A stretch of 63,943 bases of DNA, counting the filler, from Globobulimina sp. (lineage: Eukaryota): assembly GCA_003354225.1 (NCBI GenBank). It is 43 parts of 43 records of this genome, joined end to end, with 100 filler letters (N's around TTAATTAATTAA, not from the genome) between each part and the next. Parts side by side here need not be neighbours in the genome. Positions count along the whole stretch, not along the records: positions 49,159 to 50,547 come from PIVH01017473.1; 42 more parts are not named here. One strand, given 5' to 3'. Both the position numbers and the translations under genes were made by a program. The notes beneath the pieces were generated by a model. It was not told the DNA's origin, did no database searches, and was given only the letters and a program-made list of their open reading frames with translations. Position 1 is the stretch's first letter; each line of letters opens with the position of its first letter. Shown piece by piece: positions 1-63,943 of this stretch.

Positions 1-865
1 TTGATTTGAAAAAATACAAATTTACGAAATATTCTGTACTGTCTGTCACTTAAATCAAACAATCGGTTTGTTAAATATCCACTGCGCATTTCTAAATCTT
101 TTAATTTTTGTGTTGCTCTCCAATCCCATTTGTCAAAGTAATCTCTGTCAACAAAATGTTCAACTTCTTTAATAAAGTATGTAATAGCTGGTGGATGGAG
201 GACCATAATCAAAGCAATACAAAATATCAATTCAATTAAACTAAAACCAACATCATTTTCTTTTTTTGATATTTTGGAAGACATGCTACTAGAGCTCGAA
301 CCTAAAAAAGTTTTTCAAATTAAATGATGATACATTTACAACATATGGTGAAGGATGAAAAATGCTTTGTTTATATTGAATATTACGTTATATACATTAC
401 AGTACAGTACATTATGTATTTGATGGTCAAGTGAATATATTTGGTGGTCGTATGTAAACAGTAAACATTTTTTTGGAAAGCGGAGGGAAAAAGATGTGAA
501 GTGCTTAAATTAATTGCTTACCAATAAGATGTGCCATCTTATGTACCTATAATTCATGATTAATTGATTTGGTATTTATTAAACAGTTTATTAATAATAC
601 TTACACATAATAATTAATTTTACATGTCATCAATGCACATTTTAGAGCGTTGTTGTTTGTATTTTTTTGGACGAGGGCGGAGGTATTTTGATATTCATTT
701 TGATCCTTTTTGTTTTGCTAATTCTTGATTTTTTGCCACTATTTCGCCATAAATGGTATGTGCCCATGCTACAGTTTCTTCCAATGTAGCATTAAGACCA
801 AAATACCCTACAACCAAAGATCTATATATATTTTTTCACATTGTTGAGTGAAACCATTGTCTAAT

Positions 866-1060
866 TTATACAAATAAATACCTGATTGCAGCAAATGATG
901 TGTCGAGTGTTTTTTCTAATGTGTCAACGTTGCTCATCTCCATCCATTCTTCAACTAAGTAATCAAATACCTCTTGGGAGATCTTATATTTTTTCTGTTT
1001 TGCTAATGCGGTTTGCAAAAATGATTCAATTAATTCTGCTTCTGTTTGTTTTACGGCCAT
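866..1060 (-). CDS. Hypothetical protein, probably first exon of a multi-exon gene
   Basis: ATG ORF with a GTATTT donor-like site near 882 and a further open segment downstream; no family recognised. Confidence 0.3.
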   Translation of the reverse strand: MAVKQTEAELIESFLQTALAKQKKYKISQEVFDYLVEEWMEMSNVDTLEKTLDTSFAAIRYLFV

Positions 1061-1391
1061 TTGAATAAATATGTGAATACTTTTTGATTATTTGTGAAAC
1101 AAAAATTTTGAAGCACTGACAAGCAACAAAATGGCCAAAAACCAATGCATTGCAATATTTGAATGTCAATAACACATTGGAAAAGGAGTTCGCATTTTCT
1201 CCTCATCATTTGTTACGCAAATCTAAGATCTATGATTTATCGCTCCTTTTCTTTGTCATCATCTTTCAATCTTAATATTGTATTCCATCCATATCCTTTT
1301 GCTTGCAAATAATCGATATTCAGCATTATTAAAGTTACACAAAACACGACACAACACACTCCCATAACACTCACACAACAAATCCATTTAT

Positions 1392-1491
1392 NNNNNNNNN
1401 NNNNNNNNNNNNNNNNNNNNNNNNNNNNNNNNNNNTTAATTAATTAANNNNNNNNNNNNNNNNNNNNNNNNNNNNNNNNNNNNNNNNNNNN
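1392..1491. other. Artificial contig spacer (44N-TTAATTAATTAA-44N); first of 42 identical spacers, about every 1.49 kb
   Basis: Identical 100-bp block with a six-frame stop linker; contig lengths fall steadily from 1391 to 1388 bp. Confidence 0.99.
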
Positions 1492-1559
1492 TCGCGCGTG
1501 TATATATATTTTTTCGTTGTGTTTTTGCGTTTTTGCAATAATAAGAGTACTGTTTTGAG

Positions 1560-1835
1560 CCTACACCTGCTCCATCCTGGCCGCCCGTCCCGGCATTCCC
1601 TGCGGACGCATATTGCGAAGGTAAAGATTTCGAGATGGTCTTATTCGTTGATAGTTCCTATTCAATTAAATCCGATTTTCTGGAAGAGTTCCAGATTGTT
1701 AAAAATTGGACTTCTAGTACTATCGAGTTCGCCTACCAGTTGCTGCAGAATATGAGTATGGAGGTGACCAATAATACGAACCCGAATTACTATAAACTTC
1801 GTGTCGCCGTGATTGCATTTGATACGATTTTGTAA
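1560..1835 (+). CDS. von Willebrand A domain N-terminal fragment
   Basis: PTPAP linker, MIDAS-like 'MVLFVDSSYSI' (DxSxS) and 'RVAVIAF' strand; truncated at 1835. Confidence 0.6.
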   Translation, partial: PTPAPSWPPVPAFPADAYCEGKDFEMVLFVDSSYSIKSDFLEEFQIVKNWTSSTIEFAYQLLQNMSMEVTNNTNPNYYKLRVAVIAFDTIL

Positions 1836-2882
1836 TATCAAATGTAGTTTGTGATATTAACTGTGGATCAGATCCATTCTCATACAAAACCCGATTACCA
1901 TTCGCATCATTCCTATCATTATTTGGCGACGGTGTGTTGCTGTAATACATATATTTATTTTGTTTTGCATTTAAATATTCCTCCCGCTCAACTTTACACA
2001 TTTCGCAAACACGAACATATTCTTTCTTTTTCTCAAAATATAATTTCCAAATATCAATCAACTTATATTTTGTACATTTATCACAACATAATTTGCCACA
2101 AAAATAGCAATGATGTCTCCTCGTAAACACTGAGAACTTCGCCTTGCAATCCATGCAAATATCACTATAATCATCAGGCACAAACACCGGTATTGGCAAA
2201 TACAAATCATCCCTGTGCTCATTCTTGTTGTTATCCTGCGGTGTTCTCGGAATACTTTTTGTTGCCGACCTTCTCCTCGCATTCAAATTTTGCAACACCA
2301 AAATATTATTTTGTTCGTTGATCATCTCAAACCATTTTAACTTTGCATCGTATGAATGAAAAGATATCCACATCGCATGATGGCGAGCTGTTAGTTTAAG
2401 ACAAGAGATCTTTTGATAATTATAGTCGTCATTAAATGGCACATCTTCGATCGCAAACAATGGGTCAAACACTAATATGCTGCCAAAGCGCAACTTGCCT
2501 TTCTTTTGTGGTGTTTTATTTGTTTTATTTGTTTTATTTGTTTTATCATTGTTGGCCACAGCTCTGTTATTTGCATAATATCCATATATTAAACAATCAT
2601 TGAATAGAAACATTGTAATTGCAATTTGATTGCCAAATTTATCATGCCGCACGATGTAATTTTCATTGCTTGGATTCTCGGACGATTCGGCAATGAAAAT
2701 ACGAGCAGGAATTACAAAATGACCAATGGCATCTACTAAGTCAACAAATCGCTTCTCGACCATTGCTACTTTAATCCTGCGATCGTGCTCTTTCATTTTA
2801 TCATTTATTAATTCAGTCACTTCGGTGATTTGTTCCGAGGCTTCTTGTAAGTCATATAAGTCGACGTGATACTGAACAGTGC
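1720..2882 (-). CDS. DH(RhoGEF)-PH-FYVE protein (FGD/frabin-like), 5' partial
   Basis: DH tail HVDLYDLQEASEQITEVTELIN; PH 'MFLFNDCLIYG...KLKWFEMI'; FYVE 'CMDCKAKFSVFTRRHHCYFCGKLCCDKC...VRVCEMC'. Confidence 0.88.
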
Positions 2883-3028
2883 NNNNNNNNNNNNNNNNNN
2901 NNNNNNNNNNNNNNNNNNNNNNNNNNTTAATTAATTAANNNNNNNNNNNNNNNNNNNNNNNNNNNNNNNNNNNNNNNNNNNNTTTAAACTCAACAAAAAC
3001 AATTTAGCTTGGGAGTCATTTGTAAAAC

Positions 3029-4115
3029 ATGTCGTATGTCGGTCTGCAAAACCAAGGCGCTACGTGCTATCTGAGTGCATTACTGCAATCATTATTTTTT
3101 ACACCCGAATTTAGAGAAGAATTGTACTCTTTGACCCCAAATGATATTTACGATAAAAATGGACACGTTTTAAAACATAGAAACATTCCCTTTGAGCTTA
3201 TCAAATTATTTGCAAATCTACAAAAATCTGAAAAAACAATATCCACAAAACGCTTAACAAACTCATTTGGTTGGAATGGACACGAAGCATTGCAGCAACA
3301 CGACATTAATGATTTGTACAATATATTATTAGATGGATTAAATAAGGCAATGCCAGCAAACAAAAATTTTTTAGATAAACATTATCGAGGAAAGATTGGC
3401 AGAGTTACACATTGCACGGAATGTGAAAATCAATCTATTAATTTCGAACATTTTATACAGATTAATGTTGCGGTTATTTCAAATAAACAGTTACTATTTA
3501 ATAATTTACAGGAATCATTGTATTCAAATTTCATGGATTGCCAAGAAATATTATGTGATGATAATATGTATCATTGCAACGAATGTAATGCAAAGGTAAA
3601 AGCAACCACATATTCGCGGTTGGTAAAATTACCGACAATTTTAATATTGAATTTAAATCGCTATTGCTATCAATATGGGAACAGAACCAAATTAAATGCT
3701 GAATTTATATGTCCCAAAACCATTGATTTATCTGTGTTAATGCATCATGAATATAATAAAATGGATAAAAATATAATTAATGAATATGAATTATTTTGTA
3801 TTATTGTACACTGTGGAATAGATTCAGGTTGCGGCCATTATCAGTCTTTTATTCGTAATATGATAAATAATAAAAAGCAAAATGAATCAGCCAATTGGCT
3901 CAAATTTGATGATAATAAGGCAAGAAAAGCATCAGATACGGAAATAGAGAAATTATTCACCAATAAAACACATCAAACACCTTGTATGTTCTCTTAAAAT
4001 TTGATATAATTATTACAATGGAATGTACACAGATATGGTCATGTATCGCCGGAAATTTATGTCTCCTTTAAATCCATCAATACCAAAATTCATTCAAAAT
4101 GAAATATCAAAGTGA
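3029..4115 (+). CDS. Ubiquitin-specific protease (peptidase C19), 2 exons, intron 3984-4032
   Basis: Cys box GLQNQGATCYL, QQHD, His box HCG...GHY, WLKFDD; splicing restores the terminal TPYMVMYRRK motif. Confidence 0.93.
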
Positions 4116-4284
4116 TTTGTTAATGTTGTTTAATATTTAAACTTGTTACTCTACATATTTAATCTTCTTACTCTACTTACTCAAATCAATATCTTTCCAC
4201 CATGTCAACATCGTAGTTTCCTTACAATGTGACAATACCAATGAACCCGTACAATGCGCAACCACAGCCAATACCAACACAAAC

Positions 4285-4373
4285 TGAACCATCAAACGCG
4301 CCACAGCCAATACAACAATGAACCATCAAACGCGCCACAGCCAATACAACAATGAACCATCAAACGCGCCACA
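4285..4373 (+). repeat. 34-bp tandem repeat (TGAACCATCAAACGCGCCACAGCCAATACAACAA), about 2.6 copies, cut by the contig end
   Basis: Directly visible exact copies plus one degenerate upstream copy. Confidence 0.85.
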
Positions 4374-4473
4374 NNNNNNNNNNNNNNNNNNNNNNNNNNN
4401 NNNNNNNNNNNNNNNNNTTAATTAATTAANNNNNNNNNNNNNNNNNNNNNNNNNNNNNNNNNNNNNNNNNNNN

Positions 4474-5157
4474 AGCTGGAGTTCATTGCAGAATTTAACT
4501 GTTTTATTTCCAAATGTTACTAAAATCGTTTATGATGATCAAAGTTTTGAAAAAATGAATTTGGCACAGTCTTTGGAGAAAATAATTCGTTTTTTGACGA
4601 ATGAATACAATTCATTCACATCCAAATTAGCTGTGATAACATTGGCAAATGCAAAATATAAACATTGTGATTATTCCGAGGAAATAGCATCTGTAATAAA
4701 ACAATTTGAAGCAGAATTGAATGAAATTCAATTTACGATTGTTAAACCAAGCGATTATGATTCAAGATGTTCTGTGGAAATTGCTCGCGTTTCAGCAAAA
4801 TGTCAAACGGATACAATTGGAATTCAACAAATATTGGCGATTTATGATAAAAAATTTGAATCAATGTTTACTGAAATGAAAGAATTAAAACATCAAATTA
4901 AGAGAATGCAACAATTCAATGATTATCAAGGACAAATATCGACAAAGGACGAAGTATATGAATGGCTTGTTGGGAAAGTGAAAATGGGACAATATTATCA
5001 GAATTTTATGCAAAATGGGTTCGATAAAATTGATTATATCACACAAATGACTGAGAAAGATTTAGAGAAAATTGGTGTAGTTAAATTGGGACATTGTATT
5101 TGGATAAAAAAATGTATCACTGATTTACAAGCACAGACTCACCAAAAAACTGTTTGA
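4474..5157 (+). CDS. Coiled-coil plus C-terminal SAM domain protein, 5' partial
   Basis: 'VYEWL...MGQYYQNFMQNGFD...MTEKDLEKIGVVKLGH' SAM signature. Confidence 0.8.
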   Translation, partial: SWSSLQNLTVLFPNVTKIVYDDQSFEKMNLAQSLEKIIRFLTNEYNSFTSKLAVITLANAKYKHCDYSEEIASVIKQFEAELNEIQFTIVKPSDYDSRCSVEIARVSAKCQTDTIGIQQILAIYDKKFESMFTEMKELKHQIKRMQQFNDYQGQISTKDEVYEWLVGKVKMGQYYQNFMQNGFDKIDYITQMTEKDLEKIGVVKLGHCIWIKKCITDLQAQTHQKTV

Positions 5158-5238
5158 AATGTATATTAAATTAATTAATACTGTATATCAGTCACAGCAC
5201 ATCACAATATCTGCTTCGTTATGCACAACCATTTACAA

Positions 5239-5864
5239 CTAGCCCGTTGCACTCTGAAATTTTACCAAATAAACCGGAATTGCCATAAAATCTCTCCAAC
5301 TGACAAATATTGACGGATTCTCTTTATCATTTACCAACGAATCATATTCTGTCCCATCTGTTTTTTTTGCAATTTGTTTCATATTTTCATTTCCTTTCAT
5401 ATATTCACCGACAATAACTCTACACAACAAAATGAAATATGTATCCGGATTATTTTTATCCTTTCCGCAATATCCATATCTAACTGAATAACTTGCAGTT
5501 GTTGAGAAATATGTGCCTTTGCCATACTTACCGACTTTATTATAGCTTCTATCAAATCCGTTGGTTATTATCAATTTTAATGTATCACTACTTCCGGATC
5601 CAGTACCATGCCATAAATACTTCTCAATATCACATTTTTGTTGAAAGTTCTTGCATTTTGTTTTTAACAGTGATTCATACACATTCACACTATCTTTATT
5701 TGCAATATTTTTCACTTCAATGATTTTATATTTCTCTGCTGATATTGTCGCAAAAAATAACGCTCTCACTTGCATTTTATCCATGCGCCCCTTCATAAAT
5801 TCAGCACATTCAATTTCATTATCCAAGTGTATCCAACATAACTGCAGCCCATTTTTAAGTATCG
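5239..5864 (-). CDS. PARP-family catalytic domain (mono-ART, PARP14/15/TIPARP-like), 5' partial
   Basis: YLWHGT, GFDRS, YGKGTYFS..ASYS, LLCRVIVG, YDSLVN...PSIFV (no catalytic Glu), PVYLVKF. Confidence 0.9.
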
Positions 5865-5964
5865 NNNNNNNNNNNNNNNNNNNNNNNNNNNNNNNNNNNN
5901 NNNNNNNNTTAATTAATTAANNNNNNNNNNNNNNNNNNNNNNNNNNNNNNNNNNNNNNNNNNNN

Positions 5965-6093
5965 AGTAATACCGATCCCTTCAAAAACACCTGCTATTAT
6001 TATCACAAAAGTCAATATATAGACCTTTTTGCCTGTATATTTTTTAAATACAAAATAATAACGTATAAAATTATTAATAAAAGGAATTCTCAT
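5965..6093 (-). CDS. Bacterial ABC transporter permease/ATPase, N-terminus (3' partial)
   Basis: MRIPFINNFIRYYFVFKKYTGKKVYILTFVIIIAGVFEGIGIT begins 18 bp after the ligase stop, operon-like spacing. Confidence 0.55.
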
Positions 6094-6111
6094 GCGGAAT
6101 ACAAAATTTAA

Positions 6112-7355
6112 TTATTTTGTTTTACTTATTGTGTTACACGCATTATTTACACTTAATTCGAGAAAGGCGAATATCAGTCCAAAATACCAATAATTCCTGA
6201 ACTTGACAGTAAACATGACGCTAAGAGAAATACTGAAAACCATGAAAAAAACAGCCCACGCCTGATTTAATTGTACCTTAGTCAATTCATTTTTTTTAAC
6301 ACTGAATAGAAGCGCAAACATTCTCCACCCCTTCCACCAGATATAACATACAAAAATCAATCCTAAAATTCCGAATTCCAGTATTGTCCTGAACCATAAA
6401 TTATGTATTGTGTAACCTGCCTCTATGCCTAATGTGATTATAGCTTTTTTTGATACAATCAATTTATTAATCCATATTGAATCATAACCGAAAAAATATC
6501 CTACAGATTCGCAGAAATTCCATGGAATTATTGAAGACCCCATGTAATAAGTAAACATTCCGGCTCCAGTACCAAAAGGGAATGTATAAATAAATATATC
6601 TATTCCATGGGCCCATCTTATTATTCGTCTTTTAAGGTGTAATGTTGCTGATATTAGATGATTTAAAGCAGCGCTTGAAACATCTTCACGTACAATAGTA
6701 ACATAGTTTACAATACCAATTAAAATTAATACAAATGCAATCAACATTATCATTGAAAAGTATAGTTGCAATACTTTTGTATAGGACTTCGAATCTTCTG
6801 ATCTACTCGTAGTTATTAATACATATAAAAGAGTCCCCAAAATTAATGATACCGATGCTTGGCGGTTCATAGTGGACAAGACCAAAAGAAATCCGAGGAG
6901 TGCAAATAGTAAATATTTTCTATTTTGATTTTCTTGAAAAAAATATAAACTCATGAAGAAAAGCATTATTCCCAATCTACCAACAGTATGATACTGGCCA
7001 ACCAACGAACTTTGAAACATCGTTCCACGAAATAGAGGGGAATTGCCAAAGACAGATATACCCTTTCCTATCCCCATATAAAATATCACTAATGATTCAA
7101 GACCAACCACAACTGAGCAATACATTATAATTTTAAAAAAAGTTTCAAATTCCTTGCATTGCCAGTTTCTATTTTTTACTACATAATAAAATGCAAAAGC
7201 GTTAAGGTAAGGAATCATCCATGTTGCTTGGATCCCAATTTTTATATCTTTTTTTACTTCTCTAATACCAATACCAGATGTTATTATCTCAATAAGTTCA
7301 ATTACCACAAAACCTAATATAATAATCCAGAATGGACGCATATTAACCTGATTTC
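6112..7355 (-). CDS. O-antigen ligase/Wzy-like membrane protein (bacterial), 5' partial
   Basis: Many TM helices, 'PFGTGAG' and 'HNLWFRTILEFGILG' Wzy_C motif, no introns. Confidence 0.8.
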
Positions 7356-7455
7356 NNNNNNNNNNNNNNNNNNNNNNNNNNNNNNNNNNNNNNNNNNNNT
7401 TAATTAATTAANNNNNNNNNNNNNNNNNNNNNNNNNNNNNNNNNNNNNNNNNNNN

Positions 7456-8075
7456 AGATATCACATTTATTCAGCAATATGGGACGCAGATTACTGAGTG
7501 CTGAGATAGTTGGGAATGTCAATAAAAACGGCTTATGGATAAATACTGCGCATTTAGAAAGTTTATTGAATAAAGATGTGCGAATCCATCAATTGAAAGC
7601 TATCTTTACTGACTATACAATGCAGCAAATTGATTCCATGTTTATGGGTGATTTTAATTTTGGGGATTATACTGTAGAAAATGATTACATTTCAAAGGAA
7701 TATGTTGATTGCTGGAAGAGGTTCACGGAGAGTAAAATGAAAGGAGTTGGCAATGGGAGTAATTTGGAAGATGATGGATTGGATTCATATCGGAAAATGG
7801 CTCAAATGGGTGTACCTAAACCAGCCATTATTCACAAAATGAGAAAAGGTGGAGTTAGTAATGAGATTATAAAGGAATATGAAAGAAGCGGCAGTTTGCC
7901 AGAAGGTGGCTTATACACAAAATTAAAAAATGAAAGAGGTTCTACGTGTGGTTCGCAACGATATGATCGAATGTTGTTGAAAAGTAAAATATGGAAAGTG
8001 AAGAATTTTGAAATTATTGGAAAACCAAATATGCCTTCAGATCATCTTGGTGTTGTTACCAAACTTTTCAAATGA
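7456..8075 (+). CDS. TDP2-like endonuclease/exonuclease/phosphatase, 5' partial, with an internal insertion
   Basis: MGRRLL, TAHLES, MGDFN, RYDRM, PSDHLGV motifs. Confidence 0.8.
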
Positions 8076-8156
8076 TTACAGATTTTATGTCGATCATTCA
8101 CTGAAAGCAAAACTTTTAACCTTGTTGATAATGGCAGTTCTCGTGTTGTATACAAA

Positions 8157-8845
8157 ATGAATGAAATGGACACTAACAAGAATAACAGCAATAAGAGTGA
8201 TGCTGATAAGGAACACTCTGAAGATCCAAATAGTTTTCGAGCGAAATGCAATAAAATAATATTATTGGTGTACGGATATACTCGAGAAATTAAATCAACA
8301 TTAAATATTCGCTATATACCCGTGGATATAATAGATATAATAATTCGATATTACCCAACAGAATACAGCATATTATCGATAGGACGTAATTTATTCGGTG
8401 AATTTGGCCTAAACGAAGAAACAGAAAATAACAACAAATACGTGACATTAATCAAGCTTTCATCGCTATGTTACAACCATCAGGAGATATATTGCGGTTT
8501 TTTCACCTTTACTGTGCGTACCGAAAACAATGAATTTTATGGTTGCGGCAATAATTGCGACGGTCAGTTGGGTGTAAATCTACGCGAATATAATATCAAC
8601 CAATTTGCAAAGATACCGAGTGACTCATATTTGCACGATTCACCCATCAAATTATTCAGTGATGGACCATTTAGTTGGCATCGAATATTTGTCACTGAAA
8701 ATAACAAATTCTATGGTTTCGGCAGAAATAAAAACAGCACCTTAGGTGCGGCTGAATATGCAGAGAAAAACTATAAACCCATACAGCTCCATAACGTCAC
8801 ACAATTATTCACAACTGCTTTGCAATACGAAATCAGAGCCATTCA
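8157..8845 (+). CDS. RCC1-repeat protein with N-terminal 'GYxR..IP..I' motif, 3' partial
   Basis: SIGRNLFGEFG, GCGNNCDGQLG, GFGRNKNSTLG repeats. Confidence 0.8.
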
Positions 8846-9262
8846 NNNNNNNNNNNNNNNNNNNNNNNNNNNNNNNNNNNNNNNNNNNNTTAATTAATTA
8901 ANNNNNNNNNNNNNNNNNNNNNNNNNNNNNNNNNNNNNNNNNNNNTACATTCATCAGTACATGCAACATGATAAAATTTATCAATGAAAGCTGAGAATTC
9001 CTTATTATCCTCATGAGCTGCGAATTCCCGATTCCCATACATTTTTAAATTGAGTTTTGAAGTTACTTAAAAATGTTTTATAAACATCTTGCACTTTGAC
9101 AATCAAAAACAAATTTTGTAGAAGCAGCTGTATATTTCATAATTATAGTTGAGGTTATAAATAGTATAATTAATTTTCACAGTCTAAAAATATTAAATAC
9201 TAATCTCATTATATCCATTTATTCGTAAATTCATACTCTTGCATTTATTCGTGATTTACATT

Positions 9263-10335
9263 ATGGCTCTTGCTTTAGATCCTACAGAAATAAAAGAAGG
9301 CAGAGTTGTTGGATATGACAGCATCAATTCAGGACTCAACACAATCACGTTAGCTGTGTTCAAAGAACTAAATGCATCTCAGTTAAGTTGCAAATTATTA
9401 TTTGTTCCCTTTGAATTATAAAAAAAACTATGACAGAGTACAAGTGGTTGATATTGATAATTGGGTTGGATTATATGGTAATAATTCAAAATCATTCGAC
9501 AAATCATGGAACACATTACGAATGATTGCTCCTGTTAAAAACAAATATGCTTTAGTTGGATTTACTACCACTATTGATGAGGCATTCAGCAAAGTTAATG
9601 TATATTATGCTTTATATCCTGGTTGTACGGTATATTATCCAGCGTATTATATCAAGCATGATATCAATTCTATAATGATGAAATTTACTGAAAATAATGG
9701 AAAATTTACAAATCACAAATTACCGTTGGAAAGAGTTATTACTGGATTCAAAGTCCCAACAGTAATTAAATCCATACGTTTCGTTGACACAATTCCTTTC
9801 AAACTTCAAAAAGATGATTTGATGGCAAAAGATGATTTGATGGCAAAAGATGATTTGATGGCAAAAGATGATTTGATGGCTGAATCAACCAACGTCAACT
9901 TCAATTCAAACAGTCATGGGGAAGCAAATGATTTTAAAAAAATACAAAAACCAAGAATTGTCAACCCATATCTTAGAGATGTTGACAATCCGACATACAC
10001 CAAAAGAGTTGCAGCAATATGGACTGCCCGTGATGTTGTTGATGATTTGCAAGAAGAAAAACAGGAACATTCAAGATTACCTTTGGAATATCCTGATGGT
10101 TCACATATCATTAGTGATTACAGTGGTCCAGATTGGCCTTACAAAGCAATTTTGATTGAATTTCCCTCTGAATGGTTAAAAACAATTTTTGATGTAGGAC
10201 GTGATGATACTGATAATTTGTACTTTGGTTGGAAAGGTGATGAAACAGAATCTGCAAAAAGATTAGTGGTTGCAATTCAAAAACATAAAAAATTTGAAAG
10301 TATTTTTCCACATATTGTTTTGAATATTAAGTATG
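9263..10335 (+). CDS. Hypothetical protein, probable intron about 9382-9436, 3' partial
   Basis: Two ORFs joinable by a GT..AG intron; no family recognised. Confidence 0.5.
9810..9881 (+). repeat. Coding 18-bp tandem repeat x4 (KDDLMA)
   Basis: AAAGATGATTTGATGGCA repeated four times. Confidence 0.95.
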
Positions 10336-10435
10336 NNNNNNNNNNNNNNNNNNNNNNNNNNNNNNNNNNNNNNNNNNNNTTAATTAATTAANNNNNNNNN
10401 NNNNNNNNNNNNNNNNNNNNNNNNNNNNNNNNNNN

Positions 10436-11649
10436 CGATTATTATATAAATACAAATCATCTGTTTCACTCCACACAGCTCCGGCATTGCCATTATTAGT
10501 CACAACCTCTACATCATTGCCTTTATCATTCTCAATGATTTTAATATCTCCATCAGTATCATGAGTACCATCTAATTGTTGACAAACACATGTTTTGCAT
10601 TTAAAATAGTTCTGCATAATTTGCGTATAATCATCATCATATATTTTATTTGTGGCTAGAATGTGACTGATTGGTCGCAATACAAATACCATTCTTGCTG
10701 CAATGTTAAAACTCCACAACAATGACAAGAATAACATGTTTAAGTGGGATATACTGCATCTCCTCGCATTAACAGCATCAGCTACATCTTCAATGTATTC
10801 AATTAATTGGAATATGCCACATAGTAACTTATCTTTTGTTGTCTGACATGACAGTTCGAACTGTTTCACTTTATTATCATAGGCAAAGGTGGTAATAAAC
10901 CATAACATCAATTCCCTTAATTGTTTGAAACTTATTTGAGTATAAATGCCATTAAATGTATCATTGGCAGGGTGCAATTCCAATGGTACTATGCTCATAA
11001 TACGAGCTATTAACTCACAGTCCGTGCATAATAATGTCCGAAATCTTGCTCTGTAAACCAATAACGACAAATGAGCCTAGTTTTGCATACGTTTAATAAT
11101 ACAAACAAAATAATTAAATATATACTACGTTAGCAACTAAACTCTCGTACATTGGATGCCTTGATCTCTTTGCCATTTCTGATATTTTTTTACCGCCTTT
11201 TTTTTCTTTTTATTTCCTTTGTTTTGAAGTTTAGCATTTTGTAAATTAAACATTGAAGTCTCATCAATATCAATCTGAACAGAAACACCTTTAAACTCCT
11301 CATTGTTTTTATTATTCGAATTGGTGTCACAGTCACTCGAATCCATTAAATCTGTTTTGCTCTCATTGATACTTTGCATCATATTCCAGTATGGATCATT
11401 TTGTAATGAATTATTTGAATTATTTAAATCTGTTTTATTAAATAAATCAATCTCAAATTCATCATCATCTTCTTCTTGTTTTTTTAAGTCATCGTTTTGA
11501 TTCATATTATTATCTGATTCATCATCGTCATCTGATGAAAATCCAAATGCTCCATTATTATTATTATTATTATCCTCAATTAATGTCGATGGAATAATAG
11601 CAATTTTCCTTTTTTTTGATGGACTTTGCTGCACATTGTTCTCATTCAA
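10436..11649 (-). CDS. Hypothetical multi-exon protein with acidic/Asn-rich N-terminus and NLS-like PSKKRK
   Basis: Two long same-strand ORFs separated by about 65 nt of AT-rich intron-like sequence. Confidence 0.5.
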
Positions 11650-12009
11650 CTCACTTCGTAATCGTTTCTTATTTGCTTTTAAACGATTTTGTCCTTTTGC
11701 AAGTAACGTGGAAACAGCTAGATTTGATTTAGTATTTAGTGATTCGGTGATTGTGTCTTTTATTTATTGCGAAATGACCTACAATAAGGTTTTCCTAATC
11801 AAAAATCAATGATTTTCAAAGGAACNNNNNNNNNNNNNNNNNNNNNNNNNNNNNNNNNNNNNNNNNNNNTTAATTAATTAANNNNNNNNNNNNNNNNNNN
11901 NNNNNNNNNNNNNNNNNNNNNNNNNCTCTTGGATTGAATATAAAAAAGAAAAAGCACTGCAATCTGAAAGAAAAAAGTTGCAACAAAACACCCGCAAATT
12001 AGTAAAATG

Positions 12010-13104
12010 TCACAATGACAATGACAGTGACAGTGACAATGACATATTATTGCAATCGATATCGGACAAAAATATAATTGAACGCATATTGCTTGGTATT
12101 AAACATTTAATTATTGCTGCAACAAAATGTGAATTATTTTCAAATATATTTGATATTATAACTTGTGATATATTTGAATTTATTGATCGTACGAACTGAC
12201 ACAATGTATTTATATTATTTGTCTTATTCGTTTGAGTTAATTTTATATTAATATTCGTCCAATGATTTGCCGCCAATGCGATTGTTCGAAATTTTTTACT
12301 TACAAACTGCAATGATAATAATTTGTCATTTTGATGCAAAAAGGAACTAATTTTTAACCAAACTTTCATAAACAGACTGGCACGAAAATTGCATTCATAT
12401 TCAACCATAATTTCATTTGAATCATCGCTTAAATCATAGTCATAGTCATAGTCATAATGCTTATGATCATATTTGAATTTATTGTCATTGTCATTGTTGT
12501 TGTTGTTGTCATACATAATATGCATGATTGGTGTGACCGGCGTCGTACTTCGGAGACTATCACCATTTGAACTGTCAGTCGCTGCCATTTCCGCTTTAAT
12601 TGCAATGGGCGGCGTAATTGGCGGTGATACCACAATGCCATACTTCTCAATATTAAGCGATACAAATTCATCCTCTTCATCGTCCTCAGCGATTGTATTG
12701 GTTTGACGGCGAAATAAATTGCCATTTTGATTAATATTCAGTGACAACTTCTTATTTATACTGTGACTTCGTTCCATTTGTTGCATCTCTACAATCTCTT
12801 CACTCTCATTCTCATTCTTATTGTCATTGCCATTGTCATTGCCATCCGGTGTTGAACTTGAAACAGTGGCTCTTTTCCGTTGTTGTTGCAACTCGACATA
12901 ACCAAATATGTTGCTCCATAAATACAAAGTATGTTTGTGATCAATTTTATTGCCAGGAATTGAGGTGAGATCAATCATATATTGTTTTAAAAGGAATCGA
13001 TACAATAATACAGAGGTTGTTGTTTGTGACAATGCGAAAAGAATCTGTTCATCGGAGGCTTCGTCCACAAGTGTTAGTAATGCTTCTCTTGTTAAAGGGT
13101 TCAT
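12010..13104 (-). CDS. F-box-like protein
   Basis: 'KVWLKISSFLHQNDKLLSLQFVSKKFRTIA...HW' F-box pattern after a low-complexity region. Confidence 0.55.
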   Translation of the reverse strand: MNPLTREALLTLVDEASDEQILFALSQTTTSVLLYRFLLKQYMIDLTSIPGNKIDHKHTLYLWSNIFGYVELQQQRKRATVSSSTPDGNDNGNDNKNENESEEIVEMQQMERSHSINKKLSLNINQNGNLFRRQTNTIAEDDEEDEFVSLNIEKYGIVVSPPITPPIAIKAEMAATDSSNGDSLRSTTPVTPIMHIMYDNNNNNDNDNKFKYDHKHYDYDYDYDLSDDSNEIMVEYECNFRASLFMKVWLKISSFLHQNDKLLSLQFVSKKFRTIALAANHWTNINIKLTQTNKTNNINTLCQFVRSINSNISQVIISNIFENNSHFVAAIIKCLIPSNMRSIIFLSDIDCNNMSLSLSLSLSL

Positions 13105-13834
13105 GACTTGAGCTAGGTAGAGGTTTTAGTACTTAATCAATATTCGCGGAGTTATTTAAAAATTATCGTTTTTGAAAATGTGACAGATATTGAGGAGGAT
13201 TCGTGATTAGACCCATCCATTATCCCTTCCTATTCTATCCCGTTCCAATTCTATGTTTAGTTTTGATGCTGTATCATACCAATTGACTAGTGCCAACTAA
13301 CTTTTTCTTAGCTACNNNNNNNNNNNNNNNNNNNNNNNNNNNNNNNNNNNNNNNNNNNNTTAATTAATTAANNNNNNNNNNNNNNNNNNNNNNNNNNNNN
13401 NNNNNNNNNNNNNNNTATTAATTATAGTCAAATCAATCCATGACGTAAAGATGAATTGATCACTGTCTCTGAATGACTCGATGTAGAGAAATATATTTGC
13501 ATACAAACCCCTTTAGAGATCATATACACCGCACCATAGGTTCCAAGCACTCGTACTCAAGGCGAATTCGACCGGATAAATTCCAAAGGTCTAATCCATA
13601 GACCGGAAACGCTCAGAAGTCCTCAGTTTATTTGGAGACTCAAAAACGAGTTTTGTGACTATCAGAACCGACGTTGCTGTGTGCTCCGATAATCGCAATG
13701 GCGATGACAATGGCTTTGGACAGGAAAATTATATCGATTGGAGTCCCTCCAATTCGTTGGCAATATTAACTTTTAGGTATAAAATTATACGAAACACGTG
13801 TTATATGTCTCTGTTTCTGTTATAAATACACAGA

Positions 13835-14497
13835 ATGTGTCATAATTTTGAACGAGAGCATGATCGCTTGACATTAATCGACGGCGATAACTATAATTAT
13901 GCGGAAAATAAGCATAAGGAAAGGGAGGAAGTGCCATTATATGTATTAGCAACTAATTTGTATGAAAAATTTGTGCGTGAAAATAGCGAATATGAGATAA
14001 ATTTGCCTAGCAAAGTGAAGTCAAAATTGCATTTTTTTTTCCATCAAAATTTTGCAGATTTGGATGATGATGATATTGAATATAATGAATATCGCTTATT
14101 TCACATATTTGACAAAGCGTGGGCCGAAATATGGCATTTATTGACGCTGAACTCATATCGGCGCTTTTTGAATTCAAGCCATTATTTGTCGATAGAGAGT
14201 CAGTTAGAACTCGCGCTGTGTGACGAGAAGCCGTCGTTGCATCGGTTGATTGTATTGGATTCGAACAATGACGAATATATTGCTACGCTCATTGAGACCC
14301 ACGATCCGTATAAACGGAGGAAAGTTTTATCAAAGTCTAGATCTAAGGGAACTAAATTGAATTCATTAAATATTGAGGAAATACATCAGTTGAAACCTAC
14401 TTCGTTGATAAATATTGGTGTGGCTCCCCTGCCCATTGACGAACAAGTGCATCATTTTGGGAAAACTCTCACAAAAGTTAAAAAAGCCAGAGTGTAA
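13835..14497 (+). CDS. RGS-domain protein, last exon (intron about 13778-13833 upstream)
   Basis: 'LYEKFVRENSEYEINLPSKVK' and 'IFDKAWAEIWHLLTLNSYRRF' RGS box motifs. Confidence 0.8.
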   Translation: MCHNFEREHDRLTLIDGDNYNYAENKHKEREEVPLYVLATNLYEKFVRENSEYEINLPSKVKSKLHFFFHQNFADLDDDDIEYNEYRLFHIFDKAWAEIWHLLTLNSYRRFLNSSHYLSIESQLELALCDEKPSLHRLIVLDSNNDEYIATLIETHDPYKRRKVLSKSRSKGTKLNSLNIEEIHQLKPTSLINIGVAPLPIDEQVHHFGKTLTKVKKARV

Positions 14498-14905
14498 ACT
14501 AAAAGTATAGCCAGACATCCGTAGAGATTTATTTTTAATATCTGTAGAATAATTTGAATATTTTGTTTGTTTGTGTTAAATGAGTAGTTGCTTTACAAAT
14601 AAGTAATAAGTTTTTGATATTCTACATCGTCGCCTTCGCAAATAATTAGTGGTCCGAAGCTTGAGTAATCATCAAATTCGAGCATATCAATATTATCAGG
14701 ATCTACATCGTGATGATATTGAAAATAATTTGTATTTAATTTTTCTCTGATATTATAAATTCCCCAAAATTCTCCATTTAAAAATGTTGCAGCAGGTTGA
14801 TATGANNNNNNNNNNNNNNNNNNNNNNNNNNNNNNNNNNNNNNNNNNNNTTAATTAATTAANNNNNNNNNNNNNNNNNNNNNNNNNNNNNNNNNNNNNNN
14901 NNNNN

Positions 14906-15351
14906 TGCTTTATCCAGAAACAGTGACTGTTAATTCATTTACGCCCAGCGGAGTGTTATGGATCGTGATTAGTGCATTGGTCGCATTTTCACTGCACACA
15001 TCGATGAATGTTGCCATTGCATTGACATCACCTTTTTATCTGGGAATTGTGTCGCAATTAGTAATTCCAATGACGTTTTTTGTTGATGTATTTGTCCACA
15101 ATTATAAATTCAATGCATATGCAATGTTTGGAGCCTTGTTTATCATCGCTTCATTTTTAATCTTGGAAATTAAACCAAATTATAATAAGATTTATTCATT
15201 TTTTGGATATTATAAGGATGCAAAGAAAATTAAGCCAAGCACTTCTGCCAAGGATGTGAATAACGAAAATTGTACGAATGAATCTGTAAAAGGATTATTA
15301 ACGCATTCAACCGAGAAATCTAATAATTATGGAACCATATCTCAAGTGTAA
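14906..15351 (+). CDS. EamA/DMT (SLC35F-like) transporter C-terminus
   Basis: 'IALTSPFYLGIVSQLVIPMTFFVD...MFGALFII' TM pattern. Confidence 0.7.
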
Positions 15352-15460
15352 ATTATTATTTTTTATTTTATTTTTTTTTCTTGTATTCATTTTTATTTTT
15401 TCAAAAACATTTACATTTTAATAAAAAAAGAAATCAAAGAAGAAAAACTCAAAAACTCAA

Positions 15461-16295
15461 ATGGCAATCAGGTTTATACTGAGTTTATTGTGTTTATTGA
15501 GTTTGTTGAGCGCAAAGGAAGAATGTGGATGGAAGGTAAAATATGTAGGGTTTCCAAACAAATTTCATTATTATTCGAGTTGTAATGACAATAAATTTTT
15601 TTCGGTAACAATGACATCAATTACAGAATACACGCCGCGGGGTCCAACCTACAATACCATTACATTTGAATTAGATGGCGATGACTGGAATTGGTTAACA
15701 GCACATGGTGAACAAGTAAAATTTCATGGATTTGATTGTATATTCAATAAATATGTTGCTAGATTAAGTCCTTTGTTGCCAGGTAATTGCTTCATGAATT
15801 TAACAACCTATTTATTTGAAGAAAGCGCAGAAATTCATATTGATAATTTTAGATATGTTTTTATTGATAAATATGCATTGAAATGGAATACTGAAATTGA
15901 TGAATGGCCATGGTTTTTTTCAAATGATTATCTTGAACTTTGCATGCAATTTGAAGCAGATATTGGTGGTGTTACTGATTTAAAGCAGAATGAGTTTTGG
16001 TTAAATTTTACATTTGCTGCAGATTTTCAAATTTCAATTCCAAAATTAATTACCTGTAATGATGTAATTAATGTTAATGTCGATATAATTATGGAAAGTG
16101 GACAAAACTTGGTTGATATTCGTGTAAATATACCGTACTGTGGTGGCAGAATATATTTTGATCCAATTGTGCATAGCTCATATATCGGTACACCAGCACC
16201 TAAAAAATTAACTGGTGGGGAAATTGCGCTCATCGTATCTGCGAGACTAATTTGTATTGCGCTTTGTATTGGATTGGTTTATTTTTGTTATTCAT
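15461..16295 (+). CDS. Type I membrane/secreted protein of unknown function, 3' partial
   Basis: Signal peptide, Cys-containing ectodomain, 'YFDP' then C-terminal TM helix. Confidence 0.65.
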
Positions 16296-16395
16296 NNNNN
16301 NNNNNNNNNNNNNNNNNNNNNNNNNNNNNNNNNNNNNNNTTAATTAATTAANNNNNNNNNNNNNNNNNNNNNNNNNNNNNNNNNNNNNNNNNNNN

Positions 16396-17785
16396 CACCG
16401 CAGTCCCGGCAAAGCGTGAAAGCAATGGCTGTCCACATATTTGGTGCATGACATGTCCAAATTCATGGAAAAAGGTCACAACATCGTCATGGCCCAACAA
16501 TGCCGGCTTATCCTTGCTTGCTTTGGGAAAGTTGCACAACATAACATTTACAGGTAACTGTCTCCCAACTTCCTCGCCCGAATCATCATACATTCTGCAG
16601 CCAGTTTGCAGAGTTATTTTGCAGGCATGGCCATATTTGCCTGGCCGGGGATGTAGATCCAAAAAGAAATGGCCCACCAATGCCCCGCTCGCACTGTCCA
16701 TGACTTGGTATAGCCCAACCTCAGAATGCCAGAATTTAAATTGCGACTCGCTCTCTTCGACGGGCAAAAAAAGCAAACCCAACAATGTCTGATAAATGCT
16801 CAATGCGCCATCGATCACAGTTTTCAACGGGAAATATTCCCGCAACGCTTCCTTATCGATCGCAAATTCCTTCTCTTCTCTCAACGTGCAATAATATCGG
16901 AAATCGTATTCATGGATCACAGCATCAAACTGCTCGCCACACTGTTTCCTCTCTTCCCGCTTCAGCGCCAGCAATGCATTCATGTCCTCCTTGGCCAACG
17001 GCTCCATTTTCGCATTCAAATCGTGCAAAAAGTCCCACACAGTCTGCGGCTTTCTCGCCATTCGAATTTCCAACACATGCTCAGAATGCGTGGCCTTCCC
17101 CAACAACGCCGCGTGTTCGTACCGCAGCCGCACCAATTCCTCCATAATGGTCGTGTTCTGCGCCATGCACTTTGAATTATGCGCAAACAGCAGCTTCTCC
17201 CTCGTCGCTGCTACCTTACATTTGCGTAAAATTGGGAACAAATCCGGATATTTCAGAGTCACATCGTACTTTCCAGCATCGTCGCCATCCGAAATCAAGC
17301 GAGCTTCCTTCCAATCTTCCAACATACCGTCCAACTCTTTCTCCTCCAGCACAAATTTGCTGTTTTCCTCATTCAAATTCTTTGAAAACTCGCTGGAAAT
17401 TGCGCTCATTCTTTTTTTTATAGCTTTAATGCGTGCATAGTTTTCGTCCGATAAGTCCAACCCCGATCGCCTGTAATCCCTCAATGTAAAATCTAAAAAT
17501 CGCCTCCATTCTGGCTCCAGCACAATATTGTCGACATTCACTTTTTCAGCGTAGAGTTTAATAGCATTATACACATCTTTTCGCATAGAAACCTCCACTG
17601 CAAATTTGCGCAACTGTACCTCTGCAGAATTGGAGGCATCGCGGATGGCTTTGTCGGGCGACACATTTTGCAGAAAAGTCACGCAGTTTTCGATGCCACT
17701 CAAGCGTTGATCCAATTGTATCAACGGCACCAATATGCTTTGTGTGGTCAGGTTTTCATTGTCTTGGATGGCAGCAATATTATCC
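16396..17785 (-). CDS. Thimet oligopeptidase/neurolysin (peptidase M3A), internal fragment
   Basis: FFLDLHPRPGKYGHA, TFFHEFGHVMH zinc motif, VTLKYP. Confidence 0.95.
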
Positions 17786-17885
17786 NNNNNNNNNNNNNNN
17801 NNNNNNNNNNNNNNNNNNNNNNNNNNNNNTTAATTAATTAANNNNNNNNNNNNNNNNNNNNNNNNNNNNNNNNNNNNNNNNNNNN

Positions 17886-19275
17886 TTTTTTTTTTTTGCT
17901 GTTTGTGTTTTTTGCGTTTTTATTGTTTTTGTTTTTATTTTTATTCCTGCCGTCACCGATTAATTCCTTTTTTTTTGCTTTTGATTTTGATTTTGGCTTT
18001 GAACGAGCTTCAGATTTGGATGCCGTTCGTTTTTTTGATTTTTTATTTGCTCTCGAAATCACATCTTTTAATGAAGTCGAAGTCTGTGACCGATGCATTA
18101 CTTTCTCGATTTCAATGTCAATTTCATTGTCATCACATCCTTTCTTTTTATTTCTATTCAACTTTTTCTTTTTTATCTGTTTTTTATCTTTCATTTTCCC
18201 GCTCAATTTCGACGCAGATTTGCATTGCAACGTTGCTCTCGTTTCCTGTCTGCTTTTTTTATGCAATGTGCGCGTTTTCGTTCTCTGTGCTTTTGTTTTT
18301 GAAATGTTCTCACTAAAATTATCATCCTTGGCATGCATTTGTTTTTTTTTAGTTTTATTATTTTTTTTCTTTCTAACCTTGACTGACTCGCTCGAATTAC
18401 CTCTTCCTTGCGGCCGCGGCGTCATTTTAGGCGTAGACAATGGCACAGCTTTAATAACTTTTTTTCTTTTCCCATCTCGGCCTTTACCACTGGCAACAGA
18501 CCGACTTCTCCCTTTTGGCTCTATCTCTGCGGCCATGCCATTCGATTTCTTCTTCTTCCTTCTCTTCCGTTTCTTGCTTTTATTTTTGCTCTGGATCCCC
18601 AAACAACTGTCATCCTGACTCGATTGCTGCGAATGTCTGTTACTTTTATCACTTTTCTTGCTGAGAGCACTCGCAACAGACACTGTGCTGTTACTGGCAA
18701 TCGAACATCGATCGAACGGGATTCCAACGGGATTTGGTACGATTACACGCTCCTCGCTGGGCGTAGGAGTGCCATTGCTTTGTTGAACCAGCAAATGTGT
18801 CTGCATTTTATCTTGATTTCCCTCCACTTCTTCTTTAATAGTCGAGGGCTGTTCATACGGTTTGGATTTCGAACTGTTGTCATTTATTATACTGCTCGTC
18901 ACAGATTTGCGCACTGCTTTAGATTCGTCGCGGTTAAATACCGATATTCTGGGAATATGGAACCGTTTCAGTAAGCCATAGGACTGTGACGATTCAGTAT
19001 GGATTGCCGCACTTTGCTTCGATTTATCATTTGTGGAGCTCGCGTCTCTTCGTTTTAGCTTTGCTTGCCGCTCTAATGCGCGTTCTTGCTGTTCCACGTC
19101 ATATATTTCCTTTTGCCTCAAAACGTGCGTCTTGTAAAATAAAATAAACGTTACGAAAATTACAACATCGCAGACTGCCCAAATCGTGGCAAAATTGACA
19201 AAATGTTCGCTGAATAACTGTAAATGCTCCGCAATGGATAAAATCGCGAGTATGGATTGAGTGAAAAAGCACAAA
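17886..19275 (-). CDS. Membrane protein with a long Lys/Ser-rich cytoplasmic tail, fragment
   Basis: Contig-long ORF; TM helices followed by low-complexity sequence. Confidence 0.55.
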
Positions 19276-19375
19276 NNNNNNNNNNNNNNNNNNNNNNNNN
19301 NNNNNNNNNNNNNNNNNNNTTAATTAATTAANNNNNNNNNNNNNNNNNNNNNNNNNNNNNNNNNNNNNNNNNNNN

Positions 19376-20067
19376 ATTTCATCGATGCTCAATAAGCCCG
19401 CAATGCGACCGCTTTGCGAACGTTTCTCAGTGTAAGTGGTGATATACGTGGCTGAGGAACGGGTTTGATTGCAATAAATGCTGTAGTTACAAATGAATTT
19501 GCTCCAAATGGAGGGGAAGGAGATAAGGGTTAAGTATACGGTGCAAGAGCCTTCCTTGCGATCGCCGTTGGGATAGGCCGATAAATACCATTTCAAGTTG
19601 TTCATTTCAAAGATGTCGGAGGCGAAACGTTGTTTATGTTTGGCGTTGATGAAGTTTTTGATGATGTTGGGATTGTCGATATGCCAACAAAATAAGGTGC
19701 CGTTCATTTTGGGATAGAAGTAGGTTATGATCGAGATGATGGCTGACGGGATCTCGTCGGTTAAGTGCTGTCTGCGAATGTAGCCAAGGATGAGGATGGA
19801 GGCTTTTTCCATGCCGCATTCGATGTTGCTGATATAGTCATTGTCTGCATCGATGTTTGTGTCGTGGTCTTCGTTGTTGTCTGATTGTGAACGCGGTGAG
19901 GTTGATATTGGTGAGGATATGAGTGGGGAATTAGTTATAGGAGAGGAGGATAATGAGCCTGCTGACTTTTCGTAGATGTGCATGGGTACGGTTGATGCGT
20001 TTATACTTAGATTTTTACCATTTTGTGCAGTGGAGATGTCAGGTTTAAGTTGATTTTCTTGTGACAT
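19376..20067 (-). CDS. MATH/TRAF-domain protein with 'GYIR..IP..I' motif, 3' partial
   Basis: 'FCWHI...SDIFEMNNLKWYLSAYPNG...CTVYLTL' MATH motif. Confidence 0.8.
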
Positions 20068-20352
20068 GATCTTAAGTAAGAAGTACTTCAGCAAAAGTTT
20101 AATAATATATTCGTTATAACACAGACACAAGCGCAAATGTTTAGCATCACGGCATTCGTCAAACAACCAGCAATCCACTGTTTATTTCAAAAATCAAAAT
20201 ACATTGGAGAGCTTTATAATATTCGAATTCCAGACATTAAAGATAAAGAGCAAAACAACACATCATATTGATTTTTAGTGTATGTAAATATTTATTGAGA
20301 CATTCTTTTCTCATAATCAATTTTTGATTGAGTTGTTATTGATCCTTGCAAT

Positions 20353-20765
20353 ATGAAGATCATTTCGTTGTGCTTGTTTTCAATAATATTTGATACAAAT
20401 ACTGCTTCTAAATGGCAGGGCCAAAAAAGAATTTGGAGAATAGGCACTGATGAGGGCACATTTCGAATACCTGTGAATGGCGGGGTGGTAAAGACTAGAG
20501 AATGGAAGGACGGAGACCCGCAAACACTCAGTTTTAGCATGAGAGTGCCTGACGAGGTTTACAACAGCTGGCAAAATCTGATCACAGCGCGCAGTCCAGA
20601 CCGCTATAGATATCATGCGTTTGTAGCAACGGGTCAGGTAATGTGCAAGATGCATAATCCAACATTCCAACAAATAACAGCTTTATTGGCCACCAATACA
20701 CATGACATTCAGTTAAGTTACTATAAATATTCATGTATACACTGTATTTCATATATATATATATA
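20353..20765 (+). CDS. Small predicted secreted protein, unknown
   Basis: Signal-peptide-like N-terminus and coding-like composition. Confidence 0.4.
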
Positions 20766-21003
20766 NNNNNNNNNNNNNNNNNNNNNNNNNNNNNNNNNNN
20801 NNNNNNNNNTTAATTAATTAANNNNNNNNNNNNNNNNNNNNNNNNNNNNNNNNNNNNNNNNNNNNTTTGGTGGCCCTTTGGCATTTTCTGCCTCTGTTTC
20901 TACATTTGATTGTATCACTTCCTCCATCATTCAAATCAAGTGCACATTTCAACAAACAATTTGATGAAAACAACTGAAAACTGTATGCTTAAATTAGCTA
21001 ATA

Positions 21004-21617
21004 ATGGAAAAACAATTTATTAATATCACCATTAAATCCACGAGTGAGTGTTTTAGGGAAGATGTTAAAATACATTGCCACCGTTTGAGTAATCCAAGAA
21101 ACGTATTTCAAAAACTATCATTCAAAACAAATTGTGCGTCAAATGTCAAGTTGGCTCAAAATGGTAAATATTTTGAAAACGGTACACTAGCTTCAAATGG
21201 TGTGGTGGATGGAGATGTTTTATATGCGGATTACAGTGAACCAGATGATTGGACTGGGCAAATGTATGCATATCTTAACATGTTCCTTTTTGAATAAAAT
21301 GCCAATGAGTATATGCGTATCATTTGAACAGTTATATAAGGACCGAATCTTCAAAGACGATAACTCGGATCGTGAGTAGTTATGAAACAGTTAAAAGTGT
21401 GAAAAAAAAGATTCAAAAAATTGCACCAAAGCAACAGAAATTGAATTTTAATGGTTTGCCAATGGAGAATGCGCGCAAAATATGGTATTATGGAATAAAT
21501 GAAGGATCGACATTGGACTTAATATCCGGATATATTGGGAGCTATGATGATGAGAATCAGCCTCTTCTTACATCCTCAAATCGCCGTACATGTTGCAATA
21601 AGTGTCTTATCTTATAA
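21004..21617 (+). CDS. Tandem ubiquitin-like protein ending in CaaX, intron 21264-21331
   Basis: Splicing gives GQIYIRTESSKTITRIVSSYETVKSVKKKIQ (ubiquitin N-terminus), then YGINEGSTLDL; ends CCNKCLIL*. Confidence 0.8.
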
Positions 21618-21750
21618 AAACATTTGTATCTGTAGCTATGATTTTACTTGAGAAAAATTAAAAAATCTTACAGTAAAAAAAAACTTTCCCTACTATCTTT
21701 ACAATAATTCGACCAGTTCCCTAGCATTCGGAGTGTGACAAGTCACAAAT

Positions 21751-22255
21751 ATGGGTTCTTGTTTCAGCACACAAACATGTATATGTACCACCCGCCATTT
21801 AGCAGCAGCTGCAGCTGCAGCTGCACAGTCTGTGGCGCATTTGGAAGAAGAAAATTCAGTAAAAATCTTGTTATTAGGCACATTGGGATGCGGCAAATCG
21901 AGCATACTCAGACAATTACAGAAACTCAGCGATGAGCCGCGAAATATAGCAGAGCCACACATGTCGGCATACATCAAAGAGGCAGTTGTTGCGGACATGA
22001 AAACATTATGCGAATATCCTCAGTTATGTCTGCATCAAAGTCATGAATATCTTCGTGATGAGATGGTGGCATTGCAGAGTCCATTTAAATTGAGCCATAA
22101 CATTGCGTTTAAAATCAAAGAATTGTACAAAGACATTGCTATTCGGCAGACATTGCAGAAACGGGATGATTTTGGACTTTCTGTGTGTGAGAATATTGAT
22201 TATTTCTTTGATAAAATGGACGACATTGCGTTGGATGGATACGAGCCGTCGTTTG
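21751..22255 (+). CDS. Divergent heterotrimeric G-protein alpha subunit, 3' partial
   Basis: MGSC acylation site, VKILLLGTLGCGKSSILRQL P-loop, helical-domain tail 'YFFDKMDDIA...YEPS'. Confidence 0.8.
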
Positions 22256-22391
22256 NNNNNNNNNNNNNNNNNNNNNNNNNNNNNNNNNNNNNNNNNNNNT
22301 TAATTAATTAANNNNNNNNNNNNNNNNNNNNNNNNNNNNNNNNNNNNNNNNNNNNCCAAAAACGTACAAATTCAATTTCTCTTTATTTAAT

Positions 22392-23745
22392 ATGTATGTT
22401 CACATAGTTTATGAAAGTACGTTCAACATTGGATATAGATTTTATTTTTGGCCGTATTATAATCCAAAAAAAGAAATTACAGAGAAAGTGGAGGAATGGT
22501 ATTGGAACAAAAACGATCATAATGGATACCAACCGCATCAATTATATGTTGCAACAAAATATGCCTCCATTAAAGACGAAGTCCTCCACAACAAAATATT
22601 TAGGATTGATGTCCATCAATTTACCGATTCTAGTACGAAAACAAGAAAATATATGAATACGTCAAAAGTGAAAACCATGAAAGTCATACAGTTAATGGGT
22701 CAAACAGATCCATTAAAATATGACATAAAAAATGGAAGTCCAATTACATTTAACCACATATTATCCATAATTTTATATTGTGACCAAACCGAATTATCGC
22801 GTGAATTTAGTAAAACATTTCGTAAAACCTCAGCACATCAATCAATTGCCGATATTATACAAAAAAACCGTGAATATGCAATATGGGCTCGTCTGCTTCG
22901 GGAAGTAGTCGAATATTATGGACACAAAGGATTTGGAGATGTGGTGGACGTTTCTAGTTCTTTTGTGATTAATACAAAAACAATAAACAGATTGATTGGG
23001 CCATTTTTTTGCGGCTTATCCGCGGAAATCGCCATGCCTGAATTTAGCATACGGCTATCGAGTCCAACCAGCACTTCCAGACAACCACAAATTGCCTTAA
23101 ATTTTGCAGGTCGTGGCGGCGTACTAATACAATTAAATAATACCGGAACAGAAATCAGTGGTGATTTGAGAGGGTTTGATTGTCGCTGGATATCAACATT
23201 TGGGCAGGAAGATGAAGTTTTATTTGTTGGCGGGGAATATCGCATTAGAATCGAGAGTGTGATTCTTGTTGCAACGCAGTCCAATTTTGCTGCATTTTTT
23301 AAATCCTTATATTATTTTGACTGTATGCTAAATGGCAGCCATTTAAATGGATATTATATCGATGTTATATCGAAAAAAAAAGACTATAAAACACTGGATA
23401 CGTTAATTAGACACAAGTTAAAAGAGAAAGACTTTGTTAATAAATGTGCAAAATATATCAATGATACATTTGAATCATATACGAATAACAAGAAAGAAAT
23501 AATTTTAAATCTGCATGAAATCGATGTTAATTTATCAAAAATAGCTGATTTAATGTTATATCCATTGAAAAAAACAAAAATATTCAATCCAACCAAATGG
23601 ACACAACAAACAACATCACATCAGATGAATGGTGAGAAAATTAATCTATTTCGACCGAAATTACTTCGCTTATTTAAAAATATTCAACGTATTGTTATAT
23701 ATTCGTCGCAAATCGAATATGTGGAATATGAATTGGATGTATTGC
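22392..23745 (+). CDS. ADP-ribosyltransferase-like (STS/ExE) family protein, fragment
   Basis: FFCGLS...PTSTS...ALNFA...ISTFGQEDEVLF; paralogous to 37247-38635. Confidence 0.6.
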
Positions 23746-23845
23746 NNNNNNNNNNNNNNNNNNNNNNNNNNNNNNNNNNNNNNNNNNNNTTAATTAATTA
23801 ANNNNNNNNNNNNNNNNNNNNNNNNNNNNNNNNNNNNNNNNNNNN

Positions 23846-24758
23846 AATATCGGAACTGAGTGGAGGGAGCGATGTGGCTCAAATCACAACGACTGCAGAA
23901 AAAACCGCTGATGGCCAATATTATATTGTCAATGGCAACAAATATTGGATCACAACTGGTCACCGTGCCGATTATTTTGTGACTTTGGTGCGAACCAAAC
24001 CGATTGATACAGGACGGCATGGCGTGAGTTTATTATTAATACCTCGTTGCAAAGGCGTGTTTACGTCAAAGATACAGGTTCAAGGAACGCGTGGTAGCGA
24101 TACTGCAGCGGTGACATTTGCAAATGTCAAGGTATGATAATCTAAAATATGCACAGTAGGATGCAAAATAAAATAACAGCTCTCATAACTCATAAGGTTC
24201 CAGTGGCAAATTTAATATATGCAGAAAACAAAGGATTTGTGCCATTGATGACCAATTTCAATCGGGAGAGGTTTATAATTTGTGCGGGCGTTGTAGCCAA
24301 TTCTCGTTTGTGTGTCACCGAAGCAATTAAATGGGCGAAGGAAAGGAAAACGTTTGGAAAGAGATTGATTGACCATCAAGTGATAAAGCATAAAATCGCG
24401 ACGATGTCCCGCAAGGTGTTGGCGTGTCAATCATTTTTGGAGCGGGTTGCGTATCAAATGAAATATGATCCATATGGCTCGAATGATAAGTCCGTGGTTC
24501 GCAATGTAAGTTTGTTGAAAGTGCAATGCTCGCAATGTTTCCAATATTGTACGATTGAGGCGTCACAAATATTTGGTGTGTGTTTATTGCAATTTATTTA
24601 TGGGTATTTATGCAAATTTAAAAGGTGGGAGATCGTATGTTCGTGGTGGGAGAGGAGGTGTTGTTGAGAGGCTTTATCGCGTTGTTCGACAGAATGCAAT
24701 TGCTGGCGGATCAGAAGAGATTATGCTAGATTTGGCAATGAGACAAGCAAAATTATAA
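23846..24758 (+). CDS. Acyl-CoA dehydrogenase with PTS1 (-AKL), 5' partial; introns 24132-24196 and 24576-24624
   Basis: SEL-SGGSDV, VNGNKYWIT, RKTFGK, QIFGG, IAGGSEEIM; ends AKL*. Confidence 0.92.
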
Positions 24759-25013
24759 AATATAAAACAAGAGGAAGATAAATTGATGACTGGTACCAAT
24801 AATTATTAATAATTTACAAGCTTGCCTTCTCTTCTGTTGCTAATACGTTTGCAACAAATAATGATACAATAATCCCACACCTGCACTGTGTGCACAATAA
24901 TGAGTAATTCGACAAAAACTGAGCTAGAGGTTTTTGTAATTCAATTGGCAAAATCTAGCTCAACATCAATCCTTCCGTGTAACCGCAACAAAGCTTGACC
25001 CTTATTAATAACA

Positions 25014-25234
25014 ATGATTTCGAGTCATAAAAAAAGAAAACGCGGTGAAACAGACTCAATTGGAATTCCAGTGAGGAAAAAGGCAAAATTAACGAATTGG
25101 AATAAAACTGAAATTAATAGCAAATTGTTGCCGAATTCTTTTGATTATTCTCAATTTAAAATGATATTTGAAGCAATCAAAGAAAGTGAATTAACGAATA
25201 AATTGTCCATTCCATCATGTCTTATCCAAGAAAT
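25014..25234 (+). CDS. Hypothetical protein N-terminus
   Basis: ORF runs to the contig end; NLS-like basic patches and an 'IPSCLIQEI' motif. Confidence 0.35.
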
Positions 25235-25334
25235 NNNNNNNNNNNNNNNNNNNNNNNNNNNNNNNNNNNNNNNNNNNNTTAATTAATTAANNNNNNNNNN
25301 NNNNNNNNNNNNNNNNNNNNNNNNNNNNNNNNNN

Positions 25335-25661
25335 AACATTCTGACATATAATATCTCCACAAATACTACATATTGACGATTCATTGTGGTATTCAGCTGT
25401 TGATGAAGGAATGAAAGAATTGTAAAATATCCACAAAATATCAACCCTATTGGTCATTCATTGTGTAAACACAATAATAATATATATATTGTTGATGGTA
25501 ATAATGGAGAAATTATTCTATTTAACCCATCAACAAAACAATTTAAACACAGAAAAGAAATACCAATGATTGGAGCTGTAACATGTTGTGTAGCAATGTA
25601 TGGTAATATTTATATATATTCGATGGTCATACAAATTGCAAATATTTTAGATATTCAATAA
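25335..25661 (+). pseudogene. Degenerate Kelch-repeat fragment
   Basis: 'HSLCKHNNNIYIVDG...ILFNP' Kelch blade with stops and frameshifts on both sides. Confidence 0.5.
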
Positions 25662-25903
25662 AAGAGAATAAAATAAAAACGACTTGCTTCGATATGGGAT
25701 TACGCAGTTTAAAGATAGAATTCATATTTATAATAATATTCAAAATGATCAAAATGAAGGACAAGGAACATATCTCTTTTTTTAGTAAAAACTTCATCTG
25801 TGTTTTTTTTTTGTATTTAGACACATTTTCAGCATCGTCACTCGCGTACAGTAGTATACTTTTTGCGAATACAAACTCTTGAATCCCCAATAGTTGATTA
25901 AAA

Positions 25904-26717
25904 ATGTTCGGACGATTATTCGGCACCAATCAAACCAAAAAGAAAGTGGCGGCTCCCAATTTGAACGACTCCATCCAACAGTTACGCCAAGCCGTCACCC
26001 AATTGGACAAACGGGAAGTTCATTTGGACAAAAAAATCCAAGTTTGCTTAAACAACGCCAAGGCCAAATCCAAGCGCAGGGACAAAAAAGGTGCATTGTA
26101 CGAGTTAAAGAAGAAAAAACAATTAGAAAATCAGTTGAATTCCATACAAGGCAAAAAATTGAATTTAGAAACACAAATTATGGCCTTAGAGGATGCGCAT
26201 TTAAATAAAGAGACGTTGAAGGTATTATATCTCACTTCCAATCCTCGCAAAATCGCATACCACACACACCACAAAACCAAACCAAATGACAGGCCATGAA
26301 AACGTCCGCAAACGCCATGAAAGCCACGGTGAAAGAATCAGACTTAGACAGAGCCGACGAATTAATGGAGGACATCAACGAAGCCATGGACCAAGTCAAT
26401 GAAATGAATGAGGCCATGTCGCAGCCATTGGGCCAGGTTATGGACGACGATGAGTTAGAGGCAGAATTGGCGGAATTGGAGGAGTTGGAAGCCGACGAAT
26501 TGTTAAATGATATGGCCGATGCTCCCGTGGTCCATCAACCACAGTCATACAATGGCGATGTGCTTAATATGCCGAGTGCTCCCGATGGCAAAATACGTTT
26601 ACGTTTAGTTTTCTATATATTTGTGCGTTATGTCTGCAAATTGCCGTACTTTGTATAGCTCCAAAACAACAAGAAGAAGAGGATGAATTGGCGGAATTGG
26701 AACCTATGATGAATTAA
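25904..26717 (+). CDS. SNF7: ESCRT-III Snf7/Vps32 (CHMP4); introns 26222-26292 and 26597-26658
   Basis: MFGRLFG, ALYELKKKKQLENQL, LETQIMALE, DDDELEAELAELE, C-terminal EDELAELE. Confidence 0.93.
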
Positions 26718-26823
26718 GATGTTNNNNNNNNNNNNNNNNNNNNNNNNNNNNNNNNNNNNNNNNNNNNTTAATTAATTAANNNNNNNNNNNNNNNNNNNNN
26801 NNNNNNNNNNNNNNNNNNNNNNN

Positions 26824-27137
26824 TCAATGACAAGACAAGAATCCCGTATTTTTTTTGATGGATAATATTGCTCGAATATCTCTTCGAAATCTGGTTTATT
26901 TTGATTAATAATTTCTGAATTTATTTTCTTTTGATCCGAATTTCTATCCACGTATTTTGAATTAAATATTTCCTTATATTCATTATAATTAGAAATTCCA
27001 TTTTTGACCATTTTTCCATATTCTCTCCACGAAACAGCGCACTTTTTTGATTGGATCTTTGTCCTTATTTTATCGTGGCCTATATTCTGCAAATTGTTTC
27101 CTTTCCAAAATGGCATGACTGCAGGTGACTGACTCAA
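26824..27137 (-). CDS. Hypothetical ORF fragment
   Basis: Open to the contig edge; no family recognised. Confidence 0.3.
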
Positions 27138-27346
27138 GTTTTATTAATGAATATAAAGATTATTGAATAAAAAGTGTTAGACATCACAACTTTTCATTTT
27201 GAACACAGAAATCAACAATATACATCTTTAGAGACAACATATTAAACATACAATATATTTGATACATACAATATTTTTTTATGCTTGCATTTAAATGAAG
27301 TTTTTTAACTGGAAACATCAAACTATTTTTTCAACTTTATTTTTTC

Positions 27347-28155
27347 ATGGCTGAACCAAACCAGCCAGAGCAGTCAATTTTATTCGATGACATCAGACAC
27401 GCAGCTACCAATGTTAGTATTAAGGGATTAAGTTATACCGCAAACAGAGTTAATTATGATCAAGAATTGCGCAAATATCATCGTGAATGTCATAAAAATA
27501 ATTTGCAATCAAAATCAAACCGTAACGTGAGCAGGCCGCAATATAAGGAGGACATCGAGGTCGTATTTGATTATATGGTATCGCAGGCGATAAAATGTGG
27601 CATGTCGGTTGAAATGAGGGAAACAAGACAGGATGGCATATTAGGAGAGAGTGCCAGTGTCGCTGTACATAAACAACGCGCGGAATTTAACCTCAGTATG
27701 TGCTTTTTTTTTATATTATATTCAAACATCTGAATAGTTTGAACGTGAATAGTTTGAAACTGACTGTTTGAAACTGACTGTTTGAAACTGACTGTTTGAA
27801 ACTGACTGTTTGAAAATGAATATATACAGAATCTGTGAATGAGAAAGCAAAGAAATTACAGGCGGTGAGACTTCATGTATTAGCAAAAAAAGAGAAACGG
27901 CTATGGAAGAAAGCCAAGAAGAGTGGTTTCCGTTTGGATGAGATGAATTTGAATCGCGAGGAAAGGAATGTCTTGGCCGCAAGATTTGAATTAAGAAAGG
28001 CTCTCCGGCTTAAATATTTCTGTGAATCCACTCAAGAGGTGGAACAAATGATAAATGCGCGTTTATCTGTTCATCCACGGCCCAAGCATCGAAGGGATAG
28101 GGCCGGGGATGTGTTAATTTGTTGTGTATCCATCGAAATATCCAACAAATACTAA
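27347..28155 (+). CDS. Hypothetical two-exon protein (intron about 27697-27829)
   Basis: GTATGT donor and ATACAG acceptor join two ORFs in frame. Confidence 0.5.
27752..27815 (+). repeat. Intronic 14-bp tandem repeat GTTTGAAACTGACT x4.5
   Basis: Exact copies visible. Confidence 0.95.
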
Positions 28156-28521
28156 TTGAACCTCAAATTGCGATTCTTCTCTCCCATCATACCTCGATTG
28201 GTGATGCCTGAANNNNNNNNNNNNNNNNNNNNNNNNNNNNNNNNNNNNNNNNNNNNTTAATTAATTAANNNNNNNNNNNNNNNNNNNNNNNNNNNNNNNN
28301 NNNNNNNNNNNNAAATATTCGGCAGAATGTATCCGTGAAAAGCAAAGCGGGGGAACCGTATGGAGCACAAAGGAAAAGCAAATAAGAAATCTGCACAAAT
28401 GAAAAAGGCGACGCAGCACAGAAAAGATGAGGTTATAAACACATCGAACCATATCTCACATTCATCTGTATAATATTTGCAATATAAAAACGTTTGTAAT
28501 GTTTGTGAGATAATAGTATTT

Positions 28522-28671
28522 TATCCAAATTCAGTAATATCGAGTCGGGAACGTGTTTCCGAAAACAAAGTTTTTCACGTCGAGGGGGCGCGCCCTTGGC
28601 GCCCCGAGGCGGGAAAAACTTTGTTTTCGGAACACACGTTTCCGACAAGATTATATACTGATATTTGGGTA
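28522..28671. repeat. About 150-bp imperfect palindrome (MITE-like or element-end hairpin)
   Basis: GTCGGGAACGTGTTTCCGAAAACAAAGTTTTTC pairs with GAAAAACTTTGTTTTCGGAACACACGTTTCCGAC around a GC-rich centre. Confidence 0.85.
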
Positions 28672-28920
28672 CAATGTTTTGTCCAAAAAAGAACCCTACA
28701 GTGATTGGATAAATACATATTGAATGTGGATTATTATATTTGTATACATTTTGATTGGTTTTATGGGAATGGTTATTATTTTGATTGATTATTTTGATTG
28801 CATATTGTGTTTGTTTTATGTTGTAGTGTGTTTGTTTTATGTCATCCAACTAAACTAAAACATCAACTTCTTCTACATTTTACTTCACTTTACTCAAACC
28901 TAAGCCGCTGATCGTTGAAA

Positions 28921-29496
28921 ATGTCCGGTAAAGAAGAAAAAGCAGTGCCAGTACCAAGTAAAGGAGCAGTATTAGCAATTAAAGCAGAATCAAGCGATTG
29001 TATAATGCCACAAATTCCATTTCCATCAGATTACAGTGCCAAACGTGGCCCATCATTTGCAGTGAAAGATATCCGTTTCACACCATTAGGTTTGGCAAAA
29101 AGCGAGAATAAAGATTTAATGCAACAAATTGATGAATTGGAGGATAAATTAGATGCGGCAGACGTTCGTATTGAAGAGCAGCAAGTGGCGATTTTTGATT
29201 TAGACGCAGATTTAGAATTAGCCAATGATAGTTTGGCAGAGATTAAATGTGATTGGGATCATGTTGCTGCCGCAACGAATGTAACCATTATGGATTTTGA
29301 AAAGGTATTTGCGAGTTTTATGGATAGAGCGTTATTGGAGAGGAATGGTTTAAAGGCAACGGCCAAACGATATGAATTGTATTATGATTATAAGGTGGTG
29401 GCATATAAAGCGTTGAAGAAGAAATTTGATAAAATGGAGAAAGAAAAACAATATGAAATGCATATTGGTGTTGTTGAAACATTTAATAATAATTGA
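28921..29496 (+). CDS. Coiled-coil hypothetical protein
   Basis: Complete intronless ORF with a heptad pattern. Confidence 0.55.
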   Translation: MSGKEEKAVPVPSKGAVLAIKAESSDCIMPQIPFPSDYSAKRGPSFAVKDIRFTPLGLAKSENKDLMQQIDELEDKLDAADVRIEEQQVAIFDLDADLELANDSLAEIKCDWDHVAAATNVTIMDFEKVFASFMDRALLERNGLKATAKRYELYYDYKVVAYKALKKKFDKMEKEKQYEMHIGVVETFNNN

Positions 29497-29801
29497 ATTA
29501 TTAAATTATTTATTTATTTGTATAGTTATTTTTGTCTATTTTTGTATAGTAAATTTGTTTGTAATTTGTCAATTCTTTTTGATTTGTCGAGCATCCATTT
29601 TTGTAATTTGTCGATTATTTTGTCGATTATTTTGATTTTTAATTATTATGCATATTCAGAACACTGCACTTTCGTTTCAAAAGTCTCATGTTTCATCTTT
29701 CNNNNNNNNNNNNNNNNNNNNNNNNNNNNNNNNNNNNNNNNNNNNTTAATTAATTAANNNNNNNNNNNNNNNNNNNNNNNNNNNNNNNNNNNNNNNNNNN
29801 N

Positions 29802-31190
29802 GTTTATAACAATAAGCTATTTCGCGGAGTTCATGGAGTGTCATTGAATTGACGTTATACACAGTTCCCGCTACGAACAATTACCAGTTTTTCAGAGGAT
29901 TTCGGTGTCGCAAAAACATTTTGTTGCAGTGCAGGTTTAATGATATGCATAAATGACGCATTTGATGCAATATATAGCGGACAGTTGAAAGCCGCGAACA
30001 TTGCATGGATCTCTAATTTCCCGCACGAGAAAGAATGGGTTGTGTTACCTATAACATTTGATGCATTTGCTGAGATTGCAGAGGAAAACACAGATTATTC
30101 GTGTTTCATATATGACGCAGCATCGATACAAATATATGAAGCGAATATTAATTTGCTGCCAAATACATCGAACTGTAATATTGCGAGCTGTGCTGCCTTG
30201 AAACGGACGAGGATTATGTTGAAAATGTTAGAGCCCAAATTGAAAAATAATATTAGTGGCAAAGGGTTGTCCTGTTTGCGAAAGGACTGTCATCACATTT
30301 TAAGGAAACATAGAAACGAGCTTGAAAATATTAAAATGGATTCAGATATGTTGCGAATGGTGCCTCAGTTATGTGATTTGTTTGAGGCAGAAACAGATAA
30401 CAAAGCGTTGTTGGAAGTGGGTGAAAGTTTGTTGGATTATAATTATTTAGGATTGATCGAGTCGACATATGCAGTGATCAGCATTGCAGTGTTAGCCATT
30501 GTGTATAAGTCATTTGTGTTAAAACAGGAAAATCATGCTTCGAAAATTAAATTGAGCGACGCTGAAATGTTATGTGTGTTAAATGAGGATTTAAAATCAT
30601 ATCAGAAACGAAATAATCAGTGCAATGTTGATGGTGCACTCGATAAAAAAAAGGAAAAAATAAAAAAACGGCAGAACCATCGTAAACACAATAAAAAAAG
30701 ATTCAAAAATGTGAGGAAAGCTGCAAAACATAATAATATGAAAAAACATAAACATAAAAAATCCGGTGTTGGTGGTATTGATGGTCAAACCGCAGCTGAT
30801 TATCCGCTCGGAAACATTCCATTGGAAATCATAGCAAGTAATGATGCGGTATTGTATGATCACTATGATGTGGATGGATTAACTCATTTAACTGTGATTG
30901 TTGCTATATTGGTGTTAATTGGTTCATTTATTATTTCCCATCAATTGAAAAAGATTTTCAATTACAAACACAAAAAGAAGAATAGAGCTGTTGTTTTATC
31001 GACAAGTCCTCAGCATATTTCAGATCTAATATTCAATGAAAGAAATGCATTAAAGTCAGAGGTTTGGGAGGTTGAGAGGTTCGCAGGTTTATGCGTTGAG
31101 AAGTTGAGATGTTCAGAAGTTGAATTATTAATGAAACAAGAATTCAATTATACGATACTTTTATCCACCAACTTCTCAACATCCCAACCT
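29802..31190 (+). CDS. R-S-E ADP-ribosyltransferase domain plus TM segments; in-frame TGA at 29850-29852 (possible pseudogene)
   Basis: KLFRGVHG...*...TITSFS..FGVAKTF...ISNFPHEKEWVVLP, all in one frame. Confidence 0.7.
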
Positions 31191-31290
31191 NNNNNNNNNN
31201 NNNNNNNNNNNNNNNNNNNNNNNNNNNNNNNNNNTTAATTAATTAANNNNNNNNNNNNNNNNNNNNNNNNNNNNNNNNNNNNNNNNNNNN

Positions 31291-32679
31291 TCATTAACCA
31301 AATATCTTCGACGTCGGTGTTTGGCGATGAACGTATAAATGTGGTACGAAATAATAACTCTTTGGCACGAACTCGCATTCCTAACAATGTGTATTCCGAC
31401 AATGACGGTTCATCCACGCTGAAATCCTCTTTTTTCGTCGTAGTACTTTTAGAGGGATTTGATTTTGATGTCGATGGACTGTATGGATTGGACGAGTTTG
31501 ATGCGCTCATATCATCAATGTCTATTTGTTTGATTTTATACTATATATAAACAGCTGGAAAAAAGTAATAAATTGCAACAAACCTATGGTTAAATCCTGT
31601 GTGTGCTTTGTTGGTTTTTTTGGAGTTGACACAGTGTGCTCTTCTTCGCTTTGCTGCTTCTTTAAAATATGCAATATTTCCACTGAAGGACACAAAAAAG
31701 AACATTCCAATGTAACCGGTTCGAGCAATGGACCCAATTCGGGCTTATTCTGTGCATAGTTGGGCTCTGTCAATTTATTGATTAAGTCCTCAATCCACGC
31801 ACCACATTGCCACCATAAACGGAGGTCTAAGCCAGGAAGAAATGCTTTGTTTTTTACCTTCTCCTGCGTTGGGGCTTTGATTTCCATTTTATATTTAAAT
31901 GTTACCTTTTGCGCTCTGTATTTTTCATATAAATCTATGTCGAGATCAGGCATTGCATTTTGATATAATATGGAATTGGACCAATATGTGTGATGAAAGT
32001 AGTGTTGATACGCATCATTTTGCTTCGACTGCCAATATAATTTTGCATTTATTTTGAGAAAATGTATCCGTGCTACAGTATGGTCCTTATTTATCGCCGG
32101 AATTTCATACATTTCGCCAATATTATTTACTGAAAAAATGTCAAATGTTTTGAAGAATTTAGTGGCAGTCAGCACTTGCATCGACACAGAATGTGCCAAC
32201 ACTGAAAACACACCGCGTTTATAAATAACTAATCCGTGGTCAATGTCAATGGATAAATAATTTGGGACATTATTTTCTTTGATCAGTGCAATAATGGTAT
32301 GTTTCACATCAATTTGAACATTTCCATGGAATTTCATGCGTAATTTGTCCCACCATGCCAACTTACCAAATTTCAAAGGTTTCACCGACTTTGTCATTCG
32401 GTCCATACACAGCGCTAATTTGTCAATGGCACATTCCATACATTTGCCATACGTTAACAAGGCTTCTTTGCCAAATATTTTTGCTGCTAAATCACAATAA
32501 ACTTTTGAGGGATAAACTCGTGCGATTTTAAATGAACATTTAATTTTGGCGACAAATCAATACACAAATTCTCCACAAACCGGTCCTGTGGACACAATAA
32601 TTGACCCAATATGAACTTTCCTTTTATCTGTAAACATGGCGCTGATATCAACGGCAATGCATAGCCACTTATAGTCGCA
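31291..32679 (-). CDS. BLTP2/Hobbit/FMP27-like lipid-transfer protein fragment
   Basis: 'KVYCDL' and 'LAWWDKLRMKFHG' conserved motif; intron-interrupted. Confidence 0.7.
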
Positions 32680-33076
32680 NNNNNNNNNNNNNNNNNNNNN
32701 NNNNNNNNNNNNNNNNNNNNNNNTTAATTAATTAANNNNNNNNNNNNNNNNNNNNNNNNNNNNNNNNNNNNNNNNNNNNACGCCATTCATTATTGGTCGC
32801 AAGGCGTCATCAAAGCGTGTTTCCTCAAACATGAGGGATATTTTGGCTCCATCGGCGTGATGCTGCTGCCTGACAATGAGTTGCAAGACGACTAGAAATT
32901 ATATATTTAATTAAATTAAATTAATTGACTCTTTCTTGCTTTCTTGGTTGGTTGCAAACTATAGATTTTATTTTAAATTACCATCCTATTCCTATTACAA
33001 TCCTATAATAATACTCGAAAGACGTCACTTTGTGTTGATAAAAAATAAAAAATGTTGCAAAACTTTACATAGTATA

Positions 33077-34054
33077 ATGACGGAGCAAACAAGAATGCAA
33101 AACAAACAAGACGAGAAACGCAGTGTAACCAAAATTGTAACATTTCGCGATCGATTAGTGATTGGAATTGTCTTCTATATGTTTGATATGGTTGATTATA
33201 TTTCATCATTTGTATTAATTCGAGTATTATTAGGCGGTGTATCATGTTCTGTTGGTGATGAATTGGATACATTATATCCATACGGAATAATTCTTATTGT
33301 CTTAACTTGTATTGGCATTATATTTGCTACCATGGATACCATATTATTCATCACTGAATCCTGCTGTGATTGTAATTGTTTTGCCGGCGATGATGACCAT
33401 AACAAGCATTTATCCCATGTGATATTAGAGATTATATTAGGACTATCTCAGGATGTATGCTCCTCAGTGATTACAATGATTGCAGGAGTATCTGTTGGTT
33501 TTGTGACCTCTGAATTTGAATTTAGTTTAATAATATCAGGCATTTTGGCTATGATATATGGATTAAAAAATTGGATGGAAATATGCGGCTGTTTTTGTGT
33601 TGGAGATGGTGTTAAAAATGCTATTGATGCTAAATGGAGAAATCCAAAATGTTGCATATGGGTATTTGGTATACAAATTGGATTTGGTTTGGTCACCTTT
33701 TTATGGGCTTCATATATGTTATCCAGCGATATAGAGAATGCGAGTAAGATTTTAATAGTTGATGGTCATCGATATGATGATTGGATTGGATATGAATCGC
33801 ATGACGTTAGTGATGATATTACGATTTATTGTTATGATGATGATGAAAGAAGGATATACTTTAACTTTGTTTTGCCAAATGATGAAACTATGATATATTG
33901 CAGTGGTAAATATGAATATAAAGGTATTTATGACATTACATTTAGAGATAATTGCGATGGTGTTTATGTTAAAGTGGATGAATGTGGTTATTTAGATTGT
34001 AATCGATGGGATCCATTTCAAATTTGTTATGGAACGTGTCTGTTGCAAGCTTGA
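33077..34054 (+). CDS. Multi-pass membrane protein with Cys-rich C-terminal domain
   Basis: About 5 hydrophobic helices; complete ORF. Confidence 0.6.
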   Translation: MTEQTRMQNKQDEKRSVTKIVTFRDRLVIGIVFYMFDMVDYISSFVLIRVLLGGVSCSVGDELDTLYPYGIILIVLTCIGIIFATMDTILFITESCCDCNCFAGDDDHNKHLSHVILEIILGLSQDVCSSVITMIAGVSVGFVTSEFEFSLIISGILAMIYGLKNWMEICGCFCVGDGVKNAIDAKWRNPKCCIWVFGIQIGFGLVTFLWASYMLSSDIENASKILIVDGHRYDDWIGYESHDVSDDITIYCYDDDERRIYFNFVLPNDETMIYCSGKYEYKGIYDITFRDNCDGVYVKVDECGYLDCNRWDPFQICYGTCLLQA

Positions 34055-34268
34055 CAATACATTGTTTTATATTATTTTAGTATGTTTTGTTATTTTCTAT
34101 TTTCTTTTTTCGGCGATGTTGCAGAATTATACTCGATTAAGAATCCCTCGCAAGACTTGTCAATTGACNNNNNNNNNNNNNNNNNNNNNNNNNNNNNNNN
34201 NNNNNNNNNNNNTTAATTAATTAANNNNNNNNNNNNNNNNNNNNNNNNNNNNNNNNNNNNNNNNNNNN

Positions 34269-34773
34269 TATCATCTCTAATTGTAACAATCGTTGTTAAA
34301 AGCAACAACATACTCCAAAGACCACCATCCATTAATGTTATGGTTGTCCATGCTAAGTAAGCAGGTGTAGTAAAGAGAAATAGTAAAAAGGCAATCGTCC
34401 ATAACGAAAATGTGGTTTTTTGCTTATTATCGCCACTAAATTGAGAAGACTGTATAAACAAAGTCGCAACGGTAGTTCCTAAAGCAATAAATGTAATATT
34501 TACAAACAAAAGGATTATCTCTGCACGGGACGATAATTTGAACACGAATGCACAAATTATAACCCACAAGAGATCAGTAGATCCTTCAACCCTTTCCCCT
34601 CCGATATTATATACAAATCCGTGCCCATTTGCCAGATTTTTTGCATAAACGAAGTAAATATTGGCATCATCAACCCCTTCAGATGGGTAGTCGAAAATTC
34701 CCCAAACGGACAATGCAGAGATACTGCTAAAAATAAATATTAATATAGATGTATAAAAAATATTCTTAAGCAT
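34269..34773 (-). CDS. Bacterial GT-C-type (arabinofuranosyltransferase-like) membrane protein, 3' partial
   Basis: 'VDDANIYFVYAKNLANGHGFVYNIGGERVEGSTDLLW' motif. Confidence 0.75.
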
Positions 34774-35535
34774 CTTTTCCTCGAAAAATATCTTTCTCTT
34801 TTTCCTTGTCGACAATTAATCTGCGAGCGCTCGCTTTTTGTTTAAATAACAATTAACATAAAAATAACATAATAAAAATTTGACAATTTATCTGTCATTT
34901 ATAAATCTCAGGACCAAATTTAAATTGCATATTCTAATAGAAAAAATAATTTTATCAAGTATAAAAATATAAAAGAATTCTTCGATAAATTGGAATCTGA
35001 AGGTAAATAATGGTAGTTATGTAATTTATGATTCAGAACTCATATTGAAGTGAGTGGTGATAAGGAGTTGCTTTTTCACCGAGAAAAATTAGGAAATTGG
35101 GCTTGTGTAACAACTTAAAAACGAACTGGCATATGTAATGTGCGAGGATTTGATGAACGGAGACTGAAAAAGACTGGATTTCGATAAGGCGGCCTTGCGG
35201 GGGCAATTTAGTTATGAAAATATGGCCTTTCATCTTCTTGATTCAATCTACTACCGTAGCTTCTGTGGGATTGGCTTTGCTGGAAAGGGTGTAGTTTTAT
35301 CATTGACACACAACTGTTCTTTAAGTATACATTCTCAAAAAAAACGAGTTCATATCACCTGGCCTGGCTTCAGGAGATAACTGATAGATACTGCATTCGT
35401 GCTTGCCTTGAAAAGTCCGTGCTATGCACGGGAATAGCAAACTGAAACAGGGGGTACTGCGCCCCCTATTTATTTTAGGGCTTAGCCAGTAAAATAAAGT
35501 TACCCGCTCAAAACACCTTCAGATATGTTGGGTCC

Positions 35536-35657
35536 ATGCGGAAGCATCCTTCCCAATCAAATCGTTTCGGCTTCACGCTCGCGGAGCTGTTGGTGGTGAT
35601 GGCCATCATCGGCATCATGTTTGCCATTGCACTGCCGATGCTTTCGAATACGACCGG
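35536..35657 (+). CDS. Prepilin-type N-terminal cleavage/methylation protein (bacterial), 3' partial
   Basis: MRKHPSQSNRF-G^FTLAELLVVMAIIGIMFAIALP. Confidence 0.85.
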
Positions 35658-35757
35658 NNNNNNNNNNNNNNNNNNNNNNNNNNNNNNNNNNNNNNNNNNN
35701 NTTAATTAATTAANNNNNNNNNNNNNNNNNNNNNNNNNNNNNNNNNNNNNNNNNNNN

Positions 35758-37146
35758 TGAAATTTTTGCAAATCAATTTGATACGACACATGTGGCGCAA
35801 CCATGGTTTCCCAATATACTTTATTCGAAGCATTTGGTACTAACATCACCGACAATCTCTTATTTCTCTTAAAATGTTTAATAATTTCCGCAATAAATTC
35901 ATATGGCGCAGAATATGGCGGATTACAAAAAATATCTCGATTTCTCCATTTTCTATAATCCATTAAATCAGTTTTACATTTAAATGGTGCGACATCATAT
36001 AAAATGCCAGTAAAATCTAATTCTATTTTTAAATACATCAATATGACAACAAATAAATTAATCGGGGTTTTAACGTGATCGCTGTCTTTAATTCTATACT
36101 GATATATCGATAATTCTTCATCGTCAGAGTCGTCGCCATATTTTTCTTCATCGTCAGAGTCATCGTCATATGATATGTGATATGATTTCTTTTCAAATAA
36201 TTTATTTAAACCATATACATTTGGTATCCATTGAGGTGCAATTTTATCAGATAAAATATTATATTGTTTTTTATTAATAACATGTCGTAATTCTGGCATT
36301 AATGTTTTATAATATGGTCTATGATTATTTGGCGTTAACCATTTCCATTCGCCACAATCTGCAAAATTAATATGGTATCTTCTTGATTTTATATCATATC
36401 CATCAATGACCCCAGCAAAAAAATCATTGCTTATTTGTAAGTCACATTGTACCTCAATCGCATCATATATATTATATTTTGGTGGTTTATAATTGATATT
36501 TGGTTTAAAAATTGGTTGGAATTGCTTTTCTTCTTTTTTTGTTAAGAATTCCCAACCATTTCTATCCAAATTGATCCATTTTATAAAAGATTTCTTTTCA
36601 TGCCATATTTGATACTGTTTCTTTGTTTGTGTTGTATCACATCGATAATCGCGAATTGATACAATATGCCATAATTTATCGCTTTTATCATATATTTTTA
36701 TTCTACTTCCAACCGAATATTCTCTTGTTTTTTGTGTTGATATTGATTGATAGGAATTATTGCTGGTTTTACGTTTTTTTTGTGGTAGATTTAATATGGA
36801 TGGATCTACATTATTTTCATTACAATTTTTATCTGTTTTTTCCTCATCAGATTGTAATACAATTTCATGTTTTCGTTTCCTAGTTTTTCGGATTTTTTCT
36901 TTTTGCATTTCTTTTTTATTGGCCGGATTCATAAAAGACCGAGGAACGGACATTATTTTATTTGCATTCTGTTTACAATTAATATTTGTTTTCGATAAGT
37001 TTGTAATATGACATTGATGACACAAGCAATAATCACATATTTTATTTGCACAATTCCAAATTATAGAATTTCCCGTTTTTAATTCATGACACAGATTACA
37101 TTCATAACCACATAATCCTAATTCTTTAACAGTAAATGCATTTAAA
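35758..37146 (-). CDS. Cys-finger + 2x Tudor-like + phage-Dam-like DNA N6-adenine methyltransferase, partial at both ends
   Basis: 'DLMDYRKWRNRDIFCNPPYS...SVMLVPNASNKVYW'; N-terminal CNLC..WNC..CDYCLCHQC; two Tudor-like units. Confidence 0.75.
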
Positions 37147-37246
37147 NNNNNNNNNNNNNNNNNNNNNNNNNNNNNNNNNNNNNNNNNNNNTTAATTAATT
37201 AANNNNNNNNNNNNNNNNNNNNNNNNNNNNNNNNNNNNNNNNNNNN

Positions 37247-38635
37247 ATATGTGTAATGTGAATGGTTGCTATGTAATGGATCGATATGAGCGGGAAAAGG
37301 AATATTATTCACGTGATAGTAATAAAAATAAGCAATTATTTTTTGCAGCAAACCAGGCAATGAAAGCAATGAATGATTCTGAGGCAATGAATAAATATAT
37401 TGCTTGCCAACAATGCTTAGACACTGCACATTGTTTTATATTCCATTCGTTGCGGATTAATATGAATGAATTAATGGATATAAATGAGGAGAATGACGAT
37501 ATTAATAATATGGATGAATTATGTCGTGATCGTATGGTCGAAAAACTAACTCATTTAATTAAGCAAAGAAGAGCAAATTCGATCAGATATCGGGAATCAA
37601 AGCGAAATAAAAGCGGATTTAGCAAATTTATCACAACAAATTCGTATAAAAAGCAACACGAAATTAATAAAAGTGATAACTCCGTAATGTGTTTCATCGA
37701 TGTATTATTTGATAATTTATTCCAACATTCACTAAATACTCATTCGTACAATTTATTTTGTGCTATGATACGGAATGAAGAATATGACAGCGATGCAATT
37801 GAAGCAGATATCGATTTGAGTCATAATAATAACAATAAAAAAGCATCAAATCTTTGCAAATATATTTATTTAAATATCCACAATAATAATGATCAAAAAT
37901 TGATTGATAAAATATGTAAAAATAATATGTTATTATATGTTAACAAAAATAATCAATACCAAGCGGGATATCGCTTTTTTTATTGGTCATTTTACAAAAA
38001 CAATCATGATGAAGTTAATGTTGTTTATGGTAGAGGCGTATTAGAGCAAAATGAGGGATATAAGTTATCGGATTGGTATGTTTGCAGTGCATATAATTCG
38101 TTTAAAGAGGAGATATTACAGAATAAGACAGCTGCATTTTGTGTGGATGAATGGAATGAAACGCAGTTTAAAGCCAAAAACAAATATAAAGCATGGAAAA
38201 AAGGGCCACAATGGAAATTAATTTGTCTATGGGGCAAAACCGATGAAAATGGAAAAGATGTATTTTATGCAGGCGATCAATGGTCGAAATTATATGGTAT
38301 TCGTAAAGGTGCTGCAATATCAATATCGCATTTAATGAGTTTATTATTTTATTGTAATTTTTCAAAGCAAAGTTATGAATTTTCAGCGTCATTTCGCAAG
38401 AAATATTGGAATGAAACGGATGAGAATCTCAAACAACGCCATTCGCAGTTTGCTCAGTGGGCAAAATTAGTGCGAGAAACTGTTGAATGTTTTGGTGTTT
38501 CTATGGGAAGATCGCCAGTTAAAATATATTACCATGGCATTGGCAAAGAAATGTTGTTTCAATCGACTAATTTCAAAATCTATGGTCCATTATCCGCCAC
38601 ATCTGGTTTGTATACATTTGTTGTCTCGTTTTTTT
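37247..38635 (+). CDS. Paralogue of the ART-like family at 22392, fragment
   Basis: Shared GYRFFYW..Y, HLMSLLFYCN, FSASFRK, WAKLVRETVECFG, YYHG motifs; intron begins about 38606. Confidence 0.65.
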
Positions 38636-38735
38636 NNNNNNNNNNNNNNNNNNNNNNNNNNNNNNNNNNNNNNNNNNNNTTAATTAATTAANNNNNNNNN
38701 NNNNNNNNNNNNNNNNNNNNNNNNNNNNNNNNNNN

Positions 38736-40124
38736 AATTTATTTAATTTGATATAAATAGCAATCATTGCATCAATTTCGCCATTTGAAATATAAATTGA
38801 TTCAGCTTTTTTAAAATGTTTACTCAAAATTGCTAATTTTGCATTAATTTCATTGCTATCTTGACTGAAAATTATATCATTCAAATATTGCGCTTTGGAA
38901 ATGTCAGCCAAGGCAATAAAACATCTTTGTGCTATTTTATAGTCATCATTTTTTAAGGAAATTTGTGAGATTTGCTTCCACATTGATTGTATTTCCGAAT
39001 TACAATTTGAAGAAATGTCTAATTTTTCACATAAACGTTGTAATTTAGTGACTGCAGTTTCATATTGTTTGTTATTATTATTATCATCCAACAAACAAGT
39101 CGCGAATGTGATTAATGACTCATTCAACGTATATTGAATAATATTGCCATTACTATTCACCAAAACTAATGTTTTATCATCGGATCGCTCGATATCTTCG
39201 ACATCACCGGCACCAATATCGACAATTGTAACTTGTGCTGTATTATGTATATTATACCAAACACATAAATTATTTCGGTTTTGTGCAACAATAACATTCG
39301 AGTCTGGAACCCATTGCGCATAGTTACAAAAATTCAATAAAGTTTTTTTTCTTTTCTTATCCGCATATAAGTCATATAAATGCAACGAGCGTTTTTTATC
39401 CATAAATAACAACTGATTTCCAAACTCATTCAATTCGATCCATTCTATTCTTATGTCATGATTTATTGTTACAACCTCCATATTTGCGTCTAAATCCATA
39501 ATACAAATTGATTGCAAATCTAATAAATACCCAATTATCTTCTTATTGTCATACAAGCGCAGTGATAGCAAATGTGGAGAATTGAATGCTGTTCGTAAAG
39601 ACCCAATGATCTCACTACAGCCTAATTCGACAATAAATAATTCTGAGGAATAGAAAATCATTGCAATGTTTGAATCGAAACTAAACTCTTCTTTTTTTAA
39701 TTCATTATTAGTGTTATTATTATTCCACGGGATTTCTGTTAATAATTTCTGGTTCGTAATGTCGCTTAAAATTAATGACTTCTCTGTTTTTCCGATAACA
39801 AAACGATTTTGCATGATTTCGATGTTTCTAATCTCTGAACCTAAATGCGATTTAATTGATATCTTGTCATCAGAAAAACGGTTGTGCACAACCACCGAGT
39901 TCAAAGCTGTATAAATAATTGAAAACCTATCACCATATTTATATCTCTTCAAACAGGCCTCATAAAAATCTACACTGCCAATCATTGATGAAATGCTCAG
40001 TTTGGACCCATCGCATTTCCACGCTATGCTGGTGATGCTGCCAATATTATCTATATTGTATTTATACTGTTTCTGCCATTCTTTATTTTTCCGGTTATAG
40101 GATAGTACAAAAAAGCAATCAAAT
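38736..40124 (-). CDS. IFT172: Intraflagellar transport protein 172, internal fragment
   Basis: GSVDFYEACLKR, YAQWVPDSNVIVAQNRNNLCVWYNI, IAQRCFIALADISKAQYL. Confidence 0.88.
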
Positions 40125-40224
40125 NNNNNNNNNNNNNNNNNNNNNNNNNNNNNNNNNNNNNNNNNNNNTTAATTAATTAANNNNNNNNNNNNNNNNNNNN
40201 NNNNNNNNNNNNNNNNNNNNNNNN

Positions 40225-40768
40225 TGGCAACTTTTCGAGTGCTAAACTAAATTTAGATTAAAAAAGTAATTTTCTGATTTTTGACATTTTTAGTCTACTT
40301 ATGTGCCTTATATCAAAGCTTTACGTCCATTTCGATTTTACCACGATAATCACCATGAAAAAGTACCCCTAGAGGCAAATTACTAGAAAGTTTCAACAAT
40401 GTTAAATTTTTGACCATTTTTGGGCTCCAAAATGACAAAAATTAAAAATGTGTATTTTTGCAAAGGGTTAAGCTAGAAGCGTGAAACTTTCAGGTGTTGT
40501 TAGACTAGCCCCTGGGTACTGTATCGGCAGAAATTTTGAAATTAGACGAAGTCGCGGAAGAGTTATGGTAATTACGATAAAACATGATGTTTTGGACATT
40601 TTCACACCAAACTCGACACCACGTTAGAATTGTGAACACCAAACTTTAACTGAAAGTTGGAAATATAATGGGTCATATTGCCACAAAAAATTATTTAAAT
40701 TTGTCGAGAAACAAAGAAGTTATAGCTATTTGAAAAAAGTGTAACACACAGTTTTGAACACCCCTGTA
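40225..40768 (-). mobile_element. Non-autonomous Tc1/mariner-type element end (TIR TACAGGGGTGTTCAAAA on the minus strand)
   Basis: TTTTGAACACCCCTG-TA at 40752-40768; non-coding contig; second TIR not present. Confidence 0.5.
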
Positions 40769-41816
40769 TTTCACTGTTATGACATTTATGACTTGAGGGA
40801 CCCTACCTAGCCCGTCGGAATACTAAATGTGATCCAGCCATACAAAAAGAAGACGTTCGGATAGTCCAAATCGATGAAAGAATGCCATTTTCAGACTGGT
40901 CACACTTTTGAGGACCTAATCATTTGAGGTGCCCACTTTAAAATCATTCAAAAATGCTGTAAATTTGAGCTACGAAAAAAATTTTAATACGATAATTCTC
41001 CAAATTAGAATCTTGGGCCCAGGAGTTTTATTATTGGTATTGTTTCTTTGGGTTATTGCAATGCTAACGCACATAATCTTAGGAGTCAGCTCGATGGTCT
41101 CAAGTGTTCGCCTACCTCCAAAGATGGTACCTAAAACAAGGTTTTTTTCAAAATTTTGCCATATATCTCAATGACCAGTATACCGATTTTACCTTCGAAA
41201 TATACCAAACGAAGCACAATTTCACGAGCTATCTAACGCAAAAAAGATCGCTTGGTTAGCTTAAAATGCGGCCGAGTTATAGCCGTTTTAATTTCGCGAA
41301 GTCCAAAAACGCGATTTTTTCGTCATGTTTTTAATAATATCTCAACAACGAAAAGTCGGATTTCGACCCGATTGGTCTTAAAAGAAGCACCATATAATTG
41401 TCTTCTAGCGTGTAAAAGGAGAATCTTCTAGCTTAAAACGCGGCACACTTATAGTTGTTTAAGTGAGTCAAGTCTGGGGTCTATGAGCGAAAAATGTTTT
41501 TTGGCACTGTGCCAAGACTACAAGGAATTCGACAAAATCCTTGTTTACGGTACCTATACTACACAATACCTTACTATTACAACCAATCTGGATCAATTAT
41601 GCCATACCCCATGNNNNNNNNNNNNNNNNNNNNNNNNNNNNNNNNNNNNNNNNNNNNTTAATTAATTAANNNNNNNNNNNNNNNNNNNNNNNNNNNNNNN
41701 NNNNNNNNNNNNNAAAAACAGTACTTATCGGAGAGCCCTATTTAGACACAACTTTACACGGATTTGGTATTTAGTATTTATGATTTAATAATCATACGAT
41801 TAAGAATTTCTGTGTA

Positions 41817-42605
41817 TTAAGTTATCAGTCGAGCTTTCCTGAACATTGGAATTATAAATTTCTCTAAAATTGTTATTTTGATATCAACATCTTGTGCGAG
41901 AGTAAGGCAGTCTGTAGCTTCAACCAATGTGATACCTATTCCTCTGGATCTCAGATACGTTATAGTTCTGTCGTCAGGCATCACATTCAATTGAACCATT
42001 CTTCTAAAATAATACATGAGCTGATTATGTATATGTTGTACAGCCGTACGACGATGGCTATACACCACTAACCAATGCATCATTTGATTAAACAGCATCG
42101 GTGAATCCAGCCGGACATTTTCTAAACCTTTTTTTAATGATTTCTTATCTGCCTGGTATTCAACAATCCAGTTTTCAAACAATTGCTGTGCCTTTGAATA
42201 GTCATCATATGACTTCGACTGTACATAAACACCGATTAATTTGACATAGCATAATTGATTTGGTTTAATCTTGCAATGCCGGTCAACAGTAATATAATTC
42301 CACACTGTTTCAGCCAATTCGACATTAGGTCCGCTCCATTTGCATGCATCCAAAACTGGGCCAATTAATAAGTGATCCTTTAATGTGATATTTTCTTTTA
42401 AAATATTATTCGTAAACGAATCAATTATTAAATCCCATTGACTTTGCTTTCTCCATACTTTGTAGTTTAACCATAATTGAGTTATAATGTAATTAATGTC
42501 CGAATCCGTGGCCGACTGCATTGGAGATCCGACGGATACTGCATATGAAGCATCGGAACCAAATATCATAAATAACATTACAATCACCAAAAGTGCGCAT
42601 TTCAT
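41817..42605 (-). CDS. PPR-like repeat protein
   Basis: 'KPNQLCYVKLIGVY', 'LFNQMM', 'MVQLNVMPDDRTITYL' resemble PPR helices. Confidence 0.55.
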   Translation of the reverse strand: MKCALLVIVMLFMIFGSDASYAVSVGSPMQSATDSDINYIITQLWLNYKVWRKQSQWDLIIDSFTNNILKENITLKDHLLIGPVLDACKWSGPNVELAETVWNYITVDRHCKIKPNQLCYVKLIGVYVQSKSYDDYSKAQQLFENWIVEYQADKKSLKKGLENVRLDSPMLFNQMMHWLVVYSHRRTAVQHIHNQLMYYFRRMVQLNVMPDDRTITYLRSRGIGITLVEATDCLTLAQDVDIKITILEKFIIPMFRKARLIT

Positions 42606-43202
42606 GTTTCTTATTTGTCAGTGGTTTGTAAGCGAATTTACAGCGAATTACAAATTCCAATTCGTGCGAATTTGCGGTAATTGTCGTCGCAATGAATTGT
42701 ATAATGCAGCTGCCAGTAAACAACAAGTCCGTTTTTAAAATGAGGTTTAAATTGATGCCAACCACTTGCTAGAATAAGATATTTCTGCTTAGATCAAAAA
42801 CAGCGAATATGTAGGATTGGCCTGACTTGATTGAAAATAATGTGTTGTTCATAAGTTGTTTGTTGTAAAGTTTTTTGGAGAAAATGGTTTTCAACATGTC
42901 ACCTTCCAGCCTTGCCTTGACGTTACATTTGTTTTTGCAGTTGACATTCCCCAATGAAATATGGTACCACAGTATGCAAACTAACAGTGGGTGGACCCAA
43001 ACCCCAGCAGCCGGATCGCATGGTGACAGCAGCGCAAACTGCTACAGTTCAGCTTGTGTTGTAATAATAGCTGCAGCAGAAATCCAATACGATGGAATAG
43101 ACNNNNNNNNNNNNNNNNNNNNNNNNNNNNNNNNNNNNNNNNNNNNTTAATTAATTAANNNNNNNNNNNNNNNNNNNNNNNNNNNNNNNNNNNNNNNNNN
43201 NN

Positions 43203-44271
43203 AACACTATCAACAAGCTACCAATGTCTTGTTGGTGATGATTGCGGTGATATACAAACTGTACTGACTGCGCAACCAACCAATGCTCCAACAACTGCTT
43301 CCCCAACAACAGCATCTCCAACATCTTCCGCAACCACATTTGCTCCAACTACCGCAACTCCAACAACGTTTCCGCCGACAACGATGCAACCAACCACAAA
43401 AACGCCAACAACAGCAATACCAACAACGTTATCGCCAACTACTATATCCCCAACAACAATATCACTGACAACTATATCTCCAACAACTGCAACTCCGACC
43501 GTATCAGAAACGGAGAGTATATCTCCGAGCATAGCAGAAACATCAATTATAGAGACAAGTATGTATATATTTATATTTATGCGCAAAGATTGATGATATT
43601 GAATGAGAATGATATTAAACATAGCAATGTATGCCAGCACATCTATAGATCCACACAACGACGGTGTACAGGTTGAGGCCAAGAATAATGTGACAATGTC
43701 TCTTTTGTTGGTGATTGCAATCATCGTGTTTGTCAATATCGTATTGGTAGTGGTTATTTTTGTGTGTTTGGTATATCGCAAACGAAACAACAAAACAGAC
43801 CTTGAGTCAACAAACGCGGAGGTTCATGTAAACACAATGGAAATGATCAAAGCCTGCGGAAAGAATGGAAACGAATTCGAAAATAAATCTAGTAACAGCA
43901 ATGTGGTGCGTTTGTCCAATGCGCAACGAGTGGTATCTGTGAGCAATGAGAGTGATAGCGATGGAATGTATGACACAAATGTAAAAAAAGGGAATAAAAT
44001 GGCTATGGATGATGTGACCACTGGTATGGGCATCGGAATGCCCCTCGGTATGGCTATGGGTGGTGGCGGTGGCAGTGGCATGGGTATGGGAGCTATGGGT
44101 GGTATGGCTATGACTGGTATTCGTGATATGAATACCACTAAGACACCAAATCAAATAATAGAGGAATCAATGGACCATTCTTCGTCCGATGATAGTACGT
44201 ATACTACAAAGACAAAGACAAAGAAAACAGTAGAAGGGAAAGGTGCTATTAACACACCATATCAATCGTAA
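43203..44271 (+). CDS. Mucin-like (PT-rich) single-pass membrane protein, 5' partial, intron about 43559-43623
   Basis: PTT repeats, then TM 'LLLVIAIIVFVNIVLVVVIFVCLVYRKR'. Confidence 0.7.
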
Positions 44272-44849
44272 CTGTTGCAATTGATTCAATAATTTAACCA
44301 GATCAGTACTGTTGTATATATATATATTTTTTCTGACTTTTTTCTGACTTTTTATTTTTATCTTCGAACCCATCCAGTTACAGAATATTCTCGTCCATCC
44401 TTTGTCTTCCTTTTCAATTTCAACCATCTTTTATACAGTGAAAAGCACTTACTTTGAAGTTCATGCAGCTTGGGGGTTGTTCTTATATTGCGCAATAACA
44501 ATTGGACCTAGGACCTAGGCCATCCTTAATTGCAATAGACTAGTTTAAAGGAGCTTAGTGGTCGCATGTCTAGGCATCCTTAATTGCAATANNNNNNNNN
44601 NNNNNNNNNNNNNNNNNNNNNNNNNNNNNNNNNNNTTAATTAATTAANNNNNNNNNNNNNNNNNNNNNNNNNNNNNNNNNNNNNNNNNNNNGATCTCGCC
44701 AAGTTCCAATACTACGCTTAACACATCCTATAAAAATATACATGTCCAAAATGTATACAACTTTTGTACTTACATTTGCATTTTTGATATGTACTGTTTC
44801 TGTGTACAAAATACAAATTTATTAATGTTGTTATTTCACACAGAATATA

Positions 44850-45803
44850 ATGAGTGTTATACCTGCAACCACCGCAGTATGTGACTCTGGAGCTCATTCT
44901 GCAAAATCAAAAACAACAAAAAGAAAACGAAAAAAAGCACGTTCGCGTCATCACAAAATTCAGTCAGAAAAGCAGCGTAAAAATAAAAGCAAACCTAAAA
45001 AAAAAGCCAAATTGAAGAAAATGTGTAGATCTCAGTCTCATGAAATTGAGGATAATGAATATAAAGTCTCTCGTCCTAAGCACAGATCGAAGCGATTAAA
45101 TCTGACCAGACAACGCTCGAAATCCACAATGGAAAATGTAGTGCGTTCATATGCCGCCAATCAAAATATTCCTCAGGTTCAGCTACACGCACTGTCTGCA
45201 ACAAGTACAATGCCAATGATTTCAGCCTCTAAATCAGCCCCAAATTCTCCGTATAATGGTCATATGGACGGAACTCACATCAGATACCAAAGTACTGCTA
45301 ATTATATCCCTTATAATAATAGTCAATATTTGGAGGTTATGGAGCTGTCTAATGCTGGTTTACAACAATCAAATACGCAAAGATGTGATGAGGTATACAA
45401 TCATACACAAGTGACAAATATGGTAATGGCAAATCGCAATAAATATTCGCAATACGGACATCATTATAATGATCACAGCGGAACTCATCCACATGGCAGT
45501 CATGCGAGTCATCCTGGTCAAGGGAGTCATGGCAGTCATGTACATTCGTTGGGATTTATTCAAACTGCACCTACAGGGAATTATAATCATGCCCCAGTGC
45601 CTAGCAGTCATTCTGCACCTTCATTATCGCCGTATAGTGCACAGTTCGCCAGTTATAATGAACATTATCAGAGAGAGGGCGATATGATGCAACAGCATGT
45701 ACAACGCGGTGGAATACATGGCCAAGTTAATAGTTCAGGGAATAAAATGTATGTTATGCAACCAATTGCAATTGGGCAACAAATCGTGTATCAACATAAA
45801 TAA
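44850..45803 (+). CDS. Low-complexity C-terminal exon (Lys/His/Ser-rich)
   Basis: Long ORF after a CACAG acceptor. Confidence 0.5.
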   Translation: MSVIPATTAVCDSGAHSAKSKTTKRKRKKARSRHHKIQSEKQRKNKSKPKKKAKLKKMCRSQSHEIEDNEYKVSRPKHRSKRLNLTRQRSKSTMENVVRSYAANQNIPQVQLHALSATSTMPMISASKSAPNSPYNGHMDGTHIRYQSTANYIPYNNSQYLEVMELSNAGLQQSNTQRCDEVYNHTQVTNMVMANRNKYSQYGHHYNDHSGTHPHGSHASHPGQGSHGSHVHSLGFIQTAPTGNYNHAPVPSSHSAPSLSPYSAQFASYNEHYQREGDMMQQHVQRGGIHGQVNSSGNKMYVMQPIAIGQQIVYQHK

Positions 45804-46326
45804 ATAATACTAGATTGTTAAAATAGATTAGTTTTAAAGTGTGTAGTTTGTAGTGATGATTATTGTACATATGTTTGACGGTAATCTCGATAGTATACTT
45901 TTGTTTTTTGCTCTTTTTGTTGAAACTAGGGGCAGTACTATGAAAAACCTAAATTACTCAAAAACTGTACATCAACACAAAAAGAGGTATTCGATCATTC
46001 CTTTATTTAATCTGCAAAACAGTGCATGCTTCGTTACCTCCAATCCCAGCAATTGTGAGATATTTTAAATCCGGCGTTAANNNNNNNNNNNNNNNNNNNN
46101 NNNNNNNNNNNNNNNNNNNNNNNNTTAATTAATTAANNNNNNNNNNNNNNNNNNNNNNNNNNNNNNNNNNNNNNNNNNNNTTCTGTTTTATTTTTTTTGT
46201 ATACAATAAACAGTTATTGCATAGCACAGTAAAACAAAAATAAAGTTACTTTTATAGGCGTTGTTGGGAATAAAATATAAAAAACGAGAGGAATCGCCGA
46301 ATTAATATCGGCAAATAATTTCTTGA

Positions 46327-47322
46327 TTAACAACTGGTATATCTCTGTGCGACATAATACCAATTTATATGATAGGCAATGAAAGCGTGATAAATCTGAA
46401 TCCATCGATCGATTGGCCTGGAATAATGGTGATAAAATGCGGTTGCTTTTAATTCTTTTTCTAATTCATGCGATTGAATAAATAAATTATTACACAAATC
46501 GACAGTATGATTCACGGTATCTTCCAATGGCGGCGGCTCTGCAAATTGTGATTGTTTCTCTTCATGTAACAACATAATAAAATTAAGGCCGGTATCTTCT
46601 TTAATGTCTTTATTAAAACCCAAGATATCATTCACTAAAACAGCATGTTTGCAGCATAACGCTTTCATCTTTTTAATGATTTCGTTTTCATTAATTCGCG
46701 ATGTAACTGATTCTGAAAGAAATTCTGGATATATCTGATACATCACACTCAATAACGACATCAGTCCGATATCAGATTGTCGAATTTGTAAATATTTATC
46801 AGAGTGTATCTCATTATTATTGTTTTTCAGAGCCACCATACTTTTGACGCCTTCTAAATACGATTTAACATCAATGAAAAATTGATTATTTACATCATCA
46901 TTATTTGGATTAAAAATATCTTTGTAAACATCAGCAAACATATCAACCGCAAAAAATTGCCCTTTTTCTGGATTTACGCCAGTTTTAATAATATGCAATA
47001 AAAGTTCTGTTTGAGATTCACAAAATTGATCATCATAAATGTCATCAAATTGGTCATCGAAATAAAAGAACCAGGTATAATATTTAATGACCGCCAATAG
47101 TTTCTCATCACACAATTCTGTAAAGACGTGTTCGTTGACGATATAACTGCTGTTTTTCGCGCATAAATCCGTATTCTTTGTGAACTGGCTCGACCACTTT
47201 GCGGTTAGCGCACCAAATAAATTATTTCTTCTTAAACTTTCATTTGTCACTAAATTCAGAGTTTTAGGAACCCAAAAGGCACTCTTCAACGGTTGTGCAA
47301 TTTTGTGGAATTTCAAAGTCAT
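46327..47322 (-). CDS. Microbial-type class I terpene synthase
   Basis: WFFYFDDQFDD (DDxxD), YLQIR..DIG, LVNDILGFNKD (NSE-like), WYYVAQRY terminus; complete 331 aa. Confidence 0.9.
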   Translation of the reverse strand: MTLKFHKIAQPLKSAFWVPKTLNLVTNESLRRNNLFGALTAKWSSQFTKNTDLCAKNSSYIVNEHVFTELCDEKLLAVIKYYTWFFYFDDQFDDIYDDQFCESQTELLLHIIKTGVNPEKGQFFAVDMFADVYKDIFNPNNDDVNNQFFIDVKSYLEGVKSMVALKNNNNEIHSDKYLQIRQSDIGLMSLLSVMYQIYPEFLSESVTSRINENEIIKKMKALCCKHAVLVNDILGFNKDIKEDTGLNFIMLLHEEKQSQFAEPPPLEDTVNHTVDLCNNLFIQSHELEKELKATAFYHHYSRPIDRWIQIYHAFIAYHINWYYVAQRYTSC

Positions 47323-47669
47323 ATCTGTCAGATATTATATGATTATAGAATTTGATGAAAATGTTAGAAGTAAAATTTTGTAATTGATGGTTAGAAGTAA
47401 ACTTTTTGAAGTGATCTGAGTTAAAAACGAAATCCTAAAATAAACTATGTGTTTGTAATTCATGCAAGCTTACACTTCAGCTGTTTTAATAAGAAAATAA
47501 TAGTACGTATACTTTTTTTATAATAATTTGCTTTTCGGTATTTTCACATCAAGCATATCTTCAGGGAATNNNNNNNNNNNNNNNNNNNNNNNNNNNNNNN
47601 NNNNNNNNNNNNNTTAATTAATTAANNNNNNNNNNNNNNNNNNNNNNNNNNNNNNNNNNNNNNNNNNNN

Positions 47670-49058
47670 AAAGACAGCAAATATATGATATATGGCTCCA
47701 TAAATATTTCATAGTCAATGACTTCACCGTTGAGAATGTGATTGATTTATCACAGACATTTATTAAACTGTTAAAATTAGACGACACTGTACCTATAGAC
47801 CCATTTATTTCTGTTTTGGGGGAGAAACAATTGAATGGAGAGGCATTAGTCAGTAAATCAAGAAAAGAATTTGGTGCTTTATTTAAAACAAAAATGAGTG
47901 GAGTAGCTCCCAGAGCCTTTTCTAGAGTGCATAACAAATTTGCAGTGTGGAAAAAGTGGAAACCAAAAAAAAGCAAAAAAGGAAAAAAAGACAGCAAAAC
48001 ACAACCTAAAATGATACACGAAGATAACAAATATGACGAGAAAGATGAAAATAAAAAAGAAGAAAAAAAAGAAAAAAAAGAACAAGATACACCGATACCA
48101 CATTGTAGACGCTATGAAAGACAGAATGATGACGATATACTACCAAAGTATATGTATAAAAGTGTTTAGTTTTAAATAACTCTGTCAGATAGAAACAATA
48201 TTTATAGATTTGCGAATATAAAATATATAAATACAGATATTCCATCAATCAGAAGATGAAACATTAGAAGTATTAATAGATACGGCAGTGTTAAAGGTGT
48301 TAGGTCGAAAGATTTGGAACAAAGAGTCGTTTGTCAAGCAAATATATAATGATGAAGAATATTATGAGGCAGTGGGTAAAGTGTATGAAGAAGTGGGAGG
48401 AAATCAATTTTTTGACGATTTTATTGAGAAATATGCCAAGCGAGAATTGGAAGTTTGGAGAATTAGAAGGGAAGATTCAGAGCCTATTAACGAACCAGAA
48501 CAAATATATAAGATGTTGCAATCAGTTGATTTCGACGATTTAGATGAAGATCAATCAAATCATATCGATAAAGAAGAGTTTTTGCAGTATTTTCGCGAGC
48601 AACATATGCGAATTAATGCGGATATATTAATGAAGGTTTTTGCCGAAATCGATGAGATTGACGAAAAAGATCAAAAAATCACCCGAAATGAATACAAAAT
48701 GTGGAAAAATGATATAAAGAAAAAAACATTTTTGATTAAGAATGACGAAAAAGTGGAATTAGATCAACAATTTGATGCTATTGTTTATTGGAATAATAAT
48801 GATAACATTTACGAAATACATGTACAGGGCGGGAAAAAACCCGTTTTTCTGGAAGAAATTATCCCAATTAACGGGAATAACCGCGATAACAATGATGTCT
48901 TTAAATGGGCTCAGTTTGTACCAAAAGCAAAATTAAAAAAACAATTTTTGAACCGGTGCAGGGGGAAAAAATTGGAAAGTTTAGGTTTGACCGTCAATGG
49001 AGAATGGCGAATAATTGATAAAAATGAGGAACAATTACAACATTTAAATTTAATATTT
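47670..49058 (+). CDS. EF-hand-containing hypothetical protein, multi-exon fragment
   Basis: DLDEDQSNHIDKEEF and DEKDQKITRNEY EF-hand pair; intron about 48148-48236. Confidence 0.6.
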
Positions 49059-49158
49059 NNNNNNNNNNNNNNNNNNNNNNNNNNNNNNNNNNNNNNNNNN
49101 NNTTAATTAATTAANNNNNNNNNNNNNNNNNNNNNNNNNNNNNNNNNNNNNNNNNNNN

Positions 49159-50547
49159 GTTGTTGATTCCAATACAAACGGTGAAGAACACGATACTTAT
49201 TACAAAACAACATTGAGTACATCAGATGTCAATTGTGCGAAGCTATTTTTTAATTGGTTTGACGATTTTTTGATTCATATTTATAAAGGTCGCATACGAA
49301 CCATGTATTATAATGGCATTGTCTGGGTACCAGATCCACATAACATTCATTTAAAAAGACGGATTAGTACCGATTTTATTGATAAGTTTGTTGATATGAC
49401 ATCGAAATCTTGTGAAAATAATGGTCAAGCATTTTCAGATTACGACTGCGAACAACTACGTGATAAATTCGAAAAACATTCTAAAATTGAATCTATTTCC
49501 AAAACTTTGCAATTATATTTGTTTGCTGATGTACAATTCGACGACACTCCTTATCCCGTATGTGTCTTTAAAAATGGTGCATACTATCCCAACACCGGGG
49601 AATTTAAATCAGCAACCGACCGCAAAGAATTTATAAGTAACCAACTGTATATTGATAATACTTTTCGCGGGAAACCTGATGCAGATATTGATCTTTTTGA
49701 GGAAAAGTTTATTAAACCAATATTACCAGACGATGAAATGCGCAGATTTTTTTTATTGTTTGCTTCGCAGGTATTGAGTAATGATAAAGATAAATATGTA
49801 ATGCTTATGCATGGTCCGAAAGGTTTGTATCTGTTACTAATAAACAAAATACCATAAACAAACTAAAACAAAAATAAAAGGTAATAATGGAAAAACACAA
49901 CTATTGAAACTAATTTGTAATTCGATCGGTATGTATGCTCATGGACTGTGCGATGATTATTTCACCGCCACAAAGTGTGACAGTTTCGCAGCTCACGAGA
50001 TGCACAGAAAGAGATTGTTATATGTCGAAGAGATGTCAGATAAGTCACCGTTGTTATCTAACCGAGTTAAGAATACGACAGGATGCCCTGACGCCAGTCA
50101 CCGAGCGATATTTTCAACCGAAACCAAAGTCGATCTTTTTGGTCAATTGTTTTTCATAACGAATGACAAACTGCGTTGGTCTGATTATAAACCCGCTACC
50201 ATCCAGCGCATTTTGTATATGATCTTTCCGACGCGGTTTGTGCCATTCGACGCAGATGAAACACAAAACGAAACATTACAGGAAAATGGTTTTGATTTGC
50301 TGACTTTCAAAAAAAATGCGCGTATGCACATGTTCTTGGTACTTGCAAAATATTACATGATACGACATCAATTCTTTTATGGCGCATTACCTATGAATAA
50401 TACAATCATCTGGTGGAAAAAATGGTACCTGTTTCAAGTAAACCCGTTTTTGGTATGGTTCGCACAAATATACATCGAAACCGTCAATAGTAACGACAAA
50501 ATTTCCATTGCCTCGATTGTTGAACAATATGAAATTCACATTTATGC
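49159..50547 (+). CDS. D5-like primase-helicase (SF3), intron 49823-49880, fragment
   Basis: D5_N-like VFKNGAY; spliced Walker A HGPKGNNGKT; Walker B LLYVEE; motif C FFITND; RILYMIFPTRF. Confidence 0.85.
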
Positions 50548-50726
50548 NNNNNNNNNNNNNNNNNNNNNNNNNNNNNNNNNNNNNNNNNNNNTTAATTAAT
50601 TAANNNNNNNNNNNNNNNNNNNNNNNNNNNNNNNNNNNNNNNNNNNNAACCTAAAATAACAACCAGGCAATGAATTGAAAACACACACACACACAAAAAA
50701 AGGTGGATTTCAGAAGTATATCACTT

Positions 50727-51935
50727 TCACACATCAGCTTCTTCCAAATCATCAAAAATATGTCTTTGAATCTTATTATATGCTTGCGGAGCAGATGTAA
50801 ATTGATACGACATCCATTGGTATCTACTCTTCATTTGGCTTTTTGCCATAATGCGTACTTTGCTTATTATCCATATCGTTTTGCATTGTTTTGCAATTAA
50901 ACATTCTTTACCTTTTAAACAAACCAATGTTTGATAATTTTGATATGCATTATCATTTCCATACGGATACGGACCACCATCTCGCAATAATATCATCCAT
51001 TTCTTTTGATAAAAATAAAAACATGGCTTATAAGTATCAGACCAATCATCGATTAATTGTTGTTTATCATCAATATTCTCCAAATAATGCAATGTTATTA
51101 TGTTTAATATATACGGTGGGAAGCTCCAATTTGTTTGAAAATTGAATATATTGTCACCGCATAATATCTCTTTTCTAAACCAATTTAAAACCACTAATCT
51201 CTGTCTCCCATTTAAAACCGATTGTTGTTCAATGCGTCGATTCCATTTCTGCTTTGAATCTAAATGTTTATTCGATGCTGCCAACATACCGAAATTATCA
51301 CGATTTATAATTACAATTCTCTCAAATCCCAATTCTTTGATTGCTCTCACATACCTTTCCCATTCATCGTACTTTTTCTTCTTATTTTTATCATTATTGC
51401 CTCCTGGCGGTGGAGCCTGGAACAGAGGCAGTGGTGGAGCCTGACCATGGAACAGAGGCAGGCCTGGGAGTGGAGCCTGACCAGGAAGTGGAGCTGCCAT
51501 TGGGGCGGTTGGTGCCATGGGAGCTTGATTTGGGAGTGGTGCAGCCATTGGAGCACGTATTGGTGCCATGGGAGCCATGGGAGCCATGGGAGCCATTGGA
51601 GCAAGCATTGGTGCCATTGGAGCTTGTGGTTTTGCAACGGTTTTTGTACTAGCTTTTGTTTGTAATTTCATTACGATGTCAATGATTTGAGATTTGGATA
51701 GAGTTTGTAAATATTTTCTGGTATATACCGGATTGTTATTTGCATTGTATTGTTGCTTATATTCATTGGATTTAGGTTTAATTCTACGAGATGGCTCAAG
51801 CTGTAATTTCTTAAAATTATTTTGTGGGATTGGTAGTTGAAAGGCATGGGAGCCAGCTCTCCCTCTGGATAGTGTCTGTGTGTCTGTTTTATAAAACATC
51901 TTTTTTGATAGGTTTGTATAGCCTGTTTCCAGCAA
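50727..51935 (-). CDS. Pro/Met/Ala-rich protein with a C-terminal divergent profilin-like domain
   Basis: (MAP)n and APPLP tract, then 'EWERYVRAI...IINRDN...FYFYQKKWMILLRD...LVCLKGKECLIAKQ...DDLEEADV'. Confidence 0.55.
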   Translation of the reverse strand: MLETGYTNLSKKMFYKTDTQTLSRGRAGSHAFQLPIPQNNFKKLQLEPSRRIKPKSNEYKQQYNANNNPVYTRKYLQTLSKSQIIDIVMKLQTKASTKTVAKPQAPMAPMLAPMAPMAPMAPMAPIRAPMAAPLPNQAPMAPTAPMAAPLPGQAPLPGLPLFHGQAPPLPLFQAPPPGGNNDKNKKKKYDEWERYVRAIKELGFERIVIINRDNFGMLAASNKHLDSKQKWNRRIEQQSVLNGRQRLVVLNWFRKEILCGDNIFNFQTNWSFPPYILNIITLHYLENIDDKQQLIDDWSDTYKPCFYFYQKKWMILLRDGGPYPYGNDNAYQNYQTLVCLKGKECLIAKQCKTIWIISKVRIMAKSQMKSRYQWMSYQFTSAPQAYNKIQRHIFDDLEEADV

Positions 51936-52741
51936 TATGTTTCTTCCAATTTGCTTGACTTTATTCTCATTCTCCGGTGGGCCGCAATATAAAATAATAA
52001 CACCAACACTCGATGAATGATGACGATGTGAAGTTGNNNNNNNNNNNNNNNNNNNNNNNNNNNNNNNNNNNNNNNNNNNNTTAATTAATTAANNNNNNNN
52101 NNNNNNNNNNNNNNNNNNNNNNNNNNNNNNNNNNNNTTTAAGTGAAACAATAAAAACAAATAAAATACAATGTTCATTATATGGCGTATGGAAGGATTAT
52201 CAAAAAGGGAGTGGAAATAGACGAAGTTGGTTATTTTTTGTATATTCATCAATCTCATCATCGTTAAATAATAAATATCCAAAAATTAAAATATCAATGC
52301 AACAAACAAGTGATTATGGTGGAGATAGAAATGATTTATTAATTTTTGACTGTGTGTGATTGTTATTTATGTTTTGTACAGAAGATTCTCAAAATATTTA
52401 ATATATTTTTTGGGTCGGTTTTGCTTTTGGTTCAGGTTTGATTTTGATAATTTCTGTAGATTTATATTAAAAAAGTCAGACAAAAAGAACAGACAAATTA
52501 AATTTTAACCTCAATGACAGATGACATTCGCCATTCAAATTTCTCCAAAGTACGTACCAACACATTATCTGGAAATTTAAATCCCATTGATTTCAATGAG
52601 TCAATTTCGTTCATCCACATGCTTTGTTTGTGAGCCATTATCGTTGAAGACTGAGAAAAATTCAGTGGGTTACTACTATTGGACTAGTCATCTAAAACTA
52701 AAAGTTAAACGTTAAAAAAAAAGCGCAATATTGCAAGAATT

Positions 52742-53525
52742 TTATGTGTATTTTTTGTCATTACTATCGCATCGAATAGCATCATAATCAATATCTTCAA
52801 TAATGACAGTACCGCCGGTTCGTTGCTGTTCCAATTCGTCAATAATATTATATTCATCATCGGCATCTGTATCATCCTCCGAATCAGAATAAGCATCGGA
52901 ATTATCATTACAAGAATCATCATATCCGCCCCCTTGCAATGCATCCAATTTATAACTAGAAGACGTGAATGACGGTAGGCCAAATTCACTTGGTTTTACT
53001 TGAAATTTATCAATAATTTCACACACTTTCTTATATAAAACATGTGCCAATTTCTTATTATTTTTGGCATCAATATGCACAGAATCTGACCCAGTTTGGA
53101 TATAATCATTTGCATTTATAAAATGTATAACATTTTTATTAAATTTATGTTTAATTTTCGCATAATGTCTATGCAACGATTTTGATACATTTATAGATAA
53201 ATTATTAAACGTTCGGCCTTGATTTCTTTCGTTTATCGCAGTGACAGAGGGCGGCGATATTAATATTAAAACCGGTCCGTGCGACATAACTTCCATTTGT
53301 TTGGCATTTATACATTCTAATATTGATTTGTTCATTGCAGAGCCTATTTTATGTGGTGACGGATTAAACTTTGCTTTACAGTCATTTGTGCCGAACATTA
53401 TGACTAAAATATCAATCTGTTTATGTGAATATAAAATTGGTAATATTTGTGTTGTTCCATCCATGGATAGTTTACGACGCTCATTTTTTTAAATTACCGT
53501 GCAAGTCTTGATGATATTATGTCCC
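52742..53525 (-). CDS. SGNH/GDSL hydrolase with acidic tail, 5' partial
   Basis: Block III 'VIMFGTNDCK', 'ILISPP', block V 'DSVH'. Confidence 0.85.
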
Positions 53526-53628
53526 NNNNNNNNNNNNNNNNNNNNNNNNNNNNNNNNNNNNNNNNNNNNTTAATTAATTAANNNNNNNNNNNNNNNNNNN
53601 NNNNNNNNNNNNNNNNNNNNNNNNNAAA

Positions 53629-54030
53629 TTAATGAGTATTAAATAACATACTTTTTTCAAGAAAATCCCCAGCCATTAACTCTAAATCAAATATTGATTG
53701 GTTACTTTCCTTTTTTGGAAGTTCATTTTCAAATTTATAAGCCCATCGCAATAAATTTGCTTTCTTCTCTTCTTTGCTGTATGATGGCGGCCATCCAAAT
53801 TTAACATTTTCTCCATGGTCATGGGACAAATTGGTGCATTCGCATAATAATAATGGTGCATGACATTTACTACAGATTGGCGTTGCTCCGCTTTCAACAT
53901 AGTTCATTATTCTATCCTCTCGTTGCAACGGTGTCTCTCTATATGGATCTACTTGAATATTTGCATTTTTTTGATGAATTTTTGTCATGACATCCATTAA
54001 CTTATCATCTGATATTTTTGCTTCTGCCAT
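53629..54030 (-). CDS. Hypothetical protein with CxxC...CxC
   Basis: Complete ORF of 133 aa. Confidence 0.45.
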   Translation of the reverse strand: MAEAKISDDKLMDVMTKIHQKNANIQVDPYRETPLQREDRIMNYVESGATPICSKCHAPLLLCECTNLSHDHGENVKFGWPPSYSKEEKKANLLRWAYKFENELPKKESNQSIFDLELMAGDFLEKSMLFNTH

Positions 54031-54191
54031 TATCTTTTGAAGATGAGACTAGACACAAGATTTCGCACAAGATATTTGTTAAGAGTTCTACAAACAAGTT
54101 AAAATATTTTACGAATATGACAAGGCAACAATATTTGCGCCATGAGGAGCCATCTCATTCAATAAACATCTCATTCAATAAGCCATCTCAT

Positions 54192-54567
54192 TCAATCAAC
54201 TGTTAAACTTGCTAAGTTATCAAAGAAACAATCAGAAGGCATATGTAATGCGATCCAAACTTGTCCTGTCGATTTTTGATAATAACAATGAACCCAATCC
54301 AATATGTCTGGTAAATCCGTTTCCGGCGTTAATTCTACAGTCAAGCCAGCAAATGCTAAGGTAAATGGCTGTTTATAATCTGGGAAAACACCATTTTGTT
54401 TATTTGCTGTGAATATCATTGACCAACGACCACCTACATTTGGATTAGGTAACCCCTCTGGATATGTTGTATCGTTTAAGACAAAATCGCGACTGGAAAT
54501 GGGCCCATATCTGTTGAGAATAACATAATCCAAATAAAGAAACAAATAAAAAAAGAATGGCTGCCAT
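54192..54567 (-). pseudogene. Probable secreted protein with a frameshift after the signal peptide
   Basis: MAAILFLFVSLFGLCYSQ lies in one frame and the globular body (YGPISSRDF...) in another. Confidence 0.35.
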
Positions 54568-54619
54568 TGTCACAAAGTTTTCTTGAAAATCTTTTCGATC
54601 ACAAATGTGAAAAATTAAA

Positions 54620-55014
54620 ATGGGTGCTATTTCCAGCAGCAATGAAGATATCAGTAACCACACACATAGTCCATGCAGTTCGTCTCGGATTATGTTTTAC
54701 GGACAAAATTCCCCGCCCATAACCAAACGTATTAATACCATACAATATATCATTACAGATATATATTCCGGACACGAATATGACATTTACCGCGACCATA
54801 ACCATCAGTTATGGATCGACAGAAACACCAATACCTCAGATACAGTAAATGTAAATGATGCTAAAATGGACTTTTTCCATAAGAATGGTGTACGTGTTGC
54901 TAAAATATGTGCGAATGTCATGTCTGATCATATATTTTGGATCTCCCAAAAAGGAGCACTTTATGGCAGCGGACTGAATGGCGTTGGCCAGTTAGGATTA
55001 GGTGACAAACAAAA
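54620..55014 (+). CDS. RCC1-repeat protein, possibly N-myristoylated, 3' partial
   Basis: MGAISS start; 'LYGSGLNGVGQLGLG'. Confidence 0.7.
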
Positions 55015-55475
55015 NNNNNNNNNNNNNNNNNNNNNNNNNNNNNNNNNNNNNNNNNNNNTTAATTAATTAANNNNNNNNNNNNNNNNNNNNNNNNNNNNNN
55101 NNNNNNNNNNNNNNGTAGGAAGCGTTGCGTTTGTTACTTTCACCATAATGTAAAGCAAGAGAGATAAATGTTGAAGTTTAAGGTTTTTCACTCAGGATCC
55201 ATATATGGTCATCGGGATCCATGGATGCAGAAAGAACTAAGCCAGTACGGAATTTCTAGTCTTCATATTTTGATTCCTCGCAACTTTTTACGTTGGATTA
55301 GGTGGAAACGAACGTTTTAGAAAAATCTTAAAAAAATAATTAAAATTCCTTAAACCGCAATTATTTTGAAAAAAATTGCACTGTGTGGTTTGAGATAGAA
55401 ATATCTGGAAACCACGAAATAAACAAACGGCAATAAGCCACCCCACAAAAAGATATGTCCTCCGAAGGCTCAACC

Positions 55476-56208
55476 TTTAGCTAAATTTTGGACGATGGTC
55501 GAATTATACATATCGTGCGTACGCGCTGCCCATAATCCCTCTGCCATGGCGGTCTACATATGCACTAAACCCGCGGGGAACATCGACAAAAACATCTGCG
55601 CCGCAATACCGCCATTCAACGACCAAAACGCCACCGGCACGATCTTAGGCGACCAATACTTCTCTTGCACCGTATGTTGCACACAAAATAAGACGCTGGC
55701 AATGGCAATATTTCCTTATACGCCCCACATGGCGGCATGAGCGTGATTGCCAGTCAAATACGTCGAGTGCATATAATAATTAACCACCGGCAAATTGATA
55801 AACGAGCCCAGGATTCCGACACCAAATACATTCCAGAAGTTGACGCCCAACATAAATAACCACACACCGCATAATATGCTTCTGATTTCCTTTGGCTTGC
55901 TCCAACTCGGCTTTCTCGCGCAATTGAATGAATTTCCAGGCGTCCATCGTCAGCAAAATAAGAGGCATCACCTGCGTCGTCGAGAAGGCGCTGCCCATCG
56001 CAATGACTCCCGTTGGCTTCGCAATCAGATAAAAATTATGACCAACACCGATGGTCGCAGTCAAAAAGAACAACATCACCGCGATATACGTGGCTCGCTC
56101 CGCTGCCTTTTTGCTCACTAATCCCATTTCGCGGTACAAGAATGCCACAATCACAGTGGTGAACACTTCAAAAGTTACCTCGACCAACATATGCACCATC
56201 ATCCACCG
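55476..56208 (-). pseudogene. Nod-type (NO dismutase-like) qNor-family heme-copper oxidase fragment, disrupted
   Basis: RWMMVHMLVEVTFEVF, GHNFYLIAKP, FSTTQV, NYYMHSTYLTGNHAHAAMWGV; frameshift about 55869; stops at 55716-55718 and 55554-55556. Confidence 0.88.
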
Positions 56209-56603
56209 CCCATATATGCCACATAAGTTACCCCGACCCAAATAAATTGTTTTAAATTCATCTCAGATTCGACATAAATAATAATAATCGTTTTAATCCA
56301 TTCCAATATGCTCCACGCGACGTCTAATAACTATATATGCTATTTTTTTTTTTATTTTTTTTATTTTTTATGGCAAAATCGCCTGTTGTTTTTGAGATTG
56401 CTTTTAAACTAATATAGCATATGCTTATGTTACATAGATGTTTCGTATGTAAACTGCTATCGTAGTTTAAAAATCCAATCTCGGCTAGAAGTGACTGTAA
56501 AAGNNNNNNNNNNNNNNNNNNNNNNNNNNNNNNNNNNNNNNNNNNNNTTAATTAATTAANNNNNNNNNNNNNNNNNNNNNNNNNNNNNNNNNNNNNNNNN
56601 NNN

Positions 56604-57991
56604 TTATTATCGCTTTGAACCATATTTACGTCAAAGTATTGTCTTATTTGTGCGCGAAAACAAACCAAATTATATCTTATCCGATGCAGGCCGCGAAAAA
56701 GAAAAAGATTTTTATATTTCCATCCAAAATTTTAATGCACAAATTCAATATAATTTACGTGAATTAACCACCAATAAAATCGGACAATTATGCACCTTCA
56801 ACGCCACCATCACTCGCACCTCGCAAGTACGCCCAGAATTAATTTCAGCCACATTCGAATGTACGATGTGTAACAAGTTAATGAAGAATGTCATGCAACA
56901 ATTCAAATATACCCAGCCCATCACATGTACAAATAACCAATGCGGTAATCGCAAATTATTCAAATTGGATATCTCCCGCAGCAAATTTATAGATTGGCAG
57001 AAATGCCGCGTCCAAGAATTATCACAAGATATCCCAGCCGGAAGTATGCCGCGTTCCATCGATGTTATTTTACGCAATGAGCAATGCGAGAAATGCAAAC
57101 CTGGCGACAATGTATTATTCACAGGCACATTGATAGTGGTCCCCAGCAATGAAAGCAAGCGATCAAACCAAGGCAACACCAAATTAGTACGCAACAACAG
57201 CAGCGTTGGTCCCTCCACCAACAATATTACTGGCTTGAAATCCATTGGTATTCGCGAATTAAATTACAAATTGGTATTCTTAGCAAACAACGTGGACAAA
57301 GTTAAGCAATCTCCGCTTTTAATGTGCATTTTATTTTACATTGTTTTTAATTGTTTGCAGTCGGAAAAAGATGATATGGAAAACATGGATGATGAGGAAA
57401 TCATCGATACTTTTTCTGCCGACGAACGACGCGACATATTATTAATGAAAGAGACCTCGTCGTTGTATCAAAATATAACTAACTCGATTGCGCCGTCCAT
57501 CTACGGACATGAAGAGATAAAACGCGGTATTTTGCTACAATTATTTGGCGGTGTACATAAAACCACGGCTGGTGGCTATAATAAGTTACGTGGTGATATA
57601 AATATTTGTATCGTTGGCGATCCGTCAACTGCAAAATCGCAATTTTTGAAATTTGTGACTGATATGTTGCCATCAAAAACGATTTATACGTCTGGCAAAG
57701 CGTCGTCTGCCGCAGGTTTAACTGCCGCTGTTATTCGAGATAAAGAAACGGGAGAAATGGGCATCGAAGCTGGTGCATTGATGTTGGCAGATAATGGTAT
57801 TTGTTGTATTGATGAGTTTGATAAAATGGACGAGCTCGATCAGACTGCCATTCATGAAGCCATGGAGCAGCAAACTATCACCATTACGAAAGCCGGCATC
57901 CATTGTTCATTAAATGCACGTACAGCGATCTTAGCCGCTTGTAATCCCGTTTGGGGCAGATATGATACTTCGAAACCAATCAAAATGTTTT
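56604..57991 (+). CDS. MCM6: DNA replication licensing factor MCM6, fragment; in-frame intron 57301-57360
   Basis: TRTSQVRPEL, IPAGSMPRSIDVILR, LFGGVHK, GDPSTAKSQ, GKASSAAGLTA, IDEFDKM. Confidence 0.93.
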
Positions 57992-58091
57992 NNNNNNNNN
58001 NNNNNNNNNNNNNNNNNNNNNNNNNNNNNNNNNNNTTAATTAATTAANNNNNNNNNNNNNNNNNNNNNNNNNNNNNNNNNNNNNNNNNNNN

Positions 58092-58837
58092 AATCCATTG
58101 TTTTAACCGTTTGCTTTCCTGTTTGAAACGCTTTATTTTAGCGATAAAAGTTGCATTGTCCATTCCATCGTAGTTATCTTCGTCTGCTGATTCGGTGGGA
58201 TCTGAATCAAAATCATCCGGTAACGAAGTGATTGAATCCCGGCGGTCGTCTTCTTTCTGAAATAGATTCTGTGTATTGGCAGCATATATATTTGTAGCTA
58301 TATATACAAATTAATGTAAATGCGTACCAATATCATACGAGGTAAGAACTCGTCGTGTAATAATAAGGAAGTTGGTATTTGTCCATTATTGGAAGGATCC
58401 ATTTGGTTGAACATGAGCGTGGATTGTTGAGTGGAGACATGCGGCGCTATTTTGTCCATTAAGTCAATGAATTGAGAGAGGATGAGATATTTTTCAGAGC
58501 CGATCCATTTGCGTAAGTTTGATTGAATGGATATGAGATCTTCTTGGTCTTTTTTGCTGTATTTTGATAAGTTTGGTGATATATTCGTTTTAATGTCTTC
58601 TTCGATTTCGTCACTTTTTTGAAAATTTAATTTGTTTGCGATTGCATCCATGTTTAATGAAGATGATTTTTTGTGCGCTTTGCGTTTAACGGGACGTAGT
58701 TCGGATACTTTATCTTCGTTTTCTGGTGGATATATGCTTTGCTTTTCATCATCAAATTGAACTGCGTCTAATGCAGATATGTCTACGTTTGGTGATGAAA
58801 CGAATCGAACATGATGTGACTCTCGCTTATTGGCCAT
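58092..58837 (-). CDS. EF-hand-containing protein, 3' partial, with intron
   Basis: 'MFNQMDPSNNGQI' EF loop; donor about 58327 and acceptor about 58258. Confidence 0.5.
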
Positions 58838-58918
58838 GGTAGTTTGTAACAAAAACTCAAAAACTGTTTAGTTGTAGATAATTTATTTAAGTGGTATCAA
58901 ACTCAACTTTAATGATCG

Positions 58919-59479
58919 ATGTCATTACAACAAAAACAAAAACAAATTCAGAAAGCACGGAAATATCTTACAAAGTATCATTGGATCCCAAGCTCACTAA
59001 GTGAATTCAAACAGAAATTTCCTAAAGCATATAAAATTATTCTTAAACAAGGAGATAAATTTTTCGATGATATGATGCTACCTTTCATTGGAATTGAATA
59101 TCATTGGAAACTGATTGTTAACAACGAGTCAAAACGGGCATTATTTATTGCTGTATACAAACGAATTCAATGTATGTACGATGTTGGTATACAAACTGGT
59201 AATTATTTATTCCATTGGAAGTTATACAATTTAGAGACATTAATGACGAATAAATTAATAAATTCAGTTGAATGTTGGGACAGTTTGTTGTCGGAATTTA
59301 TTACAAACAAAAATGAATTAGAATCATTGAAAATATTCGTAGCAAAAACCCGTGAAAAGTCAAAAAGAGACACAATGACACTCGCAATGAATACAGCTAC
59401 GTTGTTATTATATAAAATGAAAATAATGGGATATACTCGATTAAAATCAAAAATATTTCAATATCGTTCATGTTCATAT
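58919..59479 (+). CDS. Hypothetical protein, 3' partial
   Basis: ATG ORF open to the contig end; divergently transcribed from the previous gene. Confidence 0.45.
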
Positions 59480-59620
59480 NNNNNNNNNNNNNNNNNNNNN
59501 NNNNNNNNNNNNNNNNNNNNNNNTTAATTAATTAANNNNNNNNNNNNNNNNNNNNNNNNNNNNNNNNNNNNNNNNNNNNAATATATTAATATACAGTATC
59601 ACTGCTGACACGTACTACAA

Positions 59621-60868
59621 ATGTGGAATCAGCACACGTTTACTATCAACAAACGACCAATAGATGACTCAAGCGATGATGAAATGTTATTTCAAACTGT
59701 CTTAGATCAATGGAAATTGCCTCAATATGCAGATATTTTACAAGCAGAAGGTATTTCCATTTTTGTTTTAAATATAGGATTCATTAAATACTGCACATGC
59801 CCATACATTCAAGGTTGGGACGATCCTGACGTATGGACCGAATTGGATGAAAATACATTAATTTCCATGGGATTTAAATCAGGCCATCGAGCAAAGTTTA
59901 TTAAAAACGTCCGCCAACACTATGGCTCAAATACTACGAAACAATCTGACGACACTGAGGAACTGGAAAACGAAGCGAAAGAAAAAAGTGATCCGCTGAC
60001 CAAATTGCCATTTATATCTTCAATGAAAAAACAATTATTAACAATTTGCAATGAAAACAATAAATATGTGACCGCAGCATTAATTTCTGCAGAGATGCAT
60101 AATATGAAATATTTATATTACAAAGGACATGATTTTGCACATAGTGTGATACAGTCCGTTGGTTATATTCTTAAACAAGAGACTGTCCATTCGGGCATTG
60201 AAGCGTTTCGATATTATGAAGGTAGCGATGCATTTGGATTAATTGTTATCAATAAAGATAAAGAAAACATACTTTCCATTGCAAACAAGATTAGTGCAAA
60301 TATTAATAGTTAGACAAAGGCAAACATGACAATGGGAATAGCAATGAGTCGTTATAAGGAAACTAAAGATATTTGGTTTCAAAGAGCAGAGAATGCATTG
60401 AAAAAAGCAAAACAAAATGGAAAAAGTCAAATTGTTTTTGAAAATGACATGATATTTATTTATAAAAACAAAAATAAAATTACGCCGCAAAATAAATATC
60501 CATTTACTTTTGGTGGGAATGTTGAGAGTTCATTTGGTGTCAAGAAAATTAAAAAATGGACAACGAAAGATTTATGTGATTGGGTAAAAGGTATTGGTTT
60601 ATCCGATCAGTGGCAGGCGATCATGGTGGAAACAATTCTTTGTACGGGATGTATAGGCCAGGATTGGTTGGCAATTCGGTCTGGGAAAGACTTAGCCGAT
60701 GTATTTGATATTCAACAACCAATGTTAGCAAATCGAGTTTTTAGAGAGTTTAAAAAAGTCAAAGAAGACCGGGTCAAGTTAATGGCACAACGAGCTGCGG
60801 AAAGTGTTACTTATGTATCACCAATGCATGATTTACAATTATTTGGACAGAATGAATATTGGAAATGA
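59621..60868 (+). CDS. SAM - degenerate GGDEF - SAM protein; intron 59751-59813; in-frame TAG at 60311-60313
   Basis: SAM LDQWKLPQY..GFKSGHRAKF; GGDEF-like KGHDFAHSVI, FRYYEGSDAFGLI, MGIA...WFQRAENALKKAKQNGKSQ; second SAM KWTTKDLCDWV. Confidence 0.72.
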
Positions 60869-61225
60869 TGGTTTATTTTTTTTTTTTATGATTTGTATTG
60901 TAAAATAATTGACATTTTTGTGATGTTTCTTTTTTTTCAAAAAATAATTAATTTGGTTCACGAAATCNNNNNNNNNNNNNNNNNNNNNNNNNNNNNNNNN
61001 NNNNNNNNNNNTTAATTAATTAANNNNNNNNNNNNNNNNNNNNNNNNNNNNNNNNNNNNNNNNNNNNTGTCTAAATATTCATTGGTAATCGAATAATAGC
61101 AGAATATTTGAGATGGTCATTTTTTTGAGAATGTTTGACAATTTTGTGGTAGAAACGCATTGCTAGTATGTTCAAAGTACTTCAAAGTAGATGGTCAAAT
61201 TATGCTGTTTTTCACAACTGTGGCA

Positions 61226-62455
61226 CTAGTCCTGATTTGTACAGTCATACAAAGAAGAAGTCTGTGACACGATAACATTTGCGGATAGATATCCTTTAAA
61301 TGGATTATCCGGCTGACCGCCACCAACATACAATTCAATAACACCTTTTTCAATTTGTATATCCGGCGTGTACCAATTCTTGGAGGTCGCATTAAATACA
61401 CTTGCTCGATACCTTGGCGTTAATATCAATTTAACACGTCTGGTTTCACCAACTTTTATGGATTCAATCCTCTCAAAATCAGCCAATCGTATCTGTGGAA
61501 CCTTACAGTGGCTACTCCTTTATCCGGATAAGTGCAATAATTCCCTAGCAATAAACTCGTCGCAATGGACTGCGGCCCAATCAATGCAATTCCTTTCATA
61601 CTGCTATCTTTCTTCAACGGCAATACATTCTTATTATTCTTATACAACGCGATGGATTTGGCAGCCACTAAACGCGCATAATTGATATGTTCCTCTCCTT
61701 CTACTTGTGAGCTGTTGTACCATTGGTTATATTCTACGAACGTAGGCGGATCAAACATGCCCAACAAGATTCGCGTGCGAATAATCCGCGAAAAGGCTAA
61801 ATTTATATCATCAATGCTCAAAATACCATCCCTGATCCCTTGGGGTATAGTTTTAATGGCTGTGGTGCCTCCACCTTCCATATCGCAGCCTGCTTTAATG
61901 CCAATGGCCGCGGCTTGCTCTGAGCTGTTTGCGTAATGATGCGTGCTATAAATCTGTTCCATGGCATCATAATCGGAGACCACATATCCTTTCAAGCCCC
62001 ATTGACCGCGCAATACTGCGGTTAATATGTCATGACTGCCGCAAGCAGGCACTCCGTTGATGGAGTTGTAAGAACACATAACCTGCGCTGCCTTGGCGCG
62101 GACCACACACTCTCGGAATGGCGGAGAGTATGTTTCTGCCCAGTTGACAGCATCCACGATGGCATTGAATGTGGTGCGAGATTGAGGAATGTTTTCCAGG
62201 TTATAAGCAGCGTAATGCTTACATTGCAGCCCCATCATATAATATTTATCATCCTGCAAGCCACCAAATTGCATCCCCTGCACCACTGAATAAGCCAAGT
62301 GAGCGCCCAAACGGGGGTCTTCAGTGTACACTTCCTGATATTACATGCATTGCCATATTGGAAGTGCGACAAATGTGAGAAATGGATACCTGTGACCTTC
62401 CCCATCGAGGATCACGTACTAAGTTAATGTTGGGCCCATTGTTGGTGATCGCTCC
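61226..62455 (-). CDS. GH3 beta-xylosidase/glucosidase; intron 62335-62389; internal deletion/junction about 61503
   Basis: GPNINLVRDPRWGRSQE, CKHYAAY, MCSYNSING, GYVVSDY; Fn3-like tail in another frame. Confidence 0.9.
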
Positions 62456-63243
62456 NNNNNNNNNNNNNNNNNNNNNNNNNNNNNNNNNNNNNNNNNNNNT
62501 TAATTAATTAANNNNNNNNNNNNNNNNNNNNNNNNNNNNNNNNNNNNNNNNNNNNCAAAGAGTTATTGCCCATGGTCAGCATACTTAGTTACAAAGTGAA
62601 GCACTCAAATGTTAGTAAAAATAGAAAATTTAAATGTTGATTGAAGAAATGAACTAAAAGCAAAAACCCTATTCGTGTCCATTTAGCGATTTATAACGTT
62701 TCTGTGAGTGTCAGAAGTTGTCATCTTTCAGACTCAAAAACTTCAGTTTACATCAAGAAAACACACATTTACACTCCGTTTAGGTCAACATGACCTCAAT
62801 GTCTTTTGGTGCCACACCAAGTCCATCAATGAATGGTGTGGCATCAATTCCAAATCAACCGTTTCTGCAAAGTGACATCATACGGCCGGTTGAATGATCA
62901 AACTGTACATCCAAATCAATTACAATCGATTTGGCATAATATATTCAAATTGGATGTCGATATTATCAATAAACAGTCAGATATTCCACAGAAACAATCA
63001 AAATGTTTCAAAACTATCAAACGCAAACAAACCAATAATAGATTGAAACAAATCAAAACTATCAAACGCAAATCAAAAAGCATCAAACGCAAATCCAAAA
63101 CTATTAAAAAGAGATCAACAACAAAGAAATCAAAACAAATCCATGGAAAACAAATCAAATCAAACAAACGAAAAAGAAAAAAGAAATAAAAGCAAATCAA
63201 ATCAAATCAACCATCATTTAATGCATCCATTGAACCTTTAAAT

Positions 63244-63943
63244 ATGCCACCAAATCAACCACCAAACGAAGATCAAAATAAATATGACGAAGATGAATTA
63301 AATCGATTACAACAAAGCTCAAATTTGAATTTATTGCCAACAATATCAAACAAAAAATACCATCAACATTTTAATAAATATAAAAAGTGGATCGATCGAT
63401 GGAATTTATCAATGAATGAGGAGACCACGATGATGTAGTTTGAAGTGATGAAAGAAAAAGGAGCAGCAGCAACGTCTATGTATACTTATTTCAGTGGCAT
63501 CAAAAGTATTTTATTAGTTTATCATGGTATTGATGCAAATAAATGGTTCAAAGCAAAAGCATGGCTCAAACGGTATATGGACGGCCAGATTATTATAAAG
63601 CGACCAGTATTTAAAGCAGAGGATATTAAACGTTTTCTATTGGATGCGGATGAGGAGCAATATAAGAATGAAAAGGTGGCATTAACGGTGGGATTATGTG
63701 GCTGCTTTCGAGGGATAGATTACACCTCGATATATCATAGAAAATGCGAGGAAATTAAAGTGGATATTTTTGTGACAAGTTAAGTTTGTACATATTTATA
63801 TATTCGGACTTTGTTTTTTTGATAAATACATATACAGAAAAAACAAAACAGTTCGAGTCGCGACAAATTGCACATATTCATCATTGGAAAGCGAAGACGA
63901 AGAAGTTCGTCAATTTTATGGTGACCCATAAGGTCTCGGCGGA
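63244..63943 (+). mobile_element. Crypton-like tyrosine recombinase; in-frame TAG at 63436-63438; intron 63779-63837; 3' partial
   Basis: LLPTISNKKY..F..W, IKRFLLDADEEQY..KVALTVGLCGCFR (catalytic Arg), spliced continuation KAKTKKFVNFMV. Confidence 0.75.

Follow-up and report, generated by a model that had tools for sequence, protein, structure and literature searches.

A D5-type SF3 helicase gene of viral ancestry with a putative host-type intron in its P-loop glycine codon, found on a single contig of a Globobulimina assembly

Proteins of the D5/C962R type are the replicative, hexameric SF3 helicases found in large eukaryotic DNA viruses, in virophages and in Polinton-like viruses (PLVs). 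In the Nucleocytoviricota (vaccinia D5, mpox E5, ASFV C962R and the D5 paralogues of Bodo saltans virus), a D5_N domain is followed by an SF3 ATPase with a G-x-x-G-x-N-G-K P-loop, a Walker B motif, a B' motif, the motif C Asn and a conserved Arg. The gene described here shares this domain order and all of these motifs. It differs from the nucleocytovirus genes in being interrupted by a putative intron, whereas intact relatives of 800–1000 aa read as a single frame, and in that its contig starts within or just before D5_N, so that the AEP part lies off the contig. The primase-helicases of virophages and PLVs belong to the same helicase family, and a virophage protein was among the fold neighbours of our query. 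The SF3 core of the P4-family primases of phages and plasmids (TIGR01613; PHROGs 1156 and 1829) is homologous as well.

The initial annotation of this locus held that such viruses generally lack introns. This is true of most nucleocytoviruses and PLVs, but exceptions have been published (in the accessible text of PMC12768974, PMC9693826 and 10.64898/2026.10.09.758095), and an intron in a viral gene is less surprising because of them. Virophages and PLVs are abundant in protist genomes, a rhizarian included (Bellas et al. 2023, PMC10120064), and according to the methods of that paper endogenous viruses of this type ‘do not contain introns’; our gene, with its putative intron, is unlike the elements described there. 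Nucleocytoviruses are portrayed as generally devoid of spliceosomal introns, with decaying endogenous elements, pandoraviruses and some chloroviruses as exceptions, while mirusviruses are credited with nuclear replication and with tens of thousands of GT-AG introns whose lengths peak near 80 bp (accessible text of PMC12768974). For the giant endogenous viral elements (GEVEs) of Chlamydomonas, 25–72 spliceosomal introns were predicted (PMC9693826, in the text at hand), and in punuivirus 61 of 506 genes carry RNA-verified, host-like introns with a mean length of 176 bp (10.64898/2026.10.09.758095, likewise). GEVEs, punuivirus and mirusviruses resemble our locus in that viral genes contain canonical, host-like GT-AG introns and are processed in the nucleus, as far as these texts describe them. 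In contrast to punuivirus and mirusviruses as presented there, the element studied here measures 58 nt, comes from another host group and is predicted to be spliced from its sequence alone. A D5-type helicase was not named as intron-bearing in the accessible parts of PMC9693826, 10.64898/2026.10.09.758095 and PMC12768974.

We analysed a window of 63,943 bases, which is the whole stretch of DNA under study and consists of 43 contigs of 1388–1391 bp each, sorted by size and joined by linkers. The linkers (N runs enclosing TTAATTAATTAA) are six-frame stop linkers, and synteny across them is artificial. The neighbours of the helicase contig in the window are therefore uninformative, being unrelated contigs. 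The assembly, that of an AT-rich protist, is highly fragmented. The helicase contig spans positions 49159–50547 as one entire contig of 1389 bp and truncates the gene at both ends; it holds the helicase gene alone, so that linkage to capsid, packaging ATPase, protease, integrase or TIR sequences is beyond its reach. Our conclusions extend as far as this single 1.4-kb fragment without flanks allows. Its features are as follows.

49059–49158, no strand: artificial linker made of TTAATTAATTAA with an N run on either side, separating unrelated contigs; its counterpart is at 50548–50647
49159–49822, + strand: exon A, truncated by the start of the contig; covers a D5_N-type domain, the strand that precedes the P-loop and the beginning of Walker A (H-G-P-K and the first base of the Gly codon)
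49823–49880, + strand: putative U2-type spliceosomal intron, 58 nt, phase 1, aag|GTTTGT...AAAAG|gt, predicted from sequence
49881–50547, + strand: exon B, truncated by the end of the contig; contains the SF3 ATPase core and, after it, a helical domain
49813–49897, + strand: Walker A/P-loop G-P-K-G-N-N-G-K-T, interrupted by the putative intron, in register with G-x-x-G-x-N-G-K of the relatives
50015–50032, + strand: Walker B, L-L-Y-V-E-E, with E51 invariant in the family alignment
50069–50104, + strand: B' motif region with K64, T67, G68 and R75 of exon B; G68 and R75 invariant, K64 and T67 at least 90% conserved
50156–50167, + strand: motif C, I-T-N-D, with the sensor-1 Asn (N95) invariant in the family alignment
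50207–50209, + strand: conserved Arg R110, an invariant column in the family alignment

Two frames on the + strand are open in the standard code, at 49159–49854 (232 codons) and 49844–50545 (234 codons); in 500 shuffled versions of the contig, no open run exceeded 138 codons. Outside the 58-nt element the coding parts amount to 221 + 222 codons (~443), with neither stops nor frameshifts. The initial annotation had joined the two frames through a GT-AG segment of this length to give HGPKG|NNGKT, which we confirmed: the junction falls within a Gly codon common to both exons (g|gt, phase 1), the product reads H-G-P-K-G-N-N-G-K-T, and the P-loop signature G-x-x-G-x-N-G-K-[ST] appears only once the 58 nt are removed. 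The Walker B LLYVEE and the motif C ITND that it had placed downstream were also found, at the positions listed above. All columns that are invariant in the family (G1, N3, K5, E51, G68, R75, N95 and R110) are kept in the query, and we take R110 of exon B to be the probable arginine finger.

The halves were scored separately against family models. Exon A matched Pfam D5_N with an E value of 0.002 (18.8 bits, below the gathering threshold of 22.4), and exon B matched Pfam DUF5906 at 3e-5 (25.1 bits, below the cut-off of 27.6) and NCBIfam TIGR01613, the C-terminal domain of P4-family primases, at 3.7e-6. This last score sets the query apart from P4-family primases (26 bits against a cut-off of 108.7), as does a tblastn search of 50,697 phage records, which gave no match. 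Along PHROG 1156 (‘DNA primase’) the two exons abut seamlessly, exon A covering profile positions 391–566 and exon B 567–696; PHROG 1829 matched exon B at 9.3e-9. The ESM Atlas confirmed the same Pfam families.

A phmmer search of exon B against 1.84 billion representatives yielded 124 proteins with E<=1e-3 (best 9.6e-10), many of them 800–1000 aa long, at 22–35% identity among the matches listed and at most 32% among the stronger ones. Pfam scans were run on 38 of these relatives and showed D5_N in 37, accompanied in varying combinations by PriCT_2, DUF5906 and an AEP primase of the C962R or Prim-Pol type; the remaining one, P0004, was a spurious cadherin-repeat match. Exon A was compared with the relatives and matched with E values down to 8.9e-21, and the relatives that it matched carry a Pfam-significant D5_N. 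When each half was run against the 123 relatives left after omission of the cadherin match, 94 matched both halves and 29 exon B only; where the match to exon A was significant, the alignments almost always implied a gap of 0 to -2 residues between the halves. Because the halves align separately to the same relatives and abut within 0–2 residues, they represent one gene in two pieces. We conclude that the two frames encode a D5_N part and an SF3 ATPase part that belong to a single D5/C962R-type primase-helicase gene.

Three metagenomic relatives (P0061, P0097 and P0070) have only 4–6 residues ahead of the P-loop Gly, and the strand in front of the loop is absent from them; a break or split of their genes close to the corresponding place is possible.

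A profile built from the query and 21 relatives gave E values of 6e-43 for ASFV C962R and ~1e-37 for poxvirus D5/E5, and thus favours the proteins of eukaryotic viruses over another primase chain, 7ola, which it matched weakly (7e-4). Exon B alone, in a phmmer search against PDB sequences, gave nothing at E<=10, in contrast to the profile. The AF2 model of exon B had a pLDDT of 80, and Foldseek aligned it with probability 1.00 and TMq 0.75–0.84 to viral D5 proteins and ASFV PrimPol; the TMq range takes in the D5 proteins of Bodo saltans virus and MPXV E5. Its fold neighbours include the D5 helicase-primases of Bodo saltans virus, Hokovirus, HaV01 and pithoviruses as well as some phage proteins, with the primase-helicase of a Yellowstone Lake virophage at rank 13; identity to the BFVD neighbours was at most 23%. 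In the PDB the model matched ASFV PrimPol and MPXV E5/VACV D5. The protein is a D5-type SF3 helicase of viral ancestry; the initial annotation had called it a viral D5-like SF3 helicase, and the Pfam, PHROG and NCBIfam matches, the profile matches to C962R, D5 and E5, and the fold all bear this out.

What separates the two halves has the properties of a spliceosomal intron. The P-loop of the best-matching relative reads N-G-P-S|G-N-N-G-K-T against H-G-P-K|G-N-N-G-K-T of the query, which stands in exact register with the relatives (P0003, for example). We enumerated 29 in-frame, stop-free GT-AG joins of 20–250 nt between the two frames, and only 49823–49880 gives the P-loop register of the relatives; the next best join, of 67 nt, removes G-P-K and has a poor donor. 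The GC content of the element is 0.207, against 0.33 and 0.38 for the exons, which places it in the lowest 3.6% of the 58-nt windows of the contig, and it contains stops in all three frames. GT...AG ends occur in 0.22% of the 57,249 58-nt windows of the whole stretch and in 0.09% of the 6,913 AT-rich ones. The donor, GTTTGT, differs from GTAAGT at +3 and +4. The sequence AAAG|GT is repeated at both borders (4+2 bases), and host introns have similar border repeats.

Other kinds of insert were considered. A scan against Rfam gave no match, which speaks against a group I or group II intron or another known RNA. The fold of the element contains nothing stable and no hairpin (MFE -2.6 kcal/mol), and a repeat search of the 64-kb window found no second copy, only matches of A runs of at most 15 nt; with neither near-identical copies nor a terminal-repeat hairpin in the window, an introner or a MITE-derived intron was rejected. 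The sequencing frameshift that the initial annotation had allowed for is excluded, since the break is no 1–2 nt indel: it is 58 nt long, AT-rich and interrupted by stops in every frame.

Host introns for comparison were obtained from other contigs of the window by Pfam searches of adjacent ORFs on the same strand, combined with an enumeration of joins.

26222–26292: host intron in a Snf7 gene, 71 nt, aag|GTATTA...CAG, with Pfam-supported flanks
24132–24196: host intron in an acyl-CoA dehydrogenase gene, 65 nt, aag|GTATGA...AAG; its removal restores the conserved N-V-K|V-P motif
24576–24624: second host intron in the acyl-CoA dehydrogenase gene, 49 nt, ttg|GTGTGT...AAG, Pfam-supported

With 58 nt the element lies between these introns of 49, 65 and 71 nt; its GC content is 0.21 against 0.25–0.41, and its flanks are of the AG|GT type (n=3, from contigs that may differ in source organism from the helicase contig). 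It fits the local size class and style because the host introns are 49–71 nt long and AT-rich and have similar flanks. The spliceosomal reading of the initial annotation thus stands as a description of sequence properties (GT-AG ends, restored register, composition and host-like size), and the 58 nt at 49823–49880 are very probably a host-style spliceosomal intron.

Two further intron candidates in the window would merge ORFs, at 11077–11142 on the - strand (66 nt) and at 48164–48236 on the + strand (73 nt). Their GC content is 0.21–0.23, they have no homology support, and both begin with GTTTAGTT following an exonic A or T.

The spliceosome would be expected to remove the 58 nt. If they stayed in the message, translation of the upstream frame would end after 11 codons of the element, and in the downstream frame the earliest Met comes only after the P-loop; shifting by +1 where the frames overlap (11 nt, 49844–49854) would add ~19 residues inside the P-loop. 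An active ATPase accordingly needs the removal of exactly these 58 nt, because the unspliced and frameshifted readings break the P-loop. Public sequence pieces from three runs were compared with the contig, and none crosses the intron junction. One is identical to the contig over 219 bp (49424–49642, word depth 2.67, which is low) and ends short of it; a second is a low-complexity match to the A-rich part of the element.

No close relative was found in a word-indexed search among longer proteins, and the ten nearest relatives are metagenome singletons on contigs of 2–20 kb, one of them labelled ‘hypothetical protein’. Viral contigs searched with the relatives P0002, P0003 and P0076 gave no match and hence no context, and the 64-kb window contains no second copy of the helicase gene. 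The initial annotation had suggested a phylogeny with D5 homologues, and this left the query unplaced on a long branch: in a tree of the helicase half (105 rows) its branch measured 2.37 against a median of 0.47, in a tree of both halves (74 rows) 1.79 against 0.64, and in neither did it join a well-supported clade. Local HMMs identified 12 relatives with a C962R-type and 10 with a Prim-Pol-type AEP domain, and these types formed no clean clades on the helicase tree. Among the best labelled fold neighbours nucleocytoviruses predominate, with a virophage and phages also present. The helicase is an orphan, highly divergent branch of the D5 family, for which a giant-virus and a Polinton-like/virophage origin are both possible; the two are indistinguishable here because of the long, unplaced branch, the metagenomic nature of the relatives and the missing viral-contig context.

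The codon usage of the two exons is like that of the host. Measured against the pool of host genes in the window, they have an RSCU distance of 0.389; the host median is 0.413, and 18 of 25 host genes lie farther away. This fits long residence or host adaptation. The gene is presumably part of the host genome, and an endogenous element or a transposon family, as the initial annotation had proposed, is plausible.

On balance we favour the reading, which we consider reasonably probable, that the contig contains the central ~443 codons of a D5/C962R-type gene of viral ancestry with a host-type intron in the Gly codon of its P-loop. Such a gene would reside in an AT-rich, intron-poor protist or replicate in its nucleus, and the host spliceosome would excise the 58-nt phase-1 GT-AG intron from the helicase mRNA. 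Only the spliced mRNA would then encode the ATPase, whereas the unspliced message would give a D5_N-only product. The helicase protein would presumably be made and be active. Several observations count against this reading: both halves score below the Pfam gathering thresholds, the donor departs from the consensus at +3 and +4 and is judged against a host sample of three introns, the long branch could just as well stem from weakened constraint on a decaying copy, and the codon usage of an AT-rich virus can resemble that of its host when the host is AT-rich too.

An alternative that we regard as unlikely is that the gene belongs to an exogenous large DNA virus or PLV that replicates in the nucleus, was sequenced together with the host and has its introns spliced by it. 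The intron would stand and endogeneity would fall. Mirusviruses, with their nuclear replication and their tens of thousands of GT-AG introns (accessible text of PMC12768974), provide a precedent, and the intact catalytic residues, the lack of a close relative and the lack of a second copy in the window count in favour of a free virus. However, the codon usage is indistinguishable from that of host genes, the locus is a 1.4-kb scrap whose matching public piece has a depth of only 2.67 where an abundant virus is usually deeper, and a primase or helicase goes unmentioned for mirusviruses in the accessible text of the same paper. If the long branch is instead read as decay, the contig would be a dead relic of a viral insertion in which the 58 nt are a chance GT...AG insertion, with no splicing and no helicase. 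The very long branch, the identity of at most 32% to the stronger matches and the Pfam scores below gathering agree with this, but a decaying copy would hardly retain 443 codons free of stops and frameshifts apart from the 58 nt and eight of eight invariant family columns, nor would GT...AG be expected by chance (~0.1–0.2% of windows) at the sole positions that restore the P-loop; we consider a relic quite improbable.

The same exactness of the splice signals, with perfect register on both sides, is unexpected if the 58 nt had entered through mis-assembly of low-coverage reads. The assembly is highly fragmented and the depth of the public piece is low, in agreement with an artefact, yet an A+T-rich filler of 58 nt with stops in all frames is atypical of indel errors, and we judge this explanation very improbable. 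Translational recoding, finally, would leave the 58 nt in the message, and ribosomes would either bypass them between matched GGT codons or shift by +1 in the 11-nt overlap. Bypassing with matched take-off and landing codons occurs in phage T4 gene 60, and AAAGGT at both borders of our element (4+2 identical bases) would supply such codons. To our knowledge, ribosomal bypassing is known only from T4 and yeast mitochondria. In the present case no stop directly follows the take-off codon, no stable hairpin is predicted (MFE -2.6 kcal/mol), similar border repeats are found in host introns, and the +1 shift at 49844–49854 would enlarge the P-loop by ~19 residues, all of which makes recoding scarcely credible.

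A virus-derived gene with a host-type intron is a known pattern, and what is new here is a highly divergent member of it. Splicing of the intron would mean that a core enzyme of viral replication is expressed by way of the host's nuclear machinery in a little-studied group of protists, and it would mark either long residence in the genome or a virus that replicates in the nucleus. Intron-blind, prokaryote-style gene calling, which is usual for viral elements of protists, would split or miss such genes. The orphan branch also widens the known diversity of D5-family helicases. A bolder proposal, which we put forward as speculative and think unlikely to be correct, is that the gene represents a deep-branching lineage of nuclear DNA viruses, or of virus-like elements, that is as yet unsampled and occurs in Foraminifera or the host lineage, with core replication genes that depend on the spliceosome, or else a viral D5 helicase domesticated as a spliced cellular gene. 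Were such a spliceosome-dependent lineage real, its host would offer a case of the ‘eukaryotisation’ of small or large DNA virus genomes. Searching the literature for Nucleocytoviricota and endogenous viral elements in foraminifera yielded no paper on the subject.

Other contigs of the window differ in content and perhaps in source. The contig at 16396–17785 has 46.5% GC and a single ORF over its full length, its codon usage is the farthest from the pool (0.673), and its source may be a different organism of the sample. A fragment matching cytochrome oxidase subunit I at 55783–56262 on the - strand (Pfam COX1, E 1.1e-9) indicates that its contig is probably mitochondrial. An ORF of eukaryotic appearance at 59609–60310 (+) has a weak, sub-threshold match to SAM_2 and one to a bacterial-type GGDEF diguanylate cyclase (E 7.6e-4; 19.7 bits, where the cut-off is 23.8). 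One contig of 1.39 kb carries both an ORF of the ubiquitin family and the start of a G-alpha subunit (21309–21614 and 21739–22254, both +), and the MCM contig at 56604–57991 is an example of a single-copy host gene.
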